From Candidatus Geothermarchaeota archaeon (GTDB taxonomy: Archaea; Thermoproteota; Nitrososphaeria; Geothermarchaeales; JDFR-13): 55,333 nucleotides of DNA. The translations under genes and the position numbers were made by a program. The notes beneath the pieces are model-generated. The model was not told where the DNA came from, did no database searches, and saw only the letters and a program-made list of their open reading frames with translations. Position 1 is the stretch's first letter. Each line of letters begins with the position of its first letter. The stretch lies in assembly GCA_015523725.1 (NCBI GenBank), contig WAJV01000034.1:1-55333 (forward strand). Direction: 5' to 3'. Below are positions 1 through 55,333 of the stretch, one piece after another.

Positions 1-125
1 AATTTTATGATTCTAAATGGTGTTTTACTATAGAAAGATTCCCATGTTTCTATTGCCCCTATCTTACTTCTCTGGATGATTCGTATCTTTAACTCCTTGG
101 AAAATAGTTCTATCCACTTGTCCAT
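1..125 (-). CDS. Partial hypothetical protein running off the left edge (MDKWIELFSKELKIRIIQRSKIGAIETWESF...)
   Basis: ATG at 125-123 opens a frame with no stop down to base 1. It is divergent from moaE across an AT-rich spacer. No family recognised. Confidence 0.4.
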   Translation of the reverse strand, partial: MDKWIELFSKELKIRIIQRSKIGAIETWESFYSKTPFRIIK

Positions 126-217
126 CGTATTTTCACGTAATTATATATATGGATTGGTTAGCCTTATTTAGGCATATATCTTATTTCTGATATTTGAGTT
201 GGCTTATGGTGGTTTTT

Positions 218-637
218 ATGGTAAGCGAAGTGGTTGATAAGGAGGAGTGGGATCTGAATAGGTTTTTAGCTGAATTTATTAGTAGGAATAGTGATGGTCG
301 TTCAGGAGCTATCAATATCTTTGTAGGCATAGTTAAGGAAGGTGGTAGGGAGGGTAGGGTAGCTAATCTATACCTGGAAGCATATAAGGATGTGGCTACT
401 GAGGAGCTTCAGAAGATATCTAATGAGGTTAGGGATAAATATGGTTTGAATGAGGTTGAGATTAAGCATGCTATTGGCATGTTTGAGGTTGGAGAGCCAA
501 TTGTTTATGTAGCTATAGCTGCCCCTAGTAGGAGGAATATGTATGATGCTATGCGTGAGGCTATTGAGGGATATAAAAGTCGGCCACCGATATTTAAGAA
601 GGAGATATATGTGAATGGAAGTAGTAAGTGGGTATGA
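218..637 (+). CDS. moaE: Molybdopterin synthase catalytic subunit MoaE
   Basis: GAINIFVGIVK, LYLEAY, H-x-IG-x-F-x-VGE and PPIFKKE-x-Y...W are MoaE motifs. ATG 218 behind GGTGG is preferred over TTG 194. Confidence 0.9.
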   Translation: MVSEVVDKEEWDLNRFLAEFISRNSDGRSGAINIFVGIVKEGGREGRVANLYLEAYKDVATEELQKISNEVRDKYGLNEVEIKHAIGMFEVGEPIVYVAIAAPSRRNMYDAMREAIEGYKSRPPIFKKEIYVNGSSKWV

Positions 638-670
638 ATTATTGGTAGATTTAAAAAATATATTTATCTA

Positions 671-682
671 TTTACATGTAAA
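671..682. promoter_or_regulatory. Perfect 12-bp palindrome TTTACATGTAAA upstream of the oxidoreductase operon; candidate operator
   Basis: Seen in sequence. The ACATGT core recurs at 733-738 in the same intergenic region. Confidence 0.3.
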
Positions 683-782
683 AAGTTTAATTTTATAATT
701 CTTAGTATATTCAATGTAATATCTATATTTAAACATGTCTATATAACTTACGTTTGCGATAGTAATTGGTGGTGAGAACCTG

Positions 783-1346
783 TTGACGTTTTCTATGGAG
801 ATTAGGTGGCATGGTAGAGGGGGGCATGGAATCGTCTCTGCATCTAATCTCTTATGTGAGATGGCTATGCGGAAAGGTTATTATGGTATCTCTATACCCA
901 TATTTGGTGCTGAGAGGAGGGGGGCTCCGACGAAGGTATATACAAGGATAAGTAGCCGCCCGATTTATAAGAGGAGTGAGATTAAGAATCCAGATATGGT
1001 AGTCATTACCGACGCTACATTACTTCATATCGTTGATCCATTGAATGGATTGAAGAAAGGTGGCTATGTCGTGATTAATAGTCATAGGTTAGGTGAAGAT
1101 GATATGAGTCTATTAAGTCAGTATAATGTGATTCCTATTAATGCGGTTGATATTGCGCTCAAGGCTGACTTGAGGGTCGGTGGTATACCGGTTGTAACTA
1201 TACCTCTATTGGGTGGTATATTGAAGGTTATCGGTATTATTGACTTGGATACCGCTGTCTCAGTTATTCGCGAGAAGTGGGAAGGCGAGTTGGGTGAGAA
1301 GAATGTTAAGGCTCTTGAGATGGCTATGGAGGTGATTAAGGCTTGA
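783..1346 (+). CDS. porC: Pyruvate/2-oxoacid:ferredoxin oxidoreductase gamma subunit
   Basis: EIRWHGRGGHG and FGAERRGAP motifs; first gene of a gamma-delta-alpha-beta operon. Confidence 0.92.
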   Translation: MTFSMEIRWHGRGGHGIVSASNLLCEMAMRKGYYGISIPIFGAERRGAPTKVYTRISSRPIYKRSEIKNPDMVVITDATLLHIVDPLNGLKKGGYVVINSHRLGEDDMSLLSQYNVIPINAVDIALKADLRVGGIPVVTIPLLGGILKVIGIIDLDTAVSVIREKWEGELGEKNVKALEMAMEVIKA

Positions 1347-1600
1347 GTAAAGTTCTATATCCTATATCAAAGCCGGGGCCAGGTGCGGTTGGTAAGACGT
1401 CCACCTGGAGGTGGCAAAAACCTGTTATTGATTTGAATAAATGTACTAAATGTGGGCTTTGTTGGTTATATTGTCCGGAGCCTGCGTTCGATATTGATGC
1501 GGAGGGTTATCCAGTTGTAAAGTATGATTGGTGTAAAGGTTGTGGGATATGTTATGAAGAATGTCCAGTTGATGCGATTGAGATGGTGAGTGAGGAATGA
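1343..1600 (+). CDS. porD: Pyruvate/2-oxoacid:ferredoxin oxidoreductase delta subunit (2x[4Fe-4S])
   Basis: TWR..KP, CTKCGLCWLYCP and CKGCGICYEECP. Confidence 0.93.
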   Translation: MSKVLYPISKPGPGAVGKTSTWRWQKPVIDLNKCTKCGLCWLYCPEPAFDIDAEGYPVVKYDWCKGCGICYEECPVDAIEMVSEE

Positions 1601-2787
1601 GTATTACATCTAGAGTTAAAAAGGTTTTGACGGGTAATCATGCCACTGCATATGCGGTTATGCAGGCTAGGGTCGATGTAATACCTGCGTACCCAATTAC
1701 TCCGCAGACCACGATCGTTGAGAAGTTAGATGAATTCATTGAGAATGGTTTGTTGGATGCCTCAATGATAAGGGTCGAGTCAGAACATTCTGCTATGGCC
1801 GCTGCCATCGGCGCATCCGCCGCTGGAGCCAGGACCTATACAGCTACCAGTAGCCATGGATTACTATATATGTATGAAAACTTATGGTGGGCTGCTAATG
1901 CTAGGCTGCCTATAGTGGCGACTTTCGTTACTAGGGCGATTGGGCCTCCATGGAATATATGGAGTGATCATCAGGATATATTCACATTGAGGGATACTGG
2001 CTGGATATTATTCATGGCGAAGAATGCACAAGAGGCGTATGATTTGACGATTCAGGCATTTAAGATTGCTGAGAATCCGAACATTAGGTTACCCGTCGGA
2101 GTTGGATATGATGGTTTCTACACTAGCCATACATCTGAACCTGTAGAGATGCTTTCTCAGGATGAGGTTGATTCCTTCTTACCTGACAAGAGGGCAATAA
2201 AGCCACTATTAGATCCGGAGCATCCATATACTATTGGTAACCTGCCTGATGCATCATTTAATTTCTTAATAAGGAAGAATATGTGGAGTTCTATGGAGTC
2301 TAGTTTAGATTATATACGGAAAGTCGGGTACGAATATTACCTACTTACTGGTAGGAATTATGGAGACCTTGTTGATAAATATAGGACTGATGACGCTGAG
2401 ACCATTTTTGTATCAATTGGTGCTATGGCTAATGAGGGTATTGTTGCTGTAGATAAGCTAAGAGCGAGGGGTGTTAAGGTTGGGCATATGGCGCTAAGGC
2501 TTCTTAGACCATTCCCTACAGCCGAGGTTTTAGATGTACTTGATGGGGCTGATAGGGTTATAGTGTTTAGTAGGGCTTTATCTATGGGTAAGGGAGGAGT
2601 CTTATTCACGGAGTTAGCTGACTTAGCCTACAGATATCATTTGGATATTGATGTTTATGATGTGGTTGTTGGTTTGTCCGGGGTTGAGGTAGTGGATAAT
2701 GATTTTATAAAGATATTTAGGGATGTCTCGGAGGGTGTTTTTGATAATAAGGAGACTATTTTCTTGTTGGGTGGTAAATATGTCTAA
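1597..2787 (+). CDS. porA: Pyruvate/2-oxoacid:ferredoxin oxidoreductase alpha subunit
   Basis: GNHA, AYPITPQT, ESEHSA and TATSSHG motifs. Confidence 0.93.
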   Translation: MSITSRVKKVLTGNHATAYAVMQARVDVIPAYPITPQTTIVEKLDEFIENGLLDASMIRVESEHSAMAAAIGASAAGARTYTATSSHGLLYMYENLWWAANARLPIVATFVTRAIGPPWNIWSDHQDIFTLRDTGWILFMAKNAQEAYDLTIQAFKIAENPNIRLPVGVGYDGFYTSHTSEPVEMLSQDEVDSFLPDKRAIKPLLDPEHPYTIGNLPDASFNFLIRKNMWSSMESSLDYIRKVGYEYYLLTGRNYGDLVDKYRTDDAETIFVSIGAMANEGIVAVDKLRARGVKVGHMALRLLRPFPTAEVLDVLDGADRVIVFSRALSMGKGGVLFTELADLAYRYHLDIDVYDVVVGLSGVEVVDNDFIKIFRDVSEGVFDNKETIFLLGGKYV

Positions 2788-3688
2788 ACCTAAATTAGTA
2801 TCTATAATTGGAGAACAGGAGTATTATTATCCTGGTCATGCTGCTTGCCAGGGATGTGGTGCATCTATTGGCTTAAGGCATTTACTGAAGGCTATAGGCC
2901 CGAACTCCATTTTAGCTGTTCCTGCTGGCTGCACTAGCATAATCGCTGGGAGGGCTAATTTATCTACATTCGGCATACCCTTTATACATACAGCCTTTGC
3001 CTCTGCTTCTGCGGTAGCGTCTGGGATAGTTGAGGCTTTGGATCGGTTGGGGAAGAAGGATGTTAATGTTGTTGTTTGGGCTGGTGATGGAGGGACCTAC
3101 GATATTGGCTTCGCTAGTCTGAGTGGAGCTGCTGAGCGTGGTCATAATATATTGTATGTTTTGGATGATAATGAGGCTTACATGAATACAGGTATTCAGA
3201 GGAGCGGCGCCACTCCAAGGGGGGCTTGGACAACTACTACTATTAAAGGAAAGAAGGAAGGTAAGAAGGATATTATAGACATTATGTTGGCTCATAATAT
3301 TCCATATTTAGCTACTGCGAGCGTAGCTTATCCGCTGGATTTTCATAGGAAAGTTAAGAAGGCCCTCTCAATAAAGGGATTTAAATTCATTCATTTAATG
3401 GCTCCGTGTCCACCTGGATGGAGATTCGACATGAATCTTACTGTTGAGGTTGCTAGGAAGGCTGTGTTAAGCGGTGTTTGGATACTTATGGAGATTGAGA
3501 ATGGTAGGTTGAAACTTAATCCACCGAGTAACACTATGCTTGAGAAGCGTAGGCTTCCTGTGGAGGAGTATATAAAGATGCAGGGTAGATTTAGATATTT
3601 AAAGGGCGAGTTGCTTGAGGAGTTTAAGAGAGACGTGGAGATGAACTGGGAGCGTGTAAAAAAGATTTTGGCGGAGCAGAGTCGTTAA
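2780..3688 (+). CDS. porB: Pyruvate/2-oxoacid:ferredoxin oxidoreductase beta subunit (TPP-binding)
   Basis: GHAACQGCG, GDGGTYDIG, DNEAYMNTGIQRS and PCPPGW motifs. ATG 2780 overlaps the porA end. Confidence 0.93.
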   Translation: MSKPKLVSIIGEQEYYYPGHAACQGCGASIGLRHLLKAIGPNSILAVPAGCTSIIAGRANLSTFGIPFIHTAFASASAVASGIVEALDRLGKKDVNVVVWAGDGGTYDIGFASLSGAAERGHNILYVLDDNEAYMNTGIQRSGATPRGAWTTTTIKGKKEGKKDIIDIMLAHNIPYLATASVAYPLDFHRKVKKALSIKGFKFIHLMAPCPPGWRFDMNLTVEVARKAVLSGVWILMEIENGRLKLNPPSNTMLEKRRLPVEEYIKMQGRFRYLKGELLEEFKRDVEMNWERVKKILAEQSR

Positions 3689-3778
3689 CATATATATTAA
3701 CTTTATACAATGATTATCCATACTAGATATATAAGATATAAATAATTTATAATATGGCTTTGACGAGATATTATCTCA

Positions 3779-4660
3779 TTGAGAGTCATGAATATATTTG
3801 AGACTATAAAAACTTACTGGATATTGACTAAGCCTAGGCTGTGGCTTCTTCTATTGTATACTGGAGTGGCTGGGTATGTAATGGGTTCAGGTGGTAGAAT
3901 CGATATTTGGAAATTTTTAGTATTAGTCCTAGGCCTTTATTTTGGTACTGCTGGGGCCAATACAGTTACGAGTTATATAGATCGGGATTTGGATTATGTG
4001 ATGGAGCGTACTAAGAATAGGCCTCTTCCACGGGGGTTAATTAGACCCCCGATAAAGGCTCTATATTTTGGTGGTGTATATGCCATATTATCATTAATTT
4101 TATCCATGTATCTAGGGTGGATCCCATTTTTATTTATGGTATTCGGTTTATTTGATAATATAGTAGTCTATAGTTATTTGACTAAGCGGCGAACGTATTG
4201 GAATATAATTTTAGGGAGTTTTAGTGGGGGGGCTCCTACTGTCATAGGGTATGCGGCTGCTACTGGGGTTGTTGATTTGACGGCTATTCTGTGGGCGGGC
4301 CTCATTGTTATATGGACACCTATTCATATATGGAGCTTAGCTCTATTCTATCGGGATGATTATCGGAGGGCTGGTGTTCCGATGCTTCCTGTTGTTAAGA
4401 GTAAGGATGTTGCGTTCAAGTGTATTGCTGCATCAGCTTTAATATTGTTTGCTTTCTCGATATTATTACCTTTTTCAGATAGTAGGTTATATAATCCAAT
4501 ATATTTTATTATCATCAATGTAATGAATGTTGGTATACTTTACTATTCTATTAAAATGTTTTTTGTCGATGACGATAGGTATGCTTGGAAGTTGTTTAAA
4601 TTGACCAGTCCATATTTAGGTGTTATTTTTACATTGGGAATGATATTGTCAATTTACTAA
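3779..4660 (+). CDS. ctaB: Protoheme IX prenyltransferase (heme o synthase)
   Basis: LTKPR, DRDLD..MERT..RPLP.G, WTPIH and DY..AGVPMLP; multi-pass membrane protein. Confidence 0.92.
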   Translation: MRVMNIFETIKTYWILTKPRLWLLLLYTGVAGYVMGSGGRIDIWKFLVLVLGLYFGTAGANTVTSYIDRDLDYVMERTKNRPLPRGLIRPPIKALYFGGVYAILSLILSMYLGWIPFLFMVFGLFDNIVVYSYLTKRRTYWNIILGSFSGGAPTVIGYAAATGVVDLTAILWAGLIVIWTPIHIWSLALFYRDDYRRAGVPMLPVVKSKDVAFKCIAASALILFAFSILLPFSDSRLYNPIYFIIINVMNVGILYYSIKMFFVDDDRYAWKLFKLTSPYLGVIFTLGMILSIY

Positions 4661-6327
4661 TCTAAACTTCTTTCAGCTTCTTTAGTTAGTAATATTTTCA
4701 TGGCTTTATCTAGTAATAGTATTTTTATGAAGCTGATGGGTAGTGCGGAGCTTCTCATAAATTCATTATTAAACCATCGGTCGCTGTAGTTTCTCTTGAG
4801 GAACTCTTTCATCGCATTCCTTAGCCCCCATATTGATTTAAATCCTATATATGAGGATAGTGATAATGTTGGGGATATAACTATCTTGAGTATGTGTGCA
4901 ACTGCCTCGGGTCTACTCATATATCCTTCTTCTGTAAGTTTTTTTAGTGCGTCGATGTGCTTCATCTCCCCTGTATTTACTTTTATATCTAGGTAGGCTA
5001 GTAGAGCATTTCTGTATAGATTTAGTTGACGTATAAAGTTGTCTTTCTTACTTTTAAGGAAATCATATTCCGCCATTAGGAAGTCTGAGTATATGGACCA
5101 TCCCTCATATACTTCTGGTATATCTAACATTAGCCTTACACGGTTGTTATTTAGAATTGTGTTGGTGAATATAACATGGTACCCTGGATATATTATTTGT
5201 AGTATTCTGTGTAATGCGAAATATGCGTTATGTAGTTTTAGTAGCTCTGGTTCATCACTTAAGTTCACATATACTTCGACGACTTTTATCTCACCTGCTT
5301 GTTTGAAGGATGGAAAGTAGTATATTTCTGGTAGGGTCTCTTTAATCATTGTCGGTATAGGCACTATTTCTACGTCGACATCGGGTAAATCAATTATCTT
5401 CTTCTCTTTAATTATTTTCTTAACTTCGAGTAGTCCATGATTATATAGGGATAGTGCTACTGCAGCAGTCCTTGGATATTCATTCATTATATCGTCCAAC
5501 ACTTTATTTATATTCTTTTCTTTGTTTAGTTCACCAGCTATCTTCTGGAGTTGATTATGGTATGTTTTTAAATCTCTCTGTATTTCCTCCTCAAGCTCAT
5601 CTATATTATCCTCCACCCTCCTTAGTCTAAGGAGCTTTTGATATAATTGTTTCCCCATTGTGAAGTCACGAATCTCCTTCTCTCTTAACTTTTGTAGCCA
5701 TTCGATATAGGCCTCGATAGAGTTTACGGCTGATTCGAAGACTTTTTTCTTATTTCCGACTTCGCTTGAGATCGCTTCTTTCGTAATGAAGTCATTATAT
5801 ATTCCTTTTATTAATATCATTAAGTTTTGGCTTGATAGTATACCTGCATCTATAAACAATTGGACAGGGGTCTCCAACCTATTTTTGGATTTTTCTAGGA
5901 AACTGGGCAGCTCCTCTAGTTTACCTAATACATATTTGAACTTCTCTTTATCAGATATATCCCTCTTTAGATATACATTTATAATCATGTTGAAGGCTAT
6001 GTCGGGTGCTTCTGGATACATCTTCCATATGGGCCATTCATCTATGAAGAAGAGCCTTAGTTTTAAGTAGTCTTTGAATGCTAGATAGTCAAGTTTTTTA
6101 TCTATGGGTAATTCATTTATATTTATATCTTTAAGTTTCTCCAGCTGTATTTGTAAAAGCCCTCTCTCAATTGGTATCGTATTCTTGGATAGATCTGGTA
6201 ATGGTTTGTCTAAATAACTTAGACCAATATTCATCGATTGTTCTGGATGTAGCTCCACTAATTTTGTATACGTCTCCTTAACGATCTCTTCAAATTTATT
6301 TATTTCAGTCATTCCATTTACACTCAA
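4657..6327 (-). CDS. DUF885-family protein with degenerate metal-binding motif
   Basis: YPG-x-H, EGW-x-x-Y and P...LSSYIG pattern and length fit DUF885. The HE of the usual HExxPGH motif is absent. Confidence 0.7.
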   Translation of the reverse strand: MSVNGMTEINKFEEIVKETYTKLVELHPEQSMNIGLSYLDKPLPDLSKNTIPIERGLLQIQLEKLKDININELPIDKKLDYLAFKDYLKLRLFFIDEWPIWKMYPEAPDIAFNMIINVYLKRDISDKEKFKYVLGKLEELPSFLEKSKNRLETPVQLFIDAGILSSQNLMILIKGIYNDFITKEAISSEVGNKKKVFESAVNSIEAYIEWLQKLREKEIRDFTMGKQLYQKLLRLRRVEDNIDELEEEIQRDLKTYHNQLQKIAGELNKEKNINKVLDDIMNEYPRTAAVALSLYNHGLLEVKKIIKEKKIIDLPDVDVEIVPIPTMIKETLPEIYYFPSFKQAGEIKVVEVYVNLSDEPELLKLHNAYFALHRILQIIYPGYHVIFTNTILNNNRVRLMLDIPEVYEGWSIYSDFLMAEYDFLKSKKDNFIRQLNLYRNALLAYLDIKVNTGEMKHIDALKKLTEEGYMSRPEAVAHILKIVISPTLSLSSYIGFKSIWGLRNAMKEFLKRNYSDRWFNNEFMRSSALPISFIKILLLDKAMKILLTKEAERSLD

Positions 6328-6415
6328 AACTAATTTGATATTTATATACTATTTTATGTTAACTAATTAAAGATTCTGCCAGTATCTGTTATAATTAATT
6401 AGGTTTTTGTTGGTG

Positions 6416-6924
6416 TTAAGGCCGTTTCCATGCGAAAGCCGTTAGTTCATTCTTATGTCCTCTCATAAATTCACTTAAATAGATTCTAATTTTCTTCAAT
6501 GGACCTGGATTCCTAGTATATCTAGTCGACTCATATATTTTTATTCTCTTGAAACCCGCTCTATTAAGTAGATTACTCAATGTATATTCATTCCATGAAT
6601 ATATGTGGTCATGCGACTCCCCACTTAATACATATCTAGCATTTGGAACCTTTATCATTATGAAATATTTAACGACTTTATATACTTCTCGTAATGCCTT
6701 CAATGGGTTTTCAAGATGCTCGAGAATATGGAATAAAAGTGCTCCATCGTAGGTATCTGGAGGGACGTGTTTACTTATCTCGTGTACATCGCAAACAATA
6801 TCGACCCATGGATTATCCACTATGTCTACGTTTACTAATTAGAATTTATTTATAGTTGTATCTCTCAGTATATGGTGTTTGGTTGGTCGAATCCACATCC
6901 TATATTTAATATCCTGTTTTTCAC
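6416..6924 (-). pseudogene. Disrupted class I SAM-dependent methyltransferase (Methyltransf_11-like)
   Basis: The ORF 6416-6820 has FHILEHLENP..AL. The missing SAM motif (VKNRILNIGCG) lies upstream from GTG 6924 in another frame, and an in-frame TAA precedes LVNVDIVDNPW. Confidence 0.75.
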
Positions 6925-7235
6925 TAAACACCTTAGTTATTAAGTCATAATTTATCTAACTATTAATTACTAATTCTATATAGTGTAAATTATATTAATT
7001 GGGGCTTATTTTATCTATTAATCCTGTTGTTTAAACTTTTCTGGAAAGAAATATTAATTATTATTATTGCTTAATTATTCCGTTAATCTTATCTAGATGG
7101 TATAGTGCTCCTGCATTTTTCTGTATATATAAATGAATATATATTTAATTAATTTAGCTGGGATTATTTTTAATTTAATCCCGTGGCATAGAGAGGTGAA
7201 CACGGATTTCAAGGAGTTTATCAGAGCTAAATATT

Positions 7236-7643
7236 ATGAGGAGGGAGGCTTTAGTAACCTATATAATTAATAAATTTTTTTTAGCTAGGGGTTTTAGATG
7301 GTGTAATGATCTAGTTATTGGGAGTGGTTACCGCCTAAATATTTGTGATGAATCTATCATTGTAATATCTTTTGACTTAGAATATGCCAGTGATTTCAGG
7401 GATGATGCATATACGTGGTGCTATGTTGATTTTTTTATTAAAGAGCCAGGGCTAGATATAGATGATGAATTGAAGACTAGTTTTACTAGGTTTATTGATG
7501 CAGATTCTAGAAAGATTTTTTGGAGGCATAGAGAGCTTGTTCGGATAATCGATATGGATAGGGCGGTTGAGTATATTATGAGGCTTAGGAATGAACTTTT
7601 GGATTTACTTAGGGAGCATGGTATAGATTCATCATCTCCATAG
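7236..7643 (+). CDS. Hypothetical protein, possibly a 5'-disrupted remnant
   Basis: 135-aa ORF with plausible composition. A short ORF (7196-7270) in another frame overlaps its start and a strong GAGGTGA RBS-like motif. No family recognised. Confidence 0.5.
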   Translation: MRREALVTYIINKFFLARGFRWCNDLVIGSGYRLNICDESIIVISFDLEYASDFRDDAYTWCYVDFFIKEPGLDIDDELKTSFTRFIDADSRKIFWRHRELVRIIDMDRAVEYIMRLRNELLDLLREHGIDSSSP

Positions 7644-9323
7644 AGGGGGGATGTCATCCTTATGGGATATAATGTCTACTAATATTGGTTTATTACTTTT
7701 TACTACGTCTCTTACGGCGTCTTCAAGTTTATCGGAATTATTTACTTGAATAGAATCTATTCCCATGGCCTCCGCAATTTTTGCAAAATTTACATATCCT
7801 ATATATGTCTCTATTTCTTTATCGAAGTCTCTCTTACTTAAATAACCTAATATTCCATAACTACTATCGTTTATGACAAATATCTTTGCTTTAATATCAT
7901 GGTAGCTCATAGTGTTTAGCTCCATTAAGCTCATGAGTAAAGAACCGTCCCCCGTTATAGATATAACCTCTTTATTCGGTGTAGCTACTTTGGCCCCTAA
8001 TGCAGCTGCAAATGAATATCCTAGACTCCCGAAACCAGATGCATATAAATATCTAACATTATTCATTAATCCAATTATGTCCCTAGCCCAACTCTCGTTT
8101 CCCCCTACATCCGTTGTTACTATGGCTTCTCCTGGAAGATATTTGCTAATCATATATATGGCATAACCCATATGTATAGGCTTTCTATTGGAATTTGTTA
8201 ATACTTCTTCAATTATCTTCTCTTTAAACTCATTTATCATATCTCTATAGTCTGTGTTGAAGGGTTTCGATTCCAATCCCTGTTCAATTAATATATCTAT
8301 AATTTCATATCTCGGGGAATAGATATTTACAATCGTTTTACCGCTTTTCTCAGAATATTCTATTCTAGATTCATTCTCATAAAGTATTTCATCTAGTTCG
8401 CCTCTCACGTATAGACTTGGTAATATATGGATAACTGTTTCCGCAGATTTAGCATATTTAATTAAGGATTCTGAGTCGACTGAGTCGGGTCTTACTCCAA
8501 TCAATAACAAGGTATCAGCCTCCTCAAGAACATATCTAGCTGATTTTGCTATAGCGAATCTTTTTTCATAGTATCCAGCGAAATAGGGTGATGTTTGGGG
8601 AAGCGATCCAAGTGAGACCATGCTAGTAATGAATGGACTCTTTAAATCTCTTATTAATTGAGCTATTTTATCTATAGTATCTAAATACCAAGCCTCGTCA
8701 CCTAACACTATAGCTATCTTACCTTTCAAGAATCTTTCTATTGTGGTATCCGGTATCTTGACGAAATATTTTTGAAAGTCTTCTATCTGTATACCCTTAT
8801 AGCTTACTTTACTTCCAAGCACGTCTCTCGGTATTGATATGTGCACCGGCCCCATTCTCCCGACTTTAGTGCATATTAAGCCTTTCTTAACATATTCCTC
8901 TACTTGTTTGGGGTCATCGACTACATATGAAAATTTTGTTAATGGATAGCTTATCCAGGGTAGTATATTAGCTTCATCTAGGCCATGGAAGTCATATCTT
9001 TCTCCCAAAGGAACGTCCCCCGATATTAGTAATACTGGACTGCTTGTCGTGAATGCTTGGCCAATCCCTGTTAAGGCATTTGTGGCACCTGGGCCAGCTG
9101 TTACTATAGCAACTCCAGGTTTGCCTGAGGCTCTGGAGTAGGCTTCCGCCATGAATGTTGAGGCCATTTCGTGTCTATTCACCACTGCTTTGATCGTCCC
9201 TCTTTCTTCAATTGACCTGAATACGTGGTAGATGTGTGTACCTGGAATGCCAAATACATTATTTACCCCTAAGTCTTCAAGCGATTCTACTATTATGTCT
9301 CCAATATCCAACATGATCACCAT
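7632..9323 (-). CDS. Thiamine-pyrophosphate-binding enzyme (acetolactate synthase large-subunit family)
   Basis: FGIPG, RHE..A.FMAEAY.R, GPGATN and GDGS...N TPP motifs. Confidence 0.88.
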   Translation of the reverse strand: MVIMLDIGDIIVESLEDLGVNNVFGIPGTHIYHVFRSIEERGTIKAVVNRHEMASTFMAEAYSRASGKPGVAIVTAGPGATNALTGIGQAFTTSSPVLLISGDVPLGERYDFHGLDEANILPWISYPLTKFSYVVDDPKQVEEYVKKGLICTKVGRMGPVHISIPRDVLGSKVSYKGIQIEDFQKYFVKIPDTTIERFLKGKIAIVLGDEAWYLDTIDKIAQLIRDLKSPFITSMVSLGSLPQTSPYFAGYYEKRFAIAKSARYVLEEADTLLLIGVRPDSVDSESLIKYAKSAETVIHILPSLYVRGELDEILYENESRIEYSEKSGKTIVNIYSPRYEIIDILIEQGLESKPFNTDYRDMINEFKEKIIEEVLTNSNRKPIHMGYAIYMISKYLPGEAIVTTDVGGNESWARDIIGLMNNVRYLYASGFGSLGYSFAAALGAKVATPNKEVISITGDGSLLMSLMELNTMSYHDIKAKIFVINDSSYGILGYLSKRDFDKEIETYIGYVNFAKIAEAMGIDSIQVNNSDKLEDAVRDVVKSNKPILVDIISHKDDIPPLWR

Positions 9324-9377
9324 ATGGTTTGAGATTGTCTTTAATATTAATTAGAGTATCTAGTTGAATTTATTTGT

Positions 9378-9935
9378 ATGGATGTATTTTCCTACCGTGG
9401 TAGACAAATCATTGTATTGAAGGGAGATATTACTGATGTTGAGGCCGATGCGATTGTTAATGCTGCCAATAGATTCTTAAAGCATGGAGGTGGAGTTGCT
9501 GCAGCTATTGTTAAAAAGGGAGGTTATATAATACAAAAGGAGAGTAATAAGATTGTTGCGGAGATGGGTCCGCTTGAGGTGGGTGAGGCTGTTGCGACCA
9601 CTGCGGGTAAACTTAAGGCTAAGAAGGTAATTCATACAGTTGGGCCTATGTATGGTGAGGGAAATGAAAGGGAGAAATTAATTAAGGCTGTTTATAATAG
9701 TTTGAGGTTGGCTGATTCAATGGGATTCGAGAGCATAGCCTTCCCTGCTATATCAACTGGAATATATAGGGTGCCTTTATCATTGGCCTCGAATGCCATC
9801 ATAGATGGGATAAAATTATTTATTGATGAGAATCCGGAGACGAGTATAAAAAAGATATTGCTAGTTCTTTATACTACTAGCGCTTATGATGTTTTTAGAG
9901 AGACTTCACGTAAGAAACTGGGAAAATCTATTTAA
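9378..9935 (+). CDS. Macrodomain protein (ADP-ribose binding/hydrolase, MacroD type)
   Basis: GDIT, DAIVNAAN..L.HGGGVA.AI, IHTVGP and AFPAISTGIY. Confidence 0.95.
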   Translation: MDVFSYRGRQIIVLKGDITDVEADAIVNAANRFLKHGGGVAAAIVKKGGYIIQKESNKIVAEMGPLEVGEAVATTAGKLKAKKVIHTVGPMYGEGNEREKLIKAVYNSLRLADSMGFESIAFPAISTGIYRVPLSLASNAIIDGIKLFIDENPETSIKKILLVLYTTSAYDVFRETSRKKLGKSI

Positions 9936-10864
9936 TTCAAGACGTTTTTAACCTCTTCATCAGTAACCATAATTATCTCCTCAACTCCTTTTCGGTATGG
10001 CTCATCTAATGGTATTTTTATTATCGAGGCTCTATTGTTCATATATGGCGGCCCTAGTCTGGAAAATAAGGTTATTATTTTGCCGTTATGCCTATATTGA
10101 TAACCATTAACAGGCTCATGCCCTCTAATTATGATTGATAATTCATTCTTATCGAGGAATTTATGTGTTATATCCGGTCCGAATAGATATCCTACACCTC
10201 TATAGCTTGGGATGTATCCTTCTTCATTCATGGGGTCGTTCCACAAGATTTCTGTTAATGTCTCTTTATCTGGATATTGGTAATCTTGAATAGAGGTTTT
10301 CTTGACTGATATTCCTCCATGTAACATTAGTAATCTTGATTTAGATATGCATGCTATTGGTAAGTTGTCAAATATTTCTAGGAATAGTTCATATATTTTA
10401 CGCCATCTATTTGGATATCTGCTTCTTAGATATATGGGAAAATCATGGGGATAGGGTATTAACCATCTTGGGGGTTCATGGTTACCTCTTAAGAGTATTA
10501 TTTGATTTTTATGGGATAATTGTAATGTCATTAAGAACAAAATTGTTTCAATTTGGTACGGTCCTCTATCGATGTAGTCTCCAAGGAATATAACTTTGCC
10601 ATTATTTGTTAGGTGATTCTTAATGTCGGCCTTCTCCAAAAGAATTGATATGGTGGCAATATCTCCATGTATGTCGCCAATTATTAATCCATCTCCATCA
10701 AATAGGTATATTAATTTCCCTCTTTGGTCAAAATATTTCTTCATATCAATTAAATATGCTTTATATTCCTCGAGAAACTGCATTATTCTTGTTTCATCGA
10801 TTGAGCGTATGCTTCTCAATAGTTTGGCTATATATTCATCACTCAATCTATCACCATTAAACAT
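9932..10864 (-). CDS. PPP-family Ser/Thr protein phosphatase
   Basis: GDIHG, GDYIDRG, LRGNHE, HGG, LWNDP and IRGHE motifs. Confidence 0.92.
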   Translation of the reverse strand: MFNGDRLSDEYIAKLLRSIRSIDETRIMQFLEEYKAYLIDMKKYFDQRGKLIYLFDGDGLIIGDIHGDIATISILLEKADIKNHLTNNGKVIFLGDYIDRGPYQIETILFLMTLQLSHKNQIILLRGNHEPPRWLIPYPHDFPIYLRSRYPNRWRKIYELFLEIFDNLPIACISKSRLLMLHGGISVKKTSIQDYQYPDKETLTEILWNDPMNEEGYIPSYRGVGYLFGPDITHKFLDKNELSIIIRGHEPVNGYQYRHNGKIITLFSRLGPPYMNNRASIIKIPLDEPYRKGVEEIIMVTDEEVKNVLN

Positions 10865-10896
10865 ATATTATTATCCCATTTTTAGATATCCTGCAG

Positions 10897-12192
10897 TTAT
10901 TTTGCGAATAGTTTTTTCCTATATGCGTATAAATCCAAGAATCCATGGCCACTAATATTCATCAAAATTATTTTCTCTTCACCTTTCTTATCGAGTTCTT
11001 TTGCTATGTCTATAGTGGCCCTGATTGCATAACTTGATTCAGGGGCAGGTATCCATCCCTCTGTTTCAGTGAATAATTTTGCAGCTTGAAATATCGATTT
11101 TTCATCAGTTGGATATGCTAATGCATCTATATATCCGTGGTGGCGTAGTAGGCTTATTATTGGGGCTGCTGCATGATATCTTAATCCATCGGCCATGATT
11201 GGAGGCATTCTGGTTTTGTGGCCAAGTGTATACATCTTTAATTTTGGAGTGTATTCGGCTACATCACCATAATCATATCTATATGTACCTTTGATGAGAT
11301 TGGGGGCTGCTTCTGATTGGGCAGCCACAAATCTTATCTTCTTCTTTTTATTTAACACATCCATCATGAAAGGTAGTGATATTCCTCCAAAGTTACTTCC
11401 CCCTCCTAGGCAAGCCACGATTATATCTGGATACATATCTAATTTATTAAATTGTTCTTTAGCCTCGAGACCGATTATAGTTTGGTGTAGCAGGACGTGG
11501 TTTAAGACTGATCCTAATGCATATGCTGTATTTCTTTTCTTGGACGCATATTCTAGTCCTTCTGATATGGCTAGGCCTAAGGACCCCTCTTTCTCACCTC
11601 TCTTTAGTCCTTCTCTTCCCGCTTCAGTAATTTTGCTTGGAGATGCATAGACTTTCGCTCCATATAAACGCATAAATGTTCTTCTATCTCTCTTCCAGGT
11701 ATATACTGACCTAACCCAAAAAACTACTGCATTTAAGTCGTTTAGTTTAGCTGCATATGATAAAGCGGTTCCCCACTGTCCAGCTCCAGTTTCGGTTACT
11801 AGGGTTTCTATACCCGCTTTTTTAGCATAATATGCTTGGGCGAGGGCTGTGTTTACTTTATGCGAGCCCGTTGGGGATAAGTCCTCCCTTTTGTAGAAGA
11901 TTTTTACTTTCTTTAACTTTAGCGCCTTCTCGAGCCTAACCGCTCTATATAGGGGCCTTGGCCTACCGGCATGGATATATAATTCCCTCAACTCATCTGG
12001 AATTTTTACAAATCTCTCATCTGTATATTCCTGGCGCCAACATTCTGGAATACTGACCTCCTCCAAAAACCTAATTTTATCTCCCCCAGTTGGATCCATT
12101 GGTTTAGGTAAAGGTTCAGGTAAGTCTGGTAATATGTTATACCAATATTTTGGGAGTTCATCTGGTTCTAGTTCCACTCTATCAATAAACAT
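10897..12192 (-). CDS. trpB2: Tryptophan synthase beta chain 2 (TrpB-like PLP enzyme)
   Basis: P..WYNI, SPTGSHK.NTA, TETGAGQWG and GGGSNF. Start taken at ATG 12192 (MFIDRV) behind GGTGA. Confidence 0.93.
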   Translation of the reverse strand: MFIDRVELEPDELPKYWYNILPDLPEPLPKPMDPTGGDKIRFLEEVSIPECWRQEYTDERFVKIPDELRELYIHAGRPRPLYRAVRLEKALKLKKVKIFYKREDLSPTGSHKVNTALAQAYYAKKAGIETLVTETGAGQWGTALSYAAKLNDLNAVVFWVRSVYTWKRDRRTFMRLYGAKVYASPSKITEAGREGLKRGEKEGSLGLAISEGLEYASKKRNTAYALGSVLNHVLLHQTIIGLEAKEQFNKLDMYPDIIVACLGGGSNFGGISLPFMMDVLNKKKKIRFVAAQSEAAPNLIKGTYRYDYGDVAEYTPKLKMYTLGHKTRMPPIMADGLRYHAAAPIISLLRHHGYIDALAYPTDEKSIFQAAKLFTETEGWIPAPESSYAIRATIDIAKELDKKGEEKIILMNISGHGFLDLYAYRKKLFAK

Positions 12193-12354
12193 ATTTTCAC
12201 CAATAAAGACTTCGCTTTGGAGGTTATTTGAATAAGAAATATATATTTTCAATATCTTAATGTATATTAAAGCTTACTGGTGAATAGTCTGTTTTTTATA
12301 GGGTTTTCCCAATTTTCTCTATTATTATCATAGTTTGTTGCATATATTGACTGA

Positions 12355-12834
12355 GTGGTGATGGAAATGACTAGACCACCTCTTAGAATGATTACGTATG
12401 GATTATTTATTGGAAGTATTGGTGACGGTGAAGTTGTGGTTGCTGTGTTGAATTGGATAACTCAAGCATCCTTCGAACCTCCCCTTTTGGTAGTTGCTTT
12501 GAAGAAAGGCACAGCTATAAATAGATTGTTTAGGGAGAAAAGGTTCATGACTATTAATGTTGTTCCCGAAGGTGATTTAGATATGGTCAAAGCATTTTTC
12601 GGAAAAGTTGTTATAGAGGGAGATAAGGCTAATGGATACCGTTTTAAATATTCAGCTAGCAGCGGTGGATTAATATTGATGGATTCCTTGGGATACTTTG
12701 ATGTTGAGTTGGTCGATGTGTATGAGGGTGGTGATCACGATATATTTATTGTAAAATTTGTGGATGGTGAGGTGTTTAAAGAGGGTGGTAAACCAATTGT
12801 TATATGGGATACTCCATGGTATTACGGAGGTTGA
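12355..12834 (+). CDS. Flavin reductase-like FMN-binding protein
   Basis: WITQASFEPPL, GGDH.IF and C-terminal W.YGG. Confidence 0.85.
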   Translation: MVMEMTRPPLRMITYGLFIGSIGDGEVVVAVLNWITQASFEPPLLVVALKKGTAINRLFREKRFMTINVVPEGDLDMVKAFFGKVVIEGDKANGYRFKYSASSGGLILMDSLGYFDVELVDVYEGGDHDIFIVKFVDGEVFKEGGKPIVIWDTPWYYGG

Positions 12835-12908
12835 TTAAATAATAAGTTTAATGTCAATATATTATGTAAAAATTTAAATTGTCAATATGATTTCTCAATG
12901 GATTTGGT

Positions 12909-13412
12909 ATGCGTGGGAGGGTGGTATACTTACCCTCGGATAAAGAATTTGTAAAGCGTTTATTAAGGGTTTATGAACCTTCCCCGGGAGTAAAGATATT
13001 GGACTTGGGTTCTGGCGATGGAAGGATTCTCGAGAGTTTTCTCGATAAATATAGTGATATCAAGGCATTTGGTGTAGAGATAAATCCTAACCTAGTCAGT
13101 CTTTCTAGGAGAAGATTAAGTAGGTTTAAGGATATAGCTCAAATTAAGCTCGGAAATATGTATAACGTGAATCTGTCTGATTACGATGTTGTATATACAT
13201 ATCTGACTAGGAATGCTTTATTTAATCTCAGGCCAAATATAAACAAGCTACTGAGCTCTGGGGGAATTTTGATTGCTCATGACTATCCGGTGCCAGGTAT
13301 CAGACCCTCGCTTACCGATGTAGTTGATTTGAGTGGAAAGAAACACTATATATTTATATATTTTGATAAAGACAGGGTTAAAAAAAGTTTGTTGAAGGGA
13401 TTAAGAATTTAA
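12909..13412 (+). CDS. Class I SAM-dependent methyltransferase, resembling the archaeal protein-lysine MTase (aKMT/FAM173) group
   Basis: YLPS, LDLGSGDGR, GVEIN, DVVYTYL and HDYP.PG. Confidence 0.75.
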   Translation: MRGRVVYLPSDKEFVKRLLRVYEPSPGVKILDLGSGDGRILESFLDKYSDIKAFGVEINPNLVSLSRRRLSRFKDIAQIKLGNMYNVNLSDYDVVYTYLTRNALFNLRPNINKLLSSGGILIAHDYPVPGIRPSLTDVVDLSGKKHYIFIYFDKDRVKKSLLKGLRI

Positions 13413-13939
13413 TAATTATCTAGACTCAGTTTCTTTGCATACTCTTTACTTTTAAATAATACTTTCTCCCTCTCGGAAATTATTGTATGTAATTCATCCT
13501 TAGTTAATTCCCTGGCTTTATGGGCTGGTATTCCCATGATGAGTGAGTTGGCTGGATATTCTTTCTTTGGGGGTACGACGCTTCCAGCGGCGACTATCGA
13601 ATTATCATTTATTATTGCATTATCTAGAACTATGGCTCCAATCCCAATTAATACATTTGATCCAATAACTGCTCCGTGTATTATCGCTCCATGGCTTATT
13701 AAGGATCCTGAGCCTATTTTTACTGGGCTATTTTCCGGGGCCTCAATTAAACAGTTCTCTAAGACTGCTACCCTATTACCTAACTCTATTCTAGCCTCAT
13801 CCCCTCTTAAAATGGATCCGAATAATATAGCTGATTCATCACCAATTATTACCTCGCCCATAATGCGGGCCATGGGATCAATAAATACCTTTTTCCCAAT
13901 TCTCGGCTTTTTTCCAAATACCTCAACGATATTCTTCAT
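13409..13939 (-). CDS. Gamma-carbonic anhydrase family hexapeptide-repeat protein
   Basis: LRGD, HGA.IHG and IGIGAIVLD hexapeptide repeats. Confidence 0.88.
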   Translation of the reverse strand: MKNIVEVFGKKPRIGKKVFIDPMARIMGEVIIGDESAILFGSILRGDEARIELGNRVAVLENCLIEAPENSPVKIGSGSLISHGAIIHGAVIGSNVLIGIGAIVLDNAIINDNSIVAAGSVVPPKKEYPANSLIMGIPAHKARELTKDELHTIISEREKVLFKSKEYAKKLSLDNY

Positions 13940-13942
13940 ATT

Positions 13943-14911
13943 TTATACTACTCTATTAATCCTAATATCTTTGCTTAGTTGATCTATCTTTAGCCAATCA
14001 TCGAATTCCAAGCGCCACCCTACACATCCAATATTATCTAGTACTTGCTGGGGATTTTTTGCACCTGGTATGGGTAGCGTATTTGGGTATGCTGTTACAA
14101 TCCAGTTGAGTGCTACTTGTGCCGGTGTCTTCCCATATTTACTGGCGATTTCATTTAGTAATTCAACTAATTTATATATTTTCTTAAAGTTGTCGGGGTG
14201 AAAGATTGGTTCCCTGCTTCTTACATCTTGGAATTGTGGGAGATTATCCGGTGTATATTTGCCGGTTAATGCCCCCTTAGCCAATGGGCTCCATGGAATA
14301 ACTATTAAGTCCTCCCTTAAGGCATATGGAATGATTTCTTTTTCAGCGTCTCTCTCAACTAGGTTATACCTAACCTGTATGGATACTATGTCGGTGGTTG
14401 ATAGGCATGCTCTCGCCGATTCTATTAACTCTACTGGGAAGTCGCTTAACCCGATGTACCTAATTAATCCCATGTTTAATAACTGTTCAAGCGCCTCCAT
14501 ATATTCGCATGTAGGGAAGTTGTGCCATAGTGGAGGCCAATGAACCTGCATTAGATCAATGACATCAGTCTGGAGTCTCTTTAGACTTAATTGGGTGGCC
14601 CTCAATACGTCATCGCGTGACAAGTATTGCCCAGGTATTTTCGTCGCTATAAAAACCTCATCTCTTATTCCAAGTTCTTTTAATGCCTTACCTAAATATT
14701 CTTCACTCAATCCGTCCCCATATACCATTGCCGTGTCGAAGAAGTTTACTCCATTCTCATAGGCCGTCTCAATAATTTTCTTTGCATCTTCATAATTGGT
14801 TACTCCCCATGTCTCACTTATTTGCCATAGTCCCAATCCTATTCTACTAACCCTCTCCCCAGTCCATCCGAGGTCTATCTTCTCAATCTCTTCACTCATA
14901 TATTTCACCAT
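13943..14911 (-). CDS. Aldo/keto reductase
   Basis: GLG.W, FFDTA.VYG, IATK, DL.QVHWP, WSPLAKG and IPGAK. Confidence 0.93.
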   Translation of the reverse strand: MVKYMSEEIEKIDLGWTGERVSRIGLGLWQISETWGVTNYEDAKKIIETAYENGVNFFDTAMVYGDGLSEEYLGKALKELGIRDEVFIATKIPGQYLSRDDVLRATQLSLKRLQTDVIDLMQVHWPPLWHNFPTCEYMEALEQLLNMGLIRYIGLSDFPVELIESARACLSTTDIVSIQVRYNLVERDAEKEIIPYALREDLIVIPWSPLAKGALTGKYTPDNLPQFQDVRSREPIFHPDNFKKIYKLVELLNEIASKYGKTPAQVALNWIVTAYPNTLPIPGAKNPQQVLDNIGCVGWRLEFDDWLKIDQLSKDIRINRVV

Positions 14912-14984
14912 ACAATTTTCTCCCTTTAGATAATTGAGATTGATATTATATTATTTAAATTAGTTGTTGAGTGGTGGGATTGGG

Positions 14985-15917
14985 ATGGACGTGGTCTTGG
15001 ATATGGATCCTGGAGTCGATGACGCGGTTGCACTTATGTTGGCTTTGAATAGTGAGGAGCTGAATATAGTTGGGATAACTACAACATATGGTAATGTACC
15101 TGTTGATATCGCGACTAAGAACGTTTTCCGTGTATTGTCTCTCGCTAATAGGATTGATGTACCTGTTTATGTAGGTTCATATAGACCAATACTTAGTTTC
15201 GCTGGTTATGCTGAGGATATCCATGGTGAAGATGGATTGGGTGGTGTCTCGATCCCCTATGTTGATATATCACCTAAGGGATCTGCAGTTCCCTTCCTCA
15301 TGCATGCTGCTAGGGAGTATGAAGATTTAACTATAGTCTCCACCGGCCCTTTGACAAATATTGCTTTAGCCATTTTAGTGGATAGGGAGTTCCCTAGACA
15401 CGTAGGGAGATTGATTCATATGGGTGGCGCGTATGGATTGACTGACTATGGTTATGGAAATGTTGGTCCAGTTAATGAATTTAACATTTATAGCGATCCC
15501 CATGCTGCTAAAGTAGTTTTCGAGAGTGATCTAGATATTTTCAGCATTGGTCTCGATGTAACCATGAATCCATCGGCCATGTTTAATGAGCATGAGGTGA
15601 GGTCGATTGGTAAAAAGGGTGGAGAATTTGGTAGGTATATTCCACATATGGTTAGGAGGATTATTGAGAAGGAGGGCGCTGTTGCTTTTCACGACGCTGT
15701 TCCAGTAGCATATTTGGTAGATAATTCTCTGTTAAAGTTTAGGGATCTGTATGTATCTATAGAGGTTTCTGGCGTGGAGGCTTATGGAGCTATGATCGTA
15801 GATAGGAGGAATTGGTTACCGAGTGAGCTTAGGCAAGGGAGTTTAGTTAAGGTTGCTTATTGGATAGATGGTGATAAGTTTAAGAGGATTCTTTGGGATA
15901 GGGTGTTTATGCATTAG
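14985..15917 (+). CDS. Inosine/uridine-preferring nucleoside hydrolase
   Basis: DMDPGVDDA, HGEDGLG, GPLTN, EFNIY.DP and HD motifs; ATG 14985. Confidence 0.93.
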   Translation: MDVVLDMDPGVDDAVALMLALNSEELNIVGITTTYGNVPVDIATKNVFRVLSLANRIDVPVYVGSYRPILSFAGYAEDIHGEDGLGGVSIPYVDISPKGSAVPFLMHAAREYEDLTIVSTGPLTNIALAILVDREFPRHVGRLIHMGGAYGLTDYGYGNVGPVNEFNIYSDPHAAKVVFESDLDIFSIGLDVTMNPSAMFNEHEVRSIGKKGGEFGRYIPHMVRRIIEKEGAVAFHDAVPVAYLVDNSLLKFRDLYVSIEVSGVEAYGAMIVDRRNWLPSELRQGSLVKVAYWIDGDKFKRILWDRVFMH

Positions 15918-17983
15918 CTTATACCTATGAAATTCTCCAGACTGATTAATCTATTTTCGGCATACTCTATTGGTAGCGTATCGATGCTCTTGTTCAACCT
16001 ATTTATATAGTAATTCTTACTGTATCCCATATCTTCACTCCAGTATTCTATTGGGATGGCCTCCCTCTTACTATCCACTATAAATTTTACTACTTCTCCT
16101 TCCCTTAACTTAAATCGTTTTACAGCGTCTATAAATAGGTTATTACCTCTATATTCATACCATCTTCTAGTTATTCTCTTTGTTATTAATAGGTCTTTGA
16201 TGGGGGCTTCTCCATTTGCTATGATGGATATGTAATTAGAGTGGAGGCTTAATACTTTCTTTAATAGGGTTCTCATATCTTCTATATCTGTAGCCTTTGA
16301 AAGTATGTCTATAGCTTCTTTCTGGAATCTTTTTATTATTGGTGGTGTATCCCTCCTAACTAGTTCAATGCCCTTGACTTTTATCTCTCCATTATATCCT
16401 ACACCATAATATCTGTTTGATTGGGCTATAGGCGGTCTACTCATATTTTTTGGTAGATATAGCCATTTATAATGTATATCCAGTTCCATTCTTATACCTA
16501 TTTCCCTAGATATTTCTCTACAGAGTTTAATATAATCTTCTCTTGTGCCTCCTTCTTTATAGACCCATATACTATCTACTATTGCATGTATTACTTTATA
16601 GCCGTGTTTCTTGGCTATATTTATTGTTTTATTGAGGATATATCTGGCATAGGCTGTAACCGATTCGTATGCTTCTATTTTTCCGAATCTAGCGTTTCTA
16701 TATCCAAGGTATCCAAAGCATGCTACTAGTATCCATTTTATGGCATTCTGTCTAGCATAATATATTGGATCACGAGTTTCTTTAGCCAGGTCTTTCAAGA
16801 CCACTCTTCTCCTTATAAGTTTATTTAGAACCATTGGGACTATGCCTTCAACATCCATACATATTTTATGGATCCCTATCGGTGTGACTATATATTCTTT
16901 ACACCCTTCTCTATTAACCGTTTCATTACTGATGTTATACTTTACTATTATGTTTGGGTATAGGCTTGTGAAGTCGCATTGGGCTATATTCCAGTAGAGG
17001 CCTGGTGTGGGTATGTAATATAGTCCGCCTCTATCGATCTTATATAAATTAGTTAGTTTCTTAGGCTTCTCTATATCAACCCTATACTCAGGTATAGCCA
17101 TATGTCTTTTAAGTGCCTCTACCGCCTCTATAGTAGTCAATATTTTTCCTATACTGTATTTGGATACCCTGCCTAGGTCGGTGTAGGAGAGACGACTTAA
17201 TTCGATTAATCCATGGTATTCACTTGGTTCTAATACTGTTGATCCATAGTTTATATATACTCTCCTACGTTTGTGTAGTACCTCTTTTACTCCATCCTTC
17301 TTGACTAGCCATTTATGGAGTATTGGATTTGTATACTCGATTACATCTGGGTCATAGTAGTTTATATATTCAATCAAAGTATCTATGTTCCTGACTTCCA
17401 ATTTATCTTGGTTGCCATTTACATATATAATATATTTCTCGGGTTCCTTCCTCCATGGATTACTGTTTTCTCCGTACCAGTTGAATCCCCTTATTAATAT
17501 CCTCTTGAAGGGTGGGGGTATATAGTTTATTGATTCTCTATCCTCATATTCATATGCATCTATAAATCCACCATCTATATGTATATTTGCTAATAGGCTT
17601 GGTGGAACACCTATATCCAATAATATTTTTTGGGGGATTGCTGGTATTGTATTATATAGTTTGATATGTGTATAATAACTGTTTCTTAGATATCTAACGA
17701 ATTTATAGTATTCACTTATTCCAGAGAATCTTATTACATATATATTTCTATCCTTATTATACCATGGAGGGAGTCTCCAATTCTCTTTATATACATCTAA
17801 TATATCGTCTTTGAATCCCTTGATTAATCGTATAGCCTCCTCATCATCTCCATGAATATATGCTTTTGGAGTATAGTATATTGGTATTTCCCTATATCTA
17901 TGATTTATATCTTTAATTACTATTAATGCCCTGTTTAGCCTTGTATCTATATCTATTTTAAGTATCCATCCTTTGATATCCAT
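15914..17983 (-). CDS. polB2: Family B DNA polymerase, PolB2 (Dpo2) subfamily
   Basis: DFTSLYP (motif A), KWILVACFGYLGY (motif B) and a PolC motif reading AIVDS instead of GDTDS; eroded exonuclease region. Confidence 0.9.
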   Translation of the reverse strand: MDIKGWILKIDIDTRLNRALIVIKDINHRYREIPIYYTPKAYIHGDDEEAIRLIKGFKDDILDVYKENWRLPPWYNKDRNIYVIRFSGISEYYKFVRYLRNSYYTHIKLYNTIPAIPQKILLDIGVPPSLLANIHIDGGFIDAYEYEDRESINYIPPPFKRILIRGFNWYGENSNPWRKEPEKYIIYVNGNQDKLEVRNIDTLIEYINYYDPDVIEYTNPILHKWLVKKDGVKEVLHKRRRVYINYGSTVLEPSEYHGLIELSRLSYTDLGRVSKYSIGKILTTIEAVEALKRHMAIPEYRVDIEKPKKLTNLYKIDRGGLYYIPTPGLYWNIAQCDFTSLYPNIIVKYNISNETVNREGCKEYIVTPIGIHKICMDVEGIVPMVLNKLIRRRVVLKDLAKETRDPIYYARQNAIKWILVACFGYLGYRNARFGKIEAYESVTAYARYILNKTINIAKKHGYKVIHAIVDSIWVYKEGGTREDYIKLCREISREIGIRMELDIHYKWLYLPKNMSRPPIAQSNRYYGVGYNGEIKVKGIELVRRDTPPIIKRFQKEAIDILSKATDIEDMRTLLKKVLSLHSNYISIIANGEAPIKDLLITKRITRRWYEYRGNNLFIDAVKRFKLREGEVVKFIVDSKREAIPIEYWSEDMGYSKNYYINRLNKSIDTLPIEYAENRLISLENFIGIS

Positions 17984-18225
17984 TTCTCCAGCCTCTCCAG
18001 CCTCTTGTAAACATCTATCAATCCTGTGAGTATTACTAGGAAACGTATATCTGGTAATGAAGTTAGGTATATTGGTCCTTGCATCTCCCTAGCTCGTTTA
18101 ATTAGTTTATCTAATATCCTTTTATCATCTTCGCCTATAACCTCCCCCAATTCACTAACCTCTCTTAAAACCTCCTCTAGAAGCTTGGTATAGCTGGGTG
18201 TGCTTCTCCCCATATATATCACCAT
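17953..18225 (-). CDS. Small PolB2-associated protein (arCOG07300-like)
   Basis: MGRSTPSY N-terminus, helical 86-90 aa, and overlap with the polB2 start, the typical position for this family. Confidence 0.7.
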   Translation of the reverse strand: MVIYMGRSTPSYTKLLEEVLREVSELGEVIGEDDKRILDKLIKRAREMQGPIYLTSLPDIRFLVILTGLIDVYKRLERLEKWISKDGYLK

Positions 18226-18369
18226 TATGTGAAAATAATGGATTGGTATGTTTATCCAATATACTTGGCGGTATAGCCCTTATTTATTCATATTTGGTGT
18301 ATTGATGTTTGTTATATAATTTATATGTATGTTTTATATCTGTGTTTAGACACACACCCCTTTGTGAAA

Positions 18370-19503
18370 CTATTTGGAGGCCCTTCTAACCATGATTATA
18401 AATACTGGTATCAAGATTATTATGAGGAGGCCTGATAATTCATAGAGCTGTTTATAGATTGGATTGTTTATTAATTTAGCTATGTCCGCTATTGCTCTTA
18501 TGAATATTGATGTGTTTAGTAGTATGTATGGGTATATGTTGACTCTGGCTTCGTCTATGGTTTTTCCTTCTATTGTCGTTAGTACTGCTGGTCCATGGCC
18601 TAGCAGCATGTTACCTATGAATCCTAGGGCTATTAAGTGTATGGCAATGTCTAGAATTGGTAGTTGGGTATATATTGTTGTGAATATTATGTAGGCTGTT
18701 GCTCCAAATATACTTGTTATATATGCTGTTGCTAGGTGTATTGCTTGGTATTTCATTAATGGCTTATTGGTTTTGAGGAGGCGTTTAATGTTTATGTTTT
18801 CAAAGTAGTACATTAATAGGGTTGTTATTAATATGAATAAAGCTGATATTGATACGGCTTTAGTGTATGCTATTGTGTTTAGGGGGATTAATGTTATTAT
18901 TACCATTATTGATAGGATTGGTGTAATGTTTAGAATATCTTTTCTTGGGTGGGGGATGAATTTAGATAGTTCTATTCTTTCTGCAAGTATGAATATTAGA
19001 GGATAGGATAGGAGTAGTAGGCTGTAAGCGGTATAGTTCTTTATCTTTGTTGTTAAGAAGTATATTATGGATAGGTATGCTATTAGGGATGTGAGTGAAA
19101 GGTAATAGCTATTTCTATCTATATTTTTGCCTATTATGGTTAGATATGTTATGAATAGTAGGCCTCCTATGAATAGGATGCCACTCGAAATATAGAGTAG
19201 GCTGCTGTTACGTAAGACACTTCCTAATATATATAGGATATACCCAATTATTGTCGAGTATAGTGCTTGCTTTGCCCTAGTTAATCCCTCTTGACTCGAC
19301 ATGATTTGAAGTCCAGCGACTCTCTCATAAATTATCACTATAGTTATGAATCCTATTATTAGCATACTTGAGTGGAGGTTTGTGAATTGATTAAGGATAG
19401 GGATTCCTGTTCTTCCTGCAAATATATTTAGTAGCCTCTGATAACCTAGTAATATGCCTACGACCAATAGTATTATCCCTATGATTAATGGGCTTCTCTT
19501 CAT
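18370..19503 (-). CDS. Multi-pass membrane protein, NnrS/heme-copper-oxidase-like hypothetical family
   Basis: About 12 hydrophobic segments with H..MLIIGF..IIYER, ERIEL and DIAIH..LGF..ML.GHGP motifs. Confidence 0.6.
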   Translation of the reverse strand: MKRSPLIIGIILLVVGILLGYQRLLNIFAGRTGIPILNQFTNLHSSMLIIGFITIVIIYERVAGLQIMSSQEGLTRAKQALYSTIIGYILYILGSVLRNSSLLYISSGILFIGGLLFITYLTIIGKNIDRNSYYLSLTSLIAYLSIIYFLTTKIKNYTAYSLLLLSYPLIFILAERIELSKFIPHPRKDILNITPILSIMVIITLIPLNTIAYTKAVSISALFILITTLLMYYFENINIKRLLKTNKPLMKYQAIHLATAYITSIFGATAYIIFTTIYTQLPILDIAIHLIALGFIGNMLLGHGPAVLTTIEGKTIDEARVNIYPYILLNTSIFIRAIADIAKLINNPIYKQLYELSGLLIIILIPVFIIMVRRASK

Positions 19504-19595
19504 CTTTGTACGCCTTAATTAGGTGATAAAAAATTTAGTATTTGAATTGTTAAATATATTATATTGTCCATGTCTTTCTGGTTGGGGGTGTCTAT

Positions 19596-20147
19596 ATGCC
19601 TATATATACGAGGTTGGGGGATAAGGGGAATACGAGTGTAATTGGGGGTGTTAGGCTTCCTAAGGATCATCCGCTTATTGAGGCTTTGGGAACTATTGAT
19701 GAGTTGGCGTCTCTATTGGGTTATATTAGGTCTTTGACTGATGAGGATTATTTAATAAATATTATTAAGGAGGTGCAGGTGGATCTTCATAGGATGTCGG
19801 CTGAGTTGGCTTGTACTTATAGCCCTATTATTGGGAGGAAGTGTGAGGATATTAGTAGAAATGATGTGGCTAGGTTGGAGTTATATATTGATGAGGTTGA
19901 GGCAAATATACCTCCCCTCGATAAGTTTATTGTGGTTGGTGGTAGTGAGTTATCTTCTCTGCTGCATTTCGCTAGAGCTATTTGTAGGAGGGCGGAGAGG
20001 AGGGTTGTTACATTCTTTAAGTCTCAAGGTGTGGAGGGGCATGGGGATGTAATTGCATATTTAAATAGATTGAGTGATTTACTATTTGTTTTAGCTAGGA
20101 AGGTTGGTTTGGAGGAGGGATTTGAAGAGGAGTACTGGACTCCCTGA
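19596..20147 (+). CDS. pduO: ATP:cob(I)alamin adenosyltransferase, PduO type
   Basis: IYTR.GDKG.T, GTIDEL, RAICRRAERR and YLNRLSDLLF. Confidence 0.93.
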   Translation: MPIYTRLGDKGNTSVIGGVRLPKDHPLIEALGTIDELASLLGYIRSLTDEDYLINIIKEVQVDLHRMSAELACTYSPIIGRKCEDISRNDVARLELYIDEVEANIPPLDKFIVVGGSELSSLLHFARAICRRAERRVVTFFKSQGVEGHGDVIAYLNRLSDLLFVLARKVGLEEGFEEEYWTP

Positions 20148-20159
20148 GTGGGGTGGTAG

Positions 20160-22928
20160 ATTATTGAATATAGGGTTAGGATTGGTCTTGAGGTTCATGT
20201 ACCTGTTAATACGGTAGAATCGAAATTATTCTGTGGATGTAGGAATCCATATCGTCACAAGCCTAATAAGCCTAATGAATATGTATGCCCTATATGTTTA
20301 GGTCTACCTGGTGCTTTACCTAGGCCTAATAAAGATGTGCTTATTAAGGCAATTAGAGCTGCAAAGGCTTTGCATTGTAGCGTTAGTGACTCCATCCAGT
20401 TTTATAGGAAGCATTATTTTTATCCCGATCTTCCAAAGGGTTACCAGATAACACAGTTTTTGGGTGGTGGATTCTTACCTATAGGTGTCGATGGGTATTT
20501 AGATTTGGATGATGGTAAGCGGATTCGGATTAAGAGGATTCATGTAGAAGAAGATCCCGCGAGATTGGTGCATCCATCGGGGTTAGGTGAATCTAATAGG
20601 GTCTTAGTGGACTATAATAGATCTGGGGCCCCACTTATTGAGATCGTTACTGAGCCAGATATAGGTTCGCCTGAGGAGGCCCGTGCATTTTTGGATAAGT
20701 TGAGATATATGTTGGAGGCGGTCGGAGTTCTCGATCCATCTATTGATTATGGTCTCAAAACCGATGCTAATGTATCCTTGGGTGAGGGTTCTAGGGTAGA
20801 GATTAAGAATGTAGGATCTGCTAGGGATGTCGAGAAGGCTCTTTCATTTGAGATTATGCGGATGCGGAGATATCTGGATGAGGGTGTTGAGGTGGAGAGG
20901 GAGACTCGTCATTGGGATGAGAGGCGTAGAGTGACGGTCTCAATTAGGGAGAAGGAATATGAGGAGGAGTATAGATACTTTCCTGACCCAAATATTCCAC
21001 CAATAGATTTGAGAACATTGGTTGATGAGGCGTTAAGTGGTATGCCTAAACTAGTCGATGAAGTTGTTCGCGAATTGACCGATACGTATTTGATTAAGCC
21101 TGAGTATGCTAATGTTATTGGTAGGGATCGGGATTTATTGGCTCTCTTTAGAATGCTTTCTCTAGAGCCTAGTAAAGTTAGTGTAAATAGGTTTCTGGCT
21201 AAATTATTGGTCAATGAGGGTAAGTATTTGTTGAAGAGGAACTTGGTTAGATTGGATGAGTTGGCGAATATATTACGGAGCATTATTCAGATGGTGATTG
21301 AGGGTATCCTTAGTGAGGGGGAGGCTAGGAAGAGGCTGCTCCGTAGGTATGAGGCTAGGGAGGGTTTGAAGAAGGTCGAGCCTGGAGTATTGGATAAGTA
21401 TATCAAGGATGTTCTTGCGGAGATAGATGTATCCGGTGGTAATCCCAGGATTAGGGATTATGTTTCTGGCTTGGTTATTAATAGGTTAAGGGAAGATGGT
21501 TTTGCTGTGGATCCGAAATTGGTTAGTAATAGGGTTATGGAGTTGATGGAGCCGCTTTTATCGAGTGGCAGGAAGCCTAGTGTTGAGGTTGATAGGACTT
21601 ATCTTCGGCCTGTAGAGTATAAGGAGAGTTTGGCGGACAAGGTTGTCAATATTAAGGATGTTTTTGAGAAGGTTGGTGAGGAACTTATTATTTCTGGTTG
21701 GCTCGAGAGTAAGATGCATGTCGGTGGGAAATTATTCATTATATTGAGGGATTGGAGTGGAAGGATTCAGTGTATCAGTGAACGTGGCGATGATTTCTTC
21801 GACATGCTGAGGCGTCTTCATCGAGAGTCTTTCCTCATAGTGGGCGGTGTAGTAAGGAGAGATAAGAGGGCTCCGGGAGGCGCCGAGCTTAGATTGTCCT
21901 GGGTTAAACATGTGGGTGGTTATGAGCCGCCTCCACTCACTCTATTGGATTTGGCTAGATCAGGTATAGAGACGAGGATAAGATATCGTTACTTGGATAT
22001 TAGGAGTATGAGAAATCGAAGTATTTTTAGTTTCAGAGCAAAATTATTAGTGGCTATTAGAGATTTCTTTAAAGAGAGGGGTTTTACCGAGATAAATACA
22101 CCAAAAATTATCACGACTGCCACCGAGGGGGGAGCCGAGTTATTTCCATTGCTCTTCTATGGTAGGGAGGCTTTCTTAGCTCAGAGTCCACAACTCTATA
22201 AGCAGATGGCTCTCAACATGTTTAGGAAAGTGTATGAGATAGATAGTTATTATAGGGCGCAGAAATTTGATACTCCTAGGCATCTAGCTGAGTTTTGGTC
22301 GATTGATGTCGAGGCATCACTATATACTCTAGATGATTTATTGTCTCTCGTCGAGGATTTATGCATATATTGCGTTGATTATTTAAGAGATGAGGCGAGG
22401 GAGGAGTTGGATATCCTTGGGAGGGATCTACCTAGGTTATTTAAGCCTTTTCCCAGGATAACCTATTTAGATGCATTGGATCTCCTTCGAAGTAAAGGTG
22501 TTAACATAGTTTTTGGTGAGGATCTCGGAGCGTCGGAGCTTAAGTTATTAGACGTTTTTGGTGATAAACCATATTTCATTACATATTGGCCTAGGGACAT
22601 TAGGGCTTTTTACTATAAGGTTAATGAGGATGATAATAGATTGACTAATAGTTTTGATTTCATGTGGCCATTGGAGAGAGGTTATCCATTGGAGCTAGCT
22701 AGTGGTGGTGAGAGGATTAATGATCCTAATTTATTGATGGAGAATATGAGGAGGAAGGGGTTGTTCCCGGAGGCTTACGAATGGTATATAAATATGTTTA
22801 GATATGGTATGCCTCCCCATGGAGGCTTCGGTTTAGGTCTTGATAGATTATTAATGGCTTTATTACAGCTTAATACCGTTTTAGAGGGGGTTTTCTCCCC
22901 TAGAACACCTAAATATAGTGAACCTTAG
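20160..22928 (+). CDS. gatB/aspS: Fusion protein: Asp-tRNA(Asn) amidotransferase subunit GatB plus aspartyl-tRNA synthetase (probably non-discriminating)
   Basis: N-part: IGLEVH, KLFC, CPICLGLPG, RKHYFYPDLPKGYQITQ, DYNRSG.PL.EIVTEP, YRYFPDP. C-part: OB-fold (SGW..F.ILRD), TPKI, AQSPQLYKQ, RHLAEF, PPHGGFGLGLDR. One open frame, extending 59 codons upstream of the called GTG to ATT 20160. Confidence 0.92.
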   Translation: MIEYRVRIGLEVHVPVNTVESKLFCGCRNPYRHKPNKPNEYVCPICLGLPGALPRPNKDVLIKAIRAAKALHCSVSDSIQFYRKHYFYPDLPKGYQITQFLGGGFLPIGVDGYLDLDDGKRIRIKRIHVEEDPARLVHPSGLGESNRVLVDYNRSGAPLIEIVTEPDIGSPEEARAFLDKLRYMLEAVGVLDPSIDYGLKTDANVSLGEGSRVEIKNVGSARDVEKALSFEIMRMRRYLDEGVEVERETRHWDERRRVTVSIREKEYEEEYRYFPDPNIPPIDLRTLVDEALSGMPKLVDEVVRELTDTYLIKPEYANVIGRDRDLLALFRMLSLEPSKVSVNRFLAKLLVNEGKYLLKRNLVRLDELANILRSIIQMVIEGILSEGEARKRLLRRYEAREGLKKVEPGVLDKYIKDVLAEIDVSGGNPRIRDYVSGLVINRLREDGFAVDPKLVSNRVMELMEPLLSSGRKPSVEVDRTYLRPVEYKESLADKVVNIKDVFEKVGEELIISGWLESKMHVGGKLFIILRDWSGRIQCISERGDDFFDMLRRLHRESFLIVGGVVRRDKRAPGGAELRLSWVKHVGGYEPPPLTLLDLARSGIETRIRYRYLDIRSMRNRSIFSFRAKLLVAIRDFFKERGFTEINTPKIITTATEGGAELFPLLFYGREAFLAQSPQLYKQMALNMFRKVYEIDSYYRAQKFDTPRHLAEFWSIDVEASLYTLDDLLSLVEDLCIYCVDYLRDEAREELDILGRDLPRLFKPFPRITYLDALDLLRSKGVNIVFGEDLGASELKLLDVFGDKPYFITYWPRDIRAFYYKVNEDDNRLTNSFDFMWPLERGYPLELASGGERINDPNLLMENMRRKGLFPEAYEWYINMFRYGMPPHGGFGLGLDRLLMALLQLNTVLEGVFSPRTPKYSEP

Positions 22929-22939
22929 GTGATTTTAGG

Positions 22940-24358
22940 TTGAAGGGACCACTGTCTTCATTAGATGTTGAGGCTAGAAAGGATCTTGTCGAGAGGCAGT
23001 ATAACCTCCTCCGGGAGACTAAAGATAAATTTAATGCATTTATTCACTTGAGGGAATTCGAGTCTATTATAGATGAGGTTGAGGGGAAGGAAGGTCCTTT
23101 AACTGGCTTTTTAATACCTGTCAAAGATAATATTGCTGTCGCTGGGCTCCCCAATACCTGTGGAAGTAGAATGTTGGAGAATTATGTCTCACCATATGAT
23201 GCACATGTCATTAATTTGTTGAAGAGATTGGGTGGTGTTGTGGTTGGCAAGACTAATATGGATGAGTTTGCTATGGGTAATTCTGGTGAGACTAGTTATT
23301 TTGGGCCGACGTTGAATCCATGGGATAGGGATAGAGTCCCAGGTGGGAGTAGTAGTGGTAGTGCGGTGGCTGTTGCCTGGGATGGTTTTGCATCATTAGG
23401 GAGTGATACTGGTGGTAGTGTTAGGTTGCCCGCTGCATACACACATATATTGGGTTTGAAACCTACTTATGGAACCCTGAGTAGATATGGATTAATATCA
23501 TATGCCGATAGTCTGGAGCAGATAGGCTTATTCACTAGATTCTCTTTGGATATGGCATATCTATTATACTATCTTATGGAATATGATCCAAGGGATATGA
23601 CGATGTATTCTGGAAATGTGAGAGATGTTGTGAGGAAGAACTTGAAAATGGTATTTGAAGGCAAGTACAGTGTTGATGGTTTAAAAATGGCGTACTCGAA
23701 TCAATTGATTACTCTGTGTGAGGAACCCGTTCAGAAGAAGGTGTTCGATGCAATCGATAAGATGGAGGGCCTTGGTGTTAAGGTTTTTGATGTGGATATG
23801 GATTTCGTTGAGCCATCACTCTCAATTTACTACATAATCGCTATGGTTGAGGCTAGCAGTAACTTGGCGAGATATAGTGGAGAAAATTATGGGTATCGTG
23901 TTGATGCCGGTAGTTATTGGGAATCGGTGCGAAAGACACGTAGCATTGGTTTCGGTGATGAGGTGAAGCGTAGAATTATAATGGGTACTTATGCTTCTAG
24001 TAAGGGGTATGAGGGGAAGTACTATATTAGGGCTTTAAAGGGGAGGAGGTGGGTAAAGGAGAGATTGAATAAATTGTTGGGTTTGTATGATTTTCTGGTT
24101 TTACCTGTGTCTCCTAGATTACCTCCTAGATTGGGTGAGGCTATTGGACCAGATGGCTACATCATTGATATTTTTACAGTTGTACCTAATTTAACTGGTA
24201 ACCCTGCATTAACTATACCTATTGGCTTGGTGGATGGTTTACCTACTGGTATTCAATTAATTGGTAATTACTTTTCAGAACCTGATTTAATCTTTTTAGG
24301 TTATTTGATGGAGGGAAAAATATATGATCCTTATCTGTCTCCGAGGGGTGTTGATTGA
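22940..24358 (+). CDS. gatA: Asp/Glu-tRNA amidotransferase subunit A
   Basis: VKDN, GKTNMDEFAMG, PGGSSSGS, GSDTGGSVR, EASSNLARY and GFG.EVKRRI. Confidence 0.95.
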   Translation: MKGPLSSLDVEARKDLVERQYNLLRETKDKFNAFIHLREFESIIDEVEGKEGPLTGFLIPVKDNIAVAGLPNTCGSRMLENYVSPYDAHVINLLKRLGGVVVGKTNMDEFAMGNSGETSYFGPTLNPWDRDRVPGGSSSGSAVAVAWDGFASLGSDTGGSVRLPAAYTHILGLKPTYGTLSRYGLISYADSLEQIGLFTRFSLDMAYLLYYLMEYDPRDMTMYSGNVRDVVRKNLKMVFEGKYSVDGLKMAYSNQLITLCEEPVQKKVFDAIDKMEGLGVKVFDVDMDFVEPSLSIYYIIAMVEASSNLARYSGENYGYRVDAGSYWESVRKTRSIGFGDEVKRRIIMGTYASSKGYEGKYYIRALKGRRWVKERLNKLLGLYDFLVLPVSPRLPPRLGEAIGPDGYIIDIFTVVPNLTGNPALTIPIGLVDGLPTGIQLIGNYFSEPDLIFLGYLMEGKIYDPYLSPRGVD

Positions 24359-24651
24359 TGGATTTGACTACTGATATTCGTAGAATGATGGAGATAAGTT
24401 TAGTTGGTGGTGACCCCCAATCTTTTTTGGAGGATGTGAAGAAGATCCTTGATTTATTCGATAAATTAGATAGTTTCGAGGATAAATTCAGTGAGGTTGA
24501 ACCATTATATCATCCACTTGAATATAGAGGTTCACCTAGGCAGGATAAAGTGATTGATGTTTATGTTGATGTATCGAAGTTAACGGATTATGTTGAGGAT
24601 GGTTACGTCTATCTCCCTCCAATAAAAGGGGTTAAAAGGTTGACTAGATAG
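24355..24651 (+). CDS. gatC: Asp/Glu-tRNA amidotransferase subunit C (divergent)
   Basis: 98 aa overlapping the gatA stop; IL..FD.L, VEPLYHP, R.D and GY...P.I pattern of GatC. Confidence 0.72.
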   Translation: MMDLTTDIRRMMEISLVGGDPQSFLEDVKKILDLFDKLDSFEDKFSEVEPLYHPLEYRGSPRQDKVIDVYVDVSKLTDYVEDGYVYLPPIKGVKRLTR

Positions 24652-25129
24652 TTTCCTCAGGCCTCTTTAGGAAGCCCTTAACTTTAGCCTGTGTTATAAC
24701 ATTGAGTATTAGTCTTGTGTGTGTGCGTTCAATATATCTATGTTCATTTATTTCTTTTATAAAATCATCTAACTCCCATCGGCTCTTGAATAAAGCAAAT
24801 ATTGTAATATCATAATCTCCAGTAATGTCATAGACAGCGTAAACATTATCATATTTACTTAATTCATGTTCAACTTGCCTAATTTTACCTTTTGATACTT
24901 TGATATCGATCAATACTGGAAATATATATCCTAGCTTTTCTAGGTTTAACTTTATTGTATATCCCTCTATTATGCCGAGTTCCTCCAATCTCTTTATCCT
25001 AGCTTGCACGGTACCAGCGGATAACCCCAGTCTTCTAGCTATTTCCCTAGCCGAGACCCTTGAGTTGTTAATCAATATTGAGAGTATCTGTATATCTCTA
25101 TAATCGACAAACGTATGTTTTGCCACCAT
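24644..25129 (-). CDS. Lrp/AsnC-family transcriptional regulator
   Basis: D..IL..L..NSR.S.REIA HTH, RI.RLE..GII.GY and VYDITGDYD. Confidence 0.93.
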   Translation of the reverse strand: MVAKHTFVDYRDIQILSILINNSRVSAREIARRLGLSAGTVQARIKRLEELGIIEGYTIKLNLEKLGYIFPVLIDIKVSKGKIRQVEHELSKYDNVYAVYDITGDYDITIFALFKSRWELDDFIKEINEHRYIERTHTRLILNVITQAKVKGFLKRPEETI

Positions 25130-25259
25130 CTATATCCACCATTTGTTCAGAATATTGTTTTGATAGGCTTAAATATTAAACATTTGTCAAGTATAAATAT
25201 ATAAGTTTTAGCTACTTAAGTAATTTTTTATGTTTTTTCTAGTCATTTGGTGAATAGCT

Positions 25260-26663
25260 ATGGCCTCCATGTTAGATAAGATACGTGAATTTAATGTGGA
25301 TTGGGTTGAGCTTCACTTTACTGATTTATATGGAAGGTTGAAGATGACGATGGTTCCGGCCGACACCATTGATGAAGACTCGATAAAAGGCGGTATTCCA
25401 AAGCTTGATGGAAGCAGTGTGACGGGGTTCGGGCGTATAGAATTTAGTGACTTAAATTTACTGCCTGATGAGGATACCTTCGTTATATTACCTTGGAGGG
25501 TGGATGGAGACGTAGTGGGGCGGGTGTATAATTATGTTTATAAGTCGCTGGGACTCGGTCCGTTGGAGGTTGATCCGCGTCAAGTAGCTAAGAAATTGGT
25601 TGAATATTTATCTAATAAGGGTTTCAAGGCTTACTCGGGATTAGAGGCTGAGTATTATGTCCTTAAGGATGTTAAGGTCGATGTTTCTCAGCCATATTTT
25701 AAGATGTCCTACATGATTGATTCGCCTGAGGCACCTTGGAATCAGGATGGATACCCGACTTCCTTTAAGGATGGTTATTACACTTCCCTACATACAGATT
25801 CTATATATGAATATAGGTATAAAGTGGCTTCTCTACTAAAAAAGAGTTTTGGTGTTGATTCGACTGCCCACCATCATGAGGTGGGGGTTGTGGCTCAGAT
25901 GGAGATTGATATTAAGCATAGTGATCCACTGAGGACGGCTGATAATTATATGACTCTTAAGTATGTCGCTAGGAAGGTAGCTCAGGATTATGGGTTATTA
26001 GCAACGTTTATGCCTAAGCCGATATTTGGTGATAATGGCTCGGGTCTCCATACACATATAAGTATTTGGAGGGATAATGATAATCTATTCTATGATCCAG
26101 ACGATGAATATGCCGAGCTTAGTCAATTTGCTAGATATTTTATAGGCGGCTTATTAGAACATGGTAGAAGTCTTTCAGCCATAGTTTCTCCAACTGTGAA
26201 TAGCTATAAGAGACTCGTTCCTGGTTATGAGGCACCTATATTTCTTGCTTGGTCGAGGGGGAATAGAAGTAGTGCGGTTAGGGTTCCAGTGTATCGTAGA
26301 GGGAGGCCTTGGGAGAAGAGGATAGAGTATAGGCCTCCTGATCCTTTGGCTAATCCATATCTAGCAATACCTGCAATAATCATGGCTGGTCTCGATGGAG
26401 TTAAAAAGAAGATCGAGCCTGGGGACCCCGTCGATAAAGATATTTACCATTTAAGTGATTCTGAGTTGAGGAAGTATAATATCAGGAGCCTCCCTAGAGA
26501 TTTATATGAAGCGGTTGAGGAACTGGGTTCCGACAATGATTATTTACGGCCAGTCTTTAACTCTGAGGTCCTAGATACTTTTATGGAGATTAAGAGGAGA
26601 GAGTTTCTAGAGCTTAATCAATACCCTACTCCTGTTGAGCTGCATAGATATTTCTCTTATTAA
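25260..26663 (+). CDS. glnA: Glutamine synthetase type I
   Basis: FTDL.G, DGSS, HHHEV, TFMPKP..GDNGSG.H, NSYKRLVPGYEAP and RIEYRPPDP. Confidence 0.96.
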   Translation: MASMLDKIREFNVDWVELHFTDLYGRLKMTMVPADTIDEDSIKGGIPKLDGSSVTGFGRIEFSDLNLLPDEDTFVILPWRVDGDVVGRVYNYVYKSLGLGPLEVDPRQVAKKLVEYLSNKGFKAYSGLEAEYYVLKDVKVDVSQPYFKMSYMIDSPEAPWNQDGYPTSFKDGYYTSLHTDSIYEYRYKVASLLKKSFGVDSTAHHHEVGVVAQMEIDIKHSDPLRTADNYMTLKYVARKVAQDYGLLATFMPKPIFGDNGSGLHTHISIWRDNDNLFYDPDDEYAELSQFARYFIGGLLEHGRSLSAIVSPTVNSYKRLVPGYEAPIFLAWSRGNRSSAVRVPVYRRGRPWEKRIEYRPPDPLANPYLAIPAIIMAGLDGVKKKIEPGDPVDKDIYHLSDSELRKYNIRSLPRDLYEAVEELGSDNDYLRPVFNSEVLDTFMEIKRREFLELNQYPTPVELHRYFSY

Positions 26664-27346
26664 TCATTATTTTTTAATGCTATTGCCTTTACTCTATCTA
26701 TAGATTCTTTAAATACTAAATTTCTATAGGTTATAATCCCTACTCCATTATCTAACTTGAAGTAGTATTGGTCTCCAATTTTTAGTTTACTGAATCCTTG
26801 TATATTCAAGTACCATAGGGCTCCAAACGTTTTCACCGCAATTTTCTTAGGTATTAATGGTATGTTAGATTCGATCTCTATTTGATGTGGTTCTTCTCCC
26901 TGGAGGTGTCTGACCAGTAAGTTACCCATAATGAGTCCAGTCTTTCTTAATATCATATTATCGTCGATTTTGAGTAGTATGTTAGGTGATATCATTATGG
27001 ATTCCTCTTTATCGATTAAATGGGTGTTCAACCTATTTGGATTCTTTCTTATTCCAGGGTTTTCTTGGGTGAATACCTTTATTCTCGGTTCAATAGTAAT
27101 TTTGTTATTGTTTATGCTGTTTATTATCTCGAATTTATTTTTGACTATTCTTGATGTACCTATTAGAATAGGTAGTGTATTTAAGAGATACTCTTCTTCG
27201 GGGTTCGAGGCTATGTATTTCTCACCAATAATTAGGAATTCATGGTAATAGTTGGATCTATTTAGGTATTCTCCGATGCTTAAGGATACTGGGTTAAGTC
27301 CGATAATTAATATTCTTACTTTGATCTGGTTATCGATAAACACCAT
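26660..27346 (-). CDS. Hypothetical protein with a Rossmann-like N-terminal beta-alpha-beta unit
   Basis: 228-aa ORF behind GGTG; RILIIGLNPVSLSIGEYL resembles a degenerate dinucleotide-binding start. Confidence 0.55.
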   Translation of the reverse strand: MVFIDNQIKVRILIIGLNPVSLSIGEYLNRSNYYHEFLIIGEKYIASNPEEEYLLNTLPILIGTSRIVKNKFEIINSINNNKITIEPRIKVFTQENPGIRKNPNRLNTHLIDKEESIMISPNILLKIDDNMILRKTGLIMGNLLVRHLQGEEPHQIEIESNIPLIPKKIAVKTFGALWYLNIQGFSKLKIGDQYYFKLDNGVGIITYRNLVFKESIDRVKAIALKNND

Positions 27347-27476
27347 TGGTTACTGCACCATATTTGTCATGTGGATATATTATATACATTTCTCTTGGTA
27401 ATACTTAATATTGTATAAATAGTTTAATTTTACGTCTATTATTGAAATTATGTTATTTGCTTAGGTGGGTGTCGGT

Positions 27477-28823
27477 ATGTTATTGTCTGAAAAGATTGCC
27501 GAATATATTGTCGATATTAGGGATAGGAAGTTACCTAAGGATGTGATTCGGCTGGTTAAGGAGAGGGTTGTGGATAGTATAGGTGTTGCATTAGGTGCGT
27601 TCAATGCACCTCCTGTCGAGATTAGTAGGAGGGTTGTGGAGAGCTTGGGGGGTAAAGGGTCTTTGGCTATAGGTGTTGGGGAAGTTTCACCTGATTTGGC
27701 TGCCTTCCTTAATGGTGTGATGGTAAGATATATTGATTTCAATGATACATATTTATCGAAAGAGGCACTACATCCTAGTGATAATATTCCAGCTGTTCAG
27801 GCTGCTGGGGAATTTGCGGGTATTGATGGTGAATTATTTATTAAGGGTGTTGTAGCTTCATATGAGGTTGCTTGTAGATTAGCAGATGCCGCTTGCATAA
27901 GGGATCGTGGCTGGGATCACGTTACTTACATCGCCATATCTGCGGCTGCTGGTGCCGCAGTCGTTCTTGGTTTAGATTTTGATAAGGCTGTTCAGGCAAT
28001 TAATTTGGCTGCTACCCCAAATATTTCATTACGTCAGACGAGGGTTGGGGAATTGAGTATGTGGAAGGGTTGTGCAGCCGCTAATGCGGCTAGGAATGGT
28101 TTATTCGCTGCATTATTGGCTAAGGAGGGTATGACCGGCCCATCCCCCGTCTTTGAGGGGGAGCGGGGGTTTTTTGCTCAGGTGAGTGGTCCCTTAGACA
28201 TGGATTTTCCCAAGGAAGAGTATATGATTAGAAAGACTAGTATTAAGAGGCACCCTGTAGAATACCATAGTATGAGTGCGGTTGACGCTGTCTTAAAGTT
28301 GAGAGATAGAATCAGTGATTTGAGTGAAGTTGATAAGGTTGAAGTTGAGACGTTTACAGTATCATATCAAATTATTGTTAAGGATCCCGAGAAGTGGAGG
28401 CCCAAGACAAAGGAGACGGCTGACCATAGCTTACCATATATTGTTGCAACTACTTTATTAGATGGATATATATGGATAGATTCATATACTAAGGAGAAGC
28501 TTAAGAGGAAGAATGTTCTTGATTTGATGGGTAGAATGGAGGTAATGGTGGGGGATGGATTTGACAAGTATTATCCAGAAGGCATTCCAAATAGGGTAAG
28601 GGTAATTATGAAGGATGGATCCATCGAGGAGGAATTAGTTATATATCCTAAGGGGCACTTCAAGAATCCTATGGATGTCGATGAGTTGTATGATAAATAT
28701 AGTAGGTTGACTAAGGATTTACTATCTAATTATAAAGATGTATGGGACTTGGTTTGGAGACTCGATAAGATAAGTGATATCAAGGAAATCAATGAGGCGA
28801 TCAATGCGGGGTTGAGGCCATGA
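27477..28823 (+). CDS. prpD: 2-methylcitrate dehydratase (MmgE/PrpD)
   Basis: RY.DFNDT, HPSDN, GWDH, R.GELS.WKG and ETADHSLPY; coupled to prpB. Confidence 0.9.
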   Translation: MLLSEKIAEYIVDIRDRKLPKDVIRLVKERVVDSIGVALGAFNAPPVEISRRVVESLGGKGSLAIGVGEVSPDLAAFLNGVMVRYIDFNDTYLSKEALHPSDNIPAVQAAGEFAGIDGELFIKGVVASYEVACRLADAACIRDRGWDHVTYIAISAAAGAAVVLGLDFDKAVQAINLAATPNISLRQTRVGELSMWKGCAAANAARNGLFAALLAKEGMTGPSPVFEGERGFFAQVSGPLDMDFPKEEYMIRKTSIKRHPVEYHSMSAVDAVLKLRDRISDLSEVDKVEVETFTVSYQIIVKDPEKWRPKTKETADHSLPYIVATTLLDGYIWIDSYTKEKLKRKNVLDLMGRMEVMVGDGFDKYYPEGIPNRVRVIMKDGSIEEELVIYPKGHFKNPMDVDELYDKYSRLTKDLLSNYKDVWDLVWRLDKISDIKEINEAINAGLRP

Positions 28824-29704
28824 TACCTATCATTAAGGGATTAGATAGACCCGGTAGTGAGTTGCGGAAGCTCTTGGAGAAGGAGGATATTTTAGTGGCT
28901 CCGGGGGTATTTAATCCGATCTCGGCATTGATAGCAGAGAAATTGGGTTCCAAGGTAGTGTATTTATCGGGAGCTGCATTGACTGGTAGTCTAGCTTTAC
29001 CCGATCTTGGAATTATTACACTCGATGAAGTTATCTATTTTACTAGGGAGATTTCTAGTAAGATATCTATACCACTAATTGTTGATGCAGACACTGGTTT
29101 CGGGGAAGCCCTCAATGTAATTAGGGCAGTCCGTCTTTTCGAGGGAGCCGGCGCCGCGGCTATACATATTGAGGACCAGGTTTTACCAAAAAAGTGTGGG
29201 CATTTGAAAGGGAAGAGGTTGATTGGCCTCGAGGATATGGTTAATAAGATAAAGGCTGCCAAGAGTGCAGCTAGGGATTTGGTTATAATTGCTAGGACTG
29301 ATGCTAGGGGAGTTGAGGGTCTGGATTCAGCTATTGAGCGGGCTAAGGCTTATCTCGATGCTGGTGCTGATATTATTTTTCCGGAGGCTTTGTATAGTGA
29401 GGAGGAGTTTAAGAGGTTCTCTAGGGAAGTGGATGGATACTTATTGGCGAATATGACTGAATTTGGTAAGACTCCTTATTATACGGTAGAGCAGTTTAGG
29501 TCATGGGGATATAAAATAGTTATTTTCCCTGCGACAAGTTTCAGGGCTTCTGTAAAGACGATTGAGATGGTTTATGAGGAATTACTTAGATCTGGTACGC
29601 AAAAGCATATACTTGATAAACTGGCTACTAGGGAAGAAGTTTATAGAATAATTGATTACTATGAATATGAAAAATTGGATAAAAAGATTGCTTCATCACT
29701 ATGA
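28820..29704 (+). CDS. prpB: 2-methylisocitrate lyase
   Basis: YLSGA, LPDLG, DADTGFG, EDQ..PKKCGH and NMTEFGKTP. Confidence 0.93.
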   Translation: MIPIIKGLDRPGSELRKLLEKEDILVAPGVFNPISALIAEKLGSKVVYLSGAALTGSLALPDLGIITLDEVIYFTREISSKISIPLIVDADTGFGEALNVIRAVRLFEGAGAAAIHIEDQVLPKKCGHLKGKRLIGLEDMVNKIKAAKSAARDLVIIARTDARGVEGLDSAIERAKAYLDAGADIIFPEALYSEEEFKRFSREVDGYLLANMTEFGKTPYYTVEQFRSWGYKIVIFPATSFRASVKTIEMVYEELLRSGTQKHILDKLATREEVYRIIDYYEYEKLDKKIASSL

Positions 29705-29721
29705 CTTGCTACATATCTTCA

Positions 29722-31938
29722 TTACCTAAGTTTTATCTGCCTCGGTGGGTATGATGAATAATAATATGCCAAACCTACTCTATTGTCGATTAAATATATC
29801 AGTGCTATGGAGCCCTTATCGGTATTGAAATAGATATATATCACTTTTTTATCTATTTGGATTATCTGACCAGTAAATGTTTTGTTATCTTTGGTGATCC
29901 AAACGGCTGATTGATTTCCATCTATTACGAAATGGTCGAGTAATTTAGCGGGTAGAATGCTTGTATACTCATATATATAGACGTCTACATAAATAATGTC
30001 CTCTATATCTGTAATGTTTTCCATTGTATAGTTGCCTGTTGATATGTTCCATGTTAAGTGTATAGTTTTGAATCGTAGTTTCAAAGGATGAGGTAGGTAT
30101 GTATCGTTTATGTAGTAGTTCATCATTATTTTGAATCTACCATATTGATTTGTATATCCATCTGCAATTTTCTTCCCATACTTATCGAATACCTCTACTG
30201 TTACATTCTTTATTGGTGTTTTAGTTATATTACTATATATGACTCCTGTTAATATGTAGGTTACTGTGGTATTGCTGTGGAAGATGAGGCTGTTTGCTTC
30301 ATTAAATGCAGTATTTCGTATGGTTATTTTCGCGGTGGTGGCATATAACTTATTTGCAGTTGTATTGATGATGTTGACAATCCCTCCTTGAATATATATA
30401 CTCCATCCACTTGCATTTCTTAGGTCGGATCCTTCTATATTTATTATACTTTTGTTGTCTCCAGATATGAGGAGGCCGTCTAATGGCGACTGCCCCAGCC
30501 GTATTTGGCTAAGGGTTATGTTTGCTTTGCTGTTCACGGAGTTTATGTAACCAAGTCTTCTATCTGTATTCGTTATATATAAATTGCTTATTGTTATATT
30601 GCTGGGGGAGTTCTTTAGATTTAGTGTGAATCCGATTTGTATGGCTCTATCCACACTTGCATTATTTATGTCTATATTGGCTGTTGTGTTTGTTATTTGT
30701 GCTTCAAAAATTTTATCGGTTAATCCGTTCATTGTTAAGCCATTTATATTTGCCTGTATACTGCTGTTTATCGTATTAATGCTTAGGGCTTTATGAGATG
30801 CATCAGTAACCTTTATATTAAATATCGATAGGGATAGATTTGAGAATTTTGTATTTAGATCAATTATTGGTGATTCACTTATCCAGGTTAAGTTATCCAT
30901 GTCTAGACTTACCTGTGTGTTCTGTGCATCTAAGCTTAATTTATCCTGCGATTTATAGAAGGTAATGTTACTGAGTTTTACATATAATAGTCCCGAGTTT
31001 ATTGTGATCGATGAATTTAGGAGATTTGTTTTACTTACAAGCAGGTTTTTTAGGTTGAGGATTATATTAGGGTCTCCGTGTTTCTCTATATAGATAAATC
31101 TTTTGTTGTTATTTTGGATCTTCAGGTTGTCTAAATTGATTGATAATTGGCTATTTCCGGTAGTGTTTATGTATAATCCGATATTATTTCCATTTCCAAA
31201 TTCTATGTTTTGAATATTGAGGGTTAGGTCGGTATTAATTATTGATGAGTTTAGTATTGTATTTGACCATATTCCATCATCTAGGATGATGAAGATTATC
31301 TTTGAGTTTTCTGCATGGAGATTAATCATCTCCCCAGTTATGGTTGTTGTAACATTTCTTATTTTGATGTATATGTATGTGTTAGTGGTTGAAGTTTTTA
31401 ATATGTGTGTCAATTTTATATAACTAGCTTGTGTAACATATACATTCTTTAGAATTGCTGTGTAATTACCTCCTTTTGAGACTGTAATTATATCTGATAC
31501 TATATTGTTTACTCCCCCTCCCCTAGATATATTGATAAATATGTCTTCAAGGGTGAGGCTTGAGTTTGATCCCTCTAGGCTGAATAAATGGTTTGTATAT
31601 ACTCCATAAAATTCGATTGATATGTTTCTAATAACGACATTGGAGTCGATTATCTGTAACTGTTTCCCCTTTGCTATTCTGTTAACCCTCCAATGAAATC
31701 CATTTCCCTCTATTGTTAATGATTTGTCTATGTATCCTCCATAGAAGTCATCGGAGACGTTGCTTATGAAGTAGAGTGTATCGCCGTTCATAACTTGATT
31801 CGATGATACCGCATCCATAACGTTTTGGAAGTCGCCTCCCTCACCTATTGTCCATACCTTATTTCCCTTTAATCCAGGAGATGGAATCAATATTAAGGTT
31901 ATTAGTCCTAGTAATATTATCAACTTGAGAGTATTCAT
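29722..31938 (-). CDS. Large secreted/surface protein with predicted right-handed beta-helix and a C-terminal carboxypeptidase-regulatory-like beta-sandwich
   Basis: N-terminal signal peptide; G.GGDFQ.V.DAV..GDT cap; Asn/Ile/Ser/Thr-rich repeats with many N-x-S/T sequons; PI.NVTV.V....G.T...G.F near the C-terminus. Confidence 0.65.
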   Translation of the reverse strand: MNTLKLIILLGLITLILIPSPGLKGNKVWTIGEGGDFQNVMDAVSSNQVMNGDTLYFISNVSDDFYGGYIDKSLTIEGNGFHWRVNRIAKGKQLQIIDSNVVIRNISIEFYGVYTNHLFSLEGSNSSLTLEDIFINISRGGGVNNIVSDIITVSKGGNYTAILKNVYVTQASYIKLTHILKTSTTNTYIYIKIRNVTTTITGEMINLHAENSKIIFIILDDGIWSNTILNSSIINTDLTLNIQNIEFGNGNNIGLYINTTGNSQLSINLDNLKIQNNNKRFIYIEKHGDPNIILNLKNLLVSKTNLLNSSITINSGLLYVKLSNITFYKSQDKLSLDAQNTQVSLDMDNLTWISESPIIDLNTKFSNLSLSIFNIKVTDASHKALSINTINSSIQANINGLTMNGLTDKIFEAQITNTTANIDINNASVDRAIQIGFTLNLKNSPSNITISNLYITNTDRRLGYINSVNSKANITLSQIRLGQSPLDGLLISGDNKSIINIEGSDLRNASGWSIYIQGGIVNIINTTANKLYATTAKITIRNTAFNEANSLIFHSNTTVTYILTGVIYSNITKTPIKNVTVEVFDKYGKKIADGYTNQYGRFKIMMNYYINDTYLPHPLKLRFKTIHLTWNISTGNYTMENITDIEDIIYVDVYIYEYTSILPAKLLDHFVIDGNQSAVWITKDNKTFTGQIIQIDKKVIYIYFNTDKGSIALIYLIDNRVGLAYYYSSYPPRQIKLR

Positions 31939-32006
31939 ACTATAAATATACTTAGCCTATAACTTAATATAATGCTTACTATAGCCCATCGAATCCTGAT
32001 ACATTC

Positions 32007-33965
32007 TTATGGAAATAGCGTATAGAACAAGTGTAGCAAGGTTCCTATAAAAATAGCTGTAGATATATTTAGTATAGTTATAATCATTGTGTCTTTAGGT
32101 CCGAATTCCTTTATTAATGTGGCCATTGTCGATATGCAGGGAATATATATGGTTGAGATTAATGCTATACTGAATATTTGTTGTGGAGTAAGTATTGATG
32201 TTAAGTTGAATGTTCCTGTAATTTGGGGTAAGAGTAGTAATATTAACTCTTTCCTGATGAATCCAAATATTAATAGGGTACCTGTATATGTCGGCAATCC
32301 CATTAAAACATGTGTTATTGGGGATAAAATTTGATCCATGTATCCAAATATCCCTACTTTATATAAGACTTGAATTAGTCCGCTCCCCACTATATATAGT
32401 GGAAATACTAGGTATATTATTGACATCGTCCTATTAATCGTCTGCCTAAATATGACTTTAAGTGAGGGGATTCTAAATTCATGGATCTCGAGAATTAGTC
32501 CAGGTGTCTCACCAGGATACATTCTTGATGTTATATAATCTATGATTAGTATTATTGCGATGTTTATTCCATATATAAGGAGAGCCCACTCAACCCCTAG
32601 ATAAGCTGCTACCAATCCAAGTATGACTACTGTTCTAGCCGAGCATGGCACCATTGTTATTGCCAGTGATGCTAATATCCTCTCCCTCCTAGTCTCCAAT
32701 ATCCGTGTGGAGAATATTCCTGGTACGGCGCATCCATACCCTAATATAATCGGTATTATAGCTTTACCATGTAAACCAATCTTGTGCATCAAAGTGTCCA
32801 GCATAAATGCTATTCGCGTCATAATTCCTGAATCTTCCATAGCGGAGAGGAAAAGATAAAATGGAAGTACATATGGAATCACTAAAATTATTCCAGCGAC
32901 CACGCCGCCTAGTGCACCGTTTATAAATACTTCAAATAGTGTTCCTTGGAGGTTTGGTGATGCTATAAATATATAGTTAAATAGTTTTTCAATTATTGAT
33001 GATAGGAAGTCTCCCACATAGAATGTCCATAATAACAATGATATGATGACTCCTAAGGAGGTTAAAAATCCAAATATTTTATGTGTTGTAATTACATCGA
33101 GATATTCGGCTAATGTTTTGTGTGGTTCTTTGACATTTAGCACGTTTCTCAATAGGCTTGATATATACATATATCTCTGCGACGCTATTATAGCGTATGT
33201 GGGTTGCCCATATTTTTTCATAAGCTTATTTGAGATTTTTTCTACATAGTTTATTAGACCCCGATGGACATTGAGCTTTTCAATTAATTCTTGGTCTCCC
33301 TCCAGAAGTTTTATGGCGGTAAATCTGGGGGAGTATGGAGAAACTATATTATTATCCTCTATATAATCAATTATTTTTGATATAGCATCCTCTATATCTC
33401 GTGAATATTTAATCTTCTTACTAGGCTTCCTATTAATATTTTTTAGGGCTGTATCTATCAGTTCCTTAAGTCCGACGCCTTTTATAGCGACTGTAGGTAT
33501 TACGGGGACGCCTAGTAATTCGCTTAGCTTATCGAAATTAATTATTAAACCTTTTTTATCGGCCATATCTATTTGGTTTAGGCATATTATTAGTGGTATG
33601 TCCATCTCTATTAGTTGAAGGGTGAAATATAAGTTTCTCTCTATGGTTGATGCATCGATCACATTTATAACGATATCGGGTTTTTCTTTAGCTATAAATT
33701 TCCTAGTTACCTCCTCCTCTTGTGTATATGTTGTTAATGAGTATATCCCAGGGAGATCGACTAGAATGATTTCATTATCCTTATAATTTAGTTTACCGTA
33801 TGCTAGTTCAACTGTTTTGCCGGGCCAGTTACCGATTATTTGTTTAGAGCCTGTTAGTTGATTAAATATTACACTTTTACCTACATTCGCATTTCCAGCC
33901 AGTGCTATTGTGATCTCTTTACCTTTAAGTTTTAAACTGCTTATTTTCCCATGTTTATGCATCAT
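32007..33965 (-). CDS. feoB: Ferrous iron transporter FeoB
   Basis: GNANVGKS, GNWPGKTVE, DLPGIYSL, EDSG...R.AF and G.GC.VP; membrane domain. Confidence 0.95.
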   Translation of the reverse strand: MMHKHGKISSLKLKGKEITIALAGNANVGKSVIFNQLTGSKQIIGNWPGKTVELAYGKLNYKDNEIILVDLPGIYSLTTYTQEEEVTRKFIAKEKPDIVINVIDASTIERNLYFTLQLIEMDIPLIICLNQIDMADKKGLIINFDKLSELLGVPVIPTVAIKGVGLKELIDTALKNINRKPSKKIKYSRDIEDAISKIIDYIEDNNIVSPYSPRFTAIKLLEGDQELIEKLNVHRGLINYVEKISNKLMKKYGQPTYAIIASQRYMYISSLLRNVLNVKEPHKTLAEYLDVITTHKIFGFLTSLGVIISLLLWTFYVGDFLSSIIEKLFNYIFIASPNLQGTLFEVFINGALGGVVAGIILVIPYVLPFYLFLSAMEDSGIMTRIAFMLDTLMHKIGLHGKAIIPIILGYGCAVPGIFSTRILETRRERILASLAITMVPCSARTVVILGLVAAYLGVEWALLIYGINIAIILIIDYITSRMYPGETPGLILEIHEFRIPSLKVIFRQTINRTMSIIYLVFPLYIVGSGLIQVLYKVGIFGYMDQILSPITHVLMGLPTYTGTLLIFGFIRKELILLLLPQITGTFNLTSILTPQQIFSIALISTIYIPCISTMATLIKEFGPKDTMIITILNISTAIFIGTLLHLFYTLFP

Positions 33966-33974
33966 TTTTATACA

Positions 33975-34682
33975 TCAATCTTTTGAGACGAATATATTGA
34001 TCGCTATATCGGATCCTATCGCTAATCTAGATCCCCTAACCAATATCTCTATCGGTCCATTGAGTGGGGCTCTTCTTAAAATCTTTAATTTTGTCCCTGG
34101 GATTAGGCCTAAGTCATATAGTCTCCTTAATACTTTAGATTCTCCCCTAATAAATTTTATTTTGGCGTTATCACCTTCACTTAGCCATATTAGTGGTCTT
34201 AGATTCTCTTTTCGAGTGGTTCTCCCCGATAACTCTACGTTACATGCTTGGCATGAGGATACATTTATATCACATGCGGGTATTACTTCACCATGAGGGC
34301 ATTTAGCTGGGCTTCCTAAATATTTACAGAGTAATATATCTGTTTCATCTGATACTCCATGTTCAACTTCGCATGCTTCATGGTGAATATTATTTGGTCT
34401 TCTACCCAGTACCTTCCATAGGAATACTTCATATAGTCTATGTTTCCTAGTTATTTTACTCCCTAATCTCTCTCCTTTCTTAGTTAGTTTAACACCTTTA
34501 TAGGGAATGTATTCTACATAATTCTTATCAGCGAGTTTCCTAAGCATCTCGGTTATACTGGATGGCTTTACTCCCATATAATTAGCTAGAGCCGTAGTTT
34601 TAACTAAATCATCTCCCCTCGATAGTTTGTATATTGCCTCTAGATATTCCTCGATGCTCACCGATTTGTGTTTCATGCTCAA
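33975..34682 (-). CDS. DtxR/MntR-family metal-dependent repressor with C-terminal FeoA domain
   Basis: EEYLEAIY, S.TEML.KL, RKHRL.E.FL, EAC..EH, CPHG..IP and FeoA-type RL..LGL.PG...AP..GP. Confidence 0.92.
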   Translation of the reverse strand: MSMKHKSVSIEEYLEAIYKLSRGDDLVKTTALANYMGVKPSSITEMLRKLADKNYVEYIPYKGVKLTKKGERLGSKITRKHRLYEVFLWKVLGRRPNNIHHEACEVEHGVSDETDILLCKYLGSPAKCPHGEVIPACDINVSSCQACNVELSGRTTRKENLRPLIWLSEGDNAKIKFIRGESKVLRRLYDLGLIPGTKLKILRRAPLNGPIEILVRGSRLAIGSDIAINIFVSKD

Positions 34683-34696
34683 TCCATATTTTAAAA

Positions 34697-34714
34697 ATTT
34701 AGGTCTGCCTAAAT
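34697..34714. promoter_or_regulatory. DtxR/MntR-type operator palindrome ATTTAGG-TCTG-CCTAAAT
   Basis: Perfect 7-bp inverted repeat with a TTAGG-N4-CCTAA core, 15 bp upstream of the DtxR start and downstream of a TTTATA TATA-like box at about 34724-34729 (- strand). Confidence 0.8.
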
Positions 34715-34771
34715 ATTACATAATATAAATGTTTTCGGATTAATATAAAACATATATATTTTTAAGTTTGT

Positions 34772-35569
34772 ATGCGTCGTGTCTGGTAACCAATTATTTT
34801 TGTATTTTTTTCTATAAGTGGGATGATTACGTATTTATTTTTCCCCTATTCCACGTCTATAATATATATTTCTCTTTATGGATTAATCCATCCATTAAGT
34901 ATTGAACGTTTACGGGGGATATCATTGGGTATAATTAATGTATCTTATAAAGATGATGGAACCATTGATGTATATGTAGATTATAATCCTATCCTGAAGA
35001 ATGTATATTTGGGGTCTTCTAAATCGTTTACAGAGGTTGGTGTGAAGGTTGGTGAGAATGAATATGTTAGATTAAATGTATATTTCACTGGTTTATCTAT
35101 TCCCTATAACTCTACTGGCTTAGGTAGGGATTCTGGAGCTAATATTGATCGGATGGATTTAGCCTTATATTTCGAATGTCTTGGTGATGGATATAATTAT
35201 AAGTTCGTGGTTTCGTATGGAATTAACTTGGATGGAGATCGTGTCGTTTTAGTTGAGGCTTTTACTGGTGGTAGGCGAAAATATAGGCCTATTCTGTTTT
35301 TTAGGGCTGGATCTGATTACTCATCCAATAAAAATATTGTGGCTAGATTACCTAAATTTGGTGAGGATTCTATTTATTATACTAAGTCTGATGCTGAGGC
35401 GAGGAATGTTGATAGGATATATAGGAAATTTGTTGCCTGGGGTAGAGAGGAAAAGGATTTCGTTGAGGGTGGTGGAGACTATTTGGTCTATAATACCCAT
35501 ATATCAAATATACAGGATATCATTCAATTGGCGGTAATGGTTTTAAGTAAGATATTGAATAAGGTTTAA
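34772..35569 (+). pseudogene. Hypothetical exported protein with a nonsense codon in its signal/anchor region
   Basis: In-frame upstream ATG 34772 reads MRRVW*PIIFVFFSISG-MITYLFFPY, with TAA at 34787-34789. The remaining ORF is 34823-35569. Confidence 0.5.
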
Positions 35570-35689
35570 ATATTTATGGGACTTGGGTTGGAAAATCTTT
35601 TTTTGGATTGATGATATTTTCCTATTTTTATATAATATTCAATTTCTTTATATTTATATTTGGAATTTGTTCAGTGTGGTGAGGCGATT

Positions 35690-36181
35690 ATGATTAAGCT
35701 TGATGAGTTAGATAGGAAGATTCTAAATGAACTTCAAAGAGATTGTAGACAGTCATTAGACTTAATATCTAAGAAGTTGGGTGTCCCGAAATCGACTATA
35801 TACTATAGGATTAGGAAGCTTGAAGATAGTGGTGTTATTGAGGGCTATTATGCGAAGGTTAACCCAAAGGTTTTGGGCCACGAGTATTTCACTGTGACTT
35901 TAGTTAGAGCGAAATATGGCCCTGGATATCATAAGAAGGTTGGGAGAATATTGGCTAGTGTTCCAGGGGTGTGGGCTGTTTATTATGTACTTGGTGATTA
36001 TGATTTTATTGTTATTGCTAGGGCTAGGAATAGGGAGGAGTTTGTTAAGAATATTTTGGAGAGATTTATTGATCTTGATGAGATAGAACGGACTAATACC
36101 ATTACTGTTGTTGAGATATTTAAGGAGGATAATAGAATTCTCTTCCATAATGATGAGTCTGTAGAGGAACAAGATTTATAA
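35690..36181 (+). CDS. Lrp/AsnC-family regulator, BarR/Grp-like subfamily
   Basis: HTH plus AKYG..YH..VG..LA..PGVW.VY.VLGD.DF, recalled as characteristic of Sulfolobales BarR/Grp; ATG 35690. Confidence 0.85.
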   Translation: MIKLDELDRKILNELQRDCRQSLDLISKKLGVPKSTIYYRIRKLEDSGVIEGYYAKVNPKVLGHEYFTVTLVRAKYGPGYHKKVGRILASVPGVWAVYYVLGDYDFIVIARARNREEFVKNILERFIDLDEIERTNTITVVEIFKEDNRILFHNDESVEEQDL

Positions 36182-36282
36182 AGGTATCTAAATATCTAGA
36201 TACTAACCAAAAAATATCTGATTTATTTAGATGTTATTCATTATACTTTATGTGTTATAGAAAATATTTTAGGTGATAGGGA

Positions 36283-37761
36283 TTGGCTTTACTAAAGGAG
36301 GTTAGGGATTATTATGGTGATTTAATGCTTTACATTAATGGTGATTTCAAGAGATCTGAGACTGATGAGTATATGGATGTTATGAATCCGGCTTTGGATA
36401 AGGCTATTGCGAGGGTGCCCATAGCTACTCCTGAAGAAGTTGATGAGGCTGTGGAGGCTGCCGTCGATGCGTTTGAGCGGTGGAGGGATGTACCTGTACC
36501 TAATAGGGTGCAGTATCTTTTTAGGATGAAGGAGGTCTTGGAGGCTAATAAGGAAGATATTGCTCGAATTATTGTTCAGAATCATGGGAAGCATATCGAT
36601 GAGGCTAGGGGTGAAGTCAGGAGGGCTATAGAGAATATTGAGACTGCCATCGGTGTAGCGTATACCTTATACAAGGGGGAATTTATGGAGCAAGTTGCAC
36701 CCCTTATAGATGAGTATATGGTTAGGGAACCTCTTGGTGTATTTGCCATTATTAGTCCCTTCAATTTTCCAGTTATGGTTCCATTCTGGTTTCTGCCATA
36801 TGCATTGGCTGTAGGTGCTACTATAGTGGTTAAGCCGAGTGAAATTACTCCACTCCCATTTTATTGGGTGAATAAGCTCATCCATGATGTTGGGCTTCCA
36901 CCTGGAGTAGTCAATGTTGTTTATGGAAGGGGAGAGGTTGGAGAAAGATTAATTAAGCATCCTGATGTTCAAGGGGTTGCTTTTGTAGGGTCTACTAGGG
37001 TTGCTAAAAAGATATATGAGTTGACTGGTAGACTGGGGAAGAGGTCCCTGTTACAAGCGAGTGCAAAGAATTATGCTGTTGTTATGCCGGATGCTGATAT
37101 GGATAGGGCGGCTGCAAATCTAATATCATCATTCTATGGTAATACGGGTCAGAGGTGTCTCGCTAACGCCGTATTGGTCCCTGTTGGCGATGCATATGAT
37201 AAAATCGTCCCCAAATTTATTCAGTTGGCAAGACAGATTAGGCTGGGGTATGGATTGGATGAGGATGTAGACATGACTCCCATGGTCAGTAGGAGTTCTA
37301 TGGAGAGGGTCCTAAAGTATATTGAGATTGGTTTGGACGAGGGAGCAAAGTTATCTCTCGATGGTAGGAATCCAAAGGTTAAAGAATATCCGAATGGATA
37401 TTTTGTGGCACCAACTGTTTTTGAAGATGTCTCTATCGATATGAAGATCGCTAAAGAGGAGATTTTCGGCCCCGTCGCTAGTATTATTAAAGCGGATAAT
37501 CTAGATGAAGCTATCGATATGGTTAATTCCACTAGATACGGAAATGCATCCAGTATATTCACGTCGAGCGGTAAAGCTGCAAGGGTTTTTAGACGTGGGG
37601 TTAAGGTTGGAAATGTAGGAATAAATGTTGGTATTGCTGCACCGATGGCTTTCTTTCCATTCGGAGGTATGAAGGACTCGTTCTTCGGTGTTGTTCATGG
37701 CCAAATATCTTCAGTAGAGTTTTTCACTGATACAAAGATAGTTATTGAGAGATGGTGGTAG
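36283..37761 (+). CDS. mmsA: CoA-acylating (methyl)malonate-semialdehyde dehydrogenase
   Basis: PFNFP.M.P.W, KPSE, FVGST, AKN, GQRC, EEIFGP and GINVG..AP...FPFGG.K.SFFG. Confidence 0.88.
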   Translation: MALLKEVRDYYGDLMLYINGDFKRSETDEYMDVMNPALDKAIARVPIATPEEVDEAVEAAVDAFERWRDVPVPNRVQYLFRMKEVLEANKEDIARIIVQNHGKHIDEARGEVRRAIENIETAIGVAYTLYKGEFMEQVAPLIDEYMVREPLGVFAIISPFNFPVMVPFWFLPYALAVGATIVVKPSEITPLPFYWVNKLIHDVGLPPGVVNVVYGRGEVGERLIKHPDVQGVAFVGSTRVAKKIYELTGRLGKRSLLQASAKNYAVVMPDADMDRAAANLISSFYGNTGQRCLANAVLVPVGDAYDKIVPKFIQLARQIRLGYGLDEDVDMTPMVSRSSMERVLKYIEIGLDEGAKLSLDGRNPKVKEYPNGYFVAPTVFEDVSIDMKIAKEEIFGPVASIIKADNLDEAIDMVNSTRYGNASSIFTSSGKAARVFRRGVKVGNVGINVGIAAPMAFFPFGGMKDSFFGVVHGQISSVEFFTDTKIVIERWW

Positions 37762-37770
37762 AGGGGCATT

Positions 37771-38181
37771 ATGGCTATATATACATTGAGTTCATTAATC
37801 AATTCATTGGTGGAGTTTGAACAATCTGTTGCTAAAAAGTTAGTTGGTTTGGAGGGAGAATTAGAGAATAAAGATTTGTCGGAATTTGTTGGGGGAGTAT
37901 CTAGGCGAATAAGTGAGCTCCGTGATTTAAAGGGCTTTATGGTTGAGATGATCTTAGAGCCGATCTATGGAGTCGATGTTAAGGAGATGATCGATTCCAT
38001 TAAATCTGTGTCCCTTATATCTCCCCCGATTGAAGCAGCGAAGAAGGTTTTGAATATTTACATAGATCTCTATAGTAGGCTGTCACGTGAGGTATATGGT
38101 GTATCGATGGAATTAAGTATGTTGTTGGAGCGATATATGAAATATGCATATAGTATATTGAATAAATTGTCAGTAGAATAA
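37771..38181 (+). CDS. Hypothetical helical protein
   Basis: 136 aa with GAGGGG RBS, directly downstream of mmsA; EMILEPI segment. Confidence 0.6.
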   Translation: MAIYTLSSLINSLVEFEQSVAKKLVGLEGELENKDLSEFVGGVSRRISELRDLKGFMVEMILEPIYGVDVKEMIDSIKSVSLISPPIEAAKKVLNIYIDLYSRLSREVYGVSMELSMLLERYMKYAYSILNKLSVE

Positions 38182-39372
38182 TATGGCTACTAATGCTACA
38201 AGGAATACTGTAGCCCCCGCGGCAAGATATACATGCTTAAATGTTCTTACAATATCTGCTTTGAAATGTTCGACTGTGAGTACTATGCATAGGTGTGCTG
38301 GGGATAGCATTACGCCTATCCATCCGCCAGTGAAGCCCATTAGGAGTGTTATTGGATTGATGCCATTTGGGGTCAGCAATATCTGTAGTAGGATGGGGAA
38401 TGCTATTGCAGCGAAGACGAATTCTCCAGCAGTCGCTATACCTAGAGAGAATGGGATTATGAATGCAACTAGGCTTTCATTAATGTTATATCCTCTCAAT
38501 ATCATGTACATTTGGTTGGCTGCACCGCTACTTACTATGAATTCCCTGAATATCATTGCCAAGAATATTATGAGGAGTAACTTTGGGTCTAGGGCTGTTT
38601 TTAATCCTTGTTTCCAAGCCTTCTTGTTAGGTTTATACACTAGAATTATGCTTAAGAGTGTTATGAATAGAGTTATTGATATATCTATTTTTAATATTAG
38701 TGCTAGAACAGCTATCTCGATAAATATCCATGTATGTTTAAAGAAGTCTAGTTTCTTTCCGTTTACATGCCCCTCCAAACCTGTATTTTTCTCTATGTAT
38801 AGGCTATATATAACTCCGACTAGTATACCGGAGAGGGCTGCTGGATAAGTATATTTAATTATGTCATATACTGTTGTTTGGAGGAGGGCTGCAGTTAATA
38901 TTATTGCTTGGTATAGTGGCCATGTGGGCACCCATATATGTCGGAACCAATAGTTTAGGAATGAGGCTCTATTTCTCTCTAGTTTTAGGTCGTTGAAATA
39001 TAGGTTATAGGTCATCATTGCAGATACTAAGGCTCCTCCCGGCATGGGTATTAGGCCTATGAGTGCTGGGATTGCTAGGGATGCGAATTTTACATTGATA
39101 CTCATTAGTCCTTTCGTAATATCGTCTAGTACACCGGTTTCTTTCAATACTCCGGCTATGAATAATGCTTGTATTATAGCTGTCAATAGTCTAAGTGTGT
39201 GAATGTTTGTTGAGCCTATATATATGTCTAGTAGTAGGGTTTGGGGGTTAAGGGTTAATAGTCCATAAAGAAATGTTCCGGTTATTAATGATAGATGAAC
39301 TTTTCTGGTTAGGAGTAATATGGTTATTATTATTGCTACGCTTGCTATGTATGCGTATACTGGTGGAATCGT
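38170..39372 (-). CDS. DUF401-family membrane protein
   Basis: PA.IGL.PMPGGA..SA, NYWFRH.W and G...SP.HLC. The frame is open upstream of the called TTG 39186 through further hydrophobic segments to ACG 39372 behind GGTGGGGGG. Confidence 0.85.
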   Translation of the reverse strand, partial: TIPPVYAYIASVAIIITILLLTRKVHLSLITGTFLYGLLTLNPQTLLLDIYIGSTNIHTLRLLTAIIQALFIAGVLKETGVLDDITKGLMSINVKFASLAIPALIGLIPMPGGALVSAMMTYNLYFNDLKLERNRASFLNYWFRHIWVPTWPLYQAIILTAALLQTTVYDIIKYTYPAALSGILVGVIYSLYIEKNTGLEGHVNGKKLDFFKHTWIFIEIAVLALILKIDISITLFITLLSIILVYKPNKKAWKQGLKTALDPKLLLIIFLAMIFREFIVSSGAANQMYMILRGYNINESLVAFIIPFSLGIATAGEFVFAAIAFPILLQILLTPNGINPITLLMGFTGGWIGVMLSPAHLCIVLTVEHFKADIVRTFKHVYLAAGATVFLVALVAILFY

Positions 39373-39472
39373 ATATATCCCCCCACCATTAATCGGAAAT
39401 TTTCCTTTAAATTAATCATTGGATATAATTTTGGTAAAAACTTTATTGCAGATATTTTATTAAACTATTTGT

Positions 39473-40363
39473 TTATATTGTTCTCTCTTCCCTCTCGAAT
39501 TTTATCCCTAATGCGGATGGAGGTCTAACATGTTTTCTTATGGGAGTCGCAACTATTATTAGGAGTGTGATTAGTGTAGTTAAATATGGAGTTGTGCCTA
39601 GTAAATAGGGACTTACATTGTATGGTGGTAGTTGTAGCATCCAGACCATCGAATTTACTCCTCCATATAATAAGCTGAAAACGGGGGTAAGTAGTGGGTT
39701 CCATAGGGATACGATTACGTTGGCTATAGCTATCCATCCCCATCCAGCTCCAGCTCCCTCTGTCCATACTTGGATGTATCCTAATGTGTATATCGCTCCT
39801 GCCACTGTAGCTAATCCAGAGCCTATCATCGTTGTAAGCATCCTTACCTTATCTACATTTATACCCATGACGAATGCCGAGGATGGGTCTTCTCCGGAGG
39901 CCCTGATTATAACACCTGCTTTTAATTTAAATAGTATAATCCAAGAAACTATTGAAGATAGTATTATAAGTAGTAGTATTATGTGGTAGTTTGCGGTGAG
40001 ATTCAATCTCACTGGTAGGCTTAGGCCTACGTAGGGCCTCCCTACTATCGATGCTAATCCATATGAAAATAGGGTTACTGCTAATCCAGATAATATCTCT
40101 CTACCTTTTAAATAGGCTGTTATGAATCCATGTATTCCTCCTACTATGAACCCCAATATCAATGTGGCTAACATTGCTATGTATAAATTCTCTGTGAGTA
40201 TTGTTATTGTAAATGCTGTCGATGCTCCTAAGACGAATAATCCTTCAACACCTAAGTTGATTACACCACTTCTCTCAGTGTATAATTCGCCTAGTGTCGC
40301 TATGTATAGTGGTGTAGATGCCACTATTATTCTTGATATAATCTCGATTAGATAATTCACCAT
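39473..40363 (-). CDS. Nucleoside/sugar ABC transporter permease
   Basis: TPL..A.LGE...ERSGVINLGVEG, RA.GE.P..A and G.GWIA.A. Confidence 0.9.
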   Translation of the reverse strand: MVNYLIEIISRIIVASTPLYIATLGELYTERSGVINLGVEGLFVLGASTAFTITILTENLYIAMLATLILGFIVGGIHGFITAYLKGREILSGLAVTLFSYGLASIVGRPYVGLSLPVRLNLTANYHIILLLIILSSIVSWIILFKLKAGVIIRASGEDPSSAFVMGINVDKVRMLTTMIGSGLATVAGAIYTLGYIQVWTEGAGAGWGWIAIANVIVSLWNPLLTPVFSLLYGGVNSMVWMLQLPPYNVSPYLLGTTPYLTTLITLLIIVATPIRKHVRPPSALGIKFEREERTI

Positions 40364-41421
40364 TTTAATTTCACCTCGTATTTGAGTAGGAAGTCTAAGG
40401 CGGTTGTCAGGATTAATAGGCCTCCAACGAATAAATTAACTGCCCCTATCGTTAGTCCGGCTATAATTTGCAGTGTATATCCGGACGCTATTAATGCAGA
40501 AACTAGATATCCAGATAATATGGTTGCGAGGGGATCCATTCTGGATAACCAGGTTACGAGGATAGCCATATATCCATATCCAGCAGATACATCCTGTACC
40601 CTTATTAGTTGCCTATGAATTGATAGTATCTCGGCTGCGCCTGCTAATCCAGCTAGAGCTCCACTGAGGAACATTGTGACTAGGATTATTTTTGTTTTTG
40701 ATATTCCCGAGTGGAGGGCGGCATCCGGGTTTAGTCCATATACCTTAATTTCATATCCTATCCTAGTGTTTTTAAATAGGTAATGCATGGCTGCGGCAAC
40801 TATTATTATTGTCGGTATGAATACTGGGTTAACATTTATTCCTCCAAACTGTATTGGATTTATCCATAATTGGTTTGGTATTATATCTGTTCTTGGGTAT
40901 CCGTATTGGGTTTCGCCTCTCCATGGACCATATACTAGATAGTTTCCTAATCCGATCATGATGTAGTTTAGCATTAATGTTGATAATATCTCGTTCAGGT
41001 TGAATTTTGCTTTTAAGTAGCCAGCTATTAATGCATATCCACCGCCAGCTAGTACTGATGCTATCAATATTATAGGGATTCCTATGTATCCCACTATATT
41101 TTTTGGGAGTATGTAGAGGGCTATGTATGTGGTTGCTATTGCTCCTGCTAGTAACTGGCCTTCTGAACCTATATTCCATACACCTGCTTTGTAGGGTAGG
41201 ATTAATCCGAGTCCAGAAAGGGTTAGTGGGATTAGGTATCTTAGTGTTGATGGGTCGATTAAGCCACTGTATATTGAGTATAGAAATTTTGTCGGTGGGA
41301 TAGAGGCTGTTGCATATATTATTAGCATTGAAATGATTAATGATATTATTATTGCCAATATAGTGAGTGTGAATTTTAGGTAAGGAGGCTCTACGAATCT
41401 TCTCCTTATAATTATTTTCAT
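40357..41421 (-). CDS. Nucleoside/sugar ABC transporter permease
   Basis: WNIGSEGQ, NEILSTLMLNY, GYE.K..G.NP.AA and GYGY.AI. Confidence 0.9.
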   Translation of the reverse strand: MKIIIRRRFVEPPYLKFTLTILAIIISLIISMLIIYATASIPPTKFLYSIYSGLIDPSTLRYLIPLTLSGLGLILPYKAGVWNIGSEGQLLAGAIATTYIALYILPKNIVGYIGIPIILIASVLAGGGYALIAGYLKAKFNLNEILSTLMLNYIMIGLGNYLVYGPWRGETQYGYPRTDIIPNQLWINPIQFGGINVNPVFIPTIIIVAAAMHYLFKNTRIGYEIKVYGLNPDAALHSGISKTKIILVTMFLSGALAGLAGAAEILSIHRQLIRVQDVSAGYGYMAILVTWLSRMDPLATILSGYLVSALIASGYTLQIIAGLTIGAVNLFVGGLLILTTALDFLLKYEVKLKW

Positions 41422-41444
41422 GTTTTTCTGTGCACCTATGGGGC

Positions 41445-42917
41445 TTAGGCTAATAGTTCCAGAACGTGTTCTCTTTTATTTATTCCTCTTTCCAATGTCC
41501 TTAGTTTTCTTTTTGTGATGACGCTGACTATGTCGCTTATATCAATTACTTCGTTGATGTCTTCGCTTAATAGGAGTATTGAGCCTCCCTCATTTATGTA
41601 TTCCATAAATATATTGTGCAGTGTTTCTATGCTTATATGGTCGAGTGCTTTTGTGGGATTTATCGCGATCAAAATCTTTGGTTTTAGAATAATTTCTCTA
41701 GATACTGCCAGTTTTTGCAGGTTTCCTCCTGACAGTGTGCCGGCGTTTTGTTTTAGTGATTCAGCTTTGATGCGGAATTTGTTGATAATGTGTTCCATGT
41801 AATTTTCTTGAATCCTCCATAGCCTTTGTTTCACTCGATAATTTTGCTCTATATTTAGGTCTAGAATTAGGCTTTTTAGTATGTTGTCCGGGATATACCC
41901 GACCATATTCGCCATCTCGTCCCTATCGATTCTTCTTAGGTCTTGCCCGAGGATTGTTATCTTACCCCCACTATATTCACGTAATCCATATAATGTCTCA
42001 CCCAATTCCTTCAAACCTGATCCAGCGAGCCCGAAGACTCCATGAATTTCGCCTTCCCTTAATTCAAGGGTTATGTTTTCCAGTATTTTGTTTCCATAGT
42101 CATCATATATATCTACACCTACGACGCTTAACACTGTGTCTCCCGGACCATTTCTCTTGGATAATTTTAATTGTTTTTCTTTTTCAACAGTTGCTCCAAA
42201 CATTTCATGAATGATCATTTCCTTATTTGCATTTTTCTTATCAATGGTCGTAATAACTTCTCCATTTCGCAATATCGTTATTCTATCCCCTATATTTAGT
42301 GCTTCATCGATTCTGTGGGTAATAACTATTATTAATCTCCCCTCATTTCTCAAGCTATTAATGAATTTATATAAATGAAGTTTTTCCTTATCCGTCAATA
42401 GTGTTGTGGGTTCATCTAATATTAAGACCTTTGGTTTTAGTAGCAATGCCTTTAATATCTCTACACGTTGTCTCTCACTAAAGGATAGTGTATAAACCTT
42501 TTTATTCAGATCGATATTTAATCCATACCTATTAATTATCTCCTTCGCATCTTTCTCAATGCTTTTAGTGGTATTTAAGTATCCATATTTATCCATGGCT
42601 AGGAGGAGGTTCTCTGCAACTGTAAGTTGCTCTATGAGTTTTGGATACTGGCTTACTATGGCTATTCCATTTTTTAGTGAGTCTTTTGTATTTCTTATCC
42701 TTATTTTTCTCCCATCCAGTATTATATCACCCGAATCTATTCGGTAGATGCCTGCTAATATTTTTGCTAGTGTGGTTTTACCAGCTCCATTTTCACCCAA
42801 TATGATATGAATCTCTCCCCTTCTAAAATTTATGGATACGTTTTTTAATGCTTTTATTGGTCCGAATTCCTTGGATAAATTATGAATAAAAAGGAGTGGT
42901 TCCTTGTCCATATTCAT
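41445..42917 (-). CDS. Nucleoside/sugar ABC transporter ATP-binding protein (two ABC domains)
   Basis: GENGAGKTT, ILDEPT and second-domain LSGGN.QK. Confidence 0.92.
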   Translation of the reverse strand: MNMDKEPLLFIHNLSKEFGPIKALKNVSINFRRGEIHIILGENGAGKTTLAKILAGIYRIDSGDIILDGRKIRIRNTKDSLKNGIAIVSQYPKLIEQLTVAENLLLAMDKYGYLNTTKSIEKDAKEIINRYGLNIDLNKKVYTLSFSERQRVEILKALLLKPKVLILDEPTTLLTDKEKLHLYKFINSLRNEGRLIIVITHRIDEALNIGDRITILRNGEVITTIDKKNANKEMIIHEMFGATVEKEKQLKLSKRNGPGDTVLSVVGVDIYDDYGNKILENITLELREGEIHGVFGLAGSGLKELGETLYGLREYSGGKITILGQDLRRIDRDEMANMVGYIPDNILKSLILDLNIEQNYRVKQRLWRIQENYMEHIINKFRIKAESLKQNAGTLSGGNLQKLAVSREIILKPKILIAINPTKALDHISIETLHNIFMEYINEGGSILLLSEDINEVIDISDIVSVITKRKLRTLERGINKREHVLELLA

Positions 42918-42936
42918 TTGGATCTACCGTCTCAGA

Positions 42937-44208
42937 CTATTTTTGAACGACTACATTATTGAGGAACCAGCCCATTCCCCAGAGATCATCATGACCTAAT
43001 CTAACTCCTTCAGGTATATTTATCGAATCCCCTTTATCATAATGCTTACCTAATACGTCACCACCAGTATCTAGCCACATGTTTCCACTCAATGGTCCTG
43101 TGAATGGATCGAAGGCTAGATTAGGGTCTTGCATTTCATTATATCTTCTTTCTATCAATTCTAGTAAAGTAATTCTCTCACCGGTTAACTTATCTTCCAC
43201 GTCGATTCCCTCGAATCTCTGCCTGAATTTATCACTTATCCACATTCTGTCATCATAACTCTTTGCACCTAAATCTACTGCACCAGAGTCTAGTAGATAC
43301 CAGTAATCTACATTCTCTAGGTTCTGGTTGGTGTATAATCCTGCATATACCTTGGCTAATATATCTTTATATATGACGCCCCATCTAACTATTTGGCCAC
43401 TAACCACCACATCCTTACCATATTCATACATTGGGCTATAATGACTGAATACAGGTATTTCAACTCCATTATCCTCGTAATAGGACTGAGCATATTGGAT
43501 TGTGCTTGGAGTATCTTCTGTGAATGCTAATACATCGCATCCCAGTTGTTCAACGAGAGTGGCTGCCGCCTCCTTAGCTAAGTCTGGTGCAAACCACTCC
43601 CCAATTTCTATTACATATACTTTTGAATCAGGGTTTACCTCGGTTATACCTATGGTGAATGCATTAATGTGTCTTATAACCTCTGGTATTAAGTGGGCGG
43701 CTACATAACCTACTTTGCCACTTTTTGTTAGTGCACCCGCCATTAATCCATTTAAATAATATATCTGGTATAGGTCGGCAAAATATGTCCCCATATTCTT
43801 ATTCCTCTTGTATCCTGAGCAATGGAAGAATATTTTATCCGGATGGGCTACGCTACTGTCATAGGTTTGGTTCATAAAATCGAAACTAGTTGTGAATATA
43901 ACATCATATCCTTGATTAATATATTTATTAATAACTTGTTCCGTCTCACCGACTTTAACGGACTCTATTCCAGCTGTCTCTAGCCATTTGAAGGTGTTTT
44001 GAGCCTCTTTTCTACCGACGTCATGGGCATGGGTCCATCCATAATCCCCAACTGGACCTACATAAATCCAGGCGGCTTTAAGTTTTTTTCCTACACCCCC
44101 TCCCCCACCTACTTGTTTGGGGGCAGCGTAATAACCTACACCCCCTCCAACAGCGAGTCCTAAAACTCCGGTTGCAGCCATTTTTAGGAAATCTCTTCTA
44201 GATGACAT
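42937..44208 (-). CDS. BMP-family (purine/nucleoside) ABC substrate-binding protein with Tat signal
   Basis: MSSRRDFLK twin-arginine motif; YVGPVGD.GW..AH..GR, TTSF.F and IPEV.R.INAF..G. Confidence 0.9.
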   Translation of the reverse strand: MSSRRDFLKMAATGVLGLAVGGGVGYYAAPKQVGGGGGVGKKLKAAWIYVGPVGDYGWTHAHDVGRKEAQNTFKWLETAGIESVKVGETEQVINKYINQGYDVIFTTSFDFMNQTYDSSVAHPDKIFFHCSGYKRNKNMGTYFADLYQIYYLNGLMAGALTKSGKVGYVAAHLIPEVIRHINAFTIGITEVNPDSKVYVIEIGEWFAPDLAKEAAATLVEQLGCDVLAFTEDTPSTIQYAQSYYEDNGVEIPVFSHYSPMYEYGKDVVVSGQIVRWGVIYKDILAKVYAGLYTNQNLENVDYWYLLDSGAVDLGAKSYDDRMWISDKFRQRFEGIDVEDKLTGERITLLELIERRYNEMQDPNLAFDPFTGPLSGNMWLDTGGDVLGKHYDKGDSINIPEGVRLGHDDLWGMGWFLNNVVVQK

Positions 44209-44265
44209 TTCTTAACACCATATTATTCAATAATATGTAAATCTATTATAGGCTCTTAACAATTT

Positions 44266-44285
44266 TTTAACATATTTATGTTAAA
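44266..44285. promoter_or_regulatory. Operator palindrome 1: TTTAACATA-TT-TATGTTAAA
   Basis: Perfect 9-bp inverted repeat between the divergent ABC operon and the HTH-PRTase regulator; same core as site 2. Confidence 0.7.
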
Positions 44286-44349
44286 TAAGTACCATGCAAC
44301 TTTTTATTTACGTGTTTATATAATTTAGTTAAATGCTTATAACATAAGT

Positions 44350-44367
44350 TTAACATTATTATGTTAA
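44350..44367. promoter_or_regulatory. Operator palindrome 2: TTAACAT-TATT-ATGTTAA
   Basis: Identical TTAACAT-N4-ATGTTAA core, ending 3 bp before the regulator ATG. Confidence 0.7.
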
Positions 44368-44370
44368 GAT

Positions 44371-45078
44371 ATGAAGCGCTACATGAATCTGATTAGGGCA
44401 TTATATTTTATTGAATTGCTGCGATTAGCGAAGAAAAGGCTTACGTGGAGTGAGATATCGAGTAGGCTCGGTGAGTCTCCAGCAGCTCTTAGTAGATATA
44501 TGCATGGTCATGTTGTGCCTAGTGGTAATAAGATGGAGAGGCTGATCGGTGATTTAGAGAGTGTTATTGATTTTGAGAGGGAGGTTCTTGAGCGTGTACG
44601 CTATGATAACAGGAGTGGTTTCATTGATAATCAGAGGCTGATTAGTGATATTAAGTTCTTGGATTTGGTTGCTAAGAGGGTTGCTTCCAAGTATATGGGT
44701 AAGATAGATATAGTTTTATCTCCCGCCGCCGATGGTATTCCGTTTGCAACTTTAGTAGCTAATTATATGGATTGTAATTTAGGTATAATTAAGGATTATA
44801 GGGAGACTGCTGTTCACAAGTATGTGGAGGGCTTGCTTTATAGTGAGGATGGTGGTGTACGTCCATTATATCTGCCTAGATCATTGATAAGGAAAGGATA
44901 TCGTGCGTTGATTGTCGATGATGTTATTAGGACGGGGGCCACTCACAGAGCCATTGTCGATATGTTGGCTAAGATTAAGGCGAGGGTTGAAGCTATTTCT
45001 GTGTTGATTGTAATTGGGGATGCTTGGAAGAAGCGGATTGTTGACGTGGATATTGATTATCTGGCTTATATGCCTTAG
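44371..45078 (+). CDS. HTH plus phosphoribosyltransferase-domain regulator (archaeal PurR-like)
   Basis: N-terminal HTH (W.EIS..LG.S.AALSRY..G.V.P), DGIP.A and PRPP loop LIVDDVIRTG.T. Confidence 0.85.
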   Translation: MKRYMNLIRALYFIELLRLAKKRLTWSEISSRLGESPAALSRYMHGHVVPSGNKMERLIGDLESVIDFEREVLERVRYDNRSGFIDNQRLISDIKFLDLVAKRVASKYMGKIDIVLSPAADGIPFATLVANYMDCNLGIIKDYRETAVHKYVEGLLYSEDGGVRPLYLPRSLIRKGYRALIVDDVIRTGATHRAIVDMLAKIKARVEAISVLIVIGDAWKKRIVDVDIDYLAYMP

Positions 45079-46077
45079 TTGATGGTGTGTACTATGCTTA
45101 GGGGTTGTGTTATTGGGCTTGGTTATATGGGTCGCCACCATTTGAGGAATCTTGTTCGGTTGAGTAGAGAGGGTTATGGTGTAGAGGTTGTTGGTGCGTC
45201 TGATATAGATGTAGAGAAGAGGTCTATAGCTGAGGAGTATGGCGTTCCGTTCTATAAGTCTTATATGGAGTTGGTGGATAGGGAGGAGCCTGATTTTGCT
45301 TGTATAGTGGTTCCCACTGGTATTCATGATGAGGTCGCTATTAGGCTCGCTGAGAGGGGTATTAATTTTTTGATTGAGAAGCCATTAGCCGATTCCCTTG
45401 AGAAAGCTGTTAAGATATATAATGCCGTTCGGGATTATCGAGTTAAGGCTATGGTGGGGCATATAGAGAGGTTTAACCCTGTCATTCTTGAAATTAAAAA
45501 GTTATTGGGTAAGGGTATATTGGGTGAGGTGATATCTATATCTAGTATGAGGGTCGGTCTTCCTCGTTTAATTGATATAGATGTGGTTGATGATCTGGCT
45601 ATTCATGATATTGATTTGATTTATTATTTGACTGGGAGTAGAGTTGGGAATGGGTATGGAGCTGGTGTTAAGAAGTTGGGATATGGTTATGGATGGGATC
45701 ATGCTGATATTATCCTTATTATGGAGAATGGTGTAATTGGTAGGGTCACGGTTGGTAGACTTTCTCCTATTAAGATTCGTAGATTGGAGATGTTGTGTAG
45801 TGAATGGTTTGTTGAGGCGGATTTACTTAAGCAAAGGGCTTATATGTATAGGGGTATATTGAATAAGAAGTATGTTGGTAGTTGGAGGGATTTCATGGAT
45901 TTCTTGAAGATTTTTAGGACTAGGCGTAGGAATATTGAAGTAGTTAGTGAGGAGCCTCTATATTTGGAGTTGAAGGCTTTCATAGATTATGTCATGGGTC
46001 GCCGTGAAGCACCTGTTCCCTTGGAGGATGCTATTGAAGTGTTGAAGGTGATTAGGTCTATTAAATATCTGCATTAA
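45079..46077 (+). CDS. Gfo/Idh/MocA oxidoreductase, WbpB-like UDP-sugar 3-dehydrogenase
   Basis: VIG.G.MG..H, IEKP, VGHIERFNP and DLAIHDID; adjacent to WbpD/E-like genes. True start may be a later ATG. Confidence 0.85.
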   Translation: MMVCTMLRGCVIGLGYMGRHHLRNLVRLSREGYGVEVVGASDIDVEKRSIAEEYGVPFYKSYMELVDREEPDFACIVVPTGIHDEVAIRLAERGINFLIEKPLADSLEKAVKIYNAVRDYRVKAMVGHIERFNPVILEIKKLLGKGILGEVISISSMRVGLPRLIDIDVVDDLAIHDIDLIYYLTGSRVGNGYGAGVKKLGYGYGWDHADIILIMENGVIGRVTVGRLSPIKIRRLEMLCSEWFVEADLLKQRAYMYRGILNKKYVGSWRDFMDFLKIFRTRRRNIEVVSEEPLYLELKAFIDYVMGRREAPVPLEDAIEVLKVIRSIKYLH

Positions 46078-46092
46078 ATTTTGAGAAGCGGT

Positions 46093-46686
46093 TTATTCTA
46101 TTAAATTATAGTGTTCGATTGGTATATGATACTCCTCGTTGCATTTTTCGCACTTCATCAGTACATATTGTTCGTGTTTATTCACATAAGTTAACTTATC
46201 TCCACACTTACATACAAATCCTTTGACCCTAGCGGGGTTTCCGTATACTAGTGCATATGGTGGTACATCCTTAGTGACTACTGAACCCGCTCCTATCATT
46301 GCATATTCACCTATCTCTATACCGCATATTATGGTGCTATTGGCGCCTATAGAAGCTCCTTTTCTTACATATGTTTTGATTATTTGCCATGACTGGTTGA
46401 ATGCTCTTGGACGTAGGTCGTTGGTAAATACTACGTGGGGACCTATGAATACATCATCTTCTATATATACGCCTTGGAAGATGGATGCCCTATTCTCTAT
46501 CTTCACATTATTTCCAATATGTACTCCTCTACCGATATATACACATTTTCCTAGTATACAGTTTCTACCAATTTTAGCTTCTTCTCTAACTTGGGCTTCG
46601 TGCCATATCTTGGTGCCCTCCCCTATCTCAGCATCTTGCGATACATGGGCCGATGGATGGATGAATACCCTTTTATTTGTTTTCAT
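46093..46686 (-). CDS. Hexapeptide-repeat sugar N-acetyltransferase (WbpD-like) with C-terminal CxC...CxxC
   Basis: [27 protein letters not shown] and GNPAR..G.VC.CG. Confidence 0.88.
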
Positions 46687-47776
46687 AATACTCAATAATT
46701 TTCTTTACAATGTTATTTAAATCTCTGTTAGTGAGTAATGGATGTACCGGTAGAGATAGAACTTGTTTTGAGGCTATCTCACTATTTTCTAGGTGTAGTT
46801 CTCCATATCCGAGTTTTCTATATAATTCCTGTCTGTATATTGGTTTGGGGTAATGTATATCTGTTTGTATATTGTATTTACCTAGATGATTTTTTAGGTC
46901 ATCCCTATCATATGTCCTTATTACGTATTGATGGTATACGTGCTTTGCGTATGGTGCTTCAATTGGTAAGTTTATTTCAGGGATTTTATTTAGATTCCTT
47001 GTTAGGAATTCAGCGTTTTTTCTCCTAACTTCATTTAACATATCCAGTCTTTTTAGTTGGACGATTCCGATTGCTGCCAATATATCTGGCATCCTTAAGT
47101 TATATCCTAGTTCTATGTGATTGTATTTGCTTATTTGTCCATGATCCATTATTAGTTTAATCCTCCTATCTATCTCTTCATCATTAGTCACTATAATTCC
47201 CCCTTCTCCCGTTGTCATATTTTTTGTTGCATAGAGGGAGAATACGGCAATATCCCCGAAGCTTCCTACTTTTTTACCATTGTATGTTGCTCCATGTGCT
47301 TGGCTTGCATCCTCTATTATGTATAGTTTATGGTCTGATGCAATGTCTAGAAATGGTTTTATGTCGCATGGGTGTCCATATAGGTGGACTAATATGATGG
47401 CCCTTGTTTTGGGCGTTATTTTTTCAAGGGTGTCTTCAGGATCTATCGTATATGTGCTTAGATCAATGTCTGCGAAGATTGGCTTGGCATTATTATATAA
47501 TACCGCGTTTGCGCTGGCTATGAATGAGAATGCTGGTGTAATGACTTCATCTCCCTCCCCAATTCCTAATGCTTTTATTGCCGCCATTAGTCCGAGTGTG
47601 CCGTTGGACACTGCTCTAGCGTATTTTGTACCAATATACTCGGCGAACATTTTCTCGAATTGATGTGCTTTGGGTCCATAGGCTATGTAGTTGCTCCTGA
47701 GGACCTCGGCCACAGCCTCAATCTCTTCATTTGTTATGTAGGGTGTGGAAATCGGTATCAAGTGCCTCTCCTCCAT
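46673..47776 (-). CDS. DegT/DnrJ/EryC1/StrS aminotransferase (WbpE-like)
   Basis: [30 protein letters not shown] and GYNLR. Confidence 0.92.
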
Positions 47777-47897
47777 AATTAATCATGTAACTGTATTATC
47801 TTGATATAAATAATTTTGGGGAGGTCTTAGGATATTACTATATATAAATTTGTGTCTATTCATTTAATTATTGATTATTTCTGTGAGGTAATTCCCC

Positions 47898-48869
47898 ATG
47901 AAGGTTATTGTCACTGGAGGGGCTGGTTATCTTGGGAGCCATCTAGTAGATAAATTATTGTCCTTTGGTGAGAATGTATTTGTTATTGATAATTTTTCAA
48001 CCGGCCGGGAGGAGAATATTTCACATAATATTGGGCGTAAGAATTTTAATTACTTCAGGGCTGATCTTAGATATCCCGAGGATTGGCACCCCTTCTTTAA
48101 GGATGCTGGAGTTATAATGCATTTCGCCGCAGATCCTAGTGTGAGGGAGAGTTTCTTTAAGCCGGATAAGCATTTTAGGGATGAGATTGTTGCAACCTTT
48201 AATGTGGTTGAGAATGCGAGGAAGTATGATGTTGAGTATGTGGTTTTTGCTAGTAGCAGTACTGTATATGGTGATGCGAGTACGGTTCCAACTCCTGAGG
48301 AATACAAGAATCTTGAACCTATATCTATATATGGTGGTTTTAAGTTGGCTTGTGAGAATATTCTTAAGGTTTACTCTAAACTGTATGGAATTAAGCTATT
48401 GATTTTAAGGTTTGCTAATGTGGTTGGGGGACGCGGTACTAGGGGAGTTGTTTATGATTTCGTTGTTAAGTTGAGGAGGAATCCTGGGGTTCTGGAGATA
48501 TTGGGTGATGGCAAGCAGAGGAAAAGTTATATTTATGTTGATGATGCGATTAACGCAACTATTCATCTTTATAATTTGTTGATAAAGAAGCGGCTTCCCC
48601 ATGATGTATATAATATTGGTAGTGAGGATTGGATATCCGTCGATGAGATTGCGAGCATCGTTGTTAAGGAGATGGGGTTGAAGGATGTCGTTTTCCACCT
48701 AAATCCACAGACCCCTGATGGTAGGGGTTGGGTTGGTGATGTTAAGAATATGTTGCTTGATATAACTAGGTTAAAGGAGACTGGGTTTAAATTGAAGTAT
48801 CCAACCTCCGGTCAAGCTGTTAGTAGGGCTGTTAAGGATTATTTGAAAGTAGTTAGTATATCGAGATAA
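47898..48869 (+). CDS. NAD-dependent epimerase/dehydratase (GalE-like)
   Basis: VTGGAGYLGSH, ASSSTVYG, YG..K and LGDG.Q.KSY. Confidence 0.9.
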   Translation: MKVIVTGGAGYLGSHLVDKLLSFGENVFVIDNFSTGREENISHNIGRKNFNYFRADLRYPEDWHPFFKDAGVIMHFAADPSVRESFFKPDKHFRDEIVATFNVVENARKYDVEYVVFASSSTVYGDASTVPTPEEYKNLEPISIYGGFKLACENILKVYSKLYGIKLLILRFANVVGGRGTRGVVYDFVVKLRRNPGVLEILGDGKQRKSYIYVDDAINATIHLYNLLIKKRLPHDVYNIGSEDWISVDEIASIVVKEMGLKDVVFHLNPQTPDGRGWVGDVKNMLLDITRLKETGFKLKYPTSGQAVSRAVKDYLKVVSISR

Positions 48870-48939
48870 AGGTATAAAAATTATGATTTACTCATATATA
48901 ATTATTAAAATATGGTTTTTAGCATTGTAAGTGATTATT

Positions 48940-51693
48940 ATGTCTAGAAAGAAGTATATATATGATTTTGAGGAGGCTGATTGGAGGAATAAGCGTTTAC
49001 TGGGGGGGAAGGGATCCAGCTTGGCGTTGATGACGCAGATTGGGCTTCCTGTGCCACCTGGCTTCACTATAACTACCGATGCATGTAGGGACTTTTTGAA
49101 GTGCAAGGAGGAGGAGATTAATTCTATTGTAGCTAAGTTGGAGAGGCTCCCAAAGCCTGAGGAGAGGGATAGGTTGATTAAGGAGTTATGGGAGATATTA
49201 TCGGGACTAGAGCTTCCTGAGGGTCTCATGGATGAGGTTAAGGTTCATGTTAAAAGATTGGAGGAGAAGCGGGGACTTAAATTTGGTGATAAGGATAAGC
49301 CCCTATTAGTCTCGGTTAGGAGTGGAGCGGCCGTATCGATGCCGGGTATGATGGATACCGTTTTGAATCTAGGGCTGAACGATGAGACTGTTATTGGGTT
49401 GGCTAATATGACGGGGGATTATCGATTTGCATATGATGCATATAGAAGATTTCTTCAATTATTTGGTAAGATTGTACTAGGTATCGATGATAAGTTGTTT
49501 GATGAGAAGTTGGAGTCGATTAAAGAGAAGTATGGAGCCTCGACTGATGTCGATATACCGTTTGATGGATTGAAGGAATTGGTTGATGAATATAAGGAGT
49601 TGATAATTGATAAAATTGGTTTCTTTCCATCCGATCCATGGACCCAGTTGGAGATGGCCATTAAAGCTGTCTTTAGGTCTTGGATGAATCCTAGGGCTAT
49701 TTATTACAGGATAGCTAATAAGATAACACCTGATATAGCTGATTGTACAGCTGTAAATGTTCAGAGCATGGTTTTTGGTAATATGGGTGAGGACTCTGGA
49801 ACAGGAGTTGTTTTCAGTAGAGATGTGGCTAATGGTGAGAATAAGTTATATGGCGAGTTCCTTCCAAACGCTCAGGGCGAGGATGTTGTAGCTGGAATAA
49901 GGACGCCTTTAAGTATCGATGAGTTAAAGAACCGTCATCCAAAGTTATATGAGGAGTTATATGATAAGGTTAAGTTGTTGGAGAGGCATAATAAGGAGGT
50001 TCAGGATGTCGAGTTTACGGTTGAGCGTGGGAAATTATATTTTCTACAGACTCGTAACGCTAAGATGACTGCTTTGGCTAGGGTGAAGACGGCTGTTGAT
50101 ATGGCTAAGGAGGGTATTTTGTCTAGGGAGGAGGCGGTATTAAAGGTTAAGCCGGAGCACGTGCTTCAACTATTGTATCCTCGAATCGATGAATCTTCCG
50201 GCGCTAAGCCGATAGCGAAGGGCTTGAATGCATCGCCTGGAGCGGTGAGCGGCCAAGCTGTGTTTGATCCCGATACTGCTGTCATGTGGGCTAGAGATGG
50301 TAAGGAGGTTATTTTGGTTAGGGTGGAGACCAAGCCTGATGATGTCCATGGATTCTATGCTGCTAAGGGTATTTTAACGAGTAGGGGTGGTATGACTAGT
50401 CATGCGGCGGTCGTGGCGAGGGGTATAGGTAAGCCCGCTGTGGTTGGCGCCGAGGCCTTGAGGATCGATTACGGGGAGAGGCTTTTTAGGGTTGGTGACG
50501 TTGTTGTTAGGGAGGGTGATTGGATAACTATTGATGGTAATACTGGTAATGTTTATTTGGGTAAGGTTCCTACGATTGAGCCTGAGTTAATACCTGAGTT
50601 GAGGGAGTTGTTGGCTTGGGCCGATGAGTTTAGGAGGCTAGGTGTTAAGGCTAATGCTGATGTACCTGAGGACGCTAGGATAGCGAGGGAGTATGGGGCC
50701 GAGGGTATTGGGTTACTTAGGATTGAGCGTATGTTTAGGAAGCCTGAGAGGCTTGAGGTTTTAAGGAGGGTTATTCTATCCGAGAATAGTGATGAGAGGC
50801 TTGAGGCAATGTATGAATTGTCGGAGATGATTAAGAGTGATTTTAAGGAGATGTTGGAGATTATGGATGGGCTTCCAGTCACTATTCGATTAATTGATCC
50901 ACCATTACACGAGTTTCTCCCTAAGCCTGAGGAGCTTTTAAGTGAGATATATGAGGCCGAGAAGAATGGTGATGATGGGAGGGTTATGGAGCTTAGGAGG
51001 TTATATAAGAGGGTAGTTGCCTTGACTGAGGCTAATCCCATGATGGGCCATAGAGGTGTAAGGGTTGGTGTTACTTATCCAGAGATTTATAAGGGTTTGG
51101 TAAAGGCTATGTTGGAGGCTACTGCGGAATTGATTCTAGAGGGTAAGAATCCTATCCTACAGATTATGGTTCCTCAAGTAGCGATGGTCGAGGAGCTTAG
51201 GTTTGTTAAGAAGACGGCGATAGAGCCTGTTAGGAAAGAGGTGGAGGAGAAATATGGCATTAAGATTCCATTCATGGTTGGAACAATGATTGAGACTGTT
51301 AGGGGTGCCTTAACTGCCGATGAGATAGCGAGGGAAGCCGAGTTCTTTAGCTTTGGTACTAATGACTTAACCCAGGCCACATTCAGTTTTAGTAGGGATG
51401 ATGCTGAGAACAAGTTCCTTCCACAGTATCTTGAGCTAGGTCTCTTGAATTCAAATCCCTTTGAGACATTGGATGTTAAGGGTGTTGGGGAGCTGGTTAA
51501 GATCGGTGTAGAACGTGGTAGGTCTACTAATCCAAATCTGGAGATTGGTATATGTGGTGAGCATGGTGGAGACCCTGCCTCGATCGAGTATTTCCATAAG
51601 GTTGGCCTCGACTATGTTAGTGCCTCTCCATTCAGGATTTTGATCGCTCGTTTGGCAGCGGCTCACGCTGCACTAAAGGAGAAAAGTAATTAA
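48940..51693 (+). CDS. ppdK: Pyruvate, phosphate dikinase
   Basis: LLGGKG, VSVRSGA..SMPGMMDT, GGMTSHAAVVAR, FSFGTNDLTQ and GICGEHGG. Confidence 0.96.
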   Translation: MSRKKYIYDFEEADWRNKRLLGGKGSSLALMTQIGLPVPPGFTITTDACRDFLKCKEEEINSIVAKLERLPKPEERDRLIKELWEILSGLELPEGLMDEVKVHVKRLEEKRGLKFGDKDKPLLVSVRSGAAVSMPGMMDTVLNLGLNDETVIGLANMTGDYRFAYDAYRRFLQLFGKIVLGIDDKLFDEKLESIKEKYGASTDVDIPFDGLKELVDEYKELIIDKIGFFPSDPWTQLEMAIKAVFRSWMNPRAIYYRIANKITPDIADCTAVNVQSMVFGNMGEDSGTGVVFSRDVANGENKLYGEFLPNAQGEDVVAGIRTPLSIDELKNRHPKLYEELYDKVKLLERHNKEVQDVEFTVERGKLYFLQTRNAKMTALARVKTAVDMAKEGILSREEAVLKVKPEHVLQLLYPRIDESSGAKPIAKGLNASPGAVSGQAVFDPDTAVMWARDGKEVILVRVETKPDDVHGFYAAKGILTSRGGMTSHAAVVARGIGKPAVVGAEALRIDYGERLFRVGDVVVREGDWITIDGNTGNVYLGKVPTIEPELIPELRELLAWADEFRRLGVKANADVPEDARIAREYGAEGIGLLRIERMFRKPERLEVLRRVILSENSDERLEAMYELSEMIKSDFKEMLEIMDGLPVTIRLIDPPLHEFLPKPEELLSEIYEAEKNGDDGRVMELRRLYKRVVALTEANPMMGHRGVRVGVTYPEIYKGLVKAMLEATAELILEGKNPILQIMVPQVAMVEELRFVKKTAIEPVRKEVEEKYGIKIPFMVGTMIETVRGALTADEIAREAEFFSFGTNDLTQATFSFSRDDAENKFLPQYLELGLLNSNPFETLDVKGVGELVKIGVERGRSTNPNLEIGICGEHGGDPASIEYFHKVGLDYVSASPFRILIARLAAAHAALKEKSN

Positions 51694-51716
51694 TATCTCT
51701 TTTACTAATTTTATTT

Positions 51717-53006
51717 TTATAAGAATTTAATTAATATTATTAAAATAATATTTGATATTCCTACTGATGCTAGTAGTATGAGTATGCCTATTTTTAAGTA
51801 GTCTATGAAGGTTATTTCGATGCCCTTTTCTTTCATAATATCTAATGCAACTACATTGGATGATGATCCTATTGATGTAGTGTTTCCCCCGAAGTCTGCG
51901 CCGAGTATTAGTGCCCACCATAGTGGATTGCTTGGTGAGGATGTGGTTATGCTTCTTAAGATTGGGATGAATGCAGCTGTGAATGGTATATTTGCTATTA
52001 ATGCAGATGCTCCTGCTGATATCCAGAGTATTATGCTCACCGATAGATATTCATTATCTGCTATGAATGGTTTCAAGATAGTGGCCATGTCGGATACTAT
52101 TCCCGTCTTATCTAATCCCCCTATGATTATGAATAATCCAGTTAGGAATAGGAGTGTGCTCCATTCCACATCCTCAAGTACTTTTGGCATCTTGTCTCCT
52201 CCTACGGATAGTAAGATTGATGAGCCTAATATGGCTATGGCTGAATAGCTGAAGTTTGTGTACGGCTTTACTAGAAACATCATCACTGTGAATACGAAGA
52301 CGGCGTAACTTACGTATAATAATTTGTAATCCGTTATTACGTCCGCTGGAGATACTGGAAGTTCTACCGTTATAATCTCTTTATCCAAGGTATCTCTATA
52401 ATATAGATATACTATTAGGAGTGATATTAGGAGGGCGATTAGGGCTATCGGTGCTATATATATTATGAAGTCTAGGAACGTCATATTTATCCTTGTAGCC
52501 ACCATTATGTTAGGCGGGTCTCCTATTATTGTTGCCGCTCCCCCGATGTTTGAGGCCATTATCTCTCCAATTATAAAGGGCTTTGGGTCTATCTTAAGCA
52601 TCTCCGTAATCTCTATTATCATGACTGTCATGAACATGACCACCGTCACATTGGCCAGTAAGGCTGATAGGAGGGCCGTCATCAGTGTGGTTATAATAAA
52701 CATTCTGCGGGGTATGTATCCACTAAGCCTAGCTGTCTCTAGTCCAATGAATCTGAAGAAGCCGGACTCTCTTAGGGCTCCGACTATCACCATCATACCG
52801 AATAGAAGTCCTAATGTCTCGAAATCCACATAGTATATTAAATCTCTTGTGGATACTATACCTAGTATCCATATGAATGTTGCTCCCACTAAGGCGGCTA
52901 TCTGCTTTTCTTTTTTACCTAATGCTATATATGCATAGGTAGTTATGAATATAATGATGGCTAGGTTCCTCTCATTTGTCAATAGCTCGATTAGCCCCGG
53001 CATCAC
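51717..53006 (-). CDS. ArsB/NhaD (P-protein/SLC13-like) ion transporter
   Basis: D..TL.LL.GMM, ASNIGGAAT.IGDPPNI, EW.TL.F..GLF, NIPF, W.L.LGA..GGN and SSSN. Confidence 0.88.
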   Translation of the reverse strand: MMPGLIELLTNERNLAIIIFITTYAYIALGKKEKQIAALVGATFIWILGIVSTRDLIYYVDFETLGLLFGMMVIVGALRESGFFRFIGLETARLSGYIPRRMFIITTLMTALLSALLANVTVVMFMTVMIIEITEMLKIDPKPFIIGEIMASNIGGAATIIGDPPNIMVATRINMTFLDFIIYIAPIALIALLISLLIVYLYYRDTLDKEIITVELPVSPADVITDYKLLYVSYAVFVFTVMMFLVKPYTNFSYSAIAILGSSILLSVGGDKMPKVLEDVEWSTLLFLTGLFIIIGGLDKTGIVSDMATILKPFIADNEYLSVSIILWISAGASALIANIPFTAAFIPILRSITTSSPSNPLWWALILGADFGGNTTSIGSSSNVVALDIMKEKGIEITFIDYLKIGILILLASVGISNIILIILIKFL

Positions 53007-53055
53007 TGATCAGCCCTTAGGTAGTTCATCGGGTTAAATTAAATTATTTATTTTA

Positions 53056-53069
53056 GTGATTTAAATCAC
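53056..53069. promoter_or_regulatory. Perfect 14-bp palindrome GTGATTTAAATCAC upstream of the transporter gene
   Basis: Seen in sequence; contains a TTTAAA TATA-like core 50-63 bp upstream of the start. Confidence 0.4.
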
Positions 53070-53102
53070 ATAACAATAATTATGTTGATGGTTCTCCTTA
53101 TA

Positions 53103-54530
53103 TCACCTATGTATTTCCCATATTTCTTTGGTGGAGCACCTAACTCCCCCTCCACCAGCCTCTATATGTGGAATTTCTATCTGTATTAGATCTATCCCGA
53201 ACTCCCTCACAAGATATTTATTTACCTCTTTATTGTATCTGTCGACTACTAATTTCCCTTTACCCAGATTTAATGCATTTGCCATAGTTATCTTACTACC
53301 ACTATGAGGTATTTCGTCTAGGTATACCCCCATTTCGTGAAATAATTGTGGTATCGTTTTTATGCTAATATCTAGGTTTTTCTCAATCTCTATCACCGAG
53401 TAGAACCCGACTCTCATCGGGTCTATAACTGCATAGTAAGTTCCGTTTAGGTCTCCTAAATATGTTAATACAACGTCTAAGTGGACTGCACCTGTCTCAC
53501 TCCATTTCTTAATATATCCAGATAATGGTATTCCAATTAGATGTATATCCTCTGATAAGACTTTTCTCATCGTTACTAATGCAGCTAGGTTTGAGCCTCT
53601 AACTCCAATTCCTGTTAATAAATATTTTCCATTATCAGTCTGAATAAGGATGAAGTTCCCTCCCTCTGCGTTGGCTTTAATTATCCCGTTATTTATCTGG
53701 CTCCATCTAATTCTTATAACTGGTTCTAATCCCAATTCATCATATATGTCTATGATCTTCCTCTCTTCTCCTGCCCTGATCTTCAATGCCATATTCCCTA
53801 TGAAGGGTTGTTCGGTTATTGTTAGGCTTTGGTCCCTCACATAACCAATTTTTGCGTATCCCTCTCCTAGATCTATTTTAATTATTTTATTAAGTGGGGA
53901 ATGGCTTATTTTGTCTTTTAATTCTTCCATCTTATTACTTGGTAGGTATTTATCTACTACTATTATACACCTTACTCTTTCTTGGTTAAGGGCTTCAACG
54001 ATGTTCATTATATCTCTCATCCAACCGTTTTCATCGGGGGTTTTCTCGCCATTTAGTGTATATCTCCTCCATACCCACTTTTCCCATCTACCTAATACTT
54101 CTTTGAATTGTCTGTTGGATGGAACGGCTAATAGGATATGTTTTTTCTCAGCGTCTTCTGGATATACATATAAGTTGTTTTGGAGTAAATTTAGTTGCTC
54201 TTTTATGAGTCTATCCTCGAAATTATCATGTGTCTCTCTCCATCCCTCGGTAGCTAGTTCTTTGAGTAGTTTAGATGGCATTAGGGAGACTATTTGGTCT
54301 AGATATATGAAGGCATACCTATATTTTTCTTCAGTTAATGCCCAGCTACTAGATATTGTTTGTGTACACGGTTGGGGAGGAATATTTGGGTATCCTTTTA
54401 TTATTTCACCGTAACATGAGTTGGTAGTCTTTGGCGATAATATGTGTTCTATATTTCGTTTTAATTTATCAATTTCCTCCGAGTACTTCTGTCTATCGAA
54501 TAATGTATCTACATATGTTATTAGCTTCAT
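53103..54530 (-). CDS. Arginine deiminase/amidinotransferase (pentein) family protein with long N-terminal extension
   Basis: YVRD, R.GE, EGGN, HLD and C-terminal GGGGVRC catalytic-Cys motif. Confidence 0.82.
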   Translation of the reverse strand: MKLITYVDTLFDRQKYSEEIDKLKRNIEHILSPKTTNSCYGEIIKGYPNIPPQPCTQTISSSWALTEEKYRYAFIYLDQIVSLMPSKLLKELATEGWRETHDNFEDRLIKEQLNLLQNNLYVYPEDAEKKHILLAVPSNRQFKEVLGRWEKWVWRRYTLNGEKTPDENGWMRDIMNIVEALNQERVRCIIVVDKYLPSNKMEELKDKISHSPLNKIIKIDLGEGYAKIGYVRDQSLTITEQPFIGNMALKIRAGEERKIIDIYDELGLEPVIRIRWSQINNGIIKANAEGGNFILIQTDNGKYLLTGIGVRGSNLAALVTMRKVLSEDIHLIGIPLSGYIKKWSETGAVHLDVVLTYLGDLNGTYYAVIDPMRVGFYSVIEIEKNLDISIKTIPQLFHEMGVYLDEIPHSGSKITMANALNLGKGKLVVDRYNKEVNKYLVREFGIDLIQIEIPHIEAGGGGVRCSTKEIWEIHR

Positions 54531-54539
54531 TAATTAAAC

Positions 54540-55333
54540 TTAGCCGTTCCATAGGTATTTAAGTACATCATCTATTGTTGATGCCTCGACTATCGTCATA
54601 TTATACCCTTTATCATTAATATATTTTTGTACATCGACTATTTTGGATTCATAGGTTATTATGTAAAATCCTGGTAATATCTCTTTTTTTATTGGGACAT
54701 ATACTTGAACCTTTTTCTGTCCCTCTGGAACTATAAATATTTTACCCCCATTTTCAGCCGCCGCTAATGCTTTTTGAAGTATTCCACCGACTTTTCCTAT
54801 CGAGCCGTCGGGATTTATTGTTCCAGTTAGGTATATCGATTGGTTTATTGTTTTATTTAGCATTAGGGAGATTAGTGTAGAGGTTATTGCGGCTCCCGCA
54901 CTGGGTCCATCTACAACATCAACCTTCATTGGTGCTTCAATACTCAATATTATATCATAATTGCTTAGGTTTATGGATGTGTATTTCTCCGCCACCATCT
55001 TAGCGATTTGTAGGCTGGTTTGTAGGTCTATTCCGATCTTTGGTTGGGTATTTACCAATACTCTCCCTTGACCTGGGAGGAGTGATATGGTGAAGTTCAG
55101 TACTATACCGAAGTATCCCGTGTTGTTTTGCCCGACTGCTACTGCATGGAACTTTATCGATCCTTGTGCATTTATATTCGATGATGAGTTTGGTGTAGTT
55201 AAGTATCCTGATATTGATCTATAATATGAGAGTTGTTGTTCTAATACATTTACCCTATTTTCTATATCGGCTATTCTATTTCTAAGGTTTAAATTATCTA
55301 GGTAGAGTCGATATGTATATGTTCCTATATACC
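54540..55333 (-). CDS. Archaeal S16 (Lon proteolytic-domain) serine protease, 5' end outside window
   Basis: VDGPSAG (Ser), TGTI..DG.IG.VGG...K (Lys). The frame is open to the right edge, with a coiled-coil-like segment. Confidence 0.85.
   Translation of the reverse strand, partial: YIGTYTYRLYLDNLNLRNRIADIENRVNVLEQQLSYYRSISGYLTTPNSSSNINAQGSIKFHAVAVGQNNTGYFGIVLNFTISLLPGQGRVLVNTQPKIGIDLQTSLQIAKMVAEKYTSINLSNYDIILSIEAPMKVDVVDGPSAGAAITSTLISLMLNKTINQSIYLTGTINPDGSIGKVGGILQKALAAAENGGKIFIVPEGQKKVQVYVPIKKEILPGFYIITYESKIVDVQKYINDKGYNMTIVEASTIDDVLKYLWNG

What the first reader, a model, noticed from the sequence alone, without database searches (positions are those of the whole stretch)
20160..24651. GatB fused to aspartyl-tRNA synthetase, followed by gatA and gatC: a covalently hard-wired Asn-transamidosome
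Seen: one uninterrupted ~920-codon frame holds a complete GatB catalytic domain, a shortened helical/YqeY-like tail (ending ...DPKLVSNRVMELM, ~21550), a ~30-aa linker and a full archaeal-type AspRS (OB-fold, motifs 1-3, QSPQLYKQ). gatA and a divergent gatC follow directly. The anticodon-domain loop reads DKRAPGG, with the Pro associated with non-discriminating AspRS. Established: ND-AspRS, tRNA(Asn) and GatCAB form a non-covalent transamidosome that channels Asp-tRNA(Asn). Inference: here the complex is genetically tethered, and since AspRS is a dimer it would assemble as (GatB-AspRS/GatA/GatC)2 independently of tRNA. gatB/aspS fusions are annotated in some bacteria as I recall, but I know of no characterised archaeal example, so this may be an independent fusion.
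Basis: partly seen in the sequence, partly recalled or inferred. Interest (0 to 1): 0.88.

Follow-up and report, generated by a model that had tools for sequence, protein, structure and literature searches.

The report
Natural GatB–AspRS fusion enzyme in archaea
One gene in this vent archaeon joins the tRNA-charging enzyme AspRS to the GatB subunit that turns tRNA-bound aspartate into asparagine, so a two-enzyme relay known only as a loose complex is here one protein; the fusion is real and conserved, but the genome also has the ordinary direct route.

Summary
Window 20160-22928 (+) is one open 922-codon frame: GatB catalytic domain, a complete but very diverged GatB helical/YqeY tail, a ~28-residue variable linker, and a full archaeal-type AspRS. 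gatA and gatC follow with coupled starts. The fusion is not an assembly artefact. The junction is uninterrupted in the window's genome, in 10 of 13 other genomes of its family and in one genome of another class. Both halves give the same tree, so there was one old fusion event. Bacterial-type GatB/AspS fusions and a third type arose separately, always in the order GatB then AspRS.

The reading needs correction. The genome also encodes AsnRS, a free AspRS, GatDE and AsnB. Three family members lack the whole module. It is therefore an accessory route to Asn-tRNA(Asn), not the only one.

All 34 fused AspRS domains carry the RAP loop also seen in AsnRS. The free AspRS of the family has a shorter loop without the proline. 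This fits a split between a tRNA(Asp) enzyme and a tRNA(Asn)-accepting fused enzyme.

The gene has no canonical start codon: TAG is followed directly by ATT ATT, and this is conserved in relatives. Six literature searches found no paper on such a fusion. I rate it a new variant of a known kind.

The parts
19596..20147 (+). Upstream gene for a PduO-type cobalamin adenosyltransferase-like protein. Its stop codon lies 12 nt before the fused gene.
   Evidence: Pfam Cob_adeno_trans 178.8 bits. A homologue lies directly upstream of the fusion in G000, G001, G002, G006 and G008.
20148..20165 (+). Start region: Shine-Dalgarno-like GGGGTGG, in-frame TAG (20157-20159), then ATT ATT. ATT is the probable non-canonical start codon.
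   Evidence: The string GGGGTGGTAG ATT ATT GAA TAT is the same in G000, G001 and G006; G002 has TGA TTA ATT ATT. A second assembler's 3980-nt contig of run X1 is unchanged here.
20160..22928 (+). gatB::aspS fused gene, 922 codons plus stop.
   Evidence: The fused frame is uninterrupted in 10 of 13 other genomes of the family and in G665.
20178..21014 (+). GatB catalytic (cradle) domain, residues 7-285.
   Evidence: Pfam GatB_N 298.4 bits. The motifs IGLEVH, EEDPA, NRSG, DANVS and RVEIKN are invariant or nearly so in 28 fused homologues.
21015..21563 (+). GatB helical plus YqeY-like tail domain, residues 286-468, strongly diverged.
   Evidence: hhalign to canonical GatB positions 301-494 of 509, probability 98.9%. 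No Pfam PF02637 hit. All-helical in the AlphaFold2 model. Foldseek aligns 507-509 columns to full-length GatB chains 3ip4_B and 3al0_B.
21564..21647 (+). Linker, residues 469-496, variable in length and sequence.
   Evidence: Gappy, unconserved columns in alignment A1. pLDDT below 50 at 468-480. Two strain variants in run X1 at 21552-21671 differ by 6 substitutions (5 amino-acid changes), with no indel and no stop. Highest dN of the four parts.
21648..22907 (+). Archaeal-type AspRS, residues 497-916: OB fold at 21690-21890 and class II core at 21969-22904. There is no GAD domain.
   Evidence: NF003483 417 bits. Best solved relative is the Sulfolobus tokodaii AspRS 1wyd, 338 bits. Foldseek TM 0.80-0.85 to 1wyd and 3kfu_A.
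21861..21881 (+). Anticodon-domain loop DKRAPGG. Its proline aligns with K85 of T. kodakarensis AspRS.
   Evidence: Alignment to 3nel and 1b8a. RAP is present in 34 of 34 fused domains; the loop is shorter and lacks proline in 8 of 8 free AspRS of the family.
22182..22205 (+). QSPQLYKQ amino-acid-site motif. It carries the lysine typical of AspRS; the genome's AsnRS has QSSQFYEE here.
   Evidence: The role of the lysine is recalled, not tested.
22940..24358 (+). gatA, 472 aa. The TTG start is preceded by GGTGAT, which overlaps the stop of the fused gene.
   Evidence: Amidase 384 bits, TIGR00132 476 bits. Sequence context. It is the only Amidase-family gene found in the genome.
24355..24651 (+). 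gatC, 97-98 aa. ATG 24358 overlaps the gatA stop as TGATG.
   Evidence: Pfam GatC 27.1 bits. Homologues follow gatA in 6 of 6 further fused loci. Start context.
24644..25129 (-). Lrp/AsnC-family regulator, convergent with gatC.
   Evidence: HTH_AsnC-type plus AsnC_trans_reg. Same position in 5 of 5 other family genomes checked.
25260..26663 (+). Glutamine synthetase glnA, which makes the amide donor used by GatA.
   Evidence: Gln-synt_C 404 bits. Same position in 5 of 5 other family genomes checked.

Best explanation
The locus encodes a covalently linked asparagine transamidosome.

What is shown from sequence:
- One 922-residue polypeptide carries GatB (kinase/transamidase domain plus tRNA-binding tail) followed by a complete archaeal-type AspRS.
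- The partner genes gatA and gatC are translationally coupled behind it.

Inferred mechanism:
- The AspRS half binds tRNA(Asn) (anticodon GUU) through an AsnRS-like RAPGG loop and attaches aspartate.
- The acceptor end then swings into the tethered GatB site. There the aspartate is phosphorylated and amidated with ammonia that GatA releases from glutamine.
- Asn-tRNA(Asn) is thus made without releasing mischarged Asp-tRNA(Asn).
- AspRS is a class II dimer, so the expected particle is (GatB-AspRS)2(GatA)2(GatC)2.

The genome also has AsnRS, a free AspRS with a different anticodon loop, GatDE and AsnB. The module is therefore a second, accessory route that makes asparagine on the tRNA. Its conserved position beside lrp/asnC and glnA suggests it is tied to nitrogen status. 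It resembles the AspRS2 + GatCAB + AsnRS arrangement of Thermus and Deinococcus. Translation probably starts at a non-canonical ATT codon, coupled to the upstream gene.
For: - Architecture.
- Not an artefact:
  - One search found 32 protein clusters with this domain set, at 41-74% identity; 27 of them are aligned with the window's protein.
  - The fused frame occurs in 10 of 13 other family genomes, and in all 10 the match spans the junction without a stop.
  - A second assembler's contigs show no indel.
- One old fusion: the same 32 fused rows form a clade in the AspRS tree (100) and in the GatB tree (99), with the same sub-clades.
- Both halves are constrained: motif residues of both enzymes are invariant in 28 sequences. 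Within the genus, dN is 0.14-0.17 for the cradle and 0.13-0.18 for AspRS, against 0.42-0.48 for the tail and 0.47-0.70 for the linker.
- Partners: gatA is adjacent in 7 of 7 loci and gatC in 7 of 7. Starts are coupled.
- tRNA(Asn) reading:
  - The proline aligns with K85 of 3nel.
  - RAP is in 34 of 34 fused domains, a proline in 15 of 15 gatCAB-linked AspRS of sister families, and the same D.RAPGG loop in the AsnRS rows.
  - The free AspRS of the family (8 of 8) has a loop 3 residues shorter with no proline.
- A tRNA with anticodon GUU is present at G000:C49:107-223.
- Both components of the solved transamidosome 3KFU match the model (3kfu_I GatB, 3kfu_A AspRS2).
- Independent fusions (bacterial type with a GAD domain; P0123 type) have the same order, GatB then AspRS.
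- Parallel in print: Thermus and Deinococcus have AsnRS plus a second archaeal-type AspRS used with GatCAB to make Asn on tRNA (PMC4206432, abstract and passages).
- The transamidosome protects the aminoacyl-tRNA and holds back Asp-tRNA(Asn) (PMC9499178 passages; PMC2330236 passages).
Against: - No expression data exist: no RNA run holds the stretch.
- There is no canonical start codon. If translation began at GTG 20337, the first 59 residues of GatB, including the conserved Cys/His cluster, would be missing.
- The route is redundant here. AsnRS and AsnB are present: AsnB is 408 bits in G001 and G002, and is split over two contig ends in this genome. An AsnRS-like core-only paralogue is also present.
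- Three family genomes (G004, G007, G012) lack gatA and gatB.
- The position aligned with W26 of T. kodakarensis AspRS is Glu, both in the fused and in the free AspRS. That second recalled specificity marker does not tell them apart.
- TIGR00458 scores 365.8 bits, just under its cut-off of 368.4.
- Motif 2 reads RAQ where most AspRS have RAE.
- tRNA(Asp) was not found in this 72.7%-complete assembly.
- The domain arrangement in the model is uncertain (pTM 0.47).
Confidence: 0.72

Rival explanations
1. The fusion only ensures equal production of two enzymes. The AspRS half is an ordinary AspRS, discriminating or general, and there is no substrate channelling and no preference for tRNA(Asn).
For: The catalytic motifs are those of an ordinary AspRS. 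The residue at the W26 position is the same (Glu) in the fused and the free enzyme. AsnRS is present, so Asn-tRNA(Asn) does not depend on this module.
Against: The genome already has a free AspRS. The fused domain shares its anticodon loop with AsnRS and with gatCAB-linked AspRS, not with the free AspRS. GatDE covers glutamine, which leaves Asp-tRNA(Asn) as the only known substrate for GatCAB. The same domain order arose in at least three independent fusions.
Confidence: 0.1
2. The AspRS half no longer aminoacylates. It serves GatB only as an anticodon-reading tRNA(Asn) binding module, and the substrate is made by another enzyme.
For: The GatB tail that normally binds tRNA is unusually diverged. 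Motif 2 has Gln for Glu.
Against: Motifs 1-3, QSPQLYKQ and the SGGER segment are invariant across 28 homologues. dN of the AspRS half is as low as that of the GatB cradle. The free AspRS lacks the proline loop, so no other enzyme in the genome carries the loop expected of a tRNA(Asn)-charging AspRS.
Confidence: 0.05
3. In this genome the gene is decaying. The original start codon has become TAG, and only a truncated 863-residue product without the GatB N-terminus, or nothing, is made.
For: TAG sits exactly where homologue P0003 has its start codon. The first canonical start is GTG 20337. The pathway is redundant in this genus.
Against: The same TAG ATT ATT context, with a Shine-Dalgarno-like GGGGTGG, is kept in three genomes of two genera (G000, G001, G006). 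Over that divergence the downstream 922 codons stayed open with low dN. A dead gene would not stay intact so long.
Confidence: 0.06
4. The single frame is an assembly or binning artefact that joins separate gatB and aspS genes.
For: The window comes from a metagenome-assembled genome (113 contigs, 2.1% contamination). The second assembler's graph has a bubble at 21552-21671.
Against: The bubble consists of two in-frame variants of 120 nt that overlap both flanks. The same junction is open in 11 further genomes (10 of the family plus G665) and in 27 aligned homologues. The two halves give congruent trees.
Confidence: 0.02

Closest known systems
Thermus thermophilus Asn-transamidosome (archaeal-type ND-AspRS2 + GatCAB + tRNA(Asn); PDB 3KFU) and the Thermus/Deinococcus arrangement of AspRS1 + AspRS2 + GatCAB + AsnRS
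   Same: Same components: an archaeal-type AspRS without a GAD domain, plus GatB, GatA and GatC. The model matches 3kfu_A and 3kfu_I. The genomic logic is also the same: a second AspRS working with GatCAB beside an AsnRS and a housekeeping AspRS (PMC4206432).
   Different: There the complex is non-covalent and depends on tRNA (PMC9499178 passage). Here GatB and AspRS are one chain, which fixes a 1:1 ratio. The GatB tail is diverged beyond Pfam recognition. AsnB is also present in this genus.
Bacterial 'bifunctional amidotransferase subunit GatB/aspartate--tRNA ligase AspS' (automatic cluster name; about 1090-1214 aa)
   Same: Same order, GatB then AspRS, in one polypeptide.
   Different: It has a bacterial-type AspRS with a GAD domain and a canonical GatB_Yqey tail. 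Its GatB half nests among bacterial GatB. It is therefore an independent fusion. I found no experimental paper on it.
NCBIfam NF009460, bifunctional aspartyl-tRNA synthetase / amidotransferase subunit C (AspRS-GatC fusion)
   Same: Another natural covalent link between AspRS and a GatCAB subunit. It appears in the hit list.
   Different: A different subunit is fused (GatC, not GatB), and to a bacterial-type AspRS. The window's protein scores 98 bits against a cut-off of 1379, so it is not a member.
aspS2-gatC-gatA-gatB gene clusters in sister families of the same class
   Same: A second AspRS with a proline in the loop is genetically linked to gatCAB, and a separate free AspRS lacks the proline.
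   Different: The genes are separate and in a different order. The fused AspRS clade lies outside the clade that holds these linked AspRS (98 SH-aLRT, quick tree).
Deinococcus radiodurans GlnRS with a C-terminal YqeY/GatB-tail domain
   Same: An aminoacyl-tRNA synthetase covalently joined to a piece of the amidotransferase tRNA-binding apparatus (PMC1865053, abstract in the listing; PMC2330236 passage).
   Different: Only the tail paralogue is fused there, to a class I GlnRS. No transamidation is involved.

Membership tests
GatB (Asp-tRNA(Asn)/Glu-tRNA(Gln) amidotransferase subunit B) | GatB/GatE catalytic cradle domain scoring above the curated cut-offs | tested here: met
   Pfam PF02934 298.4 bits (cut-off 23.4). 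NCBIfam NF004012 405.1 bits (cut-off 338) and TIGR00133 352.5 bits (cut-off 314.8).
GatB (Asp-tRNA(Asn)/Glu-tRNA(Gln) amidotransferase subunit B) | C-terminal helical plus YqeY-like tail domain that binds the tRNA D-loop | tested here: inconclusive
   Pfam PF02637 is not detected even at E up to 10. Profile-profile alignment to canonical GatB 301-494 gives probability 98.9% at 19% identity. The region is all-helical in the model. The fold is kept; whether it still binds the D-loop is unknown.
GatB (Asp-tRNA(Asn)/Glu-tRNA(Gln) amidotransferase subunit B) | Works with GatA and GatC, which are encoded beside it | tested here: met
   gatA and gatC lie directly downstream here and in 6 of 6 further fused loci.
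Archaeal-type non-discriminating AspRS (aspartate--tRNA(Asn) ligase) | Class IIb architecture: N-terminal OB fold plus catalytic core, no GAD insertion, scoring above the curated cut-off | tested here: met
   NF003483 417 bits (cut-off 353). TIGR00458 365.8 bits is just under its cut-off of 368.4. No PF02938 hit. Best solved relative is 1wyd.
Archaeal-type non-discriminating AspRS (aspartate--tRNA(Asn) ligase) | Aspartate-type active site: Lys in QSPQLYK where AsnRS has Glu | tested here: met
   QSPQLYKQ is invariant in 28 fused sequences. The genome's AsnRS reads QSSQFYEE. The role of this residue is recalled from the AspRS/AsnRS literature.
Archaeal-type non-discriminating AspRS (aspartate--tRNA(Asn) ligase) | Proline at the position of T. 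kodakarensis K85 in the anticodon-domain loop (K85P widens specificity; recalled from Feng et al. 2003, of which I saw only the title, in a reference list) | tested here: met
   K85 of 3nel and 1b8a aligns with P572. RAP is present in 34 of 34 fused domains.
Archaeal-type non-discriminating AspRS (aspartate--tRNA(Asn) ligase) | His at the position of T. kodakarensis W26 (recalled marker) | tested here: not met
   The position is Glu (GWLE), as in the free AspRS (GWVE). This marker does not separate the two enzymes here.
Archaeal-type non-discriminating AspRS (aspartate--tRNA(Asn) ligase) | Aspartylation of tRNA(Asn) | not testable with these tools
   Needs an enzyme assay.
Asn-transamidosome (ND-AspRS : GatCAB : tRNA(Asn)) | All components are encoded: an AspRS that accepts tRNA(Asn), GatC, GatA, GatB and tRNA(Asn) | tested here: met
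   A tRNA with anticodon GUU (with an intron) is at G000:C49:107-223.
Asn-transamidosome (ND-AspRS : GatCAB : tRNA(Asn)) | Physical association of AspRS with GatCAB | tested here: inconclusive
   The GatB-AspRS link is covalent if the frame is translated as one chain. No protein or RNA evidence is available. Binding of GatA and GatC was not modelled.
Obligate indirect Asn pathway (organisms without AsnRS) | No AsnRS in the genome | tested here: not met
   The 435-aa protein on C107 has P. horikoshii AsnRS 1x54 as best solved relative (460 bits, against 276 for AspRS) and sits in the AsnRS clade.
Bacterial bifunctional GatB/AspS | Bacterial-type AspRS half with a GAD domain, and a GatB half of bacterial descent | tested here: not met
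   No GAD domain. The bacterial fusions P0062, P0073, P0076 and P0090 form a clade inside bacterial GatB, away from the 32 archaeal fused rows.

The most novel reading that the evidence does not exclude
The fused synthetase half has become a dedicated tRNA(Asn) aspartylating enzyme. tRNA selection is handed over to its AsnRS-like anticodon loop, and the GatB tail is freed from its discriminating role. The particle would then be a self-contained two-step 'AsnRS in cis' that makes asparagine on the tRNA, invented at least three times with the same domain order. In this family it would be under nitrogen control (lrp/asnC-glnA neighbours) and throttled by an ATT start codon.
Probability: 0.3. Interest if true: 0.75.

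Novelty: new variant of a known kind. Interest (0 to 1): 0.58.

Why it matters
The transamidosome is the textbook case of channelling a deliberately mischarged tRNA, yet all studied examples are non-covalent and depend on tRNA.

A natural single-chain GatB-AspRS offers three things:
- a stable, stoichiometric particle for structural and kinetic work on how the acceptor end moves between the two active sites;
- a direct test of whether tethering replaces the tRNA-recognition role of the GatB tail;
- an evolutionary picture of how a two-step route can approach a one-enzyme 'AsnRS'.

The module coexists with AsnRS, a second AspRS and AsnB, so it also bears on why organisms keep two routes to Asn-tRNA(Asn).

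The family is rare. Among the best 150 of 1.84 billion cluster representatives, I count five of this archaeal type.

Tried and rejected
That the class is Nitrososphaeria-like is only inferred: family f6's GatB groups with a GatB labelled Nitrosocosmicus.
It returned mostly bacterial GatB and none of the archaeal fusions. It did show two bacterial loci colinear with the whole query (L008, L029).
- Expression: no RNA holder is listed for the stretch.
- Read laying gave a second assembler's contigs only, not raw reads. X1 may be the window's own source sample, so it is not independent support. X2 held only scattered conserved pieces of other organisms.
- aragorn found only 13 tRNAs, because many carry introns. 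The Rfam tRNA model found 23. These include tRNA(Asn) but not tRNA(Asp). In a 72.7%-complete assembly this does not show absence.
- dN/dS: dS was saturated or not computable, so I report only dN.
- The paper behind the K85P/W26H markers (Feng et al. 2003) is not held. I saw only its title in a reference list, so its content is recalled.
- Supplementary tables of PMC4206432 were not opened.
- Fusion as the cause of the tail's divergence is weakened. The independent fusions P0123, P0128 and P0208 keep a Pfam-detectable GatB_Yqey (127.6, 150.2 and 43.9 bits).
- I considered descent of the fused AspRS from the aspS2-gatCAB clusters of sister families. The tree does not support it; no AU test was run.
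- Complex prediction was not used. The whole particle exceeds the size limit, and the sub-pairs are textbook pairs.
- Trees are 'quick' IQ-TREE runs with SH-aLRT support only. Six rows on long branches were kept in. Rows left out of the trees: L092 and L095-L097 (cut by contig ends), and L098 and L101 (duplicates).
- The whole-window Rfam scan found nothing.

Full report
**1. What is there**

Window 20160-22925 is a single open frame of 922 codons that ends at TAG 22926-22928.

- Pfam finds GatB_N at residues 7-285, the OB fold at 511-577 and the class II core tRNA-synt_2 at 604-915.
- NCBIfam puts the N-terminal part above the GatB cut-off (NF004012, 405 bits against 338). It puts the C-terminal part above the cut-off of aspartate--tRNA(Asn) ligase (NF003483, 417 bits against 353). 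TIGR00458 falls just short, 365.8 against 368.4.
- gatA (22940-24358) and gatC (24355-24651) follow.
- The four genes from the upstream PduO-type adenosyltransferase gene to gatC are packed tightly. There are 12 nt before the fusion. A GGTGAT overlaps the fusion's stop, 7 nt before the TTG of gatA. The gatA stop and the gatC start overlap as TGATG.

**2. The middle of the protein**

Pfam's GatB_Yqey model does not see residues 290-500 at all.

A profile of the fused family's residues 286-468 aligns to positions 301-494 of a 509-residue canonical GatB, with probability 98.9%, E = 1.3e-17, 177 columns and 19% identity. The alignment includes the terminal segment that corresponds to the canonical ...VGqvM...GrADP motif.

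The AlphaFold2 model (mean pLDDT 78, pTM 0.47) makes 285-468 all helical and leaves 468-480 below pLDDT 50. Foldseek aligns 507-509 columns to full-length GatB chains (3ip4_B, 3al0_B). It also matches both partners of the solved transamidosome, 3kfu_I and 3kfu_A.

So the tail is complete but strongly diverged. The true linker is about 28 residues (469-496), and it varies in length and sequence among homologues.

**3. Is the fusion real?**

Yes.

- The word-index search returned 32 clusters with this domain set at 41-74% identity. 27 of them align end to end with the window's protein, with invariant motif residues in both halves.
- In whole genomes the fused frame occurs in 10 of 13 other genomes of the window's family. 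It is full-length in G001, G002, G005, G006, G009 and G011. It is cut by contig ends in G003, G008, G010 and G013. In all ten the match spans the junction without a stop.
- A second assembler's contigs of run X1 (labelled hydrothermal vent metagenome; possibly the source sample) cover 20050-21581 in one 3980-nt contig with three substitutions and no indel. Across 21552-21671 they show two in-frame variants that differ by six substitutions, five of them amino-acid changes in the linker.

**4. Distribution and origin**

- In a sample of 401 genomes of the class, the fusion is confined to the window's family: 10 of 13 there, and 0 of 387 in 19 other families.
- In a sample of 401 genomes of the phylum, one further genome has it: G665, of another class and identical to P0021. 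It is the only carrier among 41 of its relatives, 1 of 18 in its family.
- One homologue at 41% identity is labelled Candidatus Baldrarchaeia by NCBI, where it is named only 'aspartate--tRNA(Asn) ligase'.
- In quick maximum-likelihood trees the same 32 fused rows form one clade for the AspRS half (100) and for the GatB half (99), with the same sub-clades. This means one fusion event followed by joint evolution.
- The two Baldrarchaeia-type rows sit next to that clade in the GatB tree, if the root lies among bacteria. Their position in the AspRS tree is unresolved.
- The fused AspRS clade lies outside the clade (98) that unites the class's free AspRS with its gatCAB-linked AspRS.
- Sister families carry separate genes in the order aspS2-gatC-gatA-gatB, or with gatB divergent.
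- Bacterial fusions of 1090-1214 residues have a GAD-containing bacterial AspRS and nest in bacterial GatB. The ESM Atlas cluster of such proteins carries the automatic name 'bifunctional amidotransferase subunit GatB/aspartate--tRNA ligase AspS'.
- A third form, P0123, joins a GatB whose nearest listed relatives include two labelled Heliobacterium with a short AspRS-like enzyme.
- In all three forms the order is GatB then synthetase.
- Among the best 150 of 1.84 billion cluster representatives, I count five of the present type: P0008, P0029, P0030, P0031 and the partial P0033.

**5. The rest of the genome changes the reading**

The assembly (1.43 Mb, 113 contigs, 72.7% complete) also encodes:

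- a free 424-residue AspRS on C74, whose best solved relatives are 1wyd and 3nel;
- an AsnRS on C107, which scores 460 bits to P. horikoshii AsnRS 1x54 against 276 for AspRS and sits in the AsnRS clade;
- an AsnRS-like core-only paralogue on C18;
- GatD and GatE;
- an AsnB split over two contig ends. It is intact, at 408 bits against a cut-off of 267, in the two genomes of the same genus.

gatA is the only Amidase-family gene in the genome.

Within the family, G004, G007 and G012 have no gatA. Each has only one GatB_N match, in a GatE-sized frame of about 630 residues. G004 and G007 keep AsnRS and AspRS.

The module is thus accessory. This is the arrangement described for Thermus and Deinococcus: AsnRS, a housekeeping AspRS, and a second archaeal-type AspRS that works with GatCAB to make asparagine on the tRNA (PMC4206432, abstract and passages).

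**6. Which tRNA?**

Aligned to the T. kodakarensis AspRS structure, K85 falls on the proline of RAPGG and W26 on a glutamate. I recall, but could not re-read, that K85P or W26H make that enzyme accept tRNA(Asn).

Across my set:
- RAP is present in 34 of 34 fused domains.
- A proline is present in 15 of 15 gatCAB-linked AspRS of sister families.
- The AsnRS rows have the same D.RAPGG loop.
- The free AspRS of the family (8 of 8) has a loop three residues shorter, without proline. The free AspRS of families f4, f6 and f8 (7 of 7) also lack the proline.

The amino-acid site keeps the AspRS-type lysine (QSPQLYKQ). The AsnRS has QSSQFYEE.

A tRNA with anticodon GUU is in the assembly.

I infer a division of labour: the free AspRS serves tRNA(Asp), and the fused AspRS serves tRNA(Asn), alone or together with tRNA(Asp).

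**7. Constraint**

Within the genus, dN is 0.14-0.17 for the cradle, 0.13-0.18 for AspRS, 0.42-0.48 for the tail and 0.47-0.70 for the linker. dS is saturated.

At matched cradle identity of about 0.47-0.49, tail identity is 0.19 between fused and separate GatB, against 0.27 among separate GatB. The pairs are not independent.

This would fit a tail relieved of part of its tRNA-selecting role. But the independent fusions keep a canonical tail, so fusion alone does not explain the divergence.

**8. Start codon**

The frame opens right after TAG 20157-20159 with ATT ATT. The first canonical start, GTG 20337, would remove 59 residues, including the conserved Cys/His cluster.

The string GGGGTGGTAG ATT ATT GAA TAT is the same in G000, G001 and G006. 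G002 has TGA TTA ATT ATT. G011 has GTG codons. Homologue P0003 begins M-IIEYK.

I read this as initiation at ATT behind a Shine-Dalgarno-like GGGGTGG, probably coupled to termination of the upstream gene. This is an inference. The public 863-residue call (P0002) is most likely truncated.

**9. Neighbourhood**

An Lrp/AsnC-family regulator (24644-25129, minus strand) and glutamine synthetase (25260-26663) follow gatC. They lie in the same place in 5 of 5 other family genomes checked, but not in G665. Glutamine is the amide donor of GatA, so a link to nitrogen status is plausible. It is untested.

**10. Literature**

Six full-text searches found no paper describing a natural GatB-AspRS fusion. 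I also read passages in PMC4206432, PMC2943598, PMC9499178 and PMC2330236, which likewise do not mention one. In PMC9499178, 12 of 21 matching places were shown. The library lacks most subscription journals, and supplements were closed.

**11. Verdict**

The locus is a real, conserved and rare single-chain GatB-AspRS with GatA and GatC, best read as a covalent Asn-transamidosome that serves as a second route to Asn-tRNA(Asn). It is a new variant of a known kind. The components and the concept are known, and a bacterial analogue is named in databases. This archaeal lineage, its diverged tail, its coexistence with AsnRS, a free AspRS and AsnB, and its odd start codon are not described in what I could search.

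Noticed in passing
window 20148-20165; L089, L090, L088 start regions: The fused gene has no ATG, GTG or TTG start. An in-frame TAG is followed by ATT ATT behind a GGGGTGG, and this is conserved in G000, G001 and G006; G002 has TGA TTA ATT ATT. A non-canonical ATT start is likely. The automatic 863-aa gene call is probably truncated.
   Followed up: partly
window 24644-26663: An Lrp/AsnC-family regulator and glutamine synthetase lie directly after gatC. The arrangement is kept in 5 of 5 other family genomes checked but not in G665. This may link the module to nitrogen regulation.
   Followed up: partly
window 19596-20147: A PduO-type cobalamin adenosyltransferase-like gene ends 12 nt before the fusion. 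It is the upstream neighbour in G000, G001, G002, G006 and G008. Its functional link to the amidotransferase genes is not evident.
   Followed up: partly
window 21552-21671: Run X1 holds two strain variants of the linker at depths of about 170 and 117. They differ by six substitutions (V475I, V477L, R483Q, V485I, E486Q and one silent change).
   Followed up: yes
G000:C18:6959-7879 (L004 1483-2514, minus strand): A 343-aa paralogue consisting only of the AsnRS catalytic core, with no anticodon domain. Its best solved relative is AsnRS 1x54 (165 bits), and it is below all NCBIfam cut-offs. It might be an asparagine synthetase of the archaeal AsnRS-like kind. Similar frames occur in G001 and G002.
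   Followed up: partly
L102-L116 (sister families f3, f6, f8, f9): Conserved aspS2-gatC-gatA-gatB clusters. Genomes of f6 and f8 have two AspRS, one linked with a proline loop and one free without it. No member of the AsnRS clade was among the rows I fetched from them.
   Followed up: partly
P0123 (955 aa, metagenome protein): A third kind of GatB-synthetase fusion: a GatB whose nearest listed relatives include two labelled Heliobacterium, with a strong GatB_Yqey domain, joined to a short synthetase without a GAD domain whose loop lacks the RAP motif.
   Followed up: partly
G000:C49:107-223: tRNA(Asn) with anticodon GUU, a G1-C72 first pair and a long intron outside the canonical position. Many tRNAs of this genome carry introns, and aragorn missed about half of them.
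   Followed up: no
window 29722-31938 (minus strand): A 738-aa open frame with no Pfam family at E up to 1e-5.
   Followed up: no
window 15914-17983 (minus strand): A 689-aa frame with only a partial match to family B DNA polymerase (107 bits, profile positions 44-398). That is short for a replicative PolB.
   Followed up: no
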